Assembly: GCA_050015075.1 (NCBI GenBank)
Contig: JBEKCB010000017.1
Span: forward strand, 1 to 64,000
Origin: Candidatus Brocadiia bacterium
GTDB taxonomy: Bacteria; Planctomycetota; Brocadiia; CAIUPP01
DNA length: 64,000 nucleotides
Direction: 5' to 3'
Under the pieces are notes generated by a model. The model did no database searches, was not told the origin of the DNA, and saw only the letters and a program-made list of their open reading frames with translations. The position numbers were made by a program, and so were the translations under genes. Below are positions 1 through 64,000 of this stretch, piece by piece; position 1 is the first letter of the stretch, and each line of letters begins with the position of its first letter.

Positions 1-647
1 CCACCGAGGACATCGGCCTGCCGCACGGGTTCATGTTCCTCCGATTGACCGACCTGCGCGGCTATGAAGAGGCGATGCTCGACTTCGCCGAGGAACCGCC
101 GGAGCTGCAGAAACTCATCGCCATCGTTCTGGAATACAACCTGCGGCAGGTGCAGATCGCCCTCGCAGAGAAAAAGCCCGGCGAGATGATATTCTTTGGC
201 GACGACCTCGGCACCCAGCATGCCCTGCCCATCAGCCCGGCCACGTGGCGCAAGTATCTCAAACCCTGCTATGCGAAGATTTACGGTCTCTGCCGCGCCG
301 CCGGACACCCCGTTTACATGCATAGCGACGGTCACATCTACGAGATCATCCCCGACCTCATCGAATGTGGCGTCAACGTCATCAACCCTCAGTTCCGTGC
401 CAACGGCCTGGATAACCTGGCGCGTGTCTGCAAAGGCAAGGTCTGCGTTGATCTTGACCTTGACCGACAGCTTTTCCCCTTCTGCACTCCCGCCGACATT
501 GATGCCCACGTGCGCGAAGCCGTCGAAATCCTCGGCTCGGCCGAAGGTGGCCTATGGCTCAAGGCTGAAATTGACGACGGGGTGCCCCTGGAGATTATCG
601 AGGCCATCGCTGTGGCGCTGGAGAAGTACCGCACCTATTTTGCCTGA
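1..647 (+). CDS. Uroporphyrinogen decarboxylase (URO-D/MtaA) family protein, 5'-truncated by window edge
   Basis: Motifs FFGDDLGTQ, HSDGHIYEIIPDLIECGV and DLDRQ; the frame is open back to the window start. Confidence 0.85.
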   Translation, partial: TEDIGLPHGFMFLRLTDLRGYEEAMLDFAEEPPELQKLIAIVLEYNLRQVQIALAEKKPGEMIFFGDDLGTQHALPISPATWRKYLKPCYAKIYGLCRAAGHPVYMHSDGHIYEIIPDLIECGVNVINPQFRANGLDNLARVCKGKVCVDLDLDRQLFPFCTPADIDAHVREAVEILGSAEGGLWLKAEIDDGVPLEIIEAIAVALEKYRTYFA

Positions 648-878
648 GGCGGGCGCAACCATGAATATGGAGAACCTGTGAGTCAACCGATATGACCTCG
701 CGCGAACGCATGATGATCGTCTTGAGCCAGGCGCCCGCTGGACGATCAGCTTCGGCCAGGGCTGAATAGGCCCGGGTCTCAGAAGCAGGAAACATGGCCG
801 GCCATCCCACACCTGCGACAAACCGCTCCGGCTCCTCTTTCCCATCAGACGCGCGAGGGGCGCGCGCGCGACTTCTTC

Positions 879-907
879 TTGACAAGCGGGATTTTGGTGG
901 TCAGAAT
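879..907 (+). promoter_or_regulatory. Putative sigma70 promoter
   Basis: TTGACA-17 bp-CAGAAT upstream of the lyase-like gene. Confidence 0.45.
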
Positions 908-981
908 GCGACTTTCTATGGCTGGACGTCATGTGGGCGCATGGGCAAGTTCCGCGCAACATAAACGCCGAGCGTACAAAC

Positions 982-3078
982 ATGAACGTTGCACTCAAGA
1001 CACTCCTGCCGGTCATGACGGTGACAGCGCTGCTCGTCGCCGGGAATCTGGTCTACGGGCAGGCTCCGGCTGCGCCGGCGCCCGCGGTTGTGCCGGGGCT
1101 GACGCTGGCCGACGACCTGAAGACTGTTGCGGCGCCACTCGTGCCCGGCTATGCGGCGAAGCACCCCCGGCTCCTGTTCGCCGCCGAGGATGTGGCAGCG
1201 CTCAAGAAGAAGGCTGAGGCGCAGCCGGAGCTCTGGGCGGGGGTCCTCGACAGCGCCAAGGGCGTCGCCGCGGCGCCGCCGGCACCGGATATGGTCACGA
1301 GCGGCAGAACCTACTGGCGTATCGAGCGCGTCGAGTCCGGCGCTCTGGCCTATCTCGTAACCGGGGAGAAACGCTATCTCGACGGCGCCGCCGCCTGGAT
1401 GATCGCCCATGCGCGCGAGCCGCTCTGGGGCAACGACTACCGCCCGAACCTCGACCTGGAGGCCTCGTGGTACCTTTACCACATCGCCCTGGCCTACGAC
1501 ATGCTCTATAATGATCTCGACCCGGCTGACCGCATAATCATCCGTGACGGCCTGGCGCGGCACGCCAAGGCGATTTACGACAGCTTCGATCCGGCGACCC
1601 GCAAGAGATCCTTCCCCTTCGACCAGAATCACACCTACATTCCCGCGACGGCCCTGACGACCGCCGCGCTGGCTCTGCTCGGCGATGTGCCCGAAGCTCA
1701 GGCCTGGCTGAATCGGGCGTATGCCGTCATGCGCCGCTGCCGCTATGCCCTCGGCGAAGATGGCTACTATTACGAAGGTTGCGGTTACTGGAGCTATGCC
1801 CTGCAGTGGCACGTGCGTTACGCCGACCTGATCTCCCGGGCCACCGGCGAGAAAGCCTTCGACCTGCCGGTGCTGCGGGATAGCTGGAAGTTCGCCCTTT
1901 ACCTCAGCCTGCCGGGCGCGCCGTACGAGTTCGATATCGGCGACGTCGGCAGGTGGACCGGCACGCAGCGTCCGGCCCTGTTACCCAACAGCTTCGCCAT
2001 GCTCTGGGGCGAGGCAGCGGTCTTGAGGAGCGGCCCCGCCCGCGCCACCGGCGACCTGTACCAGGCGCGCAAGGCGGAGCACGGCTATCCGGCGGCGGCC
2101 TTCCTGTGGTTCGATGCGACTGTTCCGCCGACTCCGCTCGAAGAGATCAAACCGTACTTTCACTTCAGCGATCACGACGTGGTCGCCTGGCGTTCGGACT
2201 GGGGAGATGACGCCACCTGCTGCTTGTTCCGTTGCGGCCCGCCGGAGGGACACCTGGCCCTCGCCAAGCTGGCGCAGATGAAGGACTGGACTATGGACCC
2301 CGGCCACGTGCACGCCGATATCGGCAGTTTCTGGCTGTACGCAAAAAAGGCCTATCTCGCCACCGGCACCGGCTATACCAGCCTTAAGTGGACGCGCGAC
2401 CAGAACACCCTGCTGGTTGACGGCCAGGGCCAGGCCACGGACGGCTCGTACTGGAACGCGCTTGGTTTTCCCTATGAGAAGCTCAACCAGGCCAGAATTG
2501 ACCGCGTCCACCTCGCCGACGATTACGGCTTTGCCTCGGGCGAGTTCGGAGCGGTCTACGACCGCGTGGCTCACGATCTGAGCCTGCGGCGGAGCGTGCT
2601 TATGACCCAACGCTGGCTGCTGGTCGTAGACGAGATGGCGGCGCCGGCGGAGCACAAGTTGACTTGGATCTGTCACGCCGACGGCGAGTTCAAACCGGCA
2701 GGCGCAGCCCAAGTCGCCCGCGTGGCCAAGGCCGGGCTGGCAGTGCTCACCCTCGGCGGAGCGGCCACCGAACCGGCCATGGGGCCGAGCACGGTTGACG
2801 CCGGCGAAGGGGTGAATGAGAAACTGCCGGTAGTGCGCGGCTACCAGTTGACGTTGACGATGAAGCAGCCTGCAAAGGCGGCGCGGCTCGTAAACCTGCT
2901 GATCCCCCTGGGTGACCGCGAAGAGCCACCCGAGGTCAAGGCCGCTTCCTGCGACGGCGATACCATTAGCTTCGCACTTGCCTGGCCCACCGGCCAGGCT
3001 GAGACGGTGCAACTGGATCTCAAACCCTTCCAGCCCGCGGCCGGCGCCCCGGGCCCGGCGAAGATCACGGTCAAGTAG
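982..3078 (+). CDS. Secreted heparinase II/III-like (DUF4962-type) polysaccharide lyase
   Basis: Signal peptide; KHPRLLF, QNH, DGYYYEG-x-YWSY, AWRSDW, GHVHAD-GSF and NTLLVDGQGQ motifs. Confidence 0.75.
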   Translation: MNVALKTLLPVMTVTALLVAGNLVYGQAPAAPAPAVVPGLTLADDLKTVAAPLVPGYAAKHPRLLFAAEDVAALKKKAEAQPELWAGVLDSAKGVAAAPPAPDMVTSGRTYWRIERVESGALAYLVTGEKRYLDGAAAWMIAHAREPLWGNDYRPNLDLEASWYLYHIALAYDMLYNDLDPADRIIIRDGLARHAKAIYDSFDPATRKRSFPFDQNHTYIPATALTTAALALLGDVPEAQAWLNRAYAVMRRCRYALGEDGYYYEGCGYWSYALQWHVRYADLISRATGEKAFDLPVLRDSWKFALYLSLPGAPYEFDIGDVGRWTGTQRPALLPNSFAMLWGEAAVLRSGPARATGDLYQARKAEHGYPAAAFLWFDATVPPTPLEEIKPYFHFSDHDVVAWRSDWGDDATCCLFRCGPPEGHLALAKLAQMKDWTMDPGHVHADIGSFWLYAKKAYLATGTGYTSLKWTRDQNTLLVDGQGQATDGSYWNALGFPYEKLNQARIDRVHLADDYGFASGEFGAVYDRVAHDLSLRRSVLMTQRWLLVVDEMAAPAEHKLTWICHADGEFKPAGAAQVARVAKAGLAVLTLGGAATEPAMGPSTVDAGEGVNEKLPVVRGYQLTLTMKQPAKAARLVNLLIPLGDREEPPEVKAASCDGDTISFALAWPTGQAETVQLDLKPFQPAAGAPGPAKITVK

Positions 3079-3368
3079 GAGGCTGACAAGAGCTTGGCCG
3101 GACGGTCGGGAGCATGGTGATCGTGCGCCGTACGCCACTCCACCGCGTCGGGCGACCTGAAGACGTTGCGGATGTCATTGTTTATCTGGCCTCTGAACAA
3201 GCCCGGTGGCTGACAGGGCAACTCCTGTACGTCGGTGGTGGTTACAGGATGTCTCAGTGATACTGGGCCTTAGAAGTAAGGGATCGGCAAAATCCAGACG
3301 AACCCTCACCGGTTAGTAAAGACAGGATACGGCGCTTCGATCAGGCTCGTCCCGGCCGGCTGCACCGG

Positions 3369-4115
3369 CTAGACGACTGATACCTCCAACCCTTCCGGAT
3401 CGAAGATCACGTTCACGCTCGCGCGGCAATTCGCCGGGTCGCGGACGAAGTCCAGGTAGAACTTCAGCCGCTCGAAGCAGTTGACGCTGTTGTGGGCGAG
3501 AATAACGCTTCTCGGCGGCATGCGGGCGATGCAGGCTTCAAGGATGTCGAGATAAACTCCCTTGCCCCTGTCGCCGGTGCCATCCGCGTCGAGGTAGAGC
3601 AGGTTGATCCGGCCCTCGAAATCCCGCACGACATCCACCGCGTCGGCAGCGACGATTCGAGCGACTCCCGAGGGATCAATGCGCCGGATGTTCCGCTCGG
3701 CGCGCTCGGCCTCCTCGGGCTTGATCTCGATGCCGAGCAGGTTCTCCGCCGTGTAGCACGCGCCCGGTCCGACCGCCGCTCCCGCGTTCGAGATGAACGT
3801 GTTGCCGCAGTAGACGCCGGCGGCGATCATATTGGCCGGTCTGGTGATCGCGTTGATCGCCCATATCAGCCGGTGCATCCGTGGAGTGATCGCCGTCCAG
3901 GGGATTTCGAACAGGTCGCGCACGGCCGCCCGATGAGCGAGAAACTTGTCCTGGTCATATCCCGTGTGCGGGAGGATGCCCGCCTCCGCCAGCATTCGCA
4001 GCGCCCCGTCCACGACGGCAATCTCCTGCGAGATCGGCTCCAGCGACTCGTGCGGCCGCCGCACGTCCATGCGGTATGTTTTCCAGTCAGGGGTTTGGTA
4101 TGTGCCTGGCAACAC
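3369..4115 (-). CDS. Class I SAM-dependent methyltransferase-like protein (start uncertain)
   Basis: AAGVYCGNT, LGIEI, ADAVD, INLLYLDAD and VILAHNS pattern of the Methyltransf_24/O-methyltransferase fold. Confidence 0.65.
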   Translation of the reverse strand: MLPGTYQTPDWKTYRMDVRRPHESLEPISQEIAVVDGALRMLAEAGILPHTGYDQDKFLAHRAAVRDLFEIPWTAITPRMHRLIWAINAITRPANMIAAGVYCGNTFISNAGAAVGPGACYTAENLLGIEIKPEEAERAERNIRRIDPSGVARIVAADAVDVVRDFEGRINLLYLDADGTGDRGKGVYLDILEACIARMPPRSVILAHNSVNCFERLKFYLDFVRDPANCRASVNVIFDPEGLEVSVV

Positions 4116-4230
4116 TGACGCCTCGAAAATTGGAGAACTCCGTATGGACATACAGCCGCAACAGGATGGTAACACCCTGCCTGCGTCACTGCAATCCGTC
4201 AGGGTTCAAGCTTTTGGGAAAAGGGTGCTC

Positions 4231-4381
4231 ACCCCGATCCGGGTGGCGTGCCAGAACACGCTCACGATGGCGTTGAACCGGCGGAGCACGGTCCGGGTGA
4301 CGCACACGGGGAACCCCACGGCCGTGCAGAAACTCGCGCGGCACTCCGAGCGCCACGGTCAACTGACTGCCCAACTGACTG
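4231..4381 (+). pseudogene. Chimeric remnant of an older element: DUF932-like fragment joined to a tyrosine-integrase C-terminal fragment
   Basis: One frame reads TPIRVACQNTLTMAL...VTHTG (DUF932-like) then NPTAVQKLARHS (compare HPKVAQALARHS in the intact integrase), followed by CAACTGACTG twice (4360, 4372). Confidence 0.55.
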
Positions 4382-4456
4382 ATTCAGGTTCCAAAAGGGC
4401 ATTTCGAGGCACGTAGTGGCACAGGTGGCGAGCGGTAAGGCAAAGTCGGCGGAGGA

Positions 4457-4502
4457 CACAAAAGGCCCGGAATCACAGGCGCAGCCTGGTAATTCCGAGC
4501 CC
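4457..4502 (-). terminator. Imperfect hairpin with U-tract downstream of the tRNA 3'-end copy
   Basis: Minus strand GGCTCGGAATTACCAGGC-TGC-GCCTGTGATTCCGGGCC followed by TTTTGTGT. Confidence 0.5.
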
Positions 4503-4508
4503 GCAGAT

Positions 4509-4558
4509 TTGGAGGCGGCGCCCGGATTCGAACCGGGGATGACGGTTTTGCAAACCGT
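4509..4558. repeat. att site: 50-bp duplicate of the tRNA-Cys 3' end
   Basis: TTGGAGGCGGCGCCCGGATTCGAACCGGGGATGACGGTTTTGCAAACCGT is identical to 46385-46434; the 5' part of the tRNA is absent here. Confidence 0.97.
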
Positions 4559-4602
4559 ACCCAATCCTGGAATTCCCACAGAAAAGGCCGCCTGCTCGTC
4601 CT

Positions 4603-4619
4603 CCACTGCACATTTCCTG
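4603..4619 (+). repeat. Putative integrase arm-type site
   Basis: CCACTGCACATTTCCTG matches CCACTGCACGTTTTCTG at 46236-46252 (15/17); the two would flank the core in attP. Confidence 0.6.
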
Positions 4620-4826
4620 ACGCCGGAGCTCAAGGAGATCGGAGCGGCCTGGCCGAAGCTCCCGGAACCGCTCCGCGCCGGCATCCTGGCGATGGTCCGG
4701 GCGGCGCTGTGAAGGTAAGGCCGCCAGCGGCGCGCCAACTTTACGTATTTTACGACCTGCCCTCGCCCGCTCGAGCTGGGTGCCGTAGAGGGCGCAAACG
4801 GACAAGAAAGGCCAAGCCGGGCGAGA

Positions 4827-4859
4827 AAAGTGGATACAAAGTGGACACAAAGTGGACAC
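4827..4859 (+). repeat. 3 x 11-bp tandem repeat (arm-site-like)
   Basis: AAAGTGGATAC AAAGTGGACAC AAAGTGGACAC. Confidence 0.8.
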
Positions 4860-5070
4860 GGATTTCGCCCAAGGAGCGTTCGGTGAAGGCGGAGCCGAAG
4901 CCGCCCGCGCCGATCCGCGTCGGCATCTTGGCGATGGTGAAGGCAACTGGGCCACGGCAAGGTGATCGGCATCTGGGGTCCCATGGCGTCAGTATCTCGT
5001 GACACGACGGAAAGGATGACGGCGGCGAGCAAAGCTGTGACGCGTGCGCCTTTCTCTCCGGCTACGACGG

Positions 5071-5098
5071 TTGACATGTCAGACCCATAGGCTATACT
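5071..5098 (+). promoter_or_regulatory. Putative sigma70 promoter
   Basis: TTGACA-16 bp-TATACT just upstream of the RBS and ATG 5113. Confidence 0.65.
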
Positions 5099-5112
5099 GG
5101 GCAGGATTCATC

Positions 5113-8100
5113 ATGGCCTCCAGGAAACGAAACGAGCGCATGGTGGTGACCGGCACACTCGAAGCGCTTGGCTACCTCAGGTCTCCGAACTTCCTGTCCC
5201 GTGACGGAAACGATCTGGAACGGGTCGTGGAGTACGCCCATATCTTCCGTAGGGCGATCAGCGACTGCGCCCTCCAAGGGGTGTACGTGTTGCGTGATCC
5301 TTCCGGTGATGCAGCACGCTCGGTCGTCCCCGTTGTCTATGTGTGTCAAGCGGGTTCGGATGCGGAGACTGATCGAATTCACCGCTTGGTCTGGAATCAG
5401 AACGTGGTTCCGTTTCTGCTCATCCAGACCCCTGATCACATCAACTTTTGCTCAGGGTTCCGTTATTATCGGCCTTTACCTGCGGAACCGCAGTCGGACG
5501 CCGCTCGCGGCGTGCTGGGTGCCTGCATCGCATTCAATGAAGTTGCGTCTTACTTGCGGGGACTCAGTGCTGATTCCATCGATGACGGATCGGTCTGGAG
5601 CCTGTGGGGAAACGAGGTCACCGCCGAGAGCCGGGTTGACTGGCAGTTGTTGGATAACCTGGAGAAGCTTGATCTCTGGCTCCGTCGGAAGGGGCTGGAG
5701 AAACCGGTCGCTCACGCCCTCATTGGGAAGTATGTCTACCTGAGATATCTGAAGGATCGAGACATCCTCTCCGACCGCAAGCTAGCCAGGTGGGACATTC
5801 AGTCGAAGCAGGTCTTCAGTCGAAACGCCACGCTTACGGCGTTCCATGATCTCAACGCGCGTCTTGACGACTGGCTCAACGGTTCCGTCTTCCCTCTGGC
5901 CAGTTCAGATCGAGGGACCATTAAGTCAGAACACCTACAGGGGGTCGCTGGCGCCTTTGCCGGCGATGAGCCGGTCTCCGGCCAACTACACCTGGACTTC
6001 GAAGCGTATGACTTCTCCCATATTCCAATAGAAACACTCTCCGTGATTTACCAGCAGTTCTTGCACACGCCAGAGCGTGAGGGAGAGGCGTCAAGGGGCA
6101 GGCAGGCTGGCGCGTATTACACGCCCATCCCCTTGGTCAACTTCATGCTTGACAAACTTGACAGTCAGCATGCACTCAAGGATGGGATGAAGGTTCTCGA
6201 CCCAGCCTGTGGTTCTGGAGCCTTCCTGGTCCAGTGTTATCGGCGTTTGATCGAGCGACGCCGTTCGCGCCAAGGCGAGACTCGACTTCGGCCTACCGAG
6301 CTTCGGGAGATTCTCCAGGGGCATATTTATGGAGTTGACCGGGACGGGGATGCCTGTGGCGTGGCGGAGTTGAGTCTAATCCTGACCTTGCTTGATTATG
6401 TGATCCCGCCGGACTTGGAGAACACTTCGTTCAAGCTTCCGGCACTCCGGGACGCGAATATCTTTGAGGCTGACTTTTTCGACCCTGATTCCGTCTGGAC
6501 GAGATCGGCGGCGAGACTGGATTTCGACTGGATTGTGGGCAATCCGCCGTGGCTGCCGCTCACCCGTGCCAATGCCACGACAGAAAACTCTAATGCTTGG
6601 CAGTGGATGCAGGAACACGCGAGCGAGTTCCCTGTGGGTGGTCATCAGCTGGCTGAAGCGTTCGCATGGAAGGTGTTGTCGCATGTCAGGCCTGACGGCG
6701 TGGTTGGACTCGTCCTGCCTGCCACGACGCTCTTCAAGAGTGAGTCACGTCAGTTTCGAACTGGATTGTTCACACGAACACGAACCTGGTGCGTAGCCAA
6801 CTTCGCCAACATGGTTTATGTGCTGTTTGCCTGCCGTTCACAACGGCCTGCTGCCGCATTCTTTTACCAATTGCGCGACAGCATCGCGAGCCCGGACTTG
6901 GAGAAGGAGACCATAGTCACGTATGCGCCATTTGTGGCAAACCAGCAGGCCAATCGGTCACCTCGGCCAGGTCGACAGCAAGAAACATGGAATATTGTTG
7001 TGAATGCCAGTGAATTGCGATGTCTCGCCACGAAGACCATAACCGGTGGTGAGGCATTGCCCTGGAAACTGGCAATGTGGGGGTCGCATCGTGACGGCAG
7101 GTTGCTACAGGTGTTGAAACGGCGTTTTCCGGCACTGGACGATTTCGCCCAGACTCATGGCTTGCAGTGTGGCAAGGGCCTTGAACTGCGTCACGCCTCC
7201 AGCAGGGAGGAGAAGGTGTTTTGCCCGGACATCGTTGGGAAGCCCTCCGTGGACTTCACTCGCCTACGTGAGTGCGGTCGAATCTTTGCGTTCCCTCCCG
7301 ACGTACTTCAACCCATCCCGCGGGATCGCGCCTACGTAAGGTTACGAGGAGGTATGCAAGGGCTAACGGTGTCTAAGCCGCCTCACATCCTTGTTGACGC
7401 TTCCAGAAGATTCGCTGTCTATGCCGACGAGTTCATCCATGTCCCTTCGGGGCAGCAAGGAATCTCCGCGCCGAAGGAGCAAGACAGAACGCTCAGGGCG
7501 CTGGCGCTGTATCTGAGCTCTCAATTTGCGACCTACCATCAGTTCTTCATGTCGCCAGAATGGGGGGTGGATAGTAATCGAGCTACTCTGGATGCACTAC
7601 TGCAGCTGCCCGTCCCTTTGGATTTCTTGTCTGTAGGCGACCTGCAACGGTGGATTGATCTGCACGCGGCACTCGTAACGGTGTCGAGGAATGTCTCCTC
7701 TTTGCCGCCACTGTCTGACCCGAGGCAGAGGGCGCATGCAGAGAGCGAACTCCGACGGTTGCTGGAGAGATTGAATCAGGAAGTTTACCAGGCTCTGTCT
7801 CTCGATGAGAGTGAGCGTATTCTTGTCGAGGATTTCGTGAACGTCCGCATGAAACTGATCAAAGGCAAGGTCAGTGAGGACGCCGTAACAGCGCCGTCCA
7901 CGCAAGTGATGCAGTCGTACCTATCTGCGCTGCAGCAAGACCTCGATGGGTTTGTTGCCGACCAACGAGGCATGCGGCATAGTGTGGTCGCCCTTCATGA
8001 TGAGCGGTCTGCGATGATTTGTGTGGAACTGCGCAAAGGCCGGAAGAACCCCGTCCCGCCGCGCGTCATTAGGGCGGATGCCTCAGAAGTGTGCGCATTG

Positions 8101-8289
8101 GAAAGAACACGGCACAATCTACAGGCACGGCACAGCCAATGGGTTTACTTCGACCGCAGCTTGCGCATCTATGAGGGCACGCGAACCTATCTATTCAAGC
8201 CCATGCAGCGCATGCTCTGGACGAAAACCCAAGCGTTTGCCGACGCGGATGAGATCATCGCTGAAACGCTCACTGGGGCGGGGGGCTGA
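5113..8289 (+). CDS. N6-adenine DNA methyltransferase (type IIG/Eco57I-like, gamma class)
   Basis: GAYYTP, VLDPACGSGAFL, IYGVD and IVGNPPW motifs followed by a TRD-like region. Confidence 0.9.
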   Translation: MASRKRNERMVVTGTLEALGYLRSPNFLSRDGNDLERVVEYAHIFRRAISDCALQGVYVLRDPSGDAARSVVPVVYVCQAGSDAETDRIHRLVWNQNVVPFLLIQTPDHINFCSGFRYYRPLPAEPQSDAARGVLGACIAFNEVASYLRGLSADSIDDGSVWSLWGNEVTAESRVDWQLLDNLEKLDLWLRRKGLEKPVAHALIGKYVYLRYLKDRDILSDRKLARWDIQSKQVFSRNATLTAFHDLNARLDDWLNGSVFPLASSDRGTIKSEHLQGVAGAFAGDEPVSGQLHLDFEAYDFSHIPIETLSVIYQQFLHTPEREGEASRGRQAGAYYTPIPLVNFMLDKLDSQHALKDGMKVLDPACGSGAFLVQCYRRLIERRRSRQGETRLRPTELREILQGHIYGVDRDGDACGVAELSLILTLLDYVIPPDLENTSFKLPALRDANIFEADFFDPDSVWTRSAARLDFDWIVGNPPWLPLTRANATTENSNAWQWMQEHASEFPVGGHQLAEAFAWKVLSHVRPDGVVGLVLPATTLFKSESRQFRTGLFTRTRTWCVANFANMVYVLFACRSQRPAAAFFYQLRDSIASPDLEKETIVTYAPFVANQQANRSPRPGRQQETWNIVVNASELRCLATKTITGGEALPWKLAMWGSHRDGRLLQVLKRRFPALDDFAQTHGLQCGKGLELRHASSREEKVFCPDIVGKPSVDFTRLRECGRIFAFPPDVLQPIPRDRAYVRLRGGMQGLTVSKPPHILVDASRRFAVYADEFIHVPSGQQGISAPKEQDRTLRALALYLSSQFATYHQFFMSPEWGVDSNRATLDALLQLPVPLDFLSVGDLQRWIDLHAALVTVSRNVSSLPPLSDPRQRAHAESELRRLLERLNQEVYQALSLDESERILVEDFVNVRMKLIKGKVSEDAVTAPSTQVMQSYLSALQQDLDGFVADQRGMRHSVVALHDERSAMICVELRKGRKNPVPPRVIRADASEVCALERTRHNLQARHSQWVYFDRSLRIYEGTRTYLFKPMQRMLWTKTQAFADADEIIAETLTGAGG

Positions 8290-8958
8290 ATGGCGATACG
8301 CTCCAGGGCCATGAGACCTCTCGGACAGTCGGCCAAACGCACGGTTTATACCGCGAGCTTTCGCCGTCACGTCCACTTGTTGGTCGGCATGGGCTATGAT
8401 CGCCTTGTGCCTCCCACGTACCAGACAAGCGAAGAGACTGCGATCACGGGGGAACTCGTTGATGCCATGCGCGCGGCGATGGCAGAGGTGACCGCTCCCG
8501 TATGGGTTGGTCATTACACAATTCACGATGACCCGCCGTTGAGTCTCGGAGGGCGGCTCGGCAAGCACCGGCAGCGGGTGGACATTGAATTCGAGCGCGT
8601 AATCCTTGGCAAACGCCCTCGGTTCCAGTTTGAAGCGAAGCGTCTGTGCGACCACTCGACGGACTCAGATTATTGTGGAGAGAATGGCCTTGGCTGTTTC
8701 TTGTCCGGGGAGTATGCTCCTGAACACAGAGAAGCCGGGATGCTCGGTTATGTGCAAACGCAGGACGAACCGACGTGGGCAACGCGGATCAAAGTTCGAC
8801 TGCAAGCGGAACCAAAGAAGTTTCAGCTTCGTCCGAATGGTGGCTGGAAGCGAGTACAGACTGATTCTGGCCTTTCCTTCACGTACAGGACGCGGCATGG
8901 CCGAAAGAATAAGTTGGGGCCCATTACGATTTCGCACGTTCTCCTCCGCTTTCATTGA
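8290..8958 (+). CDS. PD-(D/E)xK nuclease-like partner of the methylase
   Basis: E...RVDIEF...FEAKRL, then G-x-x-x-F-x-x-G-x-Y and GMLGYV; abuts the methylase stop. Confidence 0.7.
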   Translation: MAIRSRAMRPLGQSAKRTVYTASFRRHVHLLVGMGYDRLVPPTYQTSEETAITGELVDAMRAAMAEVTAPVWVGHYTIHDDPPLSLGGRLGKHRQRVDIEFERVILGKRPRFQFEAKRLCDHSTDSDYCGENGLGCFLSGEYAPEHREAGMLGYVQTQDEPTWATRIKVRLQAEPKKFQLRPNGGWKRVQTDSGLSFTYRTRHGRKNKLGPITISHVLLRFH

Positions 8959-9020
8959 TGAGAACATGACGACCGGCGAGCAGATCGAAGGAGAGCAACT
9001 GCTCGCTCAGGTCGCTGGGA

Positions 9021-9347
9021 TCAAAGCAAACATCGGTCAGCCGATAGGGCCTTTTCATGTTGGCTCTTGCCCTGCACGCCAAGCCGACCGAAGACCGCTT
9101 GGAGGCACAGACATACGTATTCCGCAATTTGAAACGAGCATTTTGCGACGAGAGCAAGGGTGCCCTGGCCCGCCGCACTCACGATCTGCGGCCACCGGAA
9201 CGGCGGATAGTCCGAACCGAGTTTTCCGAGCGGCACGGCCTCCCAGGCAACGACCGCTGGCGTCTGCAACGAGGCACCCCACCGGATAAGGGCGAGTGTC
9301 AGCGACTGTCCGGGTGCCCCGGCGACGTCGATCCCGAGCGAAAGCAT
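9021..9347 (-). pseudogene. Truncated RNase H-fold (DUF429-like) gene fragment
   Basis: N-terminus MLSLGIDVAG; short and degenerate. Confidence 0.3.
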
Positions 9348-9349
9348 AG

Positions 9350-9500
9350 CTGGCTTCTCTTCCAGTTCCTCGCTCCCCGGCAGAACGCCTCAATCCGGTT
9401 GCTCAAGGCACAGATCCTGATTCTGCGCCGCCGGCTTCCCGGAGCGCGTATTGTACCGGCTCCGGCTGAAAAAGCCGAATTGCTCCGACTGAATGCTGAG
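9350..9500 (+). pseudogene. Transposase (integrase-core type) N-terminal remnant
   Basis: IRLLKAQILILRRRLPGARIV-x-x-x-x-EKAELLRL resembles planctomycete transposase N-termini; no start and no catalytic domain. Confidence 0.4.
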
Positions 9501-9702
9501 TTCGCCCAGAATTCTTGTCAGCAGAGCCACAAGCCAGGTCTTACCTTGCTCGACTGCTGCTGCCACGGACTTTCGGACAACTTCAGCATGCCTGTCGGCC
9601 CACCACGGCCGCCTTCGTTAATCTCCTTGCGCCTGTCGGGGGTGCGTGATACATTGGCGCGGTCAGAGGCTCAGGGCGCAGCTCAAGGGGAAAAGGGACG
9701 CC

Positions 9703-12700
9703 ATGCCCAAGCGAACCAGTGCCGCCGGCAGCGAACTATTCATCGTGGACAACAGCGACGTGGATTGGAAGGTCGTCCGCTACCTCCATGACTGGTGCCA
9801 GATTTCCAAGTCCATTGACGTCGCCACGGGCTATTTCGAGATCGGGGCGCTCCTGGCCCTGAAGGACGAATGGCAGAAGGTTGACCAGATACGCATTCTG
9901 ATGGGCGATGAGGTCTGCCGGCGTACACGGGATGCATTCGTCCGCGCCGCATGCAAAGTCCTGGACGAGAGTTTGGAGAAGGAAAAGGCCGGCAATGATT
10001 TTCTGTCCGGCGTTCCTGCTATCGTCGAGGCCATCCGCTCCGGCAAGATTTCCTGTCGTGTCTACCGCAAGGAAAAGTTCCATGCCAAGGCGTACATCAC
10101 GAATGCCCGCCTGGAAGTCGTCGGCTCAGCCGCGCTCGTGGGGTCCTCCAATCTCACCTATCCCGGCATCACCGAGAACATCGAGTTGAACGTCCAGATC
10201 ACCGGCCGCCCCGTGACGGTTTTGCAGGAGTGGTACGAGGAGCACTGGAAGGCGGCGGAGGACGTGACGCCGGAAATCCTGCGCACCATCGAGCGCCATA
10301 CCGAAGAATACAAACCCTTCGACGTGTATGCGCGAGGGCTACACGAGCTATTCCACCGGCATGGCATGACCGATGATGAGTGGCTGCGGACAAAATCTCG
10401 CGCCTACCCCAAGCTCGACCAGTACCAGAAAGACGGCTTCCAGGACCTCATGGCGATTGCCGCCGCCCACCGAGGCGCGTTCCTTTGCGACGGTGTCGGG
10501 TTGGGCAAGACGTTCATCGGGCTGATGGTGATCGAGTATCTGGTAGAGCGCATGCGGAAGCGCGTGGCACTGATCGTGCCGAAGTCCGGGCGCAGGCCGG
10601 TCTGGGAGTACACTATCAAGACACTGGCGCCGGAGCTGTTCGGACGCTACAGCGGCCTGATGATCCTGAACCACACTGATTTGCTCCGGCAGGCCAGCGA
10701 GGACATCGACTACCCCGCTCTGGTGAGAGAGGTCCGCGACCGCGCGGATGCCATCGTGATTGACGAGGCGCACCATTTTCGCAACCCCGGCCTCAAGGGC
10801 GAAGGTGGTGAACGCAAGTCGCACTACTGGCAGTTGTTCGACACGGTTCAGGACAAGCCGCTCTACCTGCTTACCGCCACACCGATCAATAACCACCTGA
10901 TTGACCTTCAGCACATGATCGAGCTGTTCTCTCGCCGGCAGCCAGACTACTTCAAGGCGTCGCTGGGCATCAACTCCCTGCCTGGCCACTTCCGGGCGAT
11001 GGAGAATGATCTTGAACGCATGGTCTTGCAGGGATGCGGCAACGGCAGTGCCCCGGAGACGAACCAAGTCGAGGCGGCGCGGGTTCTCTCGAATGATTCT
11101 CTCTTCCGCGCTCTGGTAGTGCAGCGAAGCCGCTCCTTTGTAAAGAAAAGTCAGGAGCAGGATGGCAGCAGCGCCCGTGCCATTTTCCCGGAGCGCGAGG
11201 ATCCTCAGGTCGTCAAGTACGACCTCAAGAAGACCTATGGCCCGCTCCTGCTGAAGTTCACGAGGGCGTTCGACAAGGAGAAGCCTCTCTTCTCCCTGGC
11301 GGTCTATTACCCTCTGGCCTACTACAACGGGCCGGACAAGAGCATTGACCCAATGAGGGAAGGGCGTCAAAAGGAAGTCGTGAGCCTGATTAAAGTCCAG
11401 TTCCTCAAGCGCTTCGAGAGTTCTTCCCGAGCCTTCGAGATGTCCTGCGAAACGTTGTTGCAGAAGCTCCTGGCCTGGATCGTAAGGAACGAGCCGGAAG
11501 GAGAAGGTCTCCGACGGTTCAACCGGTGGAAGGACAAATACGGGGAACTGCTAGGCTATGTCAGAAAGCGCCAGCTTGAACTGTGGGGCGAAGCTGCCGA
11601 CGAAGAACCGGAGGAGGAAGAGGATATCGTCCCAGCCGAGATGGTCGAGGACGCCGAGTTCCTCAGCCGTGACGAGTACAAGGTGGACGATATCGTCAAC
11701 GAGACGATTGACGATCTGAACCAGATCGCGGAGTTCCTGGAGGAACTGCGGAAGCTCAAAACTGGCCGTGACGACAAGCTCAAGAACCTCGTCAAGCTGC
11801 TCAAGGGTGACCCTGTTCTCCGAAAGCAGAAGGTCATCATCTTCTCTGAATACATGGCCACGGCACGGTATCTTCGGAAGGAGTTGAAGGCAGCCGGGAT
11901 TGATGGCGTGGATGAGGTCGACAGCGCCACGAAACAGGATCGCGGCGAAATCATCCGCCGTTTCTCCCCATACTACAACGGCACGTCGAGCGTAGAACTC
12001 GAAGACGCTGGGCGCAAGGAAACGCGCGTGCTGATCTCTACCGATGTTCTCTCCGAAGGACTGAACCTGCAAGACGCCACGCGCCTGGTCAATTACGACC
12101 TGCACTGGAACCCCGTGCGGCTCATGCAGCGTATCGGCCGCGTGGATCGCCGGATGAACGCCGACACCGAGGCGCGCATTTTGGCCGACCATCCCGAGCA
12201 GGAGGCGATTCGCGGCCATGTAGCCTTCTGGAATTTCCTGCCGCCGAAAGACCTGGACGAAATTCTCAAGCTCTACAAGGTCGTCAGCCGCAAGACGCTC
12301 CGCATTTCCAAAGTCTTCGGCATCGAAGGCAAAAAGCTCCTCACGCCCGAGGACGATTACGAGGCGCTCAAGGACTTCTACCACACATACGAGGGTGACA
12401 CGACGCCGCTGGAAGAGCTGCACCTTGAGTATCACCGGCTTCTCAACGCGTACCCGGAACTGATGAACCGGCTGGAAACGCTGCCCAATCGCATTTTCAG
12501 CGGCAGAGAGCATCCGACGCCTGAGGCAAAGGCCGTCTTCTTCTGTTATGCTCTGCCGGCTCCTGTCGTCAAGGCGAGCGCCGTGGGAGGCAAGCCGGAA
12601 GCAGAATGGGTGGCTGATGCGGGCGAATCTCGTTGGTATCTGTACGACTTGACCACGGAAACGATCGTGGAGGCCCCGGCGCAGATTGCAAGGACGATTC

Positions 12701-12861
12701 GCTGTGCGCCGGAAACTCCGCGCCGTTGCCAGATGGCGCGGCGGACGCTGTCGGAAATCCGCGCTCGAATAGATAAGCGCATCAAGGACACCTACCTCAA
12801 GAGCATCAACGCGCCCCAGGGTGTCACCCCCCCCCTCAAGGCATGGATGGAACTCAGCTAG
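9703..12861 (+). CDS. PLD nuclease-SNF2/SF2 helicase fusion (RM/DISARM-associated type)
   Basis: FHAKAY...GSSNLT (HKD), DGVGLGKT, IDEAHHFRN, LTATP, SEGLNLQ and QRIGRVDR. Confidence 0.92.
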   Translation: MPKRTSAAGSELFIVDNSDVDWKVVRYLHDWCQISKSIDVATGYFEIGALLALKDEWQKVDQIRILMGDEVCRRTRDAFVRAACKVLDESLEKEKAGNDFLSGVPAIVEAIRSGKISCRVYRKEKFHAKAYITNARLEVVGSAALVGSSNLTYPGITENIELNVQITGRPVTVLQEWYEEHWKAAEDVTPEILRTIERHTEEYKPFDVYARGLHELFHRHGMTDDEWLRTKSRAYPKLDQYQKDGFQDLMAIAAAHRGAFLCDGVGLGKTFIGLMVIEYLVERMRKRVALIVPKSGRRPVWEYTIKTLAPELFGRYSGLMILNHTDLLRQASEDIDYPALVREVRDRADAIVIDEAHHFRNPGLKGEGGERKSHYWQLFDTVQDKPLYLLTATPINNHLIDLQHMIELFSRRQPDYFKASLGINSLPGHFRAMENDLERMVLQGCGNGSAPETNQVEAARVLSNDSLFRALVVQRSRSFVKKSQEQDGSSARAIFPEREDPQVVKYDLKKTYGPLLLKFTRAFDKEKPLFSLAVYYPLAYYNGPDKSIDPMREGRQKEVVSLIKVQFLKRFESSSRAFEMSCETLLQKLLAWIVRNEPEGEGLRRFNRWKDKYGELLGYVRKRQLELWGEAADEEPEEEEDIVPAEMVEDAEFLSRDEYKVDDIVNETIDDLNQIAEFLEELRKLKTGRDDKLKNLVKLLKGDPVLRKQKVIIFSEYMATARYLRKELKAAGIDGVDEVDSATKQDRGEIIRRFSPYYNGTSSVELEDAGRKETRVLISTDVLSEGLNLQDATRLVNYDLHWNPVRLMQRIGRVDRRMNADTEARILADHPEQEAIRGHVAFWNFLPPKDLDEILKLYKVVSRKTLRISKVFGIEGKKLLTPEDDYEALKDFYHTYEGDTTPLEELHLEYHRLLNAYPELMNRLETLPNRIFSGREHPTPEAKAVFFCYALPAPVVKASAVGGKPEAEWVADAGESRWYLYDLTTETIVEAPAQIARTIRCAPETPRRCQMARRTLSEIRARIDKRIKDTYLKSINAPQGVTPPLKAWMELS

Positions 12862-12874
12862 GGAGATCAATACC

Positions 12875-15800
12875 GTGTCTTTGGAAGAAGCTGTTCGCAA
12901 AGTACGGAACCTCGATGGTCTTCTGGGACTGCTACGTGACGATTTGGGCTGGCCGCTGGAATCCCGTGCTGCTCCCGACGAAGTGACGTTCGACTGGTCC
13001 GCCAGCGAACTTCGGGTGAGCGAAGCCGCAGCCAGGAGACTGAAAGGCGGCGTTGTTCGCCAGGTACGTGATTTCACCACGAATCAGCCTTGGGGCATCT
13101 TCCTGGTCGAATTCACGAACGGCCAGGTATATCGAACCGCGCTGCGGCAAGTGCTTCGCGGGTTAGTTCCCAACCGGCTGCGCGCACCTCATCTGCCTGC
13201 ATGGGATCACGAAAATATCCTCTTTATCTGCACGACACATGAATTCGACCGCTTCACGTTCGGCCATTTTCGCGGCGAGAAATTCCCCAGAGCGAAGCTG
13301 GCGACTTTCAGTTGGGGCACTGGCGACCGTTACGTGCGCACGCTCTGCGAGTATAACCTGCCAGCGCTCAAGTACCCCGAAGACGGCGGCGCTAGCCCTA
13401 AGTCATGGCTCGAATCATGGGGCAAAGCGTTCGACAAGGAACCACTTACCCGCGAGTTCTTCAGGCGCTTTGACAGTGCCCTTGATGCCGTCAAAGCTGA
13501 CCTCGAGACCTACCAGCATCTCAGTTCAGCGGAAGCGTACAGCCACGCCCAACTGTTGCTGGAACGACTGCTGTTTCTATACTTCCTTCAGAATCGCGGA
13601 TGGCTCAATCAGCAGCGCAACTTTTTGTTGGCCAACTTCCATCCCTTCCGTGACCAGACGGAGCAATTCACCTATTACCAACAGTTCGTCGAGAAGCTTT
13701 TCTGGACCTTGGCTTCCGCGCCAGGCGCTGGCGCGCGGTTGAATGGCATACCGTTCCTGAATGGCGGCTTGTTCGACGACGATGAGTTTGCCCCCACAGT
13801 CGTCCGCCTCAAGCAAAACCCACCGTTGAAGATTCGGAACGCGGCGTTCGGGTTCGTGTTTGACGAGCTGCTGGAAAGGTTCAACTTCACTGTATGTGAA
13901 GATACGCCGCTTGACCAGGACGTTGCCGTGGACCCGGAAATGCTGGGCAAGGTTTTCGAGTCCATCGTCCTGCACGCTGAGGCCGCCGACCCGGACGCCG
14001 TCGCCCCCGATAAGAGGAAAGCGACCGGTTCCTACTACACGCCGCGCATCGTCGTTCATTTCATCTGCAAGGAAGTGCTGCGGCAATACTTGCTCCCCCG
14101 TCTGCACGGTGAGAAGTGGCCCGCGCGCCTGAGTGCGCTGCTGAATATGGACGCCAGCCTCGGCTTGGCCGAAGAAGATATCAGTGCCCTCCGAACGCTT
14201 GTGACACCGGGGGAAGGCATGAAGCTGAAGGAGCTTCTGTATGACATCAAATGCTGTGACCCGGCTGTGGGTTCCGGGGCATTTCCCGTCGGCCTTCTGC
14301 ATGAGTTGGTGAACCTTCTCCGCATCGTGGAGACGGCAGCCAATGGGTACGTGGACCCGGTGCGCAAGGAAGGGACGCAGTGGACGCATCTGGTGAAAGC
14401 CCGCATCGTGGAAAGGTCGCTTTACGGCGTGGACATTCAGCAACAAGCCATCGAGATTTGCCGTCTCAGGCTCTGGCTCAGCCTGGTCGTGGACTATGAC
14501 CCAGGTGTGGACCCATTCACGGCTGACCACGTTCAATTTCAAACGGCGATTGACCGTATCTCTCAACTGCCGAACCTGGACATGAACTTCCGCCGGGGGG
14601 ACAGCCTCCACGATCACATTTCCGGCATTCCGGTGCGTATTGAGCCGGGGATCGCCGGCAGTTTCCAGACGGGTTTTGAGGCAATCCGCAAACTCGGTGC
14701 TCAGCTCCATCATGCCGTGAAGTCGGAGCGCAAAAGGAATCTCCGGGTGGAAATCCTTCGGCGGCGCTTGGACATCGCCGATAGGATTCTCTCTAACGAA
14801 CTCGGAAAGCTTAAGGACCATGACGGCAAGCTGGCGGCCGTGTTGTTCGAGGAAACCGAATCTGACGCGGAGAAGCGGCGACAACTGGCGCAGGAGATGA
14901 TTCACGTCAAAGAGGCCCTCGCAAAAGTTCAGTCCGACCGGAGAAGCCTGGAAAAGCTGGCCACTCGCGTCTTCGACAGCGGTTTTTATCCCAAACTCCG
15001 ACAGCTCGAAGGAGCGGACTTCAACAGCCCATTCAACTTCTCATGGCACTTGGATTTTGCGGACGTCTTCGCTCCAAGACGCGCCGAGCCAATCGCGACA
15101 TTCGATGGCCGTTTCGCATTCGTCAATGAAGTTCGCCCGCAGAAGATGCTTTTGCAGCCCCGCACGGAAGCCGGCGGATTCGACATCGTCGTTGGTAATC
15201 CGCCTTTTGTGACCGCCCGTAATCCAGAGAAGCGCGAGCTTTGGCGAGAACGCTGGCCACGCGTCTGCCACGGAAAGTATCTCTTGGTCTGCCCGTTTTT
15301 CGACCTCAGTTTCGGCTTGCTCCGGCATGGGGGACAACTCGGGTTCATCGTGTCGAATGCCTTCGCCAAGCGCGAATTCGGCAAACCGCTCGTAGAGAAA
15401 TTCTTCCCGACCGTGGACCTCCAGAAAGTGATAGACTGCTCAGGGCTAATGTTCCCCGGACATGGTACGCCAACCTGTCTTGTGTTTGGGCGCAATCAGA
15501 TGCCCGACCCGGAATCGCCGGTACGCGTTGCCGCTATCCTGCCAGGAGGCGGCGATCTCCGTACACCGCCGGAAGAAAGTCCCCTCTGGCATACGTTGGC
15601 GGAGTTCCATGACCAGCCGGGATACGCGGACGCGAGCGTGGTAGTCGCGGATCGTCCACGAGATTCGATGGCAAAGTGGCCGTGGAGTCTAGAATCCAGT
15701 GCGGAATCTACACAGGACAGATTTGCGGAAGCATCAAGCTCACGCCTTCGCAAATCATTGGGTGAGGATATCGGGTTCATGTTCGTCATGGGACGGAATG

Positions 15801-17464
15801 AGATATTCACGCACTCGGCGGACGCAGCCCGACGGCAGTCGTTCAGCCTAGACTATCTACTTGCACTCACGCCAGGTGAAGAGGTGCGAAATTGGGAAAT
15901 ACGTGGTCATGAATACGGCCTCTTCCCTTATGACCGTTCCACAATAGACTTGGTCAAGTTCAAGGCCGCCGACCCAGAAAAGCGCTTCTTCAAACGGTTT
16001 GAGCGCGAGCTGTCAACCCGCCCCACTTTCTCAGGCACGTTTGCTCTCGATGGAAGAGCAATATACCAATATCACCAGATTCCGGTAGCACGCGCATTGT
16101 TGCCAAGGTCAATTGCCTTCTGCGAGATTGCGACCCATTGCCATTTTGTGTTTTCACCGACACAACAGCTTTTCCCACAAACCGCACCGGTGATTAAGTT
16201 ACCTGCCGCTGCTAGTGACGATGCTCATCATCTTCTTGTTGCTCTTCTGAACTCCAGCGCCGCACTCTTTTGGCTGAAACAGGTGTGTTTCAACAAAGCC
16301 GCACTCTTTTGGCTGAAACAGGTGTGTTTCAACAAAGGCGCGGGAGCAGACGAGGAACGAGATCGCTTCGTATATGCTGGAGGCAAGGTCGAGCAGTTAC
16401 CAGTGCCGGATGCGCTGGCAGGTTCTTTGAAGGGGAAGTCGAGTTCGGCTGCTGGCCGGCTTACCAGTCTTTCTGTGGCCTGCTGGAAACGAGGACAAAG
16501 GGTCCGCGCCCTATCCATGAAGAAAGTCTTGGAGAAAGAACGCGAAGCCTACTACGAGTGGAACTCGGGACTGCCAGGTTACGTCCCGCCAGACAAGGAG
16601 ATCGCCAACCCTTTTGAGACTGCAAAACAACTTCGGAAAACCCTGAGCCGCGCAATCGAAATCCGCGAAACCCTCCGCGCTGAGATGATCGCACGACAGG
16701 AGGAAATGGATTGGTTGGTGTACGAATGCTACGGATTGGACGCGGAGGTGGGGGAACCTCTGCCGGATTCCGAACTCTCCCTTGCGCGTGAGCAGCGCCC
16801 ATTCTCTGTGTGGGCGCAGGCGAACGGCGACCTCGATAAGGCAGTCGCCTCGATTCCGCCGGACTGGTCTTCCCAGCGGAAGGCGCTTTGGCGGAAACGT
16901 CTGGAACTTATCTGGGACAACGAGCACGTTCGCCGCATCGAGCAGCCGGTTTACAAGCGGAGGTGGGATGAGCAGTGGAAGATCGGCAATAGCTGGCAGT
17001 GCGGCCAGTCGGCTTACGACGCCGAGTTTCTTGACGCCTTCTCCTGGTGGCTTTCTGAAAAGGCGGAGTGGTGGCTGGAACACCGAAAGGCCGGCGGCCC
17101 CGTCTCAATCGAAGACTGGGCGGCCGCACTCTGGGATGATCGGCGCGTCAAGGCGGCGTGGCCGGTTGCAGCTGAGGCGGACCAGCGACTCGAAGCGTGG
17201 AAGCGAGCCGGAGAATCGCACGAGTCGAAGCGGCAAGAGTCCCTCTACGCGAACTACGCAGAGTTCGTCGGGTTCTTCAAGGCCCTGGTCAGAGAGCAAA
17301 GCGTCCCGGACGACATTCCGTTTGCCGTGCCCTGGGAAGAACTGGAAAAGCGCAAGATCAAAGTGCCCGGCAACGTGAAGCGTATCCGAGGCAAGCTGAA
17401 CGTGCCGCGCGAACGGTTCTGGACCACGACGGAGGGGACTTTTAGAGTGGCAAGGGTCTCGTAG
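12875..17464 (+). CDS. Large adenine methyltransferase, type IIG-like N-terminus with BREX-2/PglX-like C-terminal half
   Basis: GSYYTP, DPAVGSGAF and VGNPPF; SNAFAKREFGK...PGHGTPT, YKRRW and RGKLNVPRERF recall PglX. Confidence 0.85.
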   Translation: MSLEEAVRKVRNLDGLLGLLRDDLGWPLESRAAPDEVTFDWSASELRVSEAAARRLKGGVVRQVRDFTTNQPWGIFLVEFTNGQVYRTALRQVLRGLVPNRLRAPHLPAWDHENILFICTTHEFDRFTFGHFRGEKFPRAKLATFSWGTGDRYVRTLCEYNLPALKYPEDGGASPKSWLESWGKAFDKEPLTREFFRRFDSALDAVKADLETYQHLSSAEAYSHAQLLLERLLFLYFLQNRGWLNQQRNFLLANFHPFRDQTEQFTYYQQFVEKLFWTLASAPGAGARLNGIPFLNGGLFDDDEFAPTVVRLKQNPPLKIRNAAFGFVFDELLERFNFTVCEDTPLDQDVAVDPEMLGKVFESIVLHAEAADPDAVAPDKRKATGSYYTPRIVVHFICKEVLRQYLLPRLHGEKWPARLSALLNMDASLGLAEEDISALRTLVTPGEGMKLKELLYDIKCCDPAVGSGAFPVGLLHELVNLLRIVETAANGYVDPVRKEGTQWTHLVKARIVERSLYGVDIQQQAIEICRLRLWLSLVVDYDPGVDPFTADHVQFQTAIDRISQLPNLDMNFRRGDSLHDHISGIPVRIEPGIAGSFQTGFEAIRKLGAQLHHAVKSERKRNLRVEILRRRLDIADRILSNELGKLKDHDGKLAAVLFEETESDAEKRRQLAQEMIHVKEALAKVQSDRRSLEKLATRVFDSGFYPKLRQLEGADFNSPFNFSWHLDFADVFAPRRAEPIATFDGRFAFVNEVRPQKMLLQPRTEAGGFDIVVGNPPFVTARNPEKRELWRERWPRVCHGKYLLVCPFFDLSFGLLRHGGQLGFIVSNAFAKREFGKPLVEKFFPTVDLQKVIDCSGLMFPGHGTPTCLVFGRNQMPDPESPVRVAAILPGGGDLRTPPEESPLWHTLAEFHDQPGYADASVVVADRPRDSMAKWPWSLESSAESTQDRFAEASSSRLRKSLGEDIGFMFVMGRNEIFTHSADAARRQSFSLDYLLALTPGEEVRNWEIRGHEYGLFPYDRSTIDLVKFKAADPEKRFFKRFERELSTRPTFSGTFALDGRAIYQYHQIPVARALLPRSIAFCEIATHCHFVFSPTQQLFPQTAPVIKLPAAASDDAHHLLVALLNSSAALFWLKQVCFNKAALFWLKQVCFNKGAGADEERDRFVYAGGKVEQLPVPDALAGSLKGKSSSAAGRLTSLSVACWKRGQRVRALSMKKVLEKEREAYYEWNSGLPGYVPPDKEIANPFETAKQLRKTLSRAIEIRETLRAEMIARQEEMDWLVYECYGLDAEVGEPLPDSELSLAREQRPFSVWAQANGDLDKAVASIPPDWSSQRKALWRKRLELIWDNEHVRRIEQPVYKRRWDEQWKIGNSWQCGQSAYDAEFLDAFSWWLSEKAEWWLEHRKAGGPVSIEDWAAALWDDRRVKAAWPVAAEADQRLEAWKRAGESHESKRQESLYANYAEFVGFFKALVREQSVPDDIPFAVPWEELEKRKIKVPGNVKRIRGKLNVPRERFWTTTEGTFRVARVS
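16259..16336 (+). repeat. Perfect 39-bp tandem duplication (in frame, AALFWLKQVCFNK x2)
   Basis: GCCGCACTCTTTTGGCTGAAACAGGTGTGTTTCAACAAA occurs twice consecutively. Confidence 0.95.
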
Positions 17465-17530
17465 AGCCCGAGGGGGAGATAAGCGACCGCATTGTGGCGA
17501 TCACGCGCTGCTAAGAGAATGGAGCGGACT

Positions 17531-18421
17531 GTGGCAGACGAGACAGAAAAACAGGCTCAGGCCGGGGCGGAGAAGGCACCCTCCAACAACCCATTCGCGG
17601 CATTCTGCAAGACGCTGAACTCCCACGGCTACGGATTCCACTACGCAGTGCTTCGCAAAGCGATGGTGATGTGGAACGGCGGCCAGTCTCGATGGTTGTT
17701 TGAAGTCTCAGAATTTCCCGTCGAAGCACGCGGCCAAGGGACGCGCATAGATTTCGTCCTTCATTACAACAACACCGACCTGTATCTTGTGGCGGAATGC
17801 AAACGCGCTAACCGGGCACTGGTCAATTGGTGCTTCGCCAAGGCTCCGTTCGTTCAGAGGGACAAGCCTTCTGATATTATCGCGCAGAAAATCGTGACCA
17901 GCGGAGGAGGCCAACGACGTGCGAAGATTGCCACTCATTACCCGCTCCCAGGATATGTAATCTACCATGTCGCCCTTGAATTCCGGTCACAAGAGCCGGG
18001 AGACCAGCATGGATCAGGGCGCGGCACGATTGAGGAAGCCGCAACGCAGGTTTGTCGTGGCTTGAATGGCCTCGTGAATTTTTGGGCAGAGAACAGCGCC
18101 AGAGACGCTATTTTCCTCCCCGTAATATTCACCACGGCTCGATTGTACACGACTGAGATTGACTTGTCCCGTGCCGACCTCGCGACAGGGACCTTCGACC
18201 CGTCCAAAGGTCAAATCAAAAAAGCTGACTGGCTGCTTTACCAGTACCATCAGTCACCTGGTCTCAGACATTCACTGTCGAGCGTAGACAAGATTGATGA
18301 GAACCGTCTCCTCGGCGATTACCTGTGGAACGAAAGCGCACGGACCATAGCTGTCGTTGGGCCAACCGGTATTGAGGATTTCCTTACCAGACTGAACTGG
18401 TGGGAAATCTTAAAGGACTGA
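17531..18421 (+). CDS. PD-(D/E)xK nuclease-like hypothetical protein
   Basis: HGYGF...EFPV...RIDFVL...LVAECKR motif. Confidence 0.65.
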   Translation: MADETEKQAQAGAEKAPSNNPFAAFCKTLNSHGYGFHYAVLRKAMVMWNGGQSRWLFEVSEFPVEARGQGTRIDFVLHYNNTDLYLVAECKRANRALVNWCFAKAPFVQRDKPSDIIAQKIVTSGGGQRRAKIATHYPLPGYVIYHVALEFRSQEPGDQHGSGRGTIEEAATQVCRGLNGLVNFWAENSARDAIFLPVIFTTARLYTTEIDLSRADLATGTFDPSKGQIKKADWLLYQYHQSPGLRHSLSSVDKIDENRLLGDYLWNESARTIAVVGPTGIEDFLTRLNWWEILKD

Positions 18422-18517
18422 CGGTTAGCAAGAGCCCCAAAGGTTCCGAACGGCAGATTATTCGCGCCACGGGCGGTCTGAAGTGTGAGGTGACATCCAC
18501 AACAAAAGGAGGCAACG

Positions 18518-18757
18518 ATGGCTGGCTCGATTCGTGACCTGCATTTGGACGTTGACTCGGCCGGGAAGGTGTGTGAACTGCGTGTCGCGTTCGGCCCACA
18601 TTACTCTTTGCACCTACAGGTGGAGAGAGGGAAGCCGAAGTTCACCGTACGCGCATCACATCACGGCGTGGAGCTCGACGCCTCTGAGATCAACGGTCAG
18701 TTGGAGAAGGCCATTGACAAGCTCCGCGCGGCCTATCCTGCGAGTCAAGTGGACTGA
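18518..18757 (+). CDS. Small hypothetical protein (79 aa)
   Basis: Strong RBS AAGGAGG; plausible codon usage. Confidence 0.7.
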   Translation: MAGSIRDLHLDVDSAGKVCELRVAFGPHYSLHLQVERGKPKFTVRASHHGVELDASEINGQLEKAIDKLRAAYPASQVD

Positions 18758-18822
18758 GTTACGTCGTTGCCGCTCTGTGCGCGGCGGGGGTCGCAGGCGC
18801 TTGGGCGGATAAAGAGGCGATT

Positions 18823-19104
18823 ATGCCCAGAGAAGCGGGACTTTACGAGGCGGCGGCTGGCAGCGTGGTCGAGGGTTATCTTCGAATCAAGGCATCAGGC
18901 GGGAACATTCCCCCGGCATGGATAGACCGAGCGCGATACTCCCGGAAGAGGCTTCAGAAAGATGTGGCGCGGGTTCTGAAAAAGGGCAAGCCGGCTGACA
19001 TCATCATCCTCCGTGATTGGGAGACGCGCTACCGGAAAGAGTGTTTCTATCACGGCCTGCGCGCGCTGTTGGAGCTTGACAGGACGGGGAAGACCCGGCA
19101 GTGA
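18823..19104 (+). CDS. Small hypothetical protein (93 aa)
   Basis: RBS GAGG; co-oriented directly upstream of the kinase. Confidence 0.65.
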   Translation: MPREAGLYEAAAGSVVEGYLRIKASGGNIPPAWIDRARYSRKRLQKDVARVLKKGKPADIIILRDWETRYRKECFYHGLRALLELDRTGKTRQ

Positions 19105-19146
19105 CAGGCGGTTTAGCCGTTCATCCGAAGAGGCGGATAGCATCGT

Positions 19147-20880
19147 ATGGCTGAAATCTCCATTGGCGACAAGCTGGACGGCAAGTATGTCATCACACGC
19201 AGGCTGGGGGCCGGTGGGTTTGGAGAGGTGTTTCTCGCCAACGACGAGGAAGTTCCGAACCGGCAAGTTGCCATCAAGATGCTCTCGCAGCCGAAAGAGG
19301 GCGACCACAGCGCGCTCAAGTGGGAAATGCAGGCGCTGGCAGAGTTCAACCATCCGCACGTAGTCACGTTTTACCACCACTTCACACATGAGGACCGCTT
19401 GTGTCTGGTCATGGAGTTTTGCGCAGGCGGGAGTCTCCATGATCGGCTGACCGCTGCGGGGCAGTTTTCTGAAGAACAGGCCCTCGCCTGGGGGTTGGAA
19501 CTGTGCGAGACCCTCGCTTTTGTCCACGGGAAGCGCATCGTTCACCACGACATCAAGCCGATGAACATCCTCTTCACGGCGGATGGGACGGTCAAGTTTG
19601 GGGACTTCGGCGTTGCGAATACCCGTGTCGGCACCCTCCCGTACATGCCGCCGGAAATGCTCCTGGGGGAACGCGTTTCGCGCACTGATCCACGAGTGGA
19701 TATCTATGCCCTGGGGTTGACGTTGCTCGAACTGATTACGGGTCGGAATCCCTTCGAGCGTTTTGAACTGAACGAGGCCATTCAGGCCCGGGTGAGGCAT
19801 GATTTCGTTTCGACGGGCATGTCCCGGTGGGTGCAGGAAATTCTGTTGAAGGCGACCCATCCGACGCCGGAATTGCGCTTTCAGACGGCGGAGGATTTTG
19901 CTGAGGCGATCCGGGGCCGGCACGTTTCGTATGTTTTCGATGGTAACCGCATCAAGGCAGACGCGCTGGCCAGGAAGGTTGAGACTGCCCTCGCGCGGAG
20001 GAAGTGGAGGACCGCCGAAAAGCTGGCAAAGTACGCGCTGGACCTGAGTCCCGACTGCGTTGCGGCATTGCTGGCGGCAGGCCGGTGCCAACTACTGCTG
20101 CGCCGAATTGACCGCGCCAGCGAGTGTTTCTCCAAGGCTCTGGCGATTAGCCCGCGAACCCCGGTTCAGAAAGAACTCGGATGGATAAACATGGAGCAAG
20201 GTCGGCTGCCAACGGCTATCTCCATGTTGACGGATCATTTGCAGAGGAATGCCTCCGACTACGAGGCGTACAACCTGCTCCTGAAGTGCTTCTACCTGAC
20301 GGACCGGTATGAGGCGGCAGAATCGCTCGCCGGCACGATGATCGCGGAGAAAGCCCCGAATACGTGCTTCCGCGCCAATCAAATCCTCTTTCAGCTTTTG
20401 AATGGGGAAGACCCATCCGGGGGCAAAGTCAATAGCCGCGATGAGACGAATCCCTTCATCGCCTACAATCTCATGGTCGCAACTGAAAAACCGCCAGCGT
20501 GGGGAGAGAACAAACCGTCTCTCAAGTCGAAACTGCTTTTCGAGGAGTACCGATTCGGGAAAGCAAACCCTACCGGGAGACGGAACACTCTCGTCGCCTA
20601 CAGCCCCGACGGTCCCCACACGGACTTCAAGCAGTCCATCGTGACGATTGGTTCCCTGCCTGGGAATGATATCGTTATCCACGATCAGAGTGTGAGCCGT
20701 CGTCACTGCGTCATTGTGAACTATCTTGACGACGTGTGGCTCTATGACTTGGGGAGCACAATCGGAACGAAGGTTGATAAAGTGCGCCTTACGGGGCAAA
20801 TGCTTCTCGACGGTGTGCATACGGTAGAGGTCGGGGGCGTGTGCCTCAGAATTTCTGCGAGTCACGACTTGTTGATCTGA
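19147..20880 (+). CDS. Hanks-type Ser/Thr kinase with TPR repeats and C-terminal FHA domain
   Basis: LGAGGFGEV, VAIK, HHDIKPMN, DFG, GTLPYMPPE; helical TPR region; IG...NDI...VSRRHC...DLGSTIGT (FHA). Confidence 0.92.
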   Translation: MAEISIGDKLDGKYVITRRLGAGGFGEVFLANDEEVPNRQVAIKMLSQPKEGDHSALKWEMQALAEFNHPHVVTFYHHFTHEDRLCLVMEFCAGGSLHDRLTAAGQFSEEQALAWGLELCETLAFVHGKRIVHHDIKPMNILFTADGTVKFGDFGVANTRVGTLPYMPPEMLLGERVSRTDPRVDIYALGLTLLELITGRNPFERFELNEAIQARVRHDFVSTGMSRWVQEILLKATHPTPELRFQTAEDFAEAIRGRHVSYVFDGNRIKADALARKVETALARRKWRTAEKLAKYALDLSPDCVAALLAAGRCQLLLRRIDRASECFSKALAISPRTPVQKELGWINMEQGRLPTAISMLTDHLQRNASDYEAYNLLLKCFYLTDRYEAAESLAGTMIAEKAPNTCFRANQILFQLLNGEDPSGGKVNSRDETNPFIAYNLMVATEKPPAWGENKPSLKSKLLFEEYRFGKANPTGRRNTLVAYSPDGPHTDFKQSIVTIGSLPGNDIVIHDQSVSRRHCVIVNYLDDVWLYDLGSTIGTKVDKVRLTGQMLLDGVHTVEVGGVCLRISASHDLLI

Positions 20881-20935
20881 GTGCATTCAGTCGGTGCCGG
20901 AACCCCGACGCGAGAGGTTGCATGGAGAGAGCAAC

Positions 20936-22654
20936 ATGACCGATGCTGACAAGATCGAGGCGAGTCTGACTAATTTTCGCGCGGCACTGCCGGACCTTCT
21001 TAGCCATGCCTTGGTGCGGGACCGCTTTCGGGAAAAGGTCGTTGCCTTCTGCAAACCAGAAGCCGAGGCGGACCTCCGCAAATCTGTTCCCGTCAGAAAA
21101 TACACAGATGAAGAGGGGGAACATTTCGTCTGGGAAGGCGGGTGGGCACGCCGGACGCCGCTCGGACGGCTGATAGTGGAAGGCCCCAAAAGCCTCGACG
21201 CGGCTTATGTTCTTCTCGCCTTGATTCATGACAGCGGGTCGCACGTCGTCCCCGTGGGCCACGCAGCCCCGGATGATTGGTGGACCTATTCCTCGGTGGA
21301 CTCCGCGCTAACGCCGCTTGACCTGTTCATGGCCCGCGAGTGGACGAATACATTGAAGTGGAGCATGCACGAAGTGACGCCGGAAGCCGTTGACAAGCTG
21401 TCCGGTTGGTGGAAAACGGCTGAAGCCGAATGCGCGGCGCTTCAAGGGGAGCCAGCAAAATCTGCCCCTGTCCCTCCGACGCTCGAAGGCGCGCAAGAGA
21501 AGGGCGTGGCGCTGGCAGAACCGCCTCCTGCCTTTAATGGCGAGGTTGCGAACGCGATGCGCGACATGGAACCCGCCAAGAATGCATACAACGTGGCTGT
21601 GGCCGCTCGATTCCTGCTTGAGACCCGGTACGTTGACAGGGAGCGCCGCCTTATATGGCTCTGCAAGCGCGATGCTGCGGAGCTTGGCGTCGGCGAAGAC
21701 AAACTGGCCCGACTTGCAGCCAACGCGCCTGAGGAAGACGGGCGGAAGGGACTCACGGCGAACCGCTTTGCGGAGTTGGTGGGGCTTCAATTGCGGGGAC
21801 TGGGTGCTGAACTTCCGTTAGACTGGTTATTCATGGGGCGAAAGACTGACACACCGCACGCTTTTATGGAGTTTGTGGAGGCCTTGAAGCGCGCGCTTCG
21901 GGCTGTGATTGACGGATACGCGATGGCGAGGAAGCCGGACGCGCCAGCGATCCCGGCCACAGCGGAGCAACCGGACGCTCCTGCCGGCGGCCCTGTTCAC
22001 GCGGCGGCCCCGGGTGAGGCAGCGAAAACGACAATGGACCCTGTTGCCGATGCCTTCAAGGTGTCCGATGACATCATTCAGGCTCATGCGGCTAATGCGC
22101 TTCGCAGCATTGCCCCTAAAGCACAACTCGCCTCGATAGCTACCCTGCTGCCGAGGCTTCCTGGCACCCCGGCTTTAGCGAAAATACTGGAAGACGGCAA
22201 GAATCTGAACCCGAAAGCCGCGGATTTCTGCCAGGGGTATAGGGCTTGGCACAGAGACGCGAGAGGTGCTCTGGAACGCGCTTACCAGGCGGTCTGTGGC
22301 GACACACTGAACGCATTGGCGAAACAGACGCTCGAAGTATTCAACCGCTTTCTGGACCCGCCAGACCCGGAGGGAGCCATCAGGTACATCGAGAGCTTGC
22401 TCAGCGAAGGCGCAGGAGCAGCGAAGACTCCAGGCGGCGCGGCGCAGTCCGACAAGGCGAGCGTGCAGGGGGCGCAGCATGAGCCGCCGCCGGAGGGCGT
22501 CTGGCAAGCTTTGTTTGGTTGGGTGTGGCGCTTCCCGCCTTGGCTTAAGTGGCCGATCATCATACTTACAGCAATTGTGCTGGTACTGTTTGCCCTTTGT
22601 GTGGCACTACCGGATGCGACCAAGCAAAGACTTCTTGATTGGATTATGAAGTGA
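20936..22654 (+). CDS. Hypothetical protein with C-terminal transmembrane helix
   Basis: Long ORF with GGAG RBS; hydrophobic IIILTAIVLVLFALCVAL near the C-terminus. Confidence 0.7.
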   Translation: MTDADKIEASLTNFRAALPDLLSHALVRDRFREKVVAFCKPEAEADLRKSVPVRKYTDEEGEHFVWEGGWARRTPLGRLIVEGPKSLDAAYVLLALIHDSGSHVVPVGHAAPDDWWTYSSVDSALTPLDLFMAREWTNTLKWSMHEVTPEAVDKLSGWWKTAEAECAALQGEPAKSAPVPPTLEGAQEKGVALAEPPPAFNGEVANAMRDMEPAKNAYNVAVAARFLLETRYVDRERRLIWLCKRDAAELGVGEDKLARLAANAPEEDGRKGLTANRFAELVGLQLRGLGAELPLDWLFMGRKTDTPHAFMEFVEALKRALRAVIDGYAMARKPDAPAIPATAEQPDAPAGGPVHAAAPGEAAKTTMDPVADAFKVSDDIIQAHAANALRSIAPKAQLASIATLLPRLPGTPALAKILEDGKNLNPKAADFCQGYRAWHRDARGALERAYQAVCGDTLNALAKQTLEVFNRFLDPPDPEGAIRYIESLLSEGAGAAKTPGGAAQSDKASVQGAQHEPPPEGVWQALFGWVWRFPPWLKWPIIILTAIVLVLFALCVALPDATKQRLLDWIMK

Positions 22655-22771
22655 TATACGGCCCATTCCGCATGTCAGTAGCGCATGGTATAAGCCCATG
22701 GCACGGCGCGGCAACGGTTGGCCGCCGGGGGCGTGCTCGCACGGTCTCCTGTCCCCTTCTCTGAAGTGCTG

Positions 22772-22800
22772 TTGACGCAACTCAGCCGCAGGTATAGAGT
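22772..22800 (+). promoter_or_regulatory. Putative sigma70 promoter
   Basis: TTGACG-17 bp-TAGAGT upstream of two small genes. Confidence 0.5.
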
Positions 22801-22866
22801 CGGACGAGGATTCAGCGCGCGGATGGGCTTACGGCACAATCAGGTGAAAGGTACGGGAGAATAGGC

Positions 22867-23043
22867 GTGAAGAACGTGGACATGAAGGTCGAGGGCAACA
22901 TCCTGACGATCAAGGTGGACCTGACCAAGGAGTTCGGCCCATCGTCCTCCGGCAAGACAATCATTATCGCCTCCACCGAGGGGAACGTCAGCGTTGTCGA
23001 CCGTGAGGAGAAACTCGGACTGAACGTGTATCGGAAGAAGTGA
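22867..23043 (+). CDS. Small conserved hypothetical protein (58 aa, missing from ORF track)
   Basis: GGGAG RBS, GTG start; MKNVDMKVEGNILTIKVDLTKEFGPSSSGKTIIIASTEGNVSVVDREEKLGLNVYRKK. Confidence 0.85.
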   Translation: MKNVDMKVEGNILTIKVDLTKEFGPSSSGKTIIIASTEGNVSVVDREEKLGLNVYRKK

Positions 23044-23106
23044 GTCATGTGTCGTGGTTAGCCGTTGGCCGGACGCTGAGGACCGAAGATCAGGAAGGTC
23101 GCCATC

Positions 23107-23274
23107 GTGTTGAGATACATCGTTGGGGCTGTCATAGGAGGTGCGATTGGCGGCCTCATCGGGCACTTCACAAAGTGTGCAGGACTTGGCTGACCGCTCA
23201 TCGCCAGCCCCTGGTCAGGGGCTATTGCAGGCGCAGTGCTGGGAATCATAGTGGCCGGGGCCATTCCGAAATAG
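23107..23274 (+). CDS. DUF6132-like small membrane protein, candidate selenoprotein (UGA at 23191-23193)
   Basis: AGGAAGG RBS, GTG start; MLRYIVGAVIGGAIGGLIGHFTKCAGLG-U-PLIASPWSGAIAGAVLGIIVAGAIPK; two Gly-rich TM helices around C-x4-U-P. Confidence 0.75.
23206..23223 (+). promoter_or_regulatory. Putative bacterial SECIS hairpin
   Basis: Perfect stem AGCCCCT/AGGGGCT with a GGTC loop, starting after a 12-nt spacer from the UGA. Confidence 0.7.
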
Positions 23275-23320
23275 CGATCATTTCCCAGAGGGACTCTCGT
23301 TCCCTTGGCGAGCAAAAGCC

Positions 23321-24208
23321 ATGCCCCGTAGAGCCAAGACGAAAACGGCAAAGACGGACTTCTATCCGGAGGTCCAGTCGCTCCTGCATGGGGCATTCGG
23401 TGAGGACCTGATGGTGGGTCGAACGAACAGCAAAATGACGCGGGTCCAACCTGTGTTCGGGTGGTTGCAGGCCAACTGTACCCCGGGATGGCCGCAACTG
23501 TTGATCGGGTTGGCGCAGGGAATGGAGCACGTGCCTAGATGTGGCGCGGTCAGACGCGTAAAACTCGATCCTGAGGAGGCTATACCACCCACGCCTGCAC
23601 GTCTAGCCTGGATGCTTCACAACGCCGAACTCCTCGCACCGCATGACGGAAGGGAATGGCGGGAACTCAGGCAGCGCGTATCGGAGAACAAATCGGTATC
23701 GCGCGCACTCGCTCAACTGGACGTCGGACGGAGTGACCACCTGCCCCGCAAACTTGTTCTAGAAGGCAAGACCCACGCAGACTGCCTAATCGAATGTGAG
23801 GAGGCTTTGATCTGGATCGAGGGCAAGCGATTCGACTGGCTCTCCCCGTCGATCAAGTGGGATGTGACGCGCGACCAACTCGCGCGCAACCTCGAAGCCG
23901 TCTGGTCACTCGCCATCAACGCCAACAAGGACTACTGCCTGATCATCTGCCACGAACACCCCTTGAAGCACCACGAGAAACTCCTGGTGGAAGGCTACCG
24001 GTCCGGCACATGGACAGGCGGTTGGCCGCACATTCCCGAAAACCTCCGGCGTGAGTTTGGCAAGCGGATCGGCACCGCCACCTGGCAGGCCATCACCGAC
24101 GCTTGGCCGTCGCTTCGCGAGTTGTCGGCACTGGGTGACCTCGAATCAGCTTACTGCTCGACAGAGAGAATGACTGAACAGAGGCATCGGGACAGAAGGA
24201 GCTGTTGA
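23321..24208 (+). CDS. Putative restriction-endonuclease-fold protein (PD-(D/E)xK)
   Basis: LEGKTHADCLIE...IWIEGK...RDQLARN and terminal IGTATW pattern. Confidence 0.6.
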   Translation: MPRRAKTKTAKTDFYPEVQSLLHGAFGEDLMVGRTNSKMTRVQPVFGWLQANCTPGWPQLLIGLAQGMEHVPRCGAVRRVKLDPEEAIPPTPARLAWMLHNAELLAPHDGREWRELRQRVSENKSVSRALAQLDVGRSDHLPRKLVLEGKTHADCLIECEEALIWIEGKRFDWLSPSIKWDVTRDQLARNLEAVWSLAINANKDYCLIICHEHPLKHHEKLLVEGYRSGTWTGGWPHIPENLRREFGKRIGTATWQAITDAWPSLRELSALGDLESAYCSTERMTEQRHRDRRSC

Positions 24209-24897
24209 TGAAGGCACTGATCATCAACGTGGCTGCCAATTCGGCCATGCCTCAAATCGGCGGACCTGGTCCGGTATTTGATGATCGGACGTTTCGTTAC
24301 AAACCGATCCCCGAAGGTGACGACGTCAGTCGCGGCCCGACGTATCGTTCTCTTGGGTTGACTGACTATGTGCCGGACCCTAACATGACGGCCCATTATG
24401 ACCCGGAGTTCGGCGGACCGACCTATGGGGACTACCTCGGCAACAAGCCCAACCTCAGGAGAATCGGAACCGGCGACCTGCTGCTGTTCTTGGCGTCTCT
24501 TGATCATGTTCGCACCGGCGTTCGTAGGTTCTACTTCATCGGGTGGATATTGGTTGCAGCAGTACTCTCAGAAAATGATGCACGTAAAGATGCACGGTGC
24601 CAGCGGAATGCGCACATTCTGCGCCGGGACGATTACGGATTCTCCGTCTTCTTGGGCAAGGAAGGCCAATTGCTTCCGAAGGCCGTGGCGATCACGCGCA
24701 GCCTCGCAGCCGAAGCTTTTCTCCCGGACGGAAAGATGTGGACAATCCGCAACCCGCGCACAGGGCATGTCTTTCAGGACAATGAGCGCATCAACCACCT
24801 AACACGGTTTCCACGATTGGTATGCGATGAACGCAAGGTGGAGATCCTTCGCAACGAACTCATGAGACACGGCAATGCGTCGTCCAGTTGCCTTTGA
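24208..24897 (+). CDS. Nmad3-like (nucleotide modification-associated) protein
   Basis: GPVFDD-x-x-F-x-Y-x-PIPE, HYDPEF...TYGD, GDLLLF, YFIGW and NAH motifs; start overlaps the upstream stop. Confidence 0.75.
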   Translation: MKALIINVAANSAMPQIGGPGPVFDDRTFRYKPIPEGDDVSRGPTYRSLGLTDYVPDPNMTAHYDPEFGGPTYGDYLGNKPNLRRIGTGDLLLFLASLDHVRTGVRRFYFIGWILVAAVLSENDARKDARCQRNAHILRRDDYGFSVFLGKEGQLLPKAVAITRSLAAEAFLPDGKMWTIRNPRTGHVFQDNERINHLTRFPRLVCDERKVEILRNELMRHGNASSSCL

Positions 24898-24954
24898 CCT
24901 GTCGCATGGAGGGATGCGGATTCCTTATCGGGTCTGAAGGGTGAAGGGAAAAGC

Positions 24955-25698
24955 ATGAAATGCACGACAAAAGGCAAGGGTAGTCTATTGGCGCGACTCT
25001 TCGGGAAGCAAGCCACCGATGGGGAAGACTGTCCGCCCCCCGAAATCGGTAATATTGACCCAGATGCATACTCCAAAGCCTGTTTTCGGACGGGCGACTC
25101 CGGCCAGATTTTAACATATTGCAGTACCATGAGCAGTCCCCTGCCTGTGAGGGATATTACGAAAGACCATGCAGAAGAGTCGCACTGGAAGGAACCTGAG
25201 TGGGAGAGGCATCCTCCATCGTACATGCAGGAGTGCTGCTGCGAGGTCCGAGTCACGGAGCGAATGCAGAGGGAGAAACCGCGATTCGCCTTTTGGGTGA
25301 CGAACTTCGAACCGACAAGGCACATTCTCGTGGGCTATTATGTCGTTGATGGCAATAGCTTCCGGGATGTCCGCGACAAGTTCCCGCTGCAATGCGGCCG
25401 CCGCGGCAAAACATGCACAGATAGACGCCACTGCTGGTCGTATGCTGCCGCCACGGACACTAACGGCAGATACATGGCACACTTCGTCCGTGCAGACAAA
25501 GCAATCGCAGTCAACAAGAACTGGCTCAGTGAAATGCTCGCCTACGAATGCGTGCAGGTCAATAATCGTCAACTTAAATGGCTTCGAGTACCACCGAGGG
25601 CGTGCGCGGACATTGTTGCGGAGCTTAATAACTCGCCGAATGCGCTTCCTGAGTACCTTGCTGAGGAGCAACGTCTGCTTCACTTATTGGCCGGATAG
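24955..25698 (+). CDS. Hypothetical protein, possibly a distant Nmad2-like protein
   Basis: PVRDIT...KEPEWE...CC...R...FWVT...LVGYY pattern; Cys-rich. Confidence 0.5.
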   Translation: MKCTTKGKGSLLARLFGKQATDGEDCPPPEIGNIDPDAYSKACFRTGDSGQILTYCSTMSSPLPVRDITKDHAEESHWKEPEWERHPPSYMQECCCEVRVTERMQREKPRFAFWVTNFEPTRHILVGYYVVDGNSFRDVRDKFPLQCGRRGKTCTDRRHCWSYAAATDTNGRYMAHFVRADKAIAVNKNWLSEMLAYECVQVNNRQLKWLRVPPRACADIVAELNNSPNALPEYLAEEQRLLHLLAG

Positions 25699-25813
25699 GA
25701 CAATAACGGGCGAATGCTGAACGACCGTTATGTTACCTGCGTGCTGGTAAAGTGACAAATCCGAATTGCGCCGTAGTGCTCTTTTTCGACAGCACCAGCT
25801 TCAGGGAGTCTCA

Positions 25814-26842
25814 TTAGTCCGTTAATGGACTCCTGGCTACACGAGTCATCTCCATGATTGCTCTCGCAGCAAATTGCTCCTCGGACGCAATCATGGGCAC
25901 ATCGTGGCCCCCGAAGTTAACGAGCCGCGCCGCGCTGTTTCCTCGCCGAACCATAAGCCGGCCTAAATCCTTCCAGCCATCATATTGGAGGCGTCCGCAA
26001 ATCGCGCGTCGGAAGACATTCGTAACAACGTCTGCCAGTTGAAGGCCAGGACATGTAGCAGAATCGCCCAACCTAAAAGAGTCTTGCAGAATCTTACCAA
26101 TGTCGATGATGTCAATGGGTTTGTCTTCATTCACCGTTTGCCGAGGGGGCAGATGCTCGGGCCATTTGTCTATCCGCCTGCAGAATCTATCAAAATGGGT
26201 ATAGTCGCCTGCACCAACGCGGATTCGATCACTGACGGCGATCGAGAACTGCCGGGCCTGAATGAAAGGAGCGGCGAGCGTGTGGAAGAGATCCTCGTAG
26301 ACAGTCAGCGATGTGCCTTTTCGGTCAACAACCCAGTGGAATTCGCCGATTTCGGGTGGATCAAACAGCGCGTAATGAACAATTGCATCTTGGAGTTGCA
26401 TATCCACGACCTCAATCATGACAAGCATCTGAACGAAAAGCTGGTCTGGTAACGACCTCATTTTATTCTGAAGGGTGCGGACCCACTCTATGACTTCAGG
26501 GGTGTGTTTGCTCGTGATATGTGCCATGAGTCGGTCTGCCTGTTCACGTTTTCGTTCGGCAATAACGTTTGGCGTGTTATAGGCCATGTCAGTGACAGCG
26601 ACATGAAGCCGAGCTTTGCCAGCATAGAGTACGTCTACGATACTGGCGACCTCTGTTTCTTTCAACTTATTGCCTTTGACTTCTTGAGTGGTGTAGCCCC
26701 AAAGGCATTTGAGTTTATCGAACTCCTCGATAATCTGCCCGTGGGACCGGCCCGGAATCGTCAGTGCCCCTGCACAGCCATAGGAATGGCCGCCGCCGAT
26801 AGGATGTGCAAAAGCTCCTGATTCGTCGACATATATGAACAT
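25814..26842 (-). CDS. DUF3800 domain protein (RNase H-like)
   Basis: N-terminal FIYVDESG, EVKG, and GLQLADVV. Confidence 0.85.
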   Translation of the reverse strand: MFIYVDESGAFAHPIGGGHSYGCAGALTIPGRSHGQIIEEFDKLKCLWGYTTQEVKGNKLKETEVASIVDVLYAGKARLHVAVTDMAYNTPNVIAERKREQADRLMAHITSKHTPEVIEWVRTLQNKMRSLPDQLFVQMLVMIEVVDMQLQDAIVHYALFDPPEIGEFHWVVDRKGTSLTVYEDLFHTLAAPFIQARQFSIAVSDRIRVGAGDYTHFDRFCRRIDKWPEHLPPRQTVNEDKPIDIIDIGKILQDSFRLGDSATCPGLQLADVVTNVFRRAICGRLQYDGWKDLGRLMVRRGNSAARLVNFGGHDVPMIASEEQFAARAIMEMTRVARSPLTD

Positions 26843-26921
26843 GCGGAGCGCTCTTGATAAAAAGGGGCCGCCTCCTGCAAGCGGGTGGACACTAGGCACC
26901 GACACATTGCTGTCCTGTAGC

Positions 26922-29900
26922 TCAAGTGTCTGTCAATGCAGGATAGGGACCATTGCCCGTGAGCAGCATAACACGGCCCAGTTCGTGTCTTACCACAATC
27001 GCCTTGGCGGGAAGACGCCCAGGGATGAACAGATCAACCTCGGGTGGCATGCTCATGAACATGCTTCGATCCATGTTGCGGGGCGAGGCCGCCCCTCCCC
27101 ACTGTCCGAAGTGTGTCGGGTGTCTCTGTGGTTCGTACCAAAGCGAGAGGTGAACCTTTAACGAACGTCCCTGGTGGTCGGCTATCTCGCCGTCCAACTC
27201 CTCAATTTTGCCCTCCCAGCCGAACCAGGGCTCCGGCCATTTTCGAGTCACATCTCGCCAGCGGTCATCAATGGCGCGAATCAGCTTCCCAATCCAGTAC
27301 CGTATATTGGGAGGTAGCTCCGTGTTGGCCAAATGCTTCTGAAGAGTGTCTCGTGTCGAATCATCACCGACCCTGGTCAGCGCCTGACCGTAGCAGTACG
27401 CATTTAACACTTCTGCGTCGTTCTCGCCCATTACTCTCTCCACTCGCTCCAGATATGTTGCGGCAAGATGCATTCGCCGATGGTCGCCCAGGGACTGTTT
27501 TGCCAGATGCCGTACAGTTGGCTCTGAGTCTGCGAGGAGCTGCTCAGCAATCTCTGTGTTGACTTCAGGCGATGCAGCCGTCGAGCACCACGCAAGCATC
27601 TCTGCTGCTCGTTTGCGCATCTCCACGAACTCTGATTCTGCCCATTGCAGGCATAATCTACGAAGCGCATCCATGTCCACACTGGATAGCGCACGATAGG
27701 CCGCCCGTCGCACAGCATACATTCCATCGCCAGTCAAGACAGTCAAAACTGACACGGTGCGAACTAGTTGGAGAGGCTCACTGATCTTAAGAGCACCTAT
27801 CGCGTCCGCCAAAGCTACTTTGGCCTCGGGGTGCCACTGCTCCCACGCATCGTTCCACGGTTCGGTAATCAGTCGGAAGGAACTAATCTGTGCAAGCGCA
27901 GCAAACAGTTCTGTATCTACACTGTCAGGCCCCACTTCCTTCCCTATCCGACGAACTAGGGCATTTTCAATATTACTGCCATTGAGTGACCTGCGCTGCG
28001 TTTCATTCCGCACTACGTGAGGCATCACGTTCCATATCGCTGATGTGTCCCCCTCCTCCAACAGCGCTACGATTGCTGGTTCCAACGCACCAGGATATCT
28101 TTCGCTAAGGAGTCCAACCACATGCGCCTGCCATGCCGTGTATTTTCTGGCCGCCGCGATCTTGAAGACAGATTCCGTTCTTACAAGCCCCAATCGATCT
28201 GCCACGGTTGGATCGGAATCAATGTGAAGAAGGCCGTGTTCAGCTAGTACCGCAACTGCACGCCACACGACCTCCGCGTTCTCATTCCTCAAGACCGTGT
28301 TTCTCAGAAAGCCCTCGACGTCTTCTGTGATCACCTCTGTCGGCATGCATCCCAACATCTCAACGGTGTGCGCTTTCGCGTACCAGTCGAGGTCGGCGGT
28401 CCTCGCGAGACGCAGGATCGTGTCAATCCATTGCGGCCCCACCAGTCGTGACCTTGCCAACTGACGTATTGCTGCCATGGCGGCAACGCGATGGCGCTTT
28501 GGGACACCCTCCGCAAGTGCAATGCCAAATAGCTTCGGAATAACATCCTCATTACCACCTTTAACAAGAACTTCAGCAACGTCACCGATGGCTTCGCAAA
28601 TTGCCAGCAGAACATTCCCTTTGATGGTAAAACCAAAGTTGCACAACAATGAGAATGCCTCCAGTGTGGCAGTGCTTTGCGCGAGACGAATACCACCCAA
28701 ACGCGCGACGAGGTCAGCCCCTCCCACAGCGGGATCTATGTCACACTCTTCAGTTATCAAGTGTGCAACCGCCTCCGACATCTGAACCCCTCTACAGCAC
28801 GCTGCAGTAGTTAATACGGCATGTACCACATGCCCGTTTTGCTCGCCCTTTAGGGCATTTTCCACCCATCCGAGGGACTCGTCTGCGCCAATACACAACG
28901 CCGTGTTCCAGGCACTTTCCTTAGTTCTTGTGCTCGTAGTTGCCCACTGTCCGACCTCACCAGTGTTAGCACATGCGTCCCGGCGAAGTGCAGCAAGAGA
29001 TTCTGGGCTGGCGCCGTCCTTCCATCCGAGGAGCTGAAGTGGCAGAACACATTCCTCCAGCCGGGCATAAAGCACGTTCCTACCGTGCTGAGGATGCTGT
29101 AACTCCCGGTCCATCAGCCACCCCAAAAGGCTTGGGACAACCTGACTGCTGTTACAGCTTGAAACTAGGTGGCCATTTAGATAAATGGTCCACCTCAACT
29201 CCGCTGGCCACTGTGTAGCCAGTGTAGACAGTAGTGACCAGATATCGTCATGAAGACGATGGTCTTGCCAGTGGATATCAGCAATCCGGGCCAGGAGAGA
29301 CAAGCCGAGTTCTCTAAACGTATTTATTCCCTTACTAGTAGTGCTCCCTTGTCGAATGATCTGCTCCACCAAATCCAACGTTTCGCGATCGGCGATTTGT
29401 TGGAGCGTGAAAAGAAGGGAATGGGTGGGCGGCAACTGAAATCGGGACCTCAGTACCGTGGTTATTGTCTTCCTTGTCTCGGGCGGAATACCCAATGCAG
29501 CTATGGTTGCTAAGGCTGTGTCGCCAATGTCTCCACCATGATGAACGAGCGCCCAGAGTGGTTGAAGGATCTCCTCAGATCGGTATCCAATTGCAGACAT
29601 CGTATGGCAGGCCGGGGCAGGGTCATCACCCTGAAGTGTGTGCTTAGCTATGCCAAGTATCTCTGCGCGAATCTGGCGCCTGCTAGGCTCGGGATACTGC
29701 TCCATCCACTCCGTTAGTAAGCCCCTCAAAAGCGACTGCCGGGCTTGAAGCATAGAGTCATCCCCGGAGGGAGTAGAAAGGCATTTCGGCAGCAGCCTTT
29801 CAACAAGAATATGCCTGCCCAACCTCGGGTCGTCCTGCGTCATTTCTTTCAGTATGTGGAAGCCAAGGTGTTCCACATCCATCGCTTGACCAGGAGTTAG

Positions 29901-30029
29901 TTCGGCGGACGCCGCTTTGGCAACCACCTCGTCAAGCAGCGGCAGCATTGCGGCCACTGATGATGCACCCATTAACCGTTGCTGGAAATTCCGCAGAATT
30001 GGATTGTCATTCATAGGGTCGTCTTCCAT
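26922..30029 (-). CDS. Large HEAT/ARM-repeat protein
   Basis: Helical repeats such as DGMYAVRRAAYRAL and LLADSEPTVRHLA; no catalytic motif seen. Confidence 0.8.
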   Translation of the reverse strand: MEDDPMNDNPILRNFQQRLMGASSVAAMLPLLDEVVAKAASAELTPGQAMDVEHLGFHILKEMTQDDPRLGRHILVERLLPKCLSTPSGDDSMLQARQSLLRGLLTEWMEQYPEPSRRQIRAEILGIAKHTLQGDDPAPACHTMSAIGYRSEEILQPLWALVHHGGDIGDTALATIAALGIPPETRKTITTVLRSRFQLPPTHSLLFTLQQIADRETLDLVEQIIRQGSTTSKGINTFRELGLSLLARIADIHWQDHRLHDDIWSLLSTLATQWPAELRWTIYLNGHLVSSCNSSQVVPSLLGWLMDRELQHPQHGRNVLYARLEECVLPLQLLGWKDGASPESLAALRRDACANTGEVGQWATTSTRTKESAWNTALCIGADESLGWVENALKGEQNGHVVHAVLTTAACCRGVQMSEAVAHLITEECDIDPAVGGADLVARLGGIRLAQSTATLEAFSLLCNFGFTIKGNVLLAICEAIGDVAEVLVKGGNEDVIPKLFGIALAEGVPKRHRVAAMAAIRQLARSRLVGPQWIDTILRLARTADLDWYAKAHTVEMLGCMPTEVITEDVEGFLRNTVLRNENAEVVWRAVAVLAEHGLLHIDSDPTVADRLGLVRTESVFKIAAARKYTAWQAHVVGLLSERYPGALEPAIVALLEEGDTSAIWNVMPHVVRNETQRRSLNGSNIENALVRRIGKEVGPDSVDTELFAALAQISSFRLITEPWNDAWEQWHPEAKVALADAIGALKISEPLQLVRTVSVLTVLTGDGMYAVRRAAYRALSSVDMDALRRLCLQWAESEFVEMRKRAAEMLAWCSTAASPEVNTEIAEQLLADSEPTVRHLAKQSLGDHRRMHLAATYLERVERVMGENDAEVLNAYCYGQALTRVGDDSTRDTLQKHLANTELPPNIRYWIGKLIRAIDDRWRDVTRKWPEPWFGWEGKIEELDGEIADHQGRSLKVHLSLWYEPQRHPTHFGQWGGAASPRNMDRSMFMSMPPEVDLFIPGRLPAKAIVVRHELGRVMLLTGNGPYPALTDT

Positions 30030-30032
30030 TCG

Positions 30033-31904
30033 TCAAGGCGCAACGCACCTAGTCAGATATTCGCACACAAAGGGGTGTCGCCAACTCCACTTGCCAGAAG
30101 ACACTTTCCTGATCAGCCCGAAGGATACAGCTTCTTCGTAGAGCTGGTGTGGAGGAACCACAAACAAGCAGCTTCTAACGGGATTGGCCCAGTCTCTTTC
30201 GTAAAGGCCGACACGCCTACTGTCCGAGAACGAGACTGCAACTTGGCTTAGCACATGACGGGCCTCGCCTTGCCTTAGGCCGAGGCGCAGATTAGCTTTC
30301 TCCGAAAAGCGCTTGACATACTTCTCGCACAACTTATTAAGCGCCTCTCGTTCCTTATCCAAGATACCTTGCTGAAGTGAGTCGGCCATTTCGGTAAACA
30401 AACCCCACATCAACGGATGATGCAAGGCAGTCCGGATCTCTGCGTCCACGGGCGCGACCAATGAGAATCCGTCTTCAATTGTTTGCAACGCGCTGGCAGG
30501 CTCCGCATTGCCATCTGTCGCCGGCCCTTGATTAGGATACAGTAATCTGTTTTTGATAGCTATGGCGGATACACGCGCCACAAGCTCAGCGAACTCTGTC
30601 TCACTGAAGTCGTCCAACGACACTTCCTTCAGATGAGGGGATCCCAGCTTGAATGCTGGATAATACCACAGATTCTCAACCGCCTCGGCCTCCCTACAGC
30701 TAGCAACTAAGACCAACCGGGTTCGCTCCCCTCTGTTTCGTGCGGTTTCAAACTCACTTGCTACCAATTGGAAAACCTGGCGTATGCGATCCTGCTGCCC
30801 CAAGTCTCTCGCCTCATCAACCCCATCGAGCACCATTAACAGAACTGGCCGCTCGCACTTTCCGTGTGCACACTGCAATCTCTCAAGAGCCTGTGCTGGG
30901 TGTTCTTCATAGGCACTTGATGGAGCATTGCGCCATTTGGCGATAGTTTCACTGATCCACACCTTAGCGATACTTACTGCGAAGTCTATCAGCACATAGT
31001 GCGGGGGTACGTCTTCGCAGTTGAGCAACTGCTGAGCGACCTGCAACGCAACTACACTCTTGCCACACCCTCCTTGCCCCTGAATTATCACCATCGGTGC
31101 GTCCCCAATGGACGATACCGTGGTTGCAACTTTACGAAATTGCAGTAGGGCCGGAATAGACGCACGTTTTTGAAAGGACTGGACTTCGTTCTTCATCTGG
31201 CACGATAATGCTTTACGCGTTATCTCATAGGGTAAGGGAAAACCAGCCAGATCCCTGTCCAGATCGTGGCGGTTCAAGGAGCTCGGTGTCATTTCAGCGC
31301 TCTCGCGCATGACATGACCTATGAACGCATTGAGGTTACGCGCGTACTCAGAGTCCAAGACGCCAAGGTGACGCGCATGCTCACGAAGCGCTAAAGACCA
31401 CGCCGCTTCCTTTACCACAAGGTGTATTAGTCGCTTGAGGCTATCTCGAAGTACTGCAGCATTCTCTTGCTCGTCCAGTTTGGGATACGGTTGTCCATTT
31501 TCTGCAGCTTCCATGACCTTCTTGGAGTCAGGACTGAGAGAACGATTGCTGATAAGGGCAAAACCAGTGGGGAGAGACTTACATTCATTTGCCAGGGTGC
31601 TGCTCTTCAGTAGCGTATGTGTTATCTCAAAGAGTTCGTGTGGCTCGATTGGATACGCTATGGGGTTGCGTGAGTATTTAACTTGAACGAGAAGGCGCTG
31701 CAACCCTCCATTGAAAAGGCCTACCACTTCGGCATCCTGACCATATGTCTCTGGGGTGACGGAGCCATCGCGGACGATTTCTAACATTGCGGACAGAGCA
31801 CCTTGTGACGTTCTCTCTGTCTCAGGTTCAGTCTGCGCCAGTATTCCACCGATCACGAAAATCTGGTGAAGAAATCCGGCAAGCGCTATGCGTCCACCTT
31901 CCAT
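30033..31904 (-). CDS. N-terminal nuclease (Cap4/Mrr-like) fused to a STAND/NACHT-like ATPase
   Basis: GGRIALAGFLHQ...D...LVQVK; Walker A GQGGCGKS; Walker B VLDGVDE; ASCR; HPL; terminal winged-helix motif WRHPFVCEYL. Confidence 0.82.
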   Translation of the reverse strand: MEGGRIALAGFLHQIFVIGGILAQTEPETERTSQGALSAMLEIVRDGSVTPETYGQDAEVVGLFNGGLQRLLVQVKYSRNPIAYPIEPHELFEITHTLLKSSTLANECKSLPTGFALISNRSLSPDSKKVMEAAENGQPYPKLDEQENAAVLRDSLKRLIHLVVKEAAWSLALREHARHLGVLDSEYARNLNAFIGHVMRESAEMTPSSLNRHDLDRDLAGFPLPYEITRKALSCQMKNEVQSFQKRASIPALLQFRKVATTVSSIGDAPMVIIQGQGGCGKSVVALQVAQQLLNCEDVPPHYVLIDFAVSIAKVWISETIAKWRNAPSSAYEEHPAQALERLQCAHGKCERPVLLMVLDGVDEARDLGQQDRIRQVFQLVASEFETARNRGERTRLVLVASCREAEAVENLWYYPAFKLGSPHLKEVSLDDFSETEFAELVARVSAIAIKNRLLYPNQGPATDGNAEPASALQTIEDGFSLVAPVDAEIRTALHHPLMWGLFTEMADSLQQGILDKEREALNKLCEKYVKRFSEKANLRLGLRQGEARHVLSQVAVSFSDSRRVGLYERDWANPVRSCLFVVPPHQLYEEAVSFGLIRKVSSGKWSWRHPFVCEYLTRCVAP

Positions 31905-32153
31905 GTTGCCTCCGGCGCGAGCAGAGTCATTCAGAAGCATTCCCTTGCCACCTTGAGTGATAGGATTATAGCACACGCACCTGACCCGCCACAATATTTT
32001 CGGTGCCCTGCTCGGTGAGAGCGGACCTCGAACGACGCGGTCCATTCCGCATGCCAGTGGTGCATGGTACAATCCGGCGGCAAGTGGCAACAAGGCCCGG
32101 CTTAAGAAGGCTGGCCGAAGACAGTTCGCCTTGAACGAGTTACGCCATCGCCA

Positions 32154-33560
32154 TCAAGTTGACACTCCAATTGATGCCTCGGCTTGTACCGCTGGGGCGT
32201 CTCTTCGGCCGGAGGCCGCCGCGAGCGCTTGCCAATCGCATCCGGTCCCGTGAACGAACTCCGCCCATCGGCGTCTGATCACGTCGCAGTATTGCGGGTC
32301 AAGCTCCATCAGGAAGGCCTTGCGCCCGGTCTGCTCGCAGGCGATCAACGTGCTCCCCGAACCGCCGAACAAGTCGAGGACGTTCTCCCCCTTCCTGGAG
32401 GAGTACTGGATCGCGCGTGCGGCCAATTCTACTGGCTTCTCGGTCAAGTGGATCATGCTCTGAGGGTTGACTTTCTTGATCGGCCAGACGTCCGTGGCGT
32501 TCGTCGGCCCGAAGAATTTATGCCCCGCGCCGGCGCGCCAGCCGTAGAAGCACCATTCGTGGTTGCCCATGAAGTCCTTCCGCGTCAGGACCGGGTGCTC
32601 CTTGACCCAGATGATCGCCTGGCTGAAGTACAGCTCGCAGACTTTCAGGACCGGCGGGTAGTTGCCGCAGTTCGCGTACCCGCCCCAGATGTAGAACGAG
32701 CGGCCCGGCAGGAGTACGCGGGCGATGTTGCCGAACCAGGCTTTCAGCATCTCCTCGAACGCCTCGTCCGTCACAAAATCGTTCTCGAGGGGGCGGTCCT
32801 TCGGCCGCATCTTTTTCGTGGTGCCATGGGCCTTGCTCTTGCCGCGCGCCAAGTCGAACCCCTGGTGGTGGGTCAGCCCCTTGCCCGCGCCAGGGGCATG
32901 CTGCTTGTTGCCGTACCCCGCGAACGACGAGAGGCCAGCGGCGATGGCGTTGTTGCTCCTCGGTTCGACCTTCACGTTGTAAGGCGGGTCGGTGTTGACC
33001 AGGTGGATCGGCTGGCCGCCCAGGAGCAGGTCGAGGTCGGAGACGCTGCCGGAGTCTCCGCACATGAGGCGGTGGTTGCCGAGCTGGTAGATTTCACCCG
33101 GCTTTGACACCGCCTCATCGGGCGGCTCGGGCACGGCATCCGGGTCGGTCTGCCCCGGGGTCAGCCCGCTCTCGAGCAGGCGCCCCAACTCCTCTTCGGG
33201 AAATCCGATGAGCGACAGGTCCACGCCGAGGTCCTGGATCTCCTTCAGCTCGATCGGCAGCAACTCCATGTCCCAGACCGCCAGGTCTTGGAGTTTGTTG
33301 TCCGCGATGCGGTAGGCGCGGACCTGCTCAGGGGTGAGTTCCGTGGCGACGTGGACCGGTACCTCCTTCAGCCCCAACTTCAGCGCGGCCTTCAGGCGCG
33401 TGTGGCCGCAGACGATGACGTTCTCGGCATCCACCACGATCGGCTGCCGGAAGCCGAATTCCTGGATGCTGCGCGCCACACCGTCCACCGCCTTGTCGTT
33501 GATGCGGGGGTTACGCTCGTAAGGCTTCAACTCGTCCGGCCTCATCATGACGATCTTCAT
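32154..33560 (-). CDS. ParB-N domain fused to DNA modification methylase (phage type)
   Basis: PYERNPR, GHTR, RIADN, TDPPYN, HLTEKPV and VLDLFGGSGST. Confidence 0.93.
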   Translation of the reverse strand: MKIVMMRPDELKPYERNPRINDKAVDGVARSIQEFGFRQPIVVDAENVIVCGHTRLKAALKLGLKEVPVHVATELTPEQVRAYRIADNKLQDLAVWDMELLPIELKEIQDLGVDLSLIGFPEEELGRLLESGLTPGQTDPDAVPEPPDEAVSKPGEIYQLGNHRLMCGDSGSVSDLDLLLGGQPIHLVNTDPPYNVKVEPRSNNAIAAGLSSFAGYGNKQHAPGAGKGLTHHQGFDLARGKSKAHGTTKKMRPKDRPLENDFVTDEAFEEMLKAWFGNIARVLLPGRSFYIWGGYANCGNYPPVLKVCELYFSQAIIWVKEHPVLTRKDFMGNHEWCFYGWRAGAGHKFFGPTNATDVWPIKKVNPQSMIHLTEKPVELAARAIQYSSRKGENVLDLFGGSGSTLIACEQTGRKAFLMELDPQYCDVIRRRWAEFVHGTGCDWQALAAASGRRDAPAVQAEASIGVST

Positions 33561-33618
33561 TTGCGCCTCCTGAAAGAACCTTTGCGCTCAGACCACGGAG
33601 TCAGCGACCTCAGACACC

Positions 33619-34077
33619 TCACCGGTATGCATCAAGGCCGCTTGGATGCGGATTGGCACCGGGGATTTTGAGGACGCCTCGCACAGCCGAGGGCGACAGG
33701 CCGAACTCGCGCGCCGCCTTCAGGACGCGTTCCCAGGCGTCGTCTCTGGCCCGGTAAATCGGATTATGCATGTAGCCGCCCGCCGGTGTCTTAATGATCA
33801 GGGACGTTTTCGAGGCCATCTCGCTGTACGCGATGTAATTCGCCAGCGCCTCGGTGAGGAGACCCAGCGTAATGCTGTAAGGTGCCGCGAGCACGCCCAT
33901 CCGCTGGAGCATCGGGACCAGCTCGCGCCAATGGCGGCGCGCATTCGGCGAGAGCCATTTTGGGCGCCTCGGCACCGCCGGAGCGGGCTCCGGGACACCG
34001 CCGTGACGGTCGAAACGATACCCGCCAGAGAGCCTTAGAAGAGATAAAGGCTTCGATTTTGGCCCTCTTCTACCCAT
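33619..34077 (-). CDS. Phage terminase small subunit, P27 family
   Basis: MGRRGPKSKP...P-x-WLS-x-x-AR-x-x-W...NP...EFGLSPSA. Confidence 0.88.
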   Translation of the reverse strand: MGRRGPKSKPLSLLRLSGGYRFDRHGGVPEPAPAVPRRPKWLSPNARRHWRELVPMLQRMGVLAAPYSITLGLLTEALANYIAYSEMASKTSLIIKTPAGGYMHNPIYRARDDAWERVLKAAREFGLSPSAVRGVLKIPGANPHPSGLDAYR

Positions 34078-34217
34078 TTTTCGGCCTCCTTTTTGTCCTA
34101 AAGTATTGCGCCGATTGATTCGGCCCATTTTCCAAAACTTGCCAAAACATGCGTGCGGCACGCGCACGTTGTCCGCTCGGTCACGAGGTGATTTCTCGAC
34201 CGGTTACCGGTCAGGCG

Positions 34218-34526
34218 TCATCGGCGTTCGCGCCTCGTTTCTCTGCTGTGGCACCCATGACACATGGCTTGCAGGTTCTCCAGCATGTCCAGACCTCCCC
34301 GGCTGCGTGCCGTCTTGTGGTGAACGTCAACCTTGCCAGTCATCAGCTTCCCGCACTTCGGGCAGAACGCGCCCGCCCGATGCAGCGCCATCACCCGTAT
34401 TCCCTCTCTCCATCTCCTTCCATAAACGCGGTTCCGCTCTGTCTGCGCGCTGCTGCAGTGCAGCGCTGCCGCAGGCGTATTATGCGGCCGGTGTTGCGGA
34501 ATCCTGTTGGCCACGTCAAGCCTCAC
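34218..34526 (-). CDS. Phage HNH endonuclease (packaging-associated)
   Basis: YGRRW...CPKCG...VDVHH...GG...ENLQAMCHGCHSRET; directly upstream of terS. Confidence 0.85.
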   Translation of the reverse strand: MRLDVANRIPQHRPHNTPAAALHCSSAQTERNRVYGRRWREGIRVMALHRAGAFCPKCGKLMTGKVDVHHKTARSRGGLDMLENLQAMCHGCHSRETRRERR

Positions 34527-34597
34527 AGTTCAGCGCCTGGACTCCAGGCAGTTCTTCGGTGCTGTAGGTGATCTTTCCGCAATTGCACGGCATCCGT

Positions 34598-35623
34598 TTA
34601 CCCTGACACGATGGTCGGGGCAGGGCTTGTCCCGCCGGCGACGTTCCAGGAACCGGTTATGTTGCTCGTGCTCGATCCGCTCGTAGCTGCCGCATAGAGA
34701 GTTGTCCCCGATCCCTTGCCCGTCGTCAGAATCCAGTGGCCAGCGTACTCACCGCTCGTGGTAAAGATAATCCAGTCGCCATTGGAGTTTTCATAAGCGG
34801 TATAGACACCGTAGGTTCCATTGGCGTTGTAACCGCCATTTGCGGATGAGGTTCCAGCGCCGGATGCGGTGAAGGCAGGCGCGGCAGTCGTTGGAGCCGG
34901 GGTCGTACCAGCCGCAGTCGTGCCCGCAGAGGTCGGGGCCGCAGTGGTCGGCGGCTTGGTAGTCGGTGCGGCCGTTGACGGCGGTTGCGTCGTCGGGGGT
35001 GGTGTAGTCGGAGCCGCCGTTGACGGAGCGGCGGTTGTGGCCGCACAGGGGCCTAGAACCAGCGTTGCCGTTGCGTTCTCGAAATTGGTAACGGTAGTTC
35101 CGCCGATATCGGGGTTCCAACTATAGTCGCCGTCGGTTGGGTCATCGTAGTTGCTTCCGCCCTGAAATCCGCCGATCCAGCCCCCGAATATGGCCTCCGC
35201 ACTAAGCATTACAAACCATGAGCCAGGACCGCCGCCGTAAGGTTCGCACCAGATGAGACTCGCACCGTTCTGGTTGCCATTCCATGTACCCGCGCCGTTA
35301 GTCAGCGTGAAGGTGCCATTGAACGCAAGAAAGTTCGAGTCTGCTGGCGGATTATTGTCTGTTACGCCCGATATGGTAAGACAGAACGTGGGTATCTCGG
35401 TCGTCGGCGCTGCGGTACTCGGCGCTGCGGTGCTGGGCGCTTGCGTCGTGAGAGACAGCGGCGGCTGCGAGGGCTGCGCCGGTTGGTACAGCGGGTAGAT
35501 GCGCTGTCGCCCGACCGTCAGGTCGGTCACACGGTGCTCATAGGCGCGGACCGCAGCGGACGCGCGTTGAACAAAATCGCCCGTCACCAGATAGCCCTCG
35601 TTTCGATCAATCTCCACGGTCAC
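34598..35623 (-). CDS. Thr/Ala/Pro-repeat protein (virion fibre/adhesin-like)
   Basis: (S/T)TAAP pentapeptide tracts separating two Gly/aromatic-rich beta domains. Confidence 0.65.
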   Translation of the reverse strand: MTVEIDRNEGYLVTGDFVQRASAAVRAYEHRVTDLTVGRQRIYPLYQPAQPSQPPLSLTTQAPSTAAPSTAAPTTEIPTFCLTISGVTDNNPPADSNFLAFNGTFTLTNGAGTWNGNQNGASLIWCEPYGGGPGSWFVMLSAEAIFGGWIGGFQGGSNYDDPTDGDYSWNPDIGGTTVTNFENATATLVLGPCAATTAAPSTAAPTTPPPTTQPPSTAAPTTKPPTTAAPTSAGTTAAGTTPAPTTAAPAFTASGAGTSSANGGYNANGTYGVYTAYENSNGDWIIFTTSGEYAGHWILTTGKGSGTTLYAAATSGSSTSNITGSWNVAGGTSPAPTIVSG

Positions 35624-35626
35624 ACC

Positions 35627-35836
35627 TCAATAAAAAACAGGCACCACGGTTGATTTCTCGGTATCCCTTTCCGCGTGGGAAGGCCCGCGCACCCAAGGCG
35701 CGTCGCCGCCGCCGAGCAGGCTCGTCAAGTCGCCAGGCCGCTGCTCGTAAGCCTTGACAAAAGCCGAGATGCGCAGCACGGCGTCTCCGCTGAGCAAGAA
35801 TCCCTCATGCTCGCGTCCGTGCAAATCAGGTATCAT
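35627..35836 (-). CDS. Small hypothetical protein sharing an N-terminal module with the next gene
   Basis: GGAG RBS; EGFLLSGDAVLRISAFVKAYEQRPGDLT. Confidence 0.6.
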   Translation of the reverse strand: MIPDLHGREHEGFLLSGDAVLRISAFVKAYEQRPGDLTSLLGGGDAPWVRGPSHAERDTEKSTVVPVFY

Positions 35837-35907
35837 CGTCAGTCACTCCCTTCACAATTCCAAGCGCAACACGGTGCGATACACGCCAACCCTTGCCGTT
35901 TCATGGG

Positions 35908-36174
35908 CTACCCCTCCATAGCTGCCTTGTCCGGCTGAAGGCTGTCCACAGCCGCGCACAACGCTTGATGCGCGAGCGCCAGCACTTCGTCTCCGATTGT
36001 CACGTCCTCCGCGTCGTTGCTGGCCATGACGCGACGGGCTATGGTCCAGCAGAGGAGCGCGCCCGCCGCGTGTACCATCTCGCTTTCGGACCACTCGGCC
36101 TCGGCTGGCGCAAGGGGATTGCCCGATGCGATTGCTTGCACCATACGCCCCGCAATCTCTTCGCTTACCGTCAT
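35908..36174 (-). CDS. Hypothetical protein
   Basis: ATGA overlap with the nrdR-like stop. Confidence 0.55.
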   Translation of the reverse strand: MTVSEEIAGRMVQAIASGNPLAPAEAEWSESEMVHAAGALLCWTIARRVMASNDAEDVTIGDEVLALAHQALCAAVDSLQPDKAAMEG

Positions 36175-36632
36175 GGTGAGCCTCGCCTTCCAGCCCCAAG
36201 AAGCTCGGGGCAAAACGTATCAGGCTTCACTTCCTCGACGAACTCGCTCACGTCCTTGAATCCCCGGTACACCGACGCGAACCACGCGCAAGCCACCCGC
36301 CCGAGCGACCGTAGCTTCCTTATCATCAACTGTCCGACCCGGCGTGACGTGACCTCCTTGTGGTAGCGCGAATACACCTCCTGTTCGATTTCCGAGACCG
36401 TCCTTTCGAGCGCCTCCGTCGAGATCGGCCGCTTCTCGCACGCGCGGACGAGACCGCTCATGATCTTGCTGCGGTCGAACTCGACGTGACGCCCTTCCTT
36501 CTTCATCACCCGGATCGGGCGGACCTCGATTCTTTCATACGTAGTGAAGCGCCGGCCGCAGAATGCGCGGTCAGTGCCCACAGCGCGCGAGTCCACGCCC
36601 TCACCACAGCTAGGCGAGGGGCAAGTAGTCAG
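36171..36632 (-). CDS. nrdR: NrdR-like protein (ATP cone) with damaged zinc ribbon; possibly a pseudogene
   Basis: DSR, CGRRFTTYE, FDRSKI-x-x-GL-x-x-ACEKRP and FASVYR-x-FKDV-x-EF; lacks RRRREC and a clean start codon. Confidence 0.75.
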   Translation of the reverse strand: MTTCPSPSCGEGVDSRAVGTDRAFCGRRFTTYERIEVRPIRVMKKEGRHVEFDRSKIMSGLVRACEKRPISTEALERTVSEIEQEVYSRYHKEVTSRRVGQLMIRKLRSLGRVACAWFASVYRGFKDVSEFVEEVKPDTFCPELLGAGRRGSP

Positions 36633-37602
36633 CGCGCCCTCTCCATAGGTACGCACCAGTGAAGCCCTTAAACGAAATAGGGCGGTCAAAGCGCTCTCGC
36701 GCCTCGAACCGCCCTATGCAGTTCTGCGGAATTGATCCGCCGAGCCGAGACGGCTTACAGCGCCCTTGCGCTCATAAACCGCCAACCCGGTTTTTGCACT
36801 CGCTACGAAGGTCGCTGCGTTCGGCCGTTTGCCTCAAAGCCAGCGACCAGACCAGTATAGTTTCGCGCCCTCGCTAATCCCAACGTCTTAGCCAAAGGGT
36901 GCCCGGATGTGTAGCAGGTGGCTCCGGGGTCTATGCGAGCCTAATTGTTCGCTTTACGCCAATCCCTCCAAAACCCGCCCGCGCTCCCGGCTGCGAATTA
37001 TACCGGCAGCGCCTGACGCGCGTGAGTCCACGACCTTATCGCGGTTCTCACGGCAGTAAGAACAGCGCATACCGCAAACCCCTTGCTAGGCGTGCCTCTT
37101 TGCGTCCCTGTCCATTGAAAAGCGCCGCAACTAGATTCGGATCATTCCCCCTACATCTAGACGAATGACAAGTATAAGGCACCATAGCTAGTATTGTCAA
37201 ATCTATGCGCCTCGCCAGCGCATTGCTAAGTTACTGTCCAACATAGACTAGCGATCTTGGGCAACTATTTTTTCAGAATTCTCGTTTTTTCGCCCGCAGG
37301 CTCCCCCGCGTGCACTGAATCACCTGCGACTCGGTGCGCCTAAGCCCTGCGCCGATCCGCACCGCACGCAAACACGTCAGGACTGTTCTTGACCAACCCC
37401 ATAACCGGCTGCCAGTCGCTGTGGTAAAATCCGCCCGCGTGAGATTCTACAATGCCCGCCCCTAAAAAGCTACGTGCCGGGGGAAGCGGGAAGGAGACCG
37501 CCATTCCTGACCTATGGGCGGCTTGACGCCGCTGGGCGAGAGAGTATGATATCGGCTGATGCTCCCGATTCTGTTCATGGGCAAAGACGGAGGGCAATTA
37601 CG

Positions 37603-38427
37603 ATGGCAGATGACACGTCCACGGCAGAGACGCCCGAAGGAACCATCCGTTTCCAGTGCAAGTGCGGAAAGAGCTATTCGACCCCTGCTATGAATGCGGG
37701 AAAGGTCATTGCCTGCAAAGGCTGCGGGGAGCGAATCAAGATACCCGGCCCACAAGCCCGTGAAGCAAAGGCAGAGACTGCGAAACAGGAAGTGCGCGAT
37801 AGTGACGACAGCAGACCGCAAAAAACTGAGTCACCCACACCTCCTTCGGCGACGAACGTGAAACTGCACGCCATAACATACGTCTGCGTCGGGATAACGG
37901 TGCTGGCCGTGATTGTTGCAGTTTCGGCTTGGAGAGACGCAAAGGAGTTGAGAAACCAGTTGTGGCAACGTGACGACTTGACAGCATCGTCGCAGGGCCC
38001 TGCGAAATCTGCGAGCATTGCCGAAGCACCGGAACTCAAAGGCAATGACCTTCTAGCTTGGAAATTGGCATACGGCTCGGCCATCGGCGACTTCTGCTCA
38101 GAAGCTTTCCCGTCAAGGCCGATTCGCAGGTTGATGACGAAGAACGACAACGGCACTTACGTTTTTCTCTTCTCCAATCTTAACGAGACAACCCACACTC
38201 CGGGTTTCAACCCAGTGTCGTTTTACCCGCACACAATGTGGGAGGTTACCGTGATGGACTATGGCGACAAATTGCAAGTTGTCAGCAGCCATATGAAAAC
38301 TCTGGCCCCTAACCAAACAATGGATGAGCTTAAGAAGCTCTTTGATGAACTCTTTGGCCAATACATTCGGACAGCACCATTGCCAGGCACGGCGAACGTT
38401 CCCGTGAAGACGGTTCCGAAACCGTAG
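37603..38427 (+). CDS. Zinc-ribbon, single-TM membrane protein
   Basis: FQCKCGK...AGKVIACKGCG, then a TM helix; promoter-like TTGACG-16-TATGAT at 37523-37550. Confidence 0.75.
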   Translation: MADDTSTAETPEGTIRFQCKCGKSYSTPAMNAGKVIACKGCGERIKIPGPQAREAKAETAKQEVRDSDDSRPQKTESPTPPSATNVKLHAITYVCVGITVLAVIVAVSAWRDAKELRNQLWQRDDLTASSQGPAKSASIAEAPELKGNDLLAWKLAYGSAIGDFCSEAFPSRPIRRLMTKNDNGTYVFLFSNLNETTHTPGFNPVSFYPHTMWEVTVMDYGDKLQVVSSHMKTLAPNQTMDELKKLFDELFGQYIRTAPLPGTANVPVKTVPKP

Positions 38428-38535
38428 GAACAAGAGGGTGGGCAAATGACGGACGGCGTGTGTCCCAAACCGGCTACTCACACCGGGTGACCACCACGTC
38501 TTCCATCGCGCGAGCCTGCGAAAGTGAGGCATGAC

Positions 38536-39126
38536 ATGCCTGACCGGGATGTACGCAGCGTTCGGGATCTCATCTTCTACCAGTACGCGAAATTAATCGC
38601 GCGGAGCGCCTTTCGCTGCTCGGACGGCGAGGCGGCCAAGAAGCAGCACTACGGCTTCATCAAGAAGACCTTCCGCGACCTCCAGAGCGGGCGCAAGAGT
38701 TGGTCGGACATCCTGCGGGAGGACAAGCAACTCGTGGAGGCGCCCAAGGTTTGCGTCTTCTGCGGCGCAACGGAGAACCTCGTCTGGGAGCACATCGTGC
38801 CCCGGTCTCTCCACATCAATGACCGCTGCCCCGCCTGCGACCACCTCCAGGGCATCCATAACCAGGTCTGGTGCTGCGCCCCCTGCAACTCCAGGAAGAG
38901 CACCAAAGGCCTTTACGCCTTCTTCGCGGAACTCTCCGGCGATCCCGACGGCGACTTCTTCGACTTCATCCCGGCGCTGCTGGAAAAGAAGTATCTCAAG
39001 ACCATCCATTTCTGCCACGAATGCGCCGGGACGCTGACCGCCGGTGACCTGGACGGCGACGGCGCATTGACGGTGCTCGATTTGGATGAAGTGGTGCGAC
39101 GGCATGTTGCTGCGCGGGGCGAATAG
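38536..39126 (+). CDS. HNH endonuclease
   Basis: CVFCG...EHIVPRS...HNQVWCCAPCNSRK. Confidence 0.85.
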   Translation: MPDRDVRSVRDLIFYQYAKLIARSAFRCSDGEAAKKQHYGFIKKTFRDLQSGRKSWSDILREDKQLVEAPKVCVFCGATENLVWEHIVPRSLHINDRCPACDHLQGIHNQVWCCAPCNSRKSTKGLYAFFAELSGDPDGDFFDFIPALLEKKYLKTIHFCHECAGTLTAGDLDGDGALTVLDLDEVVRRHVAARGE

Positions 39127-39195
39127 ATAGCGCGAACCGCCGGACTTGCCCGACCTTCCGCGCCATTCTCTCGCAACGTGAGGAGTGAGACTCAC

Positions 39196-39978
39196 ATGGG
39201 CCGGAACCCGCAACACAAAGCGAAGCCGAAAGGTGCTGCGCTTGCTGGAAAGCCGGCGCGTCAATTGGGACTAGACTATTCTGGGTTCTCGCCGCGTCAG
39301 TTGGGACTGAGCGTTCTCAGTCGCTGCCTTCTCGATATACGCGAGATACTTGAAAAACCAGACGAGATACATTGGGAACCTGATACTACGGATTTTGACG
39401 AGGAGAATCCCTTCGGAGAGGTGGGACTGCCTGTTAAGACCGGGGCGAAGTACGCCTTGCAAAACCTGCTGGCGCTAGATCGCCTCATACACGAGGCAGA
39501 AGACAACACCGCGCTGCTTCTCGGGGACCCACTCAAATCGGAAGTCCTGCGTGCCCTTAGCGTAGTGCATACGGCCATCGGGCAAGCTGAGATTCCGGTA
39601 GAGTCGTCAATCTATGACAGAAAAGAGAGGATGGGCATACGGTTTGCCATTGAGAGAGTGACCTGCGCGAAGGACCGCGATGGTGGAACGCTCGCGCGCT
39701 TAGCAGATGCTGTCGGGGACTTGTGTCACACGGCCGAGGGCCCGGTGCGGGCAGACGCCGCGTCAAAGATGGACCCATTGAAGAATCCGAACCTCTCCCG
39801 CTCCACCCGCAGGCTTTGGGAGAAGTTGCGCGCTGTGCAGAAACCTCAGACTACCGACGATATGGAGGGATGGGGCTTCAGCCGGAAAACCGTAATCAAG
39901 GCCGTTAAAGAGCTTAAAGATTCGGGGCATATTACGCGTTGTACGGGCGGCGGTGTGTTGCCGAGGGAACCGAAATAG
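39196..39978 (+). CDS. Hypothetical protein with C-terminal winged HTH
   Basis: GFSRKTVIKAVKELKDSGHITR; AGGAG upstream. Confidence 0.65.
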   Translation: MGRNPQHKAKPKGAALAGKPARQLGLDYSGFSPRQLGLSVLSRCLLDIREILEKPDEIHWEPDTTDFDEENPFGEVGLPVKTGAKYALQNLLALDRLIHEAEDNTALLLGDPLKSEVLRALSVVHTAIGQAEIPVESSIYDRKERMGIRFAIERVTCAKDRDGGTLARLADAVGDLCHTAEGPVRADAASKMDPLKNPNLSRSTRRLWEKLRAVQKPQTTDDMEGWGFSRKTVIKAVKELKDSGHITRCTGGGVLPREPK

Positions 39979-39995
39979 CCACCGAAATAGCTACC
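39969..39995 (+). repeat. 12-bp tandem repeat, possible operator
   Basis: ACCGAAATAGCC ACCGAAATAGCT ACC upstream of the HTH-primase genes. Confidence 0.6.
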
Positions 39996-40068
39996 ATTAT
40001 GATACTGTAAAACCCACCACACGCGGTCATACTGTCCTATGAACTGAGGCTTCATGGGAGAGTGTGAC

Positions 40069-40254
40069 ATGGTCAAAGACCTGACCCTTGCGGAACTCGC
40101 TAGAATCACTCGCCGGCATCCTGAAACCTTGCGCCGCCTAGCGCGAACAGGGCAACTGCCGGGCGTCTATCGGCTTGGGGGCCGATGGATGATTGCGCCG
40201 CAGAACGCGCGGCGACTTCGGCGTCTTCCAGACCAAGGGCCCACCGATGACTGA
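40069..40254 (+). CDS. HTH_17/excisionase-like DNA-binding protein
   Basis: LTLAELA...HPETLRRLARTGQLPG-x-RLGGRW. Confidence 0.85.
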   Translation: MVKDLTLAELARITRRHPETLRRLARTGQLPGVYRLGGRWMIAPQNARRLRRLPDQGPTDD

Positions 40255-42913
40255 TACGATCTCCACTACCGAAGTCTGTCTCGGCGCGCCAGAGCTGGCG
40301 GATTCTTTGCTGTCGGTTGCCTTGGGGTGCATTGAGGCTGGCGTTTCAATCATCCCCATCGACCACACGACCAAGCGTCCGGCGGCGAACCTGTTGCCCA
40401 CGAACGCTGAAGGCAAGCCGGCATGGAAGCCGTACCAGGCCGCCATCGCTGATGAGGGGACGGTCCGACAATGGTTCAAGACCGGCATCCAGAGTTTTGC
40501 CGTTGTCGGCGGCAAGGTATCCGGCGGGCTGCTGATTTTGGACTTCGACGCGCCGGAATTCTACGAGCAGTGGGTCGAGGCCGTGGGTGAGCGGGCGAAC
40601 GGGCTACCGGTCCAACGGACTGGAGGCGGCGGCTATCAAGTACTCCTGCGCTGCGCCCGTCCTGGCGGAAATGACAAGCTGGCTTGGGCGCAGGATGAGA
40701 AAGAGGAAACAGGTCGCACCATTGCCATCGAGACGCGCGGCGAGGGCGGCTATGCCGTAGTGGCGCCGTCGCTGCATCCGTCGGGGAATCGGTACAAGAT
40801 GCTGGTCGGAAGCCTCACGAACATCCCTGTCGTTCCTCAAGCCCGTGCCGATGCCCTGATGGCGGCCGCCCGCAAGCTGGATCAGGCTCCGTTGACCCGG
40901 CAGGAGCAGGAACGGCTGGAGACCCAGGCCCGCGAAGCCCACCGGCAACGACAGACCTACCGCCCTGGCCAACCCAGCGTCATCGCCGCCTTCAACGCGG
41001 CGCATCCCATCAAAAATCTGTTGCAGAGGTACGGGTACGTCAAGGGGGCACATGGGCGGTACATTCGGCCCGGGGGAAAGAGCGAATCAGTATCGGTCAA
41101 GGATGGGCGAAGCTGCCACTGGTCGAGCAACGATCCATTGAACGACGGCCGAGGCAAGGGCGGGTGCGGTTGCCATGACGCCTTCGACATATACGCTCAC
41201 TTTGAACATCGTGGCAACGTGTCCAAAGCAGTAAAGGCAGCGGCGGACATGAGGTCCACCAACTCCGCTGACGATCTCCCACAACTGGACGCTGGCGACC
41301 GTAACCTTCCTCGCATAACGCGGGCTGTGTGGGATGCGGTGGTAGCACAGAACGAGCCGCCGCATCTCTTTCACCGTGCAGGGCAGGTCGTGTGGATAGA
41401 TGAAGATGATGAAGGCATGCCGATCACTGTCGCCCTGGACAGGATCAAGTTTCGGCACCTGCTTGCCCGCGTTGCCAGATGGTATCGCTGGGTGAAGGGG
41501 AGGAAGGGCGAACCACCCGAACCGAAGGATGCCGCCCCACCCCTGGATATCGTCGAGGATGCCCTCGCGCTTCGCGGGAAGCCGCTGCCAGTGTTGGACG
41601 GACTGGCGGAGGCGCCCGTGTTCGCGCCAGATGGAACATTAGTGATCGCGCCAGGCTATTCTCCCGAAAGTCGATTATTCTATGCCCCCAGCGCGCGGTT
41701 TGTCGTTCCTCCCGTCTCAGCTGTGCCATCCGAGGGCGACGTTGATAAAGCCCGGGCGCTCATTGTTACGGAACTGCTCGGCGACTTCCCCTTTACATCT
41801 GAAACCGAACGTGCTCACGCTCTCGCACTATTGCTTCATCCCTTTGTGCGGCCTCTCATTGCGGGTTCGACCCCCTTGCATTTGATCGAGAAACCCACTC
41901 CCGGTACTGGTGCAACTCTTCTCGCTGATCTCTTGGTCTACCCGGCTCTGGGACGGCCCCCTGCCTCACTGACTGAAGGCCGCGATGAGGACGAATGGCG
42001 CAAACGTCTCACAGCCGCAGCCCGGCATGGTGGTCCTGTCATACTGATTGACAACCTGCGCCGCCGGCTGGATTCATCGAGCGTCTCGTCCGCGATAACT
42101 GCACTGTTCTGGGAAGACCGCATTCTCGGCACTTCCGATACCGTGAGGTTGCCCATGCGCTGGGCCTGGATCGCCACTGGTAACAACCCCGCCCTCTCCT
42201 CCGAGATCACGCGCCGAACCGTGCGAATCCGCCTCGATGCGAAGAGCGACCGCCCATGGCTTCGCCAGGGCTTCCGGCATCCCGACATTCGACGGTGGGC
42301 TGCTGAACACCGTGTGGAATTGGTATGGGCTGCACTGACGCTGGCTCAGAACTGGCTGGCAAAAGGCCGACCTCGCCCACCCGCACTCCCTACCTTCGGC
42401 ATGTTCGAAGCTTGGAGTGACGTGATGGGCGGCATCCTGGCCTGCGCCGGGATTGCGGGGTTCTTGGGGAACCTTGACGAGTTCTACGAGTGCTCCGACG
42501 TGGAAGGCGAAGCGTGGAGAAACTTCGTCGCGGCCTGGTTTAATTCTCATGGCGAACGTGAGGTGGGTGTTGCTGAACTCTATTCCCTCGCCGCCACGGA
42601 GGACGGCAGCGCGCCGATTGACCTTGGCGATGGGACCGAGAAGAGCCAGAAGACCCGTCTCGGCAAGGCGTTGTCGGCGCAGCGCGACCGCCAGTTCGGA
42701 GCATATCGGGTTGTTGCAGGCGCCAAGAAGGATGGAGCCCAACAGTGGAAGCTTCTTACGGCGGCTGAACGTCCTGAACGTGCTGAACATTTTCCCCCGC
42801 GCGTGAGAAATGAATCCTCTGAAGAAGAATCGTTACCGGGAGCGCTTGGAAAACGTTCAGGATGTTCAGGACGTTCAGTGCCTGCATTCCGCGACCCCGG
42901 AGAAGAGGGCTGA
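40247..42913 (+). CDS. Bifunctional primase-polymerase with C-terminal helicase-like ATPase
   Basis: LLILDFD, RTGGGGYQ and RGEGGYAVVAPSLHPSG (Prim-Pol); PGTGAT, LIDN and ATGNN (ATPase). Confidence 0.9.
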   Translation: MTDTISTTEVCLGAPELADSLLSVALGCIEAGVSIIPIDHTTKRPAANLLPTNAEGKPAWKPYQAAIADEGTVRQWFKTGIQSFAVVGGKVSGGLLILDFDAPEFYEQWVEAVGERANGLPVQRTGGGGYQVLLRCARPGGNDKLAWAQDEKEETGRTIAIETRGEGGYAVVAPSLHPSGNRYKMLVGSLTNIPVVPQARADALMAAARKLDQAPLTRQEQERLETQAREAHRQRQTYRPGQPSVIAAFNAAHPIKNLLQRYGYVKGAHGRYIRPGGKSESVSVKDGRSCHWSSNDPLNDGRGKGGCGCHDAFDIYAHFEHRGNVSKAVKAAADMRSTNSADDLPQLDAGDRNLPRITRAVWDAVVAQNEPPHLFHRAGQVVWIDEDDEGMPITVALDRIKFRHLLARVARWYRWVKGRKGEPPEPKDAAPPLDIVEDALALRGKPLPVLDGLAEAPVFAPDGTLVIAPGYSPESRLFYAPSARFVVPPVSAVPSEGDVDKARALIVTELLGDFPFTSETERAHALALLLHPFVRPLIAGSTPLHLIEKPTPGTGATLLADLLVYPALGRPPASLTEGRDEDEWRKRLTAAARHGGPVILIDNLRRRLDSSSVSSAITALFWEDRILGTSDTVRLPMRWAWIATGNNPALSSEITRRTVRIRLDAKSDRPWLRQGFRHPDIRRWAAEHRVELVWAALTLAQNWLAKGRPRPPALPTFGMFEAWSDVMGGILACAGIAGFLGNLDEFYECSDVEGEAWRNFVAAWFNSHGEREVGVAELYSLAATEDGSAPIDLGDGTEKSQKTRLGKALSAQRDRQFGAYRVVAGAKKDGAQQWKLLTAAERPERAEHFPPRVRNESSEEESLPGALGKRSGCSGRSVPAFRDPGEEG
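42765..42878. repeat. Two inverted triplets of 9-bp repeats (candidate replication origin)
   Basis: CTGAACGTC CTGAACGTG CTGAACATT ... AACGTTCAG GATGTTCAG GACGTTCAG. Confidence 0.75.
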
Positions 42914-42970
42914 CCAGTGAAAGAAAGGCAGGAGAGCGGCTGCTCAAGCGGCCACAGGCGTGAAAGCACA

Positions 42971-42998
42971 GGAGGCCCGGAAATGCGTCCGGGCCTCC
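42971..42998. terminator. Hairpin between convergent genes
   Basis: GGAGGCCCGGA-AATGCG-TCCGGGCCTCC. Confidence 0.6.
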
Positions 42999-43021
42999 CG
43001 AAAGGTGAAACGATGAACGTA

Positions 43022-43552
43022 TCAGCCGGCCAGCGCGAACTGCCCACGGTCGACCTTCTTGAACCGGGCCTCGTCACCCTTCTTCTGAATCTCGCGCAGG
43101 ATGCAGGAGTAGAGCGTCGCGGCGGGCGTCTTGCCGGTTGTGCTCCACAGCTTCCTGGCCAGGACCACCTCGACGATCTCCTTCACGTTCATCGCCTTCT
43201 TGGTCTCACGCAGGACCAGGATCGCCGCATCCACCAGACCAAGGCGTTTCTCTTTGGCCTGGCGCGCGCCCTGTTGGCCCACGTTGCGCCCACGGGCCGC
43301 CTTTGCGCCTTTGCTCGCGGAGGCCTTTCCGGGCGCGCCGTGGGCCGCCTGTTTCGTGGTGAGCCGGCCTACGTCGTCGGCCACGGTCCTCACGGTAAGC
43401 CGCCCCGCGTCCGCGACGGTCATCCGCTTGCCGCCGGCGCTGACCACGCTGATCTTGCCCTTCGGGTCCACGCCCTTGACCGTCACGGCGACCTTGTTCT
43501 TCCCGATCGCCAACGTGTACGTCTCTCCCACCTTCACGTTCTCGAGCTTCAT
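43022..43552 (-). CDS. HARE-HTH (HB1/ASXL) winged-helix protein
   Basis: LVDAA-x-x-VL...M-x-x-KEI...LW...GKTPAATLYS-x-ILREI...RF-x-K-x-x-RG-x-F. Confidence 0.85.
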   Translation of the reverse strand: MKLENVKVGETYTLAIGKNKVAVTVKGVDPKGKISVVSAGGKRMTVADAGRLTVRTVADDVGRLTTKQAAHGAPGKASASKGAKAARGRNVGQQGARQAKEKRLGLVDAAILVLRETKKAMNVKEIVEVVLARKLWSTTGKTPAATLYSCILREIQKKGDEARFKKVDRGQFALAG

Positions 43553-43651
43553 CGCACGCCCTCCCAAACGGTTCTTGCTGCCTCGTCTCGGCCAGCCCAT
43601 TGGCGGCCGCCATCTCCGCCCACCACGCGGGTGGGCAGAGGGGCGGTCGTC

Positions 43652-43930
43652 CTACCGGCCAGTCATTCTTCGGAGATCGCTCGCCCCGACGCCGGGAGCG
43701 AAAGTCGCCAGTCGCATGACGATGGTGCGGTCCTTGTTGTTCAGGTGGAGGCCACGCACGGCGGCGACCATGTGCTCGAAGGAGCTGTATTCGTGTTCCT
43801 CGATTCCGGCGAGGACTGTCCAGTACAGCCGCCCGCTGCCCTCGCGGCGCAGTTGCTTCACATCGATGGTTACCGTGTTCGACTCCGTCGCGGGCGTCTC
43901 GACCACCTGCGTCCTCTTTCCTTCAGGCAT
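43652..43930 (-). CDS. Hypothetical protein
   Basis: Co-oriented upstream of the HARE-HTH gene; plausible codon usage. Confidence 0.6.
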   Translation of the reverse strand: MPEGKRTQVVETPATESNTVTIDVKQLRREGSGRLYWTVLAGIEEHEYSSFEHMVAAVRGLHLNNKDRTIVMRLATFAPGVGASDLRRMTGR

Positions 43931-44076
43931 CGTCGTCCCATTTCTGTAACCCGCCTACCATCAATGCTTTACACCAGACATGAGGGCATCCTTTTTGTCC
44001 GAATGCAAGGGGAAAATATGGAATTTCGCATGCCGCACGACGCGCGGCCATCCTGGGTTACGACGAGGAGACGGGA

Positions 44077-44409
44077 ATGACTCCCTGCGGCCGATGCGCG
44101 AATTGTCGGAACGGCGCGCCGGGGCTATGCCTGGCCCACTATTCTGGCCTGCTGGCAGTCACGAAGGGAGTGCCGCGCGACTACTGCGAATGCGGCAAGC
44201 CGTTGTACGAACGGGATCGTCTCTGCCCGGATTGCCGGCTCGCCCATCGGCGACGGACGAAACGCGACTATCAGCGACGTTGCCGACGTGGACAGTTTAC
44301 GAAAAAAGGCCCTTTGTTTATTGGGCGAAAAGGGGCTGATTTGGCAGGGGGTGGTACTTTGACACTCGGAACATCGCGGATGCGCTGTAGCGTAGCGGAG
44401 AGCGCATGA
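44077..44409 (+). CDS. Small Cys-rich (zinc-finger-like) protein
   Basis: GAGGAG RBS; CGRCANC, CECG and CPDC; ATGA overlap with the AlpA gene. Confidence 0.5.
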   Translation: MTPCGRCANCRNGAPGLCLAHYSGLLAVTKGVPRDYCECGKPLYERDRLCPDCRLAHRRRTKRDYQRRCRRGQFTKKGPLFIGRKGADLAGGGTLTLGTSRMRCSVAESA

Positions 44410-44675
44410 CTGGGATCGGCACAATCGAGTGCGTGGCAAGTGGGCCGGCGCTGTCGCCGCTGCTGCTGGACGCGAAACGAACCGCCGAACTGTTGGGATG
44501 GTCCGTGTCGCACGTCTGGCGGCAACACGCGGCGGGCTTGATGCCAGCGCCGATGCACTCTGGCCGCCTTACGCAGTGGCGCCGCCGCGAACTGGAAGCA
44601 TGGATTGACGCCGGAATGCCGCCGCGCGACAGGTGGATTTGGCCCGCGCCGGCGAATCTGACAAATAGGACTTGA
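44406..44675 (+). CDS. AlpA-family regulator/excisionase
   Basis: LLDAKRTAELLG-x-S...G-x-MPAP...W-x-x-x-ELEAWI. Confidence 0.85.
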   Translation: MTGIGTIECVASGPALSPLLLDAKRTAELLGWSVSHVWRQHAAGLMPAPMHSGRLTQWRRRELEAWIDAGMPPRDRWIWPAPANLTNRT

Positions 44676-44725
44676 TTTCGTGCGAAACACATTGTAGCAC
44701 TGAGCCAGGAGGAGGAAACAGAATC

Positions 44726-46486
44726 ATGGTTCGATACTTCCGCAGATGGTGGGTGGACGAAGAGGGAAAGAAACGGATCGCCCGGATTGTCAAGGAAGCG
44801 AACGCGGCTCGCGAGACGGCTCGGGCGACGATCCGTGAGCCTGACCTCCTGGATGCCAGACTCGCGGAGATCAAGGAGCGGCAGGTTCTTCTGACGAAAA
44901 AGGCCAGGCGGTGGAGCAAGAAGACCACGATCATCTTCAAGGACCTGGCTGGCGATGTTCACCGCTTGGAGGGGTTCACGGATGATCGCGTGACGCAGAG
45001 TTTCTGCACGAACCTTGAGCACCTCATTGACCGTGCGAGCTGCGGCGAGGCGCTTGACGCAGACCTGGTTCGGTGGGTTCAGAAGCTTCCTGCGGAGACG
45101 CGCAAGCTTCTGGCAGAAGTCCATCTCTTGGACGCCGGCAGGGCAGCCGGAGCCCGGGCGCTCGTTGACCAGGTGGAGGAGTTCCGCGCGGCGCTCGTTG
45201 CCAAGGGGGCCACGGCCGCACATGCGCAGTTGACCGCCAACCGCGCCAAGGCCGTGGTCGAGGGGTGCGGCTTCAAGGGTTACGCGGATGTCTCGCCGGC
45301 GAAAGTTCTCTCGTACCTCGCGGGCATCCGCTCAGAACACTTCGCCGGCGGCAGGAAGCGGAAGGGCGTGGGTCTCCAAAGTTCGAACTGGTATCTTCAG
45401 GCGGTTAAGGGATTCTGCAAGTGGATGATCCGCGAGCGGCGCGCAACGGACAATCCGATCGCCCACTTGGAGGGGTTCAACGTGCGAGTAGACCGTCGGC
45501 ACGATCGGCGCGCGCTGACGCTGGACGAATGCCGGAGGCTCATCGGGACGACGCAGAAGAGCGGCAAGACGATCCTGCAAATGGCCGGCTCGGAGCGGTC
45601 GCTGCTCTACCGGTTCGCGCTGGAAACCGGCCTGCGCTGGAATGAGTTGCGGACGCTGAAGTGCGGTAATTTCACCCTTGCCGGGGATGCGCCGACCGTC
45701 ACCGTTGAGGCGGCGTATTCGAAGCATCGGCGCGAGGATCGGCAACCGCTGCGGCGAGAGACGGCGGCGCTCCTGGCCGACTACCTCGCCGGCAGCGATG
45801 CCCGTGCACCCGCCTTCGGGATGGGTTCAGCGTGCAACAAGGCTGTGCGGATGATTCAGGCCGACCGCTTGGCCGCGCGGACTGCCTGGCTGCGGGAGGC
45901 GCTGCCCGACGTGGACGAACTCAAGCGACGCGCGAAGACGGACTTCCTTCGGTACAAGGACGCGGCTGGCCGCGTAATGGACTTCCACGCGCTGCGGCAT
46001 ACGTTCATAACGAACCTCTGCGCCGCTGGTGTCCATCCGAAGGTCGCGCAGGCGCTCGCGCGACATTCAACGATTAGCCTCACGATGGACAGGTACACTC
46101 ACCTGAGCGTTGATCGTGCGGCGGACGGTCTCATGGCGCTCCCGTCGTTGGACGCTCCGAAGGCCGAGGCGGCAGAAATTCGGAAGACCGGCACGGATGA
46201 CGTTGCGCTCGTGAAGGCACCCGCTCCGGCGGGAACCACTGCACGTTTTCTGCAACGGGACCGGATTTTCACCGCGATTTCTGGCCATTCTGGGACACAG
46301 AACGGCGATTCGGAAAGGGAGCTTGAAACGAGCGGAATAGGCGCGAAAACGCTAGAGAATCCGCGCGTTTCCACGCGGTCCGAATTGGAGGCGGCGCCCG
46401 GATTCGAACCGGGGATGACGGTTTTGCAAACCGTTGCCTTCATCCACTTGGCGACGCCGCCTCGCGCGGACCGAACTGCGGAATAG
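44726..46486 (+). CDS. Tyrosine recombinase/integrase; 3' end overlaps tRNA-Cys on the antisense strand
   Basis: ETGLRWNEL, DFHALRHTF and LARHSTISLTMDRYTH; strong RBS AGGAGGAGG. Confidence 0.95.
   Translation: MVRYFRRWWVDEEGKKRIARIVKEANAARETARATIREPDLLDARLAEIKERQVLLTKKARRWSKKTTIIFKDLAGDVHRLEGFTDDRVTQSFCTNLEHLIDRASCGEALDADLVRWVQKLPAETRKLLAEVHLLDAGRAAGARALVDQVEEFRAALVAKGATAAHAQLTANRAKAVVEGCGFKGYADVSPAKVLSYLAGIRSEHFAGGRKRKGVGLQSSNWYLQAVKGFCKWMIRERRATDNPIAHLEGFNVRVDRRHDRRALTLDECRRLIGTTQKSGKTILQMAGSERSLLYRFALETGLRWNELRTLKCGNFTLAGDAPTVTVEAAYSKHRREDRQPLRRETAALLADYLAGSDARAPAFGMGSACNKAVRMIQADRLAARTAWLREALPDVDELKRRAKTDFLRYKDAAGRVMDFHALRHTFITNLCAAGVHPKVAQALARHSTISLTMDRYTHLSVDRAADGLMALPSLDAPKAEAAEIRKTGTDDVALVKAPAPAGTTARFLQRDRIFTAISGHSGTQNGDSERELETSGIGAKTLENPRVSTRSELEAAPGFEPGMTVLQTVAFIHLATPPRADRTAE
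46386..46461 (-). tRNA. tRNA-Cys (GCA), integration target
   Basis: 76-nt cloverleaf GGCGGCG...ACGGT-TTGCAAA-ACCGT...TTCGAAT...CGCCGCC-T-CCA. Confidence 0.97.
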
Positions 46487-46521
46487 TCAGGATAACCGAC
46501 GGCGCGGAAAGTTGCAAGCCA

Positions 46522-46851
46522 TCAGGTTTTGTCGGCGGGCAGGTAGGGCGTCTTGATAAAGATCACCCGCGCGGGTCCGCCGGCTTCGTTGCAGAGGTCG
46601 TGTCGTTCCGGCGGTTCCAGCCGGAAAACGTCGCCCGGCCCGGTCCGGATCCTTCGGCCGTCCACAACCAGGGTCGGGGTCCCCTCGAGGACGTAAAAAG
46701 TTTCCTCGACTTCCTTGTGCCCGTGCTCGCCCATCGCCTGGCCCGGCTTGAGCAGGATCAGGCCCCAGTCGAGTTTCGGGCCGCGCATGAAATACTTCAC
46801 GCCCCAATCGCCGCCGCGGAATTCGCAATCGCGCTCGTTGACCTTCTGCAT
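46522..46851 (-). CDS. Cupin domain protein
   Basis: H-x-H...EETFYVLEG...PGD...P-x-x-x-H. Confidence 0.88.
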   Translation of the reverse strand: MQKVNERDCEFRGGDWGVKYFMRGPKLDWGLILLKPGQAMGEHGHKEVEETFYVLEGTPTLVVDGRRIRTGPGDVFRLEPPERHDLCNEAGGPARVIFIKTPYLPADKT

Positions 46852-46871
46852 GGTTTGCCTCCGGGGATTCC

Positions 46872-47996
46872 TCAAATCGTTTTTCGGAGAATCTCGACGA
46901 GGTCCGCGTCAGTCGGGACCCGCGGGTTGTTCGCCGTGCTGCCGCTGCGACTCTCAGCGAGGATCCGCGGAAACGCAGATTCCTCGACGCCGAATCTCTC
47001 GAGCCCGCCGGTGATGCCGACGCGGCGGTTCAGCGCGTTCAGCGCCGCCGGGACCTCGCGGCCGGACTTGCAGCCGATCCGCTCCGCGATCCGGTCGAAC
47101 TTCTCCGGCTGCGCGGGCAGATTGAACTCGCACACCTGCGGCAGCAGCAGCGCGCAGGCCAGCCCATGCGGCACGTGAAAGAGCGCGCCGACCGGGTGCG
47201 CCAGGCCATGGACCGCGCCCAGCGCCGCGTTCGTGAATGCGAGGCCCGTCAGCAGGCTGCCGAGCGCCACCGGTTCGCGGTTCTCGATCTTCGAGCCGTC
47301 CTCGACCGCCGCCGGAAGATGCCGCGCGAGAAGCTCGATCGCCTGGAGCGCCAGCGCGTCCGACGCCGGGTTCGCGATACGGCCGACGAAGCACTCGATC
47401 GCTTGCGTCAGCGCGTCCATGCCGCTCTGGGCGGTGACGTCCGGCGGAAGAGCCAGCGTCAACTCCGGGTCCACCAGCGCCGCCTGCGGCACCATGAACT
47501 CGTGCCGGATTCCCTTCTTGGTCTGCGTCACCTCGTCAGTGAGAACGGAGACGCGCGTGCATTCGGAGCCTGTGCCCGCCGTCGTGGGCGCGGCGGCGAA
47601 GAAGAGCGACGGCCTTTCGAGATTGCGCTGCCCGCGGAAGAACTCGCGAACCGTGAAAGACTGCGGCAGCATCGCCGCGACGATCTTGCCCGCGTCGAGC
47701 GCGCTGCCGCCGCCGATCGAGACGACCATGTCGCAGCCGGCATCGCGCGCAGCGGCGATGGCGCGGTCGCACGTGGCCAGGCTCGGGTCGTTCTCGACGC
47801 CCTCGAAAAGCCGCACGGCGATTCCCGCGGCCGCCAGCATCTCTTCCGCCTGCGCCAGTTTGCCGGAGCGGCGCAGCGCCGAGCGGCCCGTCACCAGCAG
47901 CGTGCGCCGGCCGTTTCCTCGGCAGACCTCGCCGAGGCGCGAAAACGTCCCCGTCCCGAACAGAATCTTCCTGGGGAAAACCAAGTCGAATTTCAT
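46872..47996 (-). CDS. Iron-containing alcohol dehydrogenase
   Basis: GGGSALDAGK, PTTAGTGSE, GMDALTQAIE and HGLAH...HG. Confidence 0.93.
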   Translation of the reverse strand: MKFDLVFPRKILFGTGTFSRLGEVCRGNGRRTLLVTGRSALRRSGKLAQAEEMLAAAGIAVRLFEGVENDPSLATCDRAIAAARDAGCDMVVSIGGGSALDAGKIVAAMLPQSFTVREFFRGQRNLERPSLFFAAAPTTAGTGSECTRVSVLTDEVTQTKKGIRHEFMVPQAALVDPELTLALPPDVTAQSGMDALTQAIECFVGRIANPASDALALQAIELLARHLPAAVEDGSKIENREPVALGSLLTGLAFTNAALGAVHGLAHPVGALFHVPHGLACALLLPQVCEFNLPAQPEKFDRIAERIGCKSGREVPAALNALNRRVGITGGLERFGVEESAFPRILAESRSGSTANNPRVPTDADLVEILRKTI

Positions 47997-48178
47997 TGGG
48001 CGTCTTCCTGTCCCGGGCTGATTTCCAATGGCGGCGATTATACTACATTCCCGACCGCGATGAGTCACAAGAATTCAGGTTTTCAGAAGGGCTGCATGAA
48101 CGGCGCAAGGAACGGGCTAGTTGACCTGCCAAGTCGGGTATGTTAGATTGGATAAATTATCCAGCGAAAGGAACTTCC

Positions 48179-49108
48179 ATGGCGAAGTGCGCGCTCAATA
48201 TTCTCGAACTGGTCGGCGACACGCCGATTGTTCGGCTGAACCGCCTGCCGGGACCGAAAGACGCCACCGTCTGGGCGAAGCTGGAGTCGTTCAACCCGAT
48301 GTCCTCGGTTAAGGACCGCATCTGCCTGGCGATGATCGAGGCCGCCGAGAAGGAAGGGAAGCTCAAGAATGGCATGACGGTCGTCGAGCCCACGAGCGGG
48401 AACACCGGCATCGGCCTGGCCATGGTCGCGACGGTTAAAGGCTATCGGCTGATCCTCACCATGCCCGATACGATGTCCGTCGAGCGGCGAAAACTGCTGA
48501 AGGCGCTCGGGGCGGAATTGGTCCTGACGTCCGGCGCCGAAGGGATGCCCGGCGCCATCCGCAAAGCCGAGGAACTGGTCGCGTCGAGCCGGGATTACTA
48601 CATGCCGCAGCAGTTCAACAATCCGGCCAACCCGGAGGCGCATCGGTGTACGACTGCGCTGGAGATCCTTGAGCAGATGGACGGCAAGGTGGACGCGTTC
48701 GTGGCCGGCATCGGCACCGGCGGCACGATCACCGGCGTGGGAGAAATATTGAAGAAGCGGATCCCGACGGTGCAGATCATCGCCGTCGAGCCGGCCGCCT
48801 CGCCGGTGTTGAGCGGCGGCCCGCCGGGCCGGCATCGCATCCAGGGCATCGGCGCGGGCTTCGTGCCGGCGGTGTTCAACCGCAGTATCGTGGACCGCAT
48901 CATTCCTGTGCCCGATGAGCAGGCGGCGGAGACGGCGCGCCGGCTGGCGCGGGAAGAAGGCATCTTTGCGGGCATCTCCTCCGGCGCCGCGGCCTTCGCG
49001 GCGCTGCAGGTCGCCCGCGAGCTGGGCAGCGGAAAGAACCTCGTCGTCCTGCTGCCGGATACCGGAGAGCGATACCTGAGCACGGACCTTTTCGAGGCGA
49101 TGGCGTAA
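48179..49108 (+). CDS. cysK: Cysteine synthase A
   Basis: [40 protein letters not shown] and [10 protein letters not shown]. Confidence 0.96.
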
Positions 49109-49153
49109 GACGGAACGGAACGAGTGGTCGGTTACACAAGAAATGACAGGCCG

Positions 49154-49239
49154 TGTCACCCTGAGCGAAGCGAAGGGTCTCACACCATGAACCGTTGCAG
49201 GCCGTTGCGTATGAGATTCCTCGCTGCGCTCGGAATGAC
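49154..49239. repeat. REP-like intergenic inverted repeat
   Basis: TGTCACCCTGAGCGAAGCGAAGGGTCTC ... GAGATTCCTCGCTGCGCTCGGAATGAC form an imperfect inverted pair. Confidence 0.7.
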
Positions 49240-49284
49240 GATCTTATCAGTTCGCGTGTAACGAAACACCAGGGAATTCAGGAC

Positions 49285-50487
49285 ATGGCAAAGACCATCC
49301 AAGAGATCAACGAGAAAATCCGCAAGGGCCAGGTGGTCGTTGTGGACGCCGAGGAGGTCATCGAGATCGTCGCCGAGAAGGGCGCGAAGAAGGCGGCGCA
49401 GGAAGTGGACGTCGTGACGACCGGAACGTTCGGACCGATGTGCTCTTCGGGCGCATTCCTGAACACCGGCCACACCAAGCCGCGCTGCAAGTTCGCGCGA
49501 GCCTGGCTCAATAACATCAACGCGTATGCCGGGCTCGCGGCCGTGGATATCTACATCGGCGCCACCGAACTGCCCGCCGGCGATCCGGCCAACAGTGTCT
49601 TCCCCGGCAAGTTCGAGTACGGCGGCGGGCACGTGATCGAGGACCTCGTCGCCGGCAAGGACGTGGAACTGCGCGCCGAGGCGTATCCGACGGACTGCTA
49701 TCCGCGCAAGGAAGTCCGGTCGCGCATCTGCCTGAAGGACCTCAACCAGGCGGTGCTCACCAACCCGCGCAACGTGTACCAGAACTACAACGTGGCGGTG
49801 AACCGCGACGCCAAGCGCGTCCTCTACACCTACATGGGCCTGCTCCAGCCGAACATGGGCAATGCCAATTACTGCTCGGCCGGCCAGCTCAGTCCGCTGC
49901 TGAACGACCCGCTCTACCGCACCATCGGCCTGGGCACGCGCATCTTCCTCGGCGGAGGCGTCGGTTATGTCTGGTGGGAAGGCACTCAGCACGCGCCGGC
50001 GGCCGCCCGCGCGCCGAACGGCGCGCCGCTCGCGCCGGCCGGAACGCTGGCCGTCTGCGGCGACCTTAAGGGGATGAACCCTCGCTGGATCAAGGGCGTC
50101 TCGCTCGTCGGCTACGGCGTCAGCCTCGCCGTCGGCGTCGGGATCCCGATCCCGATCCTCGACGAGGAAACGATGCGCTACTGCGCAGTCAGCGACGCGG
50201 ACCTCGTCGCGCCCATCGTGGATTACTCCACCGACTATCCGCAATGCGTCCCGGGCAACCTCGGCACGGTGAGCTACAAGGAACTCAAGAGCGGCAAGAT
50301 CACGGTGAACGGGAAGGCGATCCCCACGGCCGGACTTTCCAGCTATGCCCGCGCGAAAGAGATCGCCACGGTCCTCAAGGACTGGATCAAGAAGGGCGAG
50401 TTCCTCCTGACGCAGCCCGTGTCGCCGCTTCCGGGACTGGAGAGCGGCCAGAAATGCAAGCCGTTCGTCGAGCGGCCGCCGGTCTGA
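49285..50487 (+). CDS. Homocysteine biosynthesis protein (aspartate-semialdehyde sulfurtransferase, DUF39/MA1821-like)
   Basis: KTIQEINEKI, VDVVTTGTFGPMCSSGA, YGGGHVIEDL and SAGQLSPLLNDP. Confidence 0.93.
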   Translation: MAKTIQEINEKIRKGQVVVVDAEEVIEIVAEKGAKKAAQEVDVVTTGTFGPMCSSGAFLNTGHTKPRCKFARAWLNNINAYAGLAAVDIYIGATELPAGDPANSVFPGKFEYGGGHVIEDLVAGKDVELRAEAYPTDCYPRKEVRSRICLKDLNQAVLTNPRNVYQNYNVAVNRDAKRVLYTYMGLLQPNMGNANYCSAGQLSPLLNDPLYRTIGLGTRIFLGGGVGYVWWEGTQHAPAAARAPNGAPLAPAGTLAVCGDLKGMNPRWIKGVSLVGYGVSLAVGVGIPIPILDEETMRYCAVSDADLVAPIVDYSTDYPQCVPGNLGTVSYKELKSGKITVNGKAIPTAGLSSYARAKEIATVLKDWIKKGEFLLTQPVSPLPGLESGQKCKPFVERPPV

Positions 50488-50518
50488 AGAACAGATGAGA
50501 AGCTGAAGGAGTTCGGTC

Positions 50519-50926
50519 ATGGCCAGCGAAAAAGTCGTCCTCAAGTTCCCGCCGCACATCGTCCGCGAGCCGATCGTGTACCATCTGATCAAGGACTACG
50601 ACCTGCGCGTGAGCATCATGCGGGCCAGCATCAACCCCGATGAAGCCGGCCAGATGGTCCTGGCGATCGAGGGGAACAAGAAGCAGCTCGAGGCGGGACG
50701 CGAGTACCTCGAGAGGAAAGGCGTGCTGCTGCAGCCGCTTTCGAAGGACGTGCTCTGGCGTGAAGACCGGTGCGTGCATTGCACGGCGTGCATCTCGGTC
50801 TGCCCGACGGCGGCGCTCCAGGTGAACCGGTCCACCATGATCGTGTCGTTCGACAGCGACAAGTGCATCGGGTGCGAGCTGTGCATCCCGGTGTGCATTT
50901 ACAAGGCGATGGAGATCCAGTTCTAA
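50519..50926 (+). CDS. NIL domain plus 2x[4Fe-4S] ferredoxin (MA1822-like partner)
   Basis: PIVYHLIKDYDL (NIL); CVHCTACISVCP and CIGCELCIPVC. Confidence 0.9.
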   Translation: MASEKVVLKFPPHIVREPIVYHLIKDYDLRVSIMRASINPDEAGQMVLAIEGNKKQLEAGREYLERKGVLLQPLSKDVLWREDRCVHCTACISVCPTAALQVNRSTMIVSFDSDKCIGCELCIPVCIYKAMEIQF

Positions 50927-51402
50927 TGCGCTTATCCACGAGAGGTCGTTACGGTCTGCGGGCGATGATGGACATCGCGATTTACGGCGCCGAGGGGCCG
51001 GTCAATCTCAAGGAAATCTCCGCGCGGCAGGAAATCTCCGTGGATTACCTGGAGCAACTCCTGCGTCGCCTGCGGACAGCGGGGCTCGTGCGGAGCGTCC
51101 GCGGGCCGCACGGCGGCTTTGCGCTGGCGAAGCCGTCGGAGAAGGTTCACGTGTGGGAAATCCTCGCGGCGCTGGAGCCGGACATCGCCCCGGTGTTCTG
51201 CGTGGATGAGAAACTCCTCGCCCGCGTGCCGAAGAAGCGCTGCAAGCGGATGAGCCGCTGCGCGACGCACCTCCTCTGGCTTGGCCTTGCGGAACAGATG
51301 CGCGCCTATCTGCAAAGCAGGTCGCTCCACGACCTCGTCGAGTCCAGCGCTCGAATCTGCAATGAGTCCACACCGGGCGAGCCGGTGACCTTCCAGATCT
51401 GA
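50926..51402 (+). CDS. Rrf2-family transcriptional regulator (IscR/CymR-like)
   Basis: MRLSTRGRYGLRAM, YLEQL and SVRGPHGGF; three Cys plus His in the C-terminal part. Confidence 0.93.
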   Translation: MRLSTRGRYGLRAMMDIAIYGAEGPVNLKEISARQEISVDYLEQLLRRLRTAGLVRSVRGPHGGFALAKPSEKVHVWEILAALEPDIAPVFCVDEKLLARVPKKRCKRMSRCATHLLWLGLAEQMRAYLQSRSLHDLVESSARICNESTPGEPVTFQI

Positions 51403-51482
51403 GTGCGGAGTGCGGAGTGAACGAACGGCAGTATGTGCTCCAGTCCGCAATCCGCCTTCAGCATTCCGCAATCCACAGTCGC
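51401..51482. repeat. Heptamer-type intergenic repeats in inverted arrangement
   Basis: GAGTGCG-GAGTGCG-GAGTG followed by TCCGCAA/TTCCGCA-like units. Confidence 0.5.
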
Positions 51483-51547
51483 ACTCTGTTGACCGAACCT
51501 CCTGAACGGGATAGGATACGGCTTGGCAGCCGCGTCCGAAGAATCAC

Positions 51548-51621
51548 GGGCCCATAGCTCAGTTGGATAGAGCGGCGGACTCATAATCCGTTGGTCCCCC
51601 GTTCGAATCGGGGTGGGCCCA
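51548..51621 (+). tRNA. tRNA with CAT anticodon, most likely tRNA-Ile2; CCA not encoded
   Basis: GGGCCCA-TAGCTCAG...GCGGA-CTCATAA-TCCGT...GTTCGAAT...TGGGCCC-A; lacks initiator features. Confidence 0.9.
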
Positions 51622-51691
51622 TTTATGCCTATGTCGAATGCTTAATGGAGCAGGGCTTCCGCGTGCTTTCGGGGCGAGGGGAGGAAACAAG

Positions 51692-52714
51692 ATGGGCATA
51701 CATCGGTCATCGCTGAAACGTTCCGTGCGCATTCTGACTGGGGCGGCGCTGGGCGCGCTTTGTTTCGGCTTCGGGTCTTCCGCCGGCGACCGGCCGGCGA
51801 TGCCGGCCGTGACTCAACCGGTATTGTTCAATACGCCCGAGGCCGATAAAATCCTCGTCGCGCTGCAGGTGTTCCCGCCCGACAATCCCTGGAACGAGGA
51901 CATCTCGAAACTCCCCGTCCTCAAGAACTCTGAAGCGATGATCGCGACGATCGGGCCGCAGAAGAAGTTGGCATATAACCTCGATATGAACTTCGTCCTG
52001 GTCCCGGGCGACCAGGAGCGCGTCGAGGCGAAAATCCTGGGCTATCCGGGTGAATCGGATAAAGGCCCGTACCCGATTCCCGACAACGCGCCGATCGAGG
52101 GCTGGCCGCTGGACGGGCGCACGCTCGCCGCCGCGCAGACCGGTACGGAAGACACAGACCGGCACATGATCGTCGTGGACCCGGTGAACCGCATGCTCTA
52201 TGAGTTCTACCAGGGGCGCAAGACCGCCACCGGTTGGACGTGCACCAGCGCGGCGGTCTTCGACCTGAAGTCGAACAAACTCCGGCCCGACGGCTGGACT
52301 TCGACCGACGCGGCCGGACTGCCGATCTTCCCGGCGATCATTCGCTACGACGAGGTCGAGCGCGGTATGGTCGAACACGCGATGCGCTTCACGGTGAGGC
52401 ACACGCGCCGGACGTACGTTTATCCGGCCACACATTTCGCCAGCAGGAATCCGGACCCGAATCTGCCGCGGATGGGCGAGCGGTTCAGACTGCGGGCGGA
52501 TTTCGACATCACCGGCTTCTCGCCGCACATGCAGGCGATTCTCAAGGGGCTGAAGAAGTACGGCATGTTCGTGGCCGATAACGGCGGCGACTGGCGCATC
52601 TCCGTCGCGCCGGACACGCGAATCAAGGGGCTGAACGAACTGCGAAAGTTGAAAGGCTCGGATTTCGAGGTTGTCGAGCCGACCGGGCCGAACGAGGGTC
52701 CGCGGGCGAAATGA
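51692..52714 (+). CDS. Conserved exported hypothetical protein
   Basis: Signal peptide; FPPDNPWN, DRH, GWTSTDAAGLP, HAMRFT and LKKYGMFVADNG. Confidence 0.8.
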   Translation: MGIHRSSLKRSVRILTGAALGALCFGFGSSAGDRPAMPAVTQPVLFNTPEADKILVALQVFPPDNPWNEDISKLPVLKNSEAMIATIGPQKKLAYNLDMNFVLVPGDQERVEAKILGYPGESDKGPYPIPDNAPIEGWPLDGRTLAAAQTGTEDTDRHMIVVDPVNRMLYEFYQGRKTATGWTCTSAAVFDLKSNKLRPDGWTSTDAAGLPIFPAIIRYDEVERGMVEHAMRFTVRHTRRTYVYPATHFASRNPDPNLPRMGERFRLRADFDITGFSPHMQAILKGLKKYGMFVADNGGDWRISVAPDTRIKGLNELRKLKGSDFEVVEPTGPNEGPRAK

Positions 52715-52770
52715 GCGTCGAGCGCGGAGCGTTCCATGCGGTTCAGGGCAAACTGCGGAGGGATGCGGCG

Positions 52771-54165
52771 ATGAAGAAGGCCATCGTCGGGGTTCTGGCG
52801 TGTGCGCTGGCGGTTGCGTTCGCCGCGTGCGCCTGGATGGGCATTACGCAGCACAACGGGTCATGCTGGGAATCCTCCACCATCGTTCGCGTGGAGGGAC
52901 CGGGCCTGACTGCGGGGAACTTCTCCCTGGGTTACATGCGTTGGTTGACCGCGCCGGCTGATGGAAATCCAGGCGCGCTGCTGGTACGGGACGGCGACCT
53001 GCTGTATGTCAAACTGGAGGGGAAAGATGCCGATAAAGAAGACTTCATCGTTCCGTGGAGGCTCGACGACGGCGCGAAACTGTCGCTTAAGATGGAGGGC
53101 CCGTGCCTGATTCTGGGCGAGCGGGTCGTTTCGCTCGTCCTCGGGAAAGATGCGGCGGGTTGGGACTGGCTCGCCAAAGCCTCGAAGGGGGACTTGGCCG
53201 CGCTGCAGTTCGTCAAGGTTGACGGGGCGATCCCGGACGACCGGTATGGTCTGTTCGAGAAACTAGCGCAGGTCAACCCGCACGTCGGCCTTGCGGTGCC
53301 CGGCAGCGCAGTCCTGGCACGCGTGCCCTCGCTTGATCCGCGCTTTCTCATGCTGGAGGACGGCCCGGTCGCGCAGGCGGACTTGGACGCGCTTGCGAAG
53401 CGGAACGCAATTGAGACCCTCCAGCTCAGTCTGGAGAACGCGGATTTGAATCTCCAGGGACTCGCGGCGCTGCCGAAGCTGCGCCGGCTCATGCTCGAGA
53501 AACATGAATCGGCGAAAACGGCCCTGCCCGACTTGCCGCGCCTGGAATCGCTTACTTTCTATGATAGCACTCTCCAGGATCTGACGCCGCTCAAGCCGTT
53601 GACCGGGCTGAAGGAATTGAACATCACTCTGGGTACCACGATCAGCCTCAAGGGTATCGAAGCGCTGCCGCAGCTTCAGGAGGTGGGCGTTAATTGCAAG
53701 GATAAAAAGGCGCTGGATTGCGCCCCGCTCGACGGCCTGAAGCGGCTTCGATGGTTGGCGCTCGGGCCGTGCGTCTCGGCCGACGAGTTCGTGCGGGTCG
53801 TTCAAACGCATCCGGACCTTCAAGTGGTCGAGGTTTTGGGATGCGAGGGGATCAAAAGTCTCGCGCCGTTGGCGAGCCTGCATGAGCTCAAGGCGCTGGT
53901 CTTCCTGCCGACTCCCGCCGAGAAGGACAATGAAGTCTCGATCGAGCCATTCAAACAGATGAAGCAACTCCGCCTGCTGGTCCTTTCGGAGGAGGCGTTC
54001 AAGGAAAAGCCGGGCGACTTGGCCGAACTGCGCGCCGAATTGCCCGGTTGCGTCATCGCCGAGGGTGAGCCATTCTGCCTGGGCTCCGGCCGCATCCTGC
54101 TGCTCGTCCCGGCGGTGGCTTTGGGGTGGCTGTTCATCGCCGGACGGCGGAGTCGGGCGGCATGA
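52771..54165 (+). CDS. Leucine-rich-repeat protein with N-terminal signal and C-terminal TM/basic tail
   Basis: L-x-x-L-x-x-L-x-x-L-x-L repeats; ends CLGSGRILLLVPAVALGWLFIAGRRSRAA. Confidence 0.85.
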   Translation: MKKAIVGVLACALAVAFAACAWMGITQHNGSCWESSTIVRVEGPGLTAGNFSLGYMRWLTAPADGNPGALLVRDGDLLYVKLEGKDADKEDFIVPWRLDDGAKLSLKMEGPCLILGERVVSLVLGKDAAGWDWLAKASKGDLAALQFVKVDGAIPDDRYGLFEKLAQVNPHVGLAVPGSAVLARVPSLDPRFLMLEDGPVAQADLDALAKRNAIETLQLSLENADLNLQGLAALPKLRRLMLEKHESAKTALPDLPRLESLTFYDSTLQDLTPLKPLTGLKELNITLGTTISLKGIEALPQLQEVGVNCKDKKALDCAPLDGLKRLRWLALGPCVSADEFVRVVQTHPDLQVVEVLGCEGIKSLAPLASLHELKALVFLPTPAEKDNEVSIEPFKQMKQLRLLVLSEEAFKEKPGDLAELRAELPGCVIAEGEPFCLGSGRILLLVPAVALGWLFIAGRRSRAA

Positions 54166-54821
54166 GTTCCGGCCGAACGCAACCGCTTCTGGAAGCGCTG
54201 CTGGCCGCGGCGGGAATGGTCCTCTTTGCGCTTTTCGTCCGAAGCGGCCCGCCGTGGAGTCTTGTCTCCTGCCTTGGATTGGCGCTGACGGCGCTGGCGG
54301 TGCTGCTGTCGCTGCGCCGCGAGCGGACGATGGCCGGCCTTCTCGGCCTGGTGCCCTTCGGCAGGCGCGCCGCGTTCATGGGACTTCTCGGCATTGGGCT
54401 GGGGCTCGGGTTCGGGTTGCTCTTTCGATGGAAGTTCGGGCTGCACTGGTTCCCGGGCGCGCTGGGGCCGTTCGCGCCGGTGGCGGGGGCCATCGGCGGC
54501 GTCGAAGAACTGCTCTACCGTGGATACGTGCAGGGGCGTCTGAACCGGATCAACGGCGTCCTGGGCGTGATCGGCGCCGCCGCCGCGCATACAGCGTACA
54601 AGACTGCGCTGTTCCTGCCGCCTGTCCTGGGCCCGTCGAGCGGCCCGCCGGCCGGCGTTGACGTGGACTGGCGCGTCCTGGTGTTCTGGACGTTTTCAGG
54701 TGGCCTGATCTTCGGCGTGTTGAGGCAGGTCGCGCGGAATGTTGCCCCGGCGCTCGCGGCGCACGTCGCTTTCGACGTGGTCGTGTACGGCGAGCTTGCC
54801 CGCGCGCCGTGGTGGGTGTGA
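54162..54821 (+). CDS. CPBP (Abi/type II CAAX) intramembrane protease
   Basis: EELLYRG, AAH and AHVAFD motifs; multiple TM helices; ATGA overlap with the LRR gene. Confidence 0.88.
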   Translation: MSSGRTQPLLEALLAAAGMVLFALFVRSGPPWSLVSCLGLALTALAVLLSLRRERTMAGLLGLVPFGRRAAFMGLLGIGLGLGFGLLFRWKFGLHWFPGALGPFAPVAGAIGGVEELLYRGYVQGRLNRINGVLGVIGAAAAHTAYKTALFLPPVLGPSSGPPAGVDVDWRVLVFWTFSGGLIFGVLRQVARNVAPALAAHVAFDVVVYGELARAPWWV

Positions 54822-54979
54822 AAAACAAGTTGCTTTTGCCCCCTTGACATGCGATACTTTGATGAGGCGCGTCGCGTGCTGTCCGGCGGAACTCAGGGTT
54901 CCGCCAGCCGAAAGTGCGCCCGTTCGATGACCCGGCCACCAGGGATCGGGTCGCTGTGCTTTTTGTCAGGAGGCCGACG

Positions 54980-55318
54980 GTGGGGAAGAAATTGTACGTG
55001 GGGAGCCTTAGCTATAATGTGACGAGCGCGGAATTGCAGAAGCAGTTCGCCGCGTTCGGCACGGTGACCAGCGCGGATGTGGTGATGGACCGCGAAACCG
55101 GCCGGAGCAAGGGCTTCGGTTTCGTGGAGATGAGCACGGAAGAGGAAGCGAAGGCGGCGATTACCGGGCTGAACGGCAAGGAACTCGACGGACGCTCGAT
55201 CATTGTCAACGAAGCGCGGCCGAAGCCTGAAGGCGGCCGTGGCGGCGGCGGCGGTGGCGGCGGACGCGGCGGATTCGGTGGCGGCGGTGGCGGCGGCGGA
55301 CGCGGACCGCGGTACTAG
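54980..55318 (+). CDS. RRM RNA-binding protein with Gly-rich tail
   Basis: KLYVGSL, RSKGFGFVEM and VNEARP. Confidence 0.95.
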   Translation: MGKKLYVGSLSYNVTSAELQKQFAAFGTVTSADVVMDRETGRSKGFGFVEMSTEEEAKAAITGLNGKELDGRSIIVNEARPKPEGGRGGGGGGGGRGGFGGGGGGGGRGPRY

Positions 55319-55352
55319 TCCGCTTCGAGCGAGTCGTTCCGCAGAAATAGGC

Positions 55353-55422
55353 GGGGCGGTGCGCAGGTTGATCCGGATCGTTTCGGACCCGGAGTGACCT
55401 GCACCGCCCCGTTTTTTTATTT
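55353..55422 (+). terminator. Long hairpin intrinsic terminator
   Basis: CGGGGCGGTGC...GCACCGCCCCG followed by TTTTTTTATTT. Confidence 0.75.
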
Positions 55423-55492
55423 CAGGTCCCGGCGACCAGCCGCGCGCTGGGATATAATTATTACAGGAGGGGTAGTTGCAAAGGAGACAAAC

Positions 55493-56614
55493 ATGGATAT
55501 GCTGAAAATCCCATCTTTCGCGTCGGGCTTGGCGGTATTGCTCCTGCTGAGCAGTTGCGGGGGCGGCATCGACAGCCATACGGCTCGCGCTGAGGACAAG
55601 ACAGGAGGGGCGCCAATGGAAGAAGCCATTTTTGCGGGCGGATGCTTCTGGTGCATGCAGGCGCCGTTCGAGAAGCTCAAAGGCGTTTCGAGCGTCGTCT
55701 CCGGTTATACCGGCGGTGCAGGCCAGAACCCGACTTACGACGATTACGCGGAGAAAGGCCACGTCGAGGCGATTGACGTGACGTTCGATCCGGCGCAGAT
55801 TACGTATTCTCAACTTCTCGACGTCTTCTGGCGGCAGATTGATCCCACCGACGCCGGCGGACAGTTCGTGGATCGCGGCCCTCAGTACCGGTCGGCCATT
55901 TTCTACCTCAACGATCAACAGAAACTTCTGGCGGAGAAGTCCAGACAGGACCTCGCCGCGTCCGGGAAGTTCGACAAGCCGGTCGTCACCGAAATCGTCA
56001 AGGCCTCCGTCTTCTACAAGGCCGAGGACTATCACCAGGACTACTACAAGAAAAACCCGATCCGGTACAAATTCTATCGCTCCAGGTCCGGGCGCGACGA
56101 TTACCTCGACAAGGTCTGGGGCAAGGACCGCAACGTGAGTGAGTCGCACGCGAGCGCCCAGGGATTCTCCAAGCCCACCCTGGCGGAGCTCAAGAAGAGC
56201 CTGACCGCGATCCAGTACAAGGTCACGCAGGAGAGCGGCACTGAGCCGCCGTTCAAGAACGAGTACTGGAACAACGAGCGCGCCGGGATCTATGTGGACG
56301 TCGTTTCCGGGGAGCCGCTCTTCTCCTCGCTGGACAAATTCGAATCCGGCACGGGCTGGCCGAGTTTCACGCGGCCGCTGGAACCGGGCAACATCGTCGA
56401 GCGCGAGGACAACTCGCTCTTCTCGAAGCGCACGGAAGTTCGCAGCAAGGGCGCGGATTCGCATCTCGGCCACGTCTTCGACGACGGGCCCGCGCCGACC
56501 GGACTGCGCTACTGCATGAACTCCGCCGCGCTCCGGTTCATCCCGAAGGAAGACCTGGAGAAGGAAGGCTACGGCAAGTACCTGCCCGTCTTCGACAAGG
56601 CCGCGGCACACTAG
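55493..56614 (+). CDS. msrAB: Bifunctional peptide methionine sulfoxide reductase, lipoprotein
   Basis: Lipobox LSSC; FAGGCFWC and AEDYHQ (MsrA); [14 protein letters not shown] and RYCMNS (MsrB). Confidence 0.95.
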
Positions 56615-57927
56615 CCGCGCCGGCCGCCGTGCCACCGCGCGAGGCGGGCGGGCGATACGCCGAGCAGGCAGCCGCAGATCAGCACTTGGTTCAGGCAGGT
56701 CTGCCGGAGCACGCCGTGTTGCACCCAGCGCCGCGCGGAGGTCAGCGCGGGCGCCGGGACGATGGCGATGCGGCCCCGGCATTTCAGCCGGCGCACGAAG
56801 TTGAAATCCTCCATGACCGGAATTTCCGGGAACCCGCCGCTTTGCCGGAACGCCTCCGCCGTCAGGAAGAGCGCCTGGTCGCCATACGGCATCTGCAGCC
56901 AGCGCGAGCGCGCGTTGGCGAGGCGCTCGATCATGCGCAATCCGCGGCTCGCCGACTCGATGCGCAGCTCGAACGCGCCGGCCACGACTCCTTCCAGGCA
57001 CAGCGTCCAGCGCACGCTTTCGGCGAAATCATTCGGCAGGCGCGTGTCGGCGTGAAGGAAAAGCAGTATCGGCGACTCCGCCCTCGCTGCGCCGAGGTTC
57101 ATCTGGCGCGCCCGGCCCGGCGGGCTGGAATACGCGTGCGCGCCGGCGGCCAGCGCGCGGTCGAGCGTCCCGTCCGCGCTGCCTCCGTCCACAACGATCA
57201 CTTCGATGCCGCCGACGGCGCGCAGCTCGGATATCCGGTCTGCGATCTGCGCCGCCTCGTTGAGCGTTGGGATGACGACGGAGATATTCGCCCCGCTCAG
57301 ACGAGAAGGAGAGCGCTTCTTCGCCTCCTCCCAAATCGGAAGGTCCTCCGGCCGATCCACGTCCGGTAGCGGCTCGAGGAGGCGGACTGAAAGGCCGAGA
57401 GATCGGGCGCGATCGCGCGTCCGCTCGAGTACGGAATCCGTGCTCCAGGGCATGTCGGCGAACAGCGCGGGCGCCGGCCGGCGCAGCCCGATCAGCCAGT
57501 AACCGCCATCGGTCGCCGGCCCAAGGACGAGGTCCGTCCTGCGCAATGCCGCGAGCGCCGCGCGCATGACCGGCGCATCCAGACCCGGGCAATCGGTTCC
57601 GACCAGCACTACGCGGCCGGCGCCGCGCGAAAAGGCGTCGCGGAACGCGGTCTCCATCTTCACACCCAGGTCGCCTTCGCCCTGCGGCTGGTAATCCATC
57701 TCGCTGCCGAGCCACTCACGCATGCGGTCGGCGGTTCCGCCGGCGAACCGCACTTCCAGAGCGACGCGCTCCCGTCGCGCGACCTCGCGCGCGTGCGAGA
57801 TCGTGTGGAGCACCATCTGCCGCTGCAAATCCGCGGCCCCGTCCGCGCCGAGGACGGGAATAAGGCGCGTCTTCGACGCGCCAGGCTCAGGCCAGCGGGT
57901 AAACACGATCAGTGTTGATTCAGGCAT
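56611..57927 (-). CDS. Fused TIGR04282/TIGR04283-type glycosyltransferases (arsenosugar/rSAM-associated)
   Basis: PG-x-SKTRL, QGEGDLG, GTDCP and GPATDGGY; then VIPTLNE, GRARQMN, FLHAD, YGDQ and TSARRW. Confidence 0.9.
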
Positions 57928-58021
57928 GCAAATTGGATTCGTTTTTTCAAATCGCCTTTCGCGCGTTATCTGGTACCACGCCAGCATCTTACGACTTCTC
58001 ATGCACACATATCACTACTCC

Positions 58022-58050
58022 AGTGTATCATAATATTTCTTATTTGTCAA
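58022..58050 (-). promoter_or_regulatory. Putative sigma70 promoter
   Basis: Minus strand TTGACA-17 bp-TACACT. Confidence 0.6.
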
Positions 58051-58568
58051 GCGGCCGGCGCGATTTTCACGGCGCCGGGCGAGCAGCCTGTTGCCGCAGC
58101 TCACACTGAAGACGCCGGTTCAGACATATCTTTTCCTGAAAATATGTTTCCGTTTATCCAGTTGCTCATAGCCCTTCACCGGTAAAACGTTCGACTCTGT
58201 ACACGAAGAACAGAGTGTATCGGCGCTTGTTCAATAATGACCCAGCATGTAAAAAGACGCGACGCAACTTTTTGGGTCAATGCCGGCTATGACCTTGCTG
58301 CGGCGCTGGATCGCGGTAATTGGGCGAAAGCACCGAGAAGGCACGGCCTTTGCTACAAGCCATACCTGGATAGTTTTATCGTTCAGGAATGAGGCATCTT
58401 GAATTGTGAAAGGAGGAATCGAGCGCAGTGAGAAAGCTTGTTCAAGAGATGCTGCGGAAACATGCATTCGCGGCCTTGGAGCGTACCATACTGGCGAGGA
58501 AGTCCACGACATCCGTGAACCGCCGGCTATTCGGGAGACTTCGGTTCCAGGGAAAAGGAGGATAGGAT

Positions 58569-58997
58569 ATGAGGCACATCGGGATCGCACTGCTCGTCGT
58601 CACAATGGTATTCGGATTCACCGCCGTGGCGCAGGCCCAACACAGGCAGCGCGGCGAGGGCGGGCAATACCCGCCGCCCTGGCAGGAAGGTCACCGCATG
58701 GTCGCCCGCGCCGTAGGTCAAGTGACTGGGATCAGCGGCAACACGCTCACCATTTCAGCCACCGTTAATGGTCAGGCGCAGGTCGTGGTTGTCACCTTCG
58801 ACAGGCGGACGCACTTCGGCGCCGCTCAGGAGGGCAACGCGCAATCGCAGGTAGGCGCAGGGTCTCAAGGGAATGCGGTAACATCCGCGGACGTCCTGGT
58901 TGGAGAGACGGTCAAGGTGTATTACACTGTGGGCGACGACGTCGCCGAGACGGTCATCATCATCTCCGCGCCGGCGGGAGCGGGCGATCTGACGTAA
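58569..58997 (+). CDS. Exported hypothetical protein (OB-fold/DUF5666-like)
   Basis: AGGAGG RBS; signal peptide; GQVTGISGNTLTI...DVLVGETVKV. Confidence 0.7.
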   Translation: MRHIGIALLVVTMVFGFTAVAQAQHRQRGEGGQYPPPWQEGHRMVARAVGQVTGISGNTLTISATVNGQAQVVVVTFDRRTHFGAAQEGNAQSQVGAGSQGNAVTSADVLVGETVKVYYTVGDDVAETVIIISAPAGAGDLT

Positions 58998-59214
58998 ACC
59001 TGCCGAAGTGAGCGCGCGTTACGCTGGAGGCAGGGCAGCTTGAGCAGCATCGGGCCACCGGTGGTGGCGGTGCAGCGGGCCTCTTCCCGACTGCGCATCC
59101 GTCACCGGTGGTAAACGGTCGGCCTTCCACCATGACGGCACGACGAACTCATGGATTCCCGCTTCCGCGGTTTGCCCGCCGCAGGAGCGGGAATGACTCT
59201 TCCGCAACGGCCGG

Positions 59215-60153
59215 CTACGTCTTGTGCAGGACGCCGGCGCCGTTCTCGGCGATCTCGAGGACCGCCGCCAGCAGCAATTGCGTGCTGCGGACCAGGTTCT
59301 CGAGGTTCACGCGTTCGGGGATGTCGCCGGGCAGGTGGTATTCCGTATCGCGGCCGCCCCCCATGTTCATCACCGTCGTGCGAAACCCCGCCTTGATGTA
59401 CATGCCGTCATCGTCGTTCACATGCGCCTTGAAATGAGTTTGCACGTTCAGGCCGATGCCGTAACGGGCAGCGCAGGACGCGATGAAGTCAGCCAGGGGC
59501 TTGCCTTCGTCGGTGCTGTACGCGATGCCATGCATCAGCTTGCCGGCGAGCATCTCCGCGTCCGACCTGGCGTCCAGCAGGTCCTGGTTCAATACGGCGA
59601 TGAGCCGGTCGCCGCGCGCGGCGGCGGCTTCGGCCGCGGGGCGGCTCGTCCACGGCACATGCTCCTCGTTGCAGAAGAGGAAGCGGACCGAGCGCTTCAG
59701 ATCGCAGGCCGCCAGAATCCGCGCTATCTCCAGGTTGGCCACGGTTCCGGTTCCGTTGTCGTGCGCGCCGGGTGAATCTATCCAGCTCATGGAATCCTTG
59801 TGCGCGATCAACTGGACGATCTCCTCAGGCTGCCCGCGGCCTAGGCGGGTCGCTTCGAGGTTCGCTGCGTCATACCAGGGGTCGCTCGGCTCGGGCATAG
59901 AGAACCAGGAACTCGACGGCTGCTTGGTCTTGTCGCAGCGCCAGGCCTGGACTTTGTAATGGGTGGCCGCCACTTCGTAACCGGCCGACTTGAGCAGGCC
60001 GCTGATATATTTGTCGGCCTCGTCCAGCGAGCAAACGCTCTGGCCCGGCCGGGTATAGTTCACTTTGCGGAACAGCAGCGGGTCTCGGCAGAGGTAGAAC
60101 AGATCGCGGCGGATGCGGTCGGCGGACACCTTCTGAAGCGCGTCTCGGATCAT
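59215..60153 (-). CDS. M28-family metallopeptidase
   Basis: AHKDS, PGAHDNGTG, NEEH, LNQD and YHLPGD. Confidence 0.88.
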   Translation of the reverse strand: MIRDALQKVSADRIRRDLFYLCRDPLLFRKVNYTRPGQSVCSLDEADKYISGLLKSAGYEVAATHYKVQAWRCDKTKQPSSSWFSMPEPSDPWYDAANLEATRLGRGQPEEIVQLIAHKDSMSWIDSPGAHDNGTGTVANLEIARILAACDLKRSVRFLFCNEEHVPWTSRPAAEAAAARGDRLIAVLNQDLLDARSDAEMLAGKLMHGIAYSTDEGKPLADFIASCAARYGIGLNVQTHFKAHVNDDDGMYIKAGFRTTVMNMGGGRDTEYHLPGDIPERVNLENLVRSTQLLLAAVLEIAENGAGVLHKT

Positions 60154-60434
60154 CGCTGAACCTCCTGGCCAATCGCGGCGACGCCGCGAAACGGTTGTCG
60201 GACTCAACGGACGAATGGCGGGGACACTGAACGCTCGGCCGGACTATCCCGCTTGACCGTCTTCCGGAGGACCACCAGGTCCTCGCACGATATTCTACGC
60301 TTGGTGCGTCGGGTGTCAACTCCACTTTCGATAATAGAGGGCGGTGGGGCTGCTGAACAAGTCTCGTCGTCATTCCCGCGAATGCAGGACGGCGATTCAT
60401 GCTTGCGGCGGTCCGCACTTCTCGGGCGTCCTGC

Positions 60435-60599
60435 TCAGCGGTAGCGCGTAAGCCGGGGAGGACGTTCTTGATAGGCGGCGTAGAGCTTCCGCCACGACGG
60501 TTTGATCCGTTCTTCGAGGAGCGGACGCTTGAGGTTCCACGGGATGAAATATCCCTCGGTGAAGCGACCGCAGAGCGGACAGAATCGGTCGAATGTCAT
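60435..60599 (-). CDS. Small hypothetical protein (54 aa, CxxC)
   Basis: ATGA overlap with the arsS stop; MTFDRFCPLCG. Confidence 0.4.
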   Translation of the reverse strand: MTFDRFCPLCGRFTEGYFIPWNLKRPLLEERIKPSWRKLYAAYQERPPRLTRYR

Positions 60600-61558
60600 G
60601 TCTTCAGCACGAGCGCTCCGCCGCAGGACGAGCCGGGGCCGGCGGTGCAGCCGTAGCAGTGGTCGCCGGTGGTGATGCGCCGCCGCGCCAGCATGCCGCC
60701 GTCGAACCGCCGCAGGTGGCTCGGCGCGCCGTGGTTCACCGGACAGCCTAGGGCCAGGTTGAAGTCGCAGTCGTAAAGCGTGCCGTCCCACGCAACGCTC
60801 AACTGGCGGCGGCACATCAGGCCATCGAGCGTCTGCGGGTTGAACGCCGCACGCAGGAGTTGCAGGTATTCCTCTTCCTGCCCGTCGCGGCGGAGCAAGT
60901 CGCGGAAGCGGCCGAGCGGCATGTTGGTGATCGTCAGGAGGCGCGTGAAGCGGATGCCGAAACGGGCGTCCAGTTCGCGCCGGTAGTCCGCTTCGAGCGC
61001 GGCCTGGCCGCCCGGCAGGAATGCGCCGCCGGGGTTGTAGACCAGGTTCAAGGTCCGGCGCTCATCCACGCCATAGCCGAGCGCGTTCAGCCGGCGCAGA
61101 GCGGCGACGCTCCGCTCATAGACGCCCGCGCCGCGCTGCGCGCGGACGTTCTCCTCGGTATAGCACGGCATCGAGGCGACGAGTTGGACTTCGTGGCTGC
61201 CGAAGAACTCCGGCAGGTCCTGCATGCCCGGCTCGAGGAGCACCGTCAGATTCGTCCGCACCTGCACGGCGAATCCGTCGCTGCGGAGCTGGGCAACGAA
61301 CTTCCGAAAATGCGGGTTCAACTCCGGCGCGCCGCCGGTGACGTCCACGAGCCGGCAACGGCAGTTTCGGGCCGCGCGGAACACCTGCTCCATCGTCGGC
61401 CAGGGCATCGCCTCGGCCCTTGCGGGCGATGCGTCCAGATGGCAGTGCGCGCACGACTGGTTGCACCGCAGGCCGAGGTTGACTTGCAGCGTCCCGACTT
61501 CCACCGCGCAGATCGGCTGGCCGAGCGCCTTGGTGCACGACTGCTCGAATGAGTCCAT
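60596..61558 (-). CDS. arsS: Arsenosugar biosynthesis radical SAM protein (TIGR04167-type)
   Basis: LQVNLGLRCNQSCAHCH, DVTGGAPELNP, YDCDFN and HCYGCTAGPGSSCGG. Confidence 0.92.
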   Translation of the reverse strand: MDSFEQSCTKALGQPICAVEVGTLQVNLGLRCNQSCAHCHLDASPARAEAMPWPTMEQVFRAARNCRCRLVDVTGGAPELNPHFRKFVAQLRSDGFAVQVRTNLTVLLEPGMQDLPEFFGSHEVQLVASMPCYTEENVRAQRGAGVYERSVAALRRLNALGYGVDERRTLNLVYNPGGAFLPGGQAALEADYRRELDARFGIRFTRLLTITNMPLGRFRDLLRRDGQEEEYLQLLRAAFNPQTLDGLMCRRQLSVAWDGTLYDCDFNLALGCPVNHGAPSHLRRFDGGMLARRRITTGDHCYGCTAGPGSSCGGALVLKT

Positions 61559-61758
61559 TCGCGGTCCTCTCATTCCGATTCCGATTCGTTATGCACCTTT
61601 CAACCTATCACCTGCGGTGGCGCGAGTCAATAATTTTGCCGGCGGGACTTGGCGCCGTGAGAGAGCCTGAAGGCGGCGTGAAGGAGTTGAGCAGGAGGAT
61701 CGAGCAGGTCAAAGCCGCCGTCGGCGCGCGATGATCGGCGCTCAACGCCGGGACTCGT

Positions 61759-63207
61759 TCAGCGCGGCGGCGCGCCCGGAGAGCCGGGCTTCGCGGCCTG
61801 CGCGCCTTCGGTTTGCCAGCCGCCGCCGAGCGCTTTATAGAGTTGCACGACGGTGAGCAACTGCCCGAGCTGCGTCCGGGCCAGGGCGGTCTCGGCGGGG
61901 AAAATCTGCTGCTGAGCCAGGAGGACTTCGTAGTAGCTCGCGCGCCCGGCGCGGAAGCGCTCCATGGCGACGCGGACGGCCTCGCGATATGCGGCCACGG
62001 CTCGGGCCTGCTGCTGCCGGACCTCCTCGAACTTCTGCCGCGAGATCAGCGCGTCGGAAACTTCCTGCAGCGCGCTCAGCGCGGTCTGCTGATACTGGAG
62101 CTTCGCCTGTTCCCACGCCGCTTTGGCCTGGCGATACTGGGCGCGGAGCAGGCCGCCTTGAAAGATGGGGCCGACCAGGGTGCCGCCGAGCGACCAGGCG
62201 TTCCACGTGCCATTGGTCATGGCGGGCAGGCTGGGAGCGACCCGGCCCAGGAAACCGGTCAGGTTAATCTGCGGAAAGAAATCGGCCTTGGCGACGCCGA
62301 TCTGCGCGTTGGCGGAGCGGAGCAACTGCTCGGCCTGGCGCACGTCCGGCCGCCGTTCGAGCAGGGCGCTGGGCAGGCCGGCGGGGACTTCAGGCGGCAG
62401 CGCCTGTTCCAGCAGCGCCGCGCGGTGTGCGACTTCGCGCGGGCTGCGGCCGAGGAGAATGCTGATCTGGTTCTCCTTGATGGCGATCTGGCGCTCGAGT
62501 TCGGGTATGCTCGCGGAGGCCGATTCGAAAAGAGCCTCGGCGCTGTCGGTCTCCAACGTTGACGCAACGCCTCCTCCGAGACGGTCCTGGAACAGTTTCA
62601 GGCTCTGGGCGAATGAGTCGGCGTTCCGCCGGGCGATGGCCAGTTCTTCATCGAGTTCGAGCAGCTCGAAGTACGCCGTGGCCACGTCGGAGACGAGCGT
62701 CAGCACCACGCCGCGCCGCGCTTCCTCAGTCGCGAGGAACTGCGCGCGCGCGGATTCGGTGAGCCGGCGCACGCGGCCCCAGATGTCCAGTTCCCAGAGA
62801 ACGCTTCCCGTGAAGTAGCCGGCGGTGCTGTTGGTGCCGCTGGGATCAGGCTGGCCGTAGAACTCGTCCCGCCCGAAGGTGAGGTTCCCCTGGTAGGAAA
62901 ACCACGGGAACAACTGCGCGCGCGCCTCGGCGACCATGGCGCGCGCCTGCTCGACTCGGGTGACGGCTACGCGCAGGTCGAAGTTATCGGACAGGGCCGC
63001 GCGGATCAGGCCGGTCAGCGTCTCGTCCTTGTAGATATCCCACCAGGGCAGGTCGGCCAGCGACTGGGCGGCGGCGGACGCCTGCGCGCCGCGGAAGTTG
63101 TCGGGCATTGGAGTTTCGGGCTTCCGGTAATCCGGTCCCACCGCGCAACCGGCAAGGAGCATGACCAGCGCGGCCGCCGCGGCCATCGCTTTCCTGGGCA
63201 AGGTCAT
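61759..63207 (-). CDS. RND efflux outer-membrane lipoprotein (NodT/OprM family)
   Basis: LAGC-AVGPDY, WELDIWG, LLERRPDV and LYKALGGGW. Confidence 0.93.
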   Translation of the reverse strand: MTLPRKAMAAAAALVMLLAGCAVGPDYRKPETPMPDNFRGAQASAAAQSLADLPWWDIYKDETLTGLIRAALSDNFDLRVAVTRVEQARAMVAEARAQLFPWFSYQGNLTFGRDEFYGQPDPSGTNSTAGYFTGSVLWELDIWGRVRRLTESARAQFLATEEARRGVVLTLVSDVATAYFELLELDEELAIARRNADSFAQSLKLFQDRLGGGVASTLETDSAEALFESASASIPELERQIAIKENQISILLGRSPREVAHRAALLEQALPPEVPAGLPSALLERRPDVRQAEQLLRSANAQIGVAKADFFPQINLTGFLGRVAPSLPAMTNGTWNAWSLGGTLVGPIFQGGLLRAQYRQAKAAWEQAKLQYQQTALSALQEVSDALISRQKFEEVRQQQARAVAAYREAVRVAMERFRAGRASYYEVLLAQQQIFPAETALARTQLGQLLTVVQLYKALGGGWQTEGAQAAKPGSPGAPPR

Positions 63208-64000
63208 TGCTTTTCCTCCTCGACCGGCTTCGTCTCGTCGCCCGGCTTCGGCGCCGCGTGTTTGGCGCCGCGCGCTCTCTCGACGATGTAGAACATGACG
63301 GGAATGAGGAAGACGGCGATGAAGCTCGCGGCGAGCGTGCCGCCGACGATGCAACTGCCCATGACGCGCCGGGCTACGGCGCCGGCGCCGTGGGCGAAGG
63401 CCAGCGGCAGACAGCCGAGCAGGAATGCGAAGCTCGTCATCAGGATCGGCCGCAACCGCAGCCGGGCGCCCTCGAGCGCGGACTCGGTGAGTGACTGGCC
63501 GTGCTCGTAGCGCGTCCTGGAGAACTCGACGATCAGGATCGCGTTCTTGGCGCTGAGGCCGATGAGCATGATCAGCCCGATCTGCGCGAAGACGTTGTTC
63601 TCCATCTGCCGCGTCCACAGCAGCGCGTACGCGCCGAACACCGCGATCGGCGTGCAGAGCAGCACGCTGAACGGCAGGGACCAGCTCTCGTACAGCGCCG
63701 CGAGGATCAGAAAGACGAAGATCACCGAGAGCGCGAAGACCGCCGCCGGCGGCACGCCTTTCCGGGCTGCGTTCTCCTGGAACGACATGTCGCGATAGGC
63801 ATACCCCATCTCGCGCGGCATGGTCTGGGCGAAGACCTGTTCGAGCGCCTCCATCGCCTGCACGCTGCTGTAGCCGGGCGCGGCGGCGGTGTTGATCTGC
63901 GCGCTGCGGTAGAGGTTGTAGCGCATGATGAACTCCGGCCCGAGGCGCGACTCGACGGTCGTCAGCGCGCTGAGCGGCACCGCGGCTCCCGCGCGGTTCC
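63204..64000 (-). CDS. RND efflux permease (HAE1/AcrB family), C-terminal part
   Basis: LAALYESW, GLSAKNAILIVEF and RLRPILMTS. Confidence 0.95.
   Translation of the reverse strand, partial: NRAGAAVPLSALTTVESRLGPEFIMRYNLYRSAQINTAAAPGYSSVQAMEALEQVFAQTMPREMGYAYRDMSFQENAARKGVPPAAVFALSVIFVFLILAALYESWSLPFSVLLCTPIAVFGAYALLWTRQMENNVFAQIGLIMLIGLSAKNAILIVEFSRTRYEHGQSLTESALEGARLRLRPILMTSFAFLLGCLPLAFAHGAGAVARRVMGSCIVGGTLAASFIAVFLIPVMFYIVERARGAKHAAPKPGDETKPVEEEKQ

Follow-up and report, generated by a model that had tools for sequence, protein, structure and literature searches.

Our analysis of a 64,000-nt window (positions 1-64,000 of contig JBEKCB010000017.1 from a Candidatus Brocadiia bacterium) indicated that positions 23107-23274 most likely encode a 55-residue DUF6132 selenoprotein, probably acting as a membrane redox relay, whose Sec subfamily appears to have spread among Sec-decoding bacteria. 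Judging from the gene anatomy and from comparison with homologues, translation would start at GTG 23107, and a hairpin located 12 nt after the UGA at 23191 would recruit SelB with Sec-tRNA(Sec), so that Sec would be inserted in place of the second Cys of the family and translation would continue to the TAG at 23272. The predicted product has two Gly-rich hydrophobic helices, and the 13 residues between them form a loop with the motif Cys24-x4-Sec29-Pro. With less certainty, this loop may cycle between a selenenylsulfide and a thiol/selenol pair as a membrane-anchored redox relay. Its presumed partner, a thioredoxin-fold protein, would act in trans here, and many Cys homologues carry it as a fused domain in cis. 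The Sec subfamily would have passed between Sec-decoding bacteria belonging to several phyla, and the copy in the window would be one of two intact copies in its Planctomycetota host, carried as an island passenger.

The gene lies on the plus strand and comprises 55 codons followed by TAG, and the parts listed in the original prediction (ribosome-binding site, GTG, TGA, 12-nt spacer, perfect hairpin, TAG, and the translation itself) were all confirmed at their positions. A Shine-Dalgarno-like AGGAAGG (23092-23098) precedes, by 8 nt, the GTG codon (23107-23109), which is taken as the start because a paralogue on contig C10 of the host genome has an aligned ATG, with AGGAG upstream at the position equivalent to AGGAAGG. 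The first Gly-rich hydrophobic helix (residues 2-21; 23110-23169) is followed by the TGT codon of Cys24 (23176-23178), the first residue of the C-x4-U motif, which is retained as Cys in 15 of the 16 Sec forms, and by the in-frame TGA at codon 29 (23191-23193), predicted to be read as Sec. The SECIS-like hairpin (23206-23223) overlaps the start of the second Gly-rich hydrophobic helix (residues 35-52; 23209-23262), and the frame closes at the TAG stop (23272-23274). Both helices were apparent in the sequence and in an AlphaFold model of low confidence (mean pLDDT, 61.5), in which helices at residues 2-21 and 35-52 flank a loop at residues 22-34. The TGA at 23191 is also spanned, with no differing letters, by contigs from three additional peat-metagenome runs (X6, X8, and X11), indicating that it is no assembly error. 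The in-frame UGA is the reason that the gene is overlooked by gene callers, as had been anticipated, and a word-indexed search of 5.8 billion predicted proteins with a Cys-substituted query returned no match to the full-length form.

With Cys placed at the UGA, the window protein matched Pfam family PF19628 (DUF6132) at 35.8 bits against a gathering cut-off of 23.2, and a six-frame reading with the stop counted scored 32.6 bits. The loop motif of the window protein, K-C-AGLG-U-P-LIAS-P, lies between two Gly-rich helices, as does the C-x4-C-P-x4-P loop of the DUF6132 Cys forms, for which the library representatives gave the consensus GKCSSGxCPLTANPxRG. A profile built from nine Sec forms retrieved 563 library representatives at E <= 0.001; a pattern search among the best 150 of these found C-x4-C in 113, with Pro following directly in 101 of the 113. 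This consensus places the UGA on the second Cys, in agreement with the assignment made in the original prediction. The two forms differ at this column, where Cys forms keep the second Cys and Sec forms have UGA, and also in its surroundings: the Pro that is near-invariant after the second Cys in Cys forms is often replaced by Gly, Ala, or Asn after Sec, and Sec forms carry S/N/D-P-W-S/I/L-G where Cys forms carry N-P-Y/W-R-G, a signature explained by the fact that these codons build the hairpin. Thioredoxin-fused members of the family share the same N-terminal module, whereas the window protein is stand-alone with no adjoining thioredoxin gene. Glycine zipper 2TM proteins (PF05433 and relatives) likewise have GxxxG-type Gly-rich helices, but the window protein scored under their cut-offs (19.6 bits against 24.2 for PF05433, residues 5-21), and no NCBIfam model fitted the DUF6132 module in a scan of three Sec forms (E <= 0.01 to 1).

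A total of 16 distinct UGA-form genes were found in 14 genomes labeled as Planctomycetota, Verrucomicrobiota, Victivallales, Chloroflexia, and Thermodesulfobacteriota, and in all of them the UGA occupies the second-Cys column. In a phylum sample of 401 genomes, 17 had a DUF6132 match; exactly one TGA was present at nine of 21 places, each time (9/9) at this same column. A scan of species-representative genomes yielded 11 loci, nine of them with TGA, a share that is biased and gives no frequency because the search pattern, taken from a four-sequence alignment (…ASPWSGA), is the SECIS-coded motif itself. Seven of the nine TGA loci were new (Verrucomicrobiota, two from Victivallales, Chloroflexia, Thermodesulfobacteriota, and two unclassified bacteria). 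Across 45 pairs of ten Sec forms, pN/pS was 0.25 before the UGA and 0.36 after it, and P35, G38, G42, and G46, all downstream, are invariant, which indicates purifying selection on both parts of the frame.

These patterns bear on whether the TGA could be a plain stop, which would leave either a nonsense-mutated DUF6132 pseudogene or a 28-residue one-helix peptide, with a hairpin that is a mere by-product of the S-P-W-S-G-A codons. Such a stop could arise from TGT or TGC by a single-base change, the stem does overlap conserved residues, a third copy of the gene has decayed, and the RNA contigs of metatranscriptome X24 cover none of the gene. Nevertheless, this scenario appears very improbable, given that the TGA recurs at one column under five phylum-level labels with an open and conserved frame beyond it, that no start codon occurs between the TGA and codon 44 of the window gene, and that, as described below, compensatory changes in the stem, synonymous sites frozen in the stem only and in TGA forms only, and an association of TGA forms with selA all speak against it.

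The hairpin is composed of a 7-bp stem (AGCCCCT, 23206-23212; AGGGGCT, 23217-23223) and a GGTC loop (23213-23216), all on the plus strand, with the loop beginning 19 nt 3′ of the UGA; the S-P-W-S-G-A codons make up its sequence. Among the 117,142 TGA triplets of the host genome (both strands, any frame), only 90 (0.08%) have a perfect hairpin with a 7-bp stem and a 4-nt loop starting 10-14 nt downstream; the loop is GGTC in just three of the 90, and two of these three are the two DUF6132 copies. The 66-nt region at 23185-23250 folds no better than shuffled sequences (z = 0.14), which indicates that the local hairpin is special while the surrounding region is not. An in-register hairpin with at least six of seven pairs was present in 14 of the 16 Sec forms, whereas none of the 19 Cys forms exceeded five pairs (Mann-Whitney, p = 1.5e-5, with relatives that are not independent). 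In the remaining two Sec forms the hairpin is displaced: in L043 it lies one nt out of register and has a GUU loop, and in L050, which also lacks the first Cys, it begins 19 nt downstream of the UGA and has a GUG loop.

Comparison of the Sec forms pointed to selection on the pairing itself. In alignment A4, 87.5% of cells were paired, compared with 36-60% when the partner was slid, and three stem pairs had changed on both sides (GC to AU in four sequences, CG to UA in five, and UA to GC in one); two measures against shuffles of A4 were unexceptional, with pairs changed on both sides scoring as high in 98 of 500 shuffles and further pair types in 446 of 500. The pairing couples codons 5 and 10 after the UGA, such that Ser(AGC)...Ala(GCU) becomes Asn(AAU)...Ile(AUU) or Asp(GAU)...Met(AUG). 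At synonymous sites within the stem, the third base of the Pro codon is C in 13 of 14 Sec forms and that of the Gly codon is G in 12 of 14, with entropies of 0.37 and 0.73 bits, respectively, against 1.84 bits in other Gly codons and 1.43-1.82 bits at the same sites in Cys forms; pS was 0.33 in the hairpin codons and 0.69-0.78 elsewhere. Part of the stem conservation is at the protein level, since the stem also encodes the conserved S-P-W-S-G-A.

The fdhF SECIS of E. coli has a GGUC apical loop with an essential G-U, and a bulged U in its stem is important. The window hairpin also has a small apical loop beginning GG-U, whereas its perfect 7-bp stem has no bulged U and is shorter than the full fdhF element; the binding of SelB is predicted here. 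Like the canonical SelB-bound element of the fdhF type, the window hairpin is a stem-loop inside the open reading frame just 3′ of the UGA; its loop spacing falls within the 16-37 nt given for bacterial SECIS (PMC10778597), and covariation was observed in a family in which 14 of 16 hairpins share one register and two are displaced. These findings support the view, put forward in the original prediction, that the hairpin behaves like a bacterial SECIS. No Rfam model reached its gathering score over the gene, where only sub-threshold chance matches occurred, and only two tRNAs were detected in the window. A role of the hairpin as a terminator was rejected, given the absence of a T-tail and of any call in a terminator scan.

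The host genome (4.64 Mb, 93.6% complete) encodes the machinery that such an element would need: contig C13 carries selA (533 bits), selB (340 bits; 15256-17124), selD (365 bits), and a tRNA-Sec whose anticodon is tca. More generally, of the 14 genomes carrying a UGA form, 13 had selA above its cut-off, as against three of 16 Cys-only genomes (Fisher, p = 5e-5, with relatives that are not independent), in a comparison that omits G057 and from which G066 was dropped, its DUF6132 match being partial and below the cut-off. The one UGA-form genome in which no selA was seen, G445, is 2.0 Mb in size and possibly incomplete. In the phylum sample, where selA occurs in 285 of 401 genomes, its presence in seven of seven UGA-form carriers is not significant alone (p = 0.09). 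In a search of the host for the FdhA family, no known selenoprotein gene with TGA was found, the FdhA-like match having no in-frame stop. The original prediction had depended on a host with Sec machinery, on homologues with UGA at this site, and on a conserved sequence after the UGA, all of which were found, and its overall interpretation is largely supported by these sequence comparisons.

The UGA might instead be read through without Sec, by a near-cognate Trp or Cys tRNA or by local reassignment, with a hairpin that merely slows the ribosome. Trp at the Sec column in seven of the best 150 library representatives (P0003, P0007, P0012, P0019, P0026, P0033, and P0052) would fit this possibility, but these proteins share the SPW-type signature and are more simply, and probably, cases in which gene callers rendered TGA as Trp. 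Moreover, the host ends ordinary genes with TGA, such as the 58-aa open reading frame upstream; its selA, selB, and selD have no internal stops; the column is Cys in homologues, forming a classic Cys/Sec pair; and the hairpin has a G-containing loop and the spacing of a SECIS (PMC10778597). Read-through of this kind is therefore regarded as extremely unlikely.

In a tree of 35 domain sequences, Sec forms clustered (4 changes, compared with about 12 in shuffles), although the tree is built on 45 columns with most forks open and the SECIS-coded residues inflate this clustering. A Planctomycetota Sec form was placed beside a Victivallales form at 91/91 in this weakly resolved tree. The Sec forms may have a single origin, and the nearness of Sec forms from different phyla is consistent with transfer among Sec-decoding hosts. 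The closest sampled relatives of the host (G001 and G002) had no DUF6132 match. In family f25, the Cys forms of two genomes (L039 in G111; L042 in G077) are flanked by an AcrB-type transporter on one side and a 3-hydroxyacyl-CoA dehydrogenase on the other, and the same slot in G136 holds the UGA form L050, in which the first Cys is replaced by Arg.

The Cys/Sec pair at the C-x4-C loop and the thioredoxin fusions make a membrane-anchored thiol/selenol redox relay the likeliest function that we can infer for the DUF6132 C-x4-C/U loop. Among the best 150 of the 563 library representatives, a thioredoxin domain was found in 48 of the 66 that are at least 100 aa in length, and some carry AhpC/Redoxin; roughly one representative in three is thus a thioredoxin fusion. 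Ten of the 19 genome-derived Cys forms are also thioredoxin fusions, and the Sec form L043 of G067 is fused to thioredoxin and sits after thioredoxin and flavodoxin genes. In G003, a member of the host's own family and the closest relative having DUF6132, a Cys-form gene is followed by a gene for a CoA-disulfide-reductase-like flavoprotein (L032, G003:C285, 1498-3154), and another Cys-form gene adjoins rubrerythrin. The paralogue on C10 reads U-P-C where the window protein reads U-P-L, giving it an extra Cys and a U-x-C motif.

A Sec-decoded protein of this type could alternatively use its C-x4-U loop to bind a soft metal or metalloid (Hg, Cu, As, or Se) or to pass it across or along the membrane, in the manner of small Cys-bearing transport proteins of the Mer type, with no thiol-disulfide relay. 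The small size, two membrane helices, and Cys/Sec pair of the protein would suit such a role, and a 2026 inventory (PMC13188914, Table 1) lists several metal-related membrane selenoproteins, including a putative mercuric transport protein, a Cu/Zn efflux transporter, and a cation ATPase. In three genomes of family f25 the gene adjoins the AcrB-type transporter, and the G003 flavoprotein falls in the flavoprotein disulfide reductase class, which includes MerA. However, this flavoprotein matches MerA weakly (138 bits) and CoA-disulfide reductase best (434 bits, under the equivalog cut-off of 578.8). None of the 16 Sec forms that were inspected has a mer, ars, or cop gene next to it, and the main fused domain is thioredoxin, with no metal-binding domain. 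The original prediction had left the choice between a redox and a metal-binding protein open, and the thioredoxin fusions would favor the former; metal binding by the Cys/Sec loop is, in our judgment, the weaker alternative and unlikely.

The gene very probably encodes a genuine selenoprotein that belongs to a widespread family absent from published selenoprotein lists, while being of a well-known kind, namely a SECIS-dependent selenoprotein with Cys homologues. Table 1 of PMC13188914, which covers 119 prokaryotic selenoprotein families and subfamilies, contains no PF19628, no C-x4-U motif in any row, and no such membrane protein. The terms of the family are absent from the BSepDB supplement, the accessible part of the deep-Sep paper (PMC12013277) does not name DUF6132, and a literature search for DUF6132 found the name in a single, unrelated paper, an earlier unindexed listing being possible. 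The putative mercuric transport protein PF02411, the SO_0444 Cu/Zn efflux transporter, and the small dual-CXXC protein NF041197 of the same inventory (PMC13188914) are likewise small, membrane-bound, or both, carry a Cys/Sec motif, and were found by the same Cys/UGA-pair logic, but the NCBIfam scan of three Sec forms revealed no sequence relation to them. If our reading is correct, a membrane micro-protein family would be added to the prokaryotic selenoproteome, whose genes standard gene callers end at the UGA or, in some library entries, show with Trp there. DUF6132 would also gain a testable function, in that the Cys/Sec pair would mark the catalytic residue and the thioredoxin fusions would name the likely partner. 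The clean SECIS, with its 7-bp stem, GGUC loop, and fixed 12-nt spacing, would be a compact example of RNA/protein co-constraint and might lend itself to reporter assays in non-model phyla, Planctomycetota among them.

The host carries a second intact copy, the C10 paralogue (L021, 1477-1650, minus strand), which keeps the TGA and an identical hairpin and is three codons longer because the window TAG is CAG there. The likeness between the two loci extends beyond the gene: a repeat of 83% identity (23103-23368, plus strand; G000:C10:69741-70005, L021/L066) takes in the gene, the spacer, and some 20 codons at the start of the next gene (MPRRAKTK...). In the window, this next gene is a 295-aa open reading frame (23321-24208, plus strand) that matched no family and of which only the first 22 residues match the gene 3′ of the paralogue. 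The gene after the paralogue encodes a DUF2161 PD-(D/E)XK protein unrelated to the 295-aa product. The third copy (L067, G000:C26:16964-17040) is decayed, consisting only of the part from the TGA onward with a spoiled hairpin. The repeated gene together with the start of its neighbor looks like a recombination joint. On a broader view, which we offer tentatively and with slightly more doubt than belief, Sec-DUF6132 would be an unlisted, horizontally spreading family of two-helix proteins of ~55 residues, among the smallest known membrane selenoproteins and a membrane-embedded selenol/thiol partner of thioredoxin, with a SECIS set so tightly into the S-P-W-S-G-A codons that RNA pairing dictates correlated residue changes; the module and the 20 codons that open the following gene, present in three copies in the genome, may mark the joint where different nuclease-like genes and the defense island were swapped in.

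The gene is situated within a defense/mobile island (5044-33560) in which G+C falls to 0.52-0.56 over 24-32 kb. Upstream of the gene, the island encodes a Type IIG restriction-modification protein, an HKD+Snf2 helicase, a 1547-aa PglX-like methylase with DUF7008, and a Ser/Thr kinase-TPR-FHA protein (best PADLOC hits, mad6/PD-T4-6); downstream are Nmad3, DUF3800, a 1035-aa HEAT protein, and a NACHT-like ATPase, with a ParB-methylase, a small terminase, and PrimPol farther along. The location in a defense island that had been proposed for the gene thus holds, whereas nothing links the family to defense, as Sec forms elsewhere lie in ordinary chromosomal surroundings with varied neighbors (ExbB/D, LpxB, cobalamin adenosyltransferase, AcrB, and thioredoxin). 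A PADLOC scan of the flanking open reading frames at 20894-26905, on both sides of the gene, gave no match, and no conserved linkage to defense genes placed the gene in a known anti-phage system. Since the flanking frames lack a defense match and the neighbors of Sec forms elsewhere are unrelated, we regard the window gene as an accessory gene carried along with the island and not as a defense component. The 58-aa open reading frame upstream of the gene (22867-23043), on the same strand, had no Pfam, NCBIfam, or PADLOC match. Contigs of metatranscriptome X24, which stop short of 23107-23274, cover 22844-23061 at 90-95% identity, and a relative of this 58-aa frame is accordingly present in RNA data.
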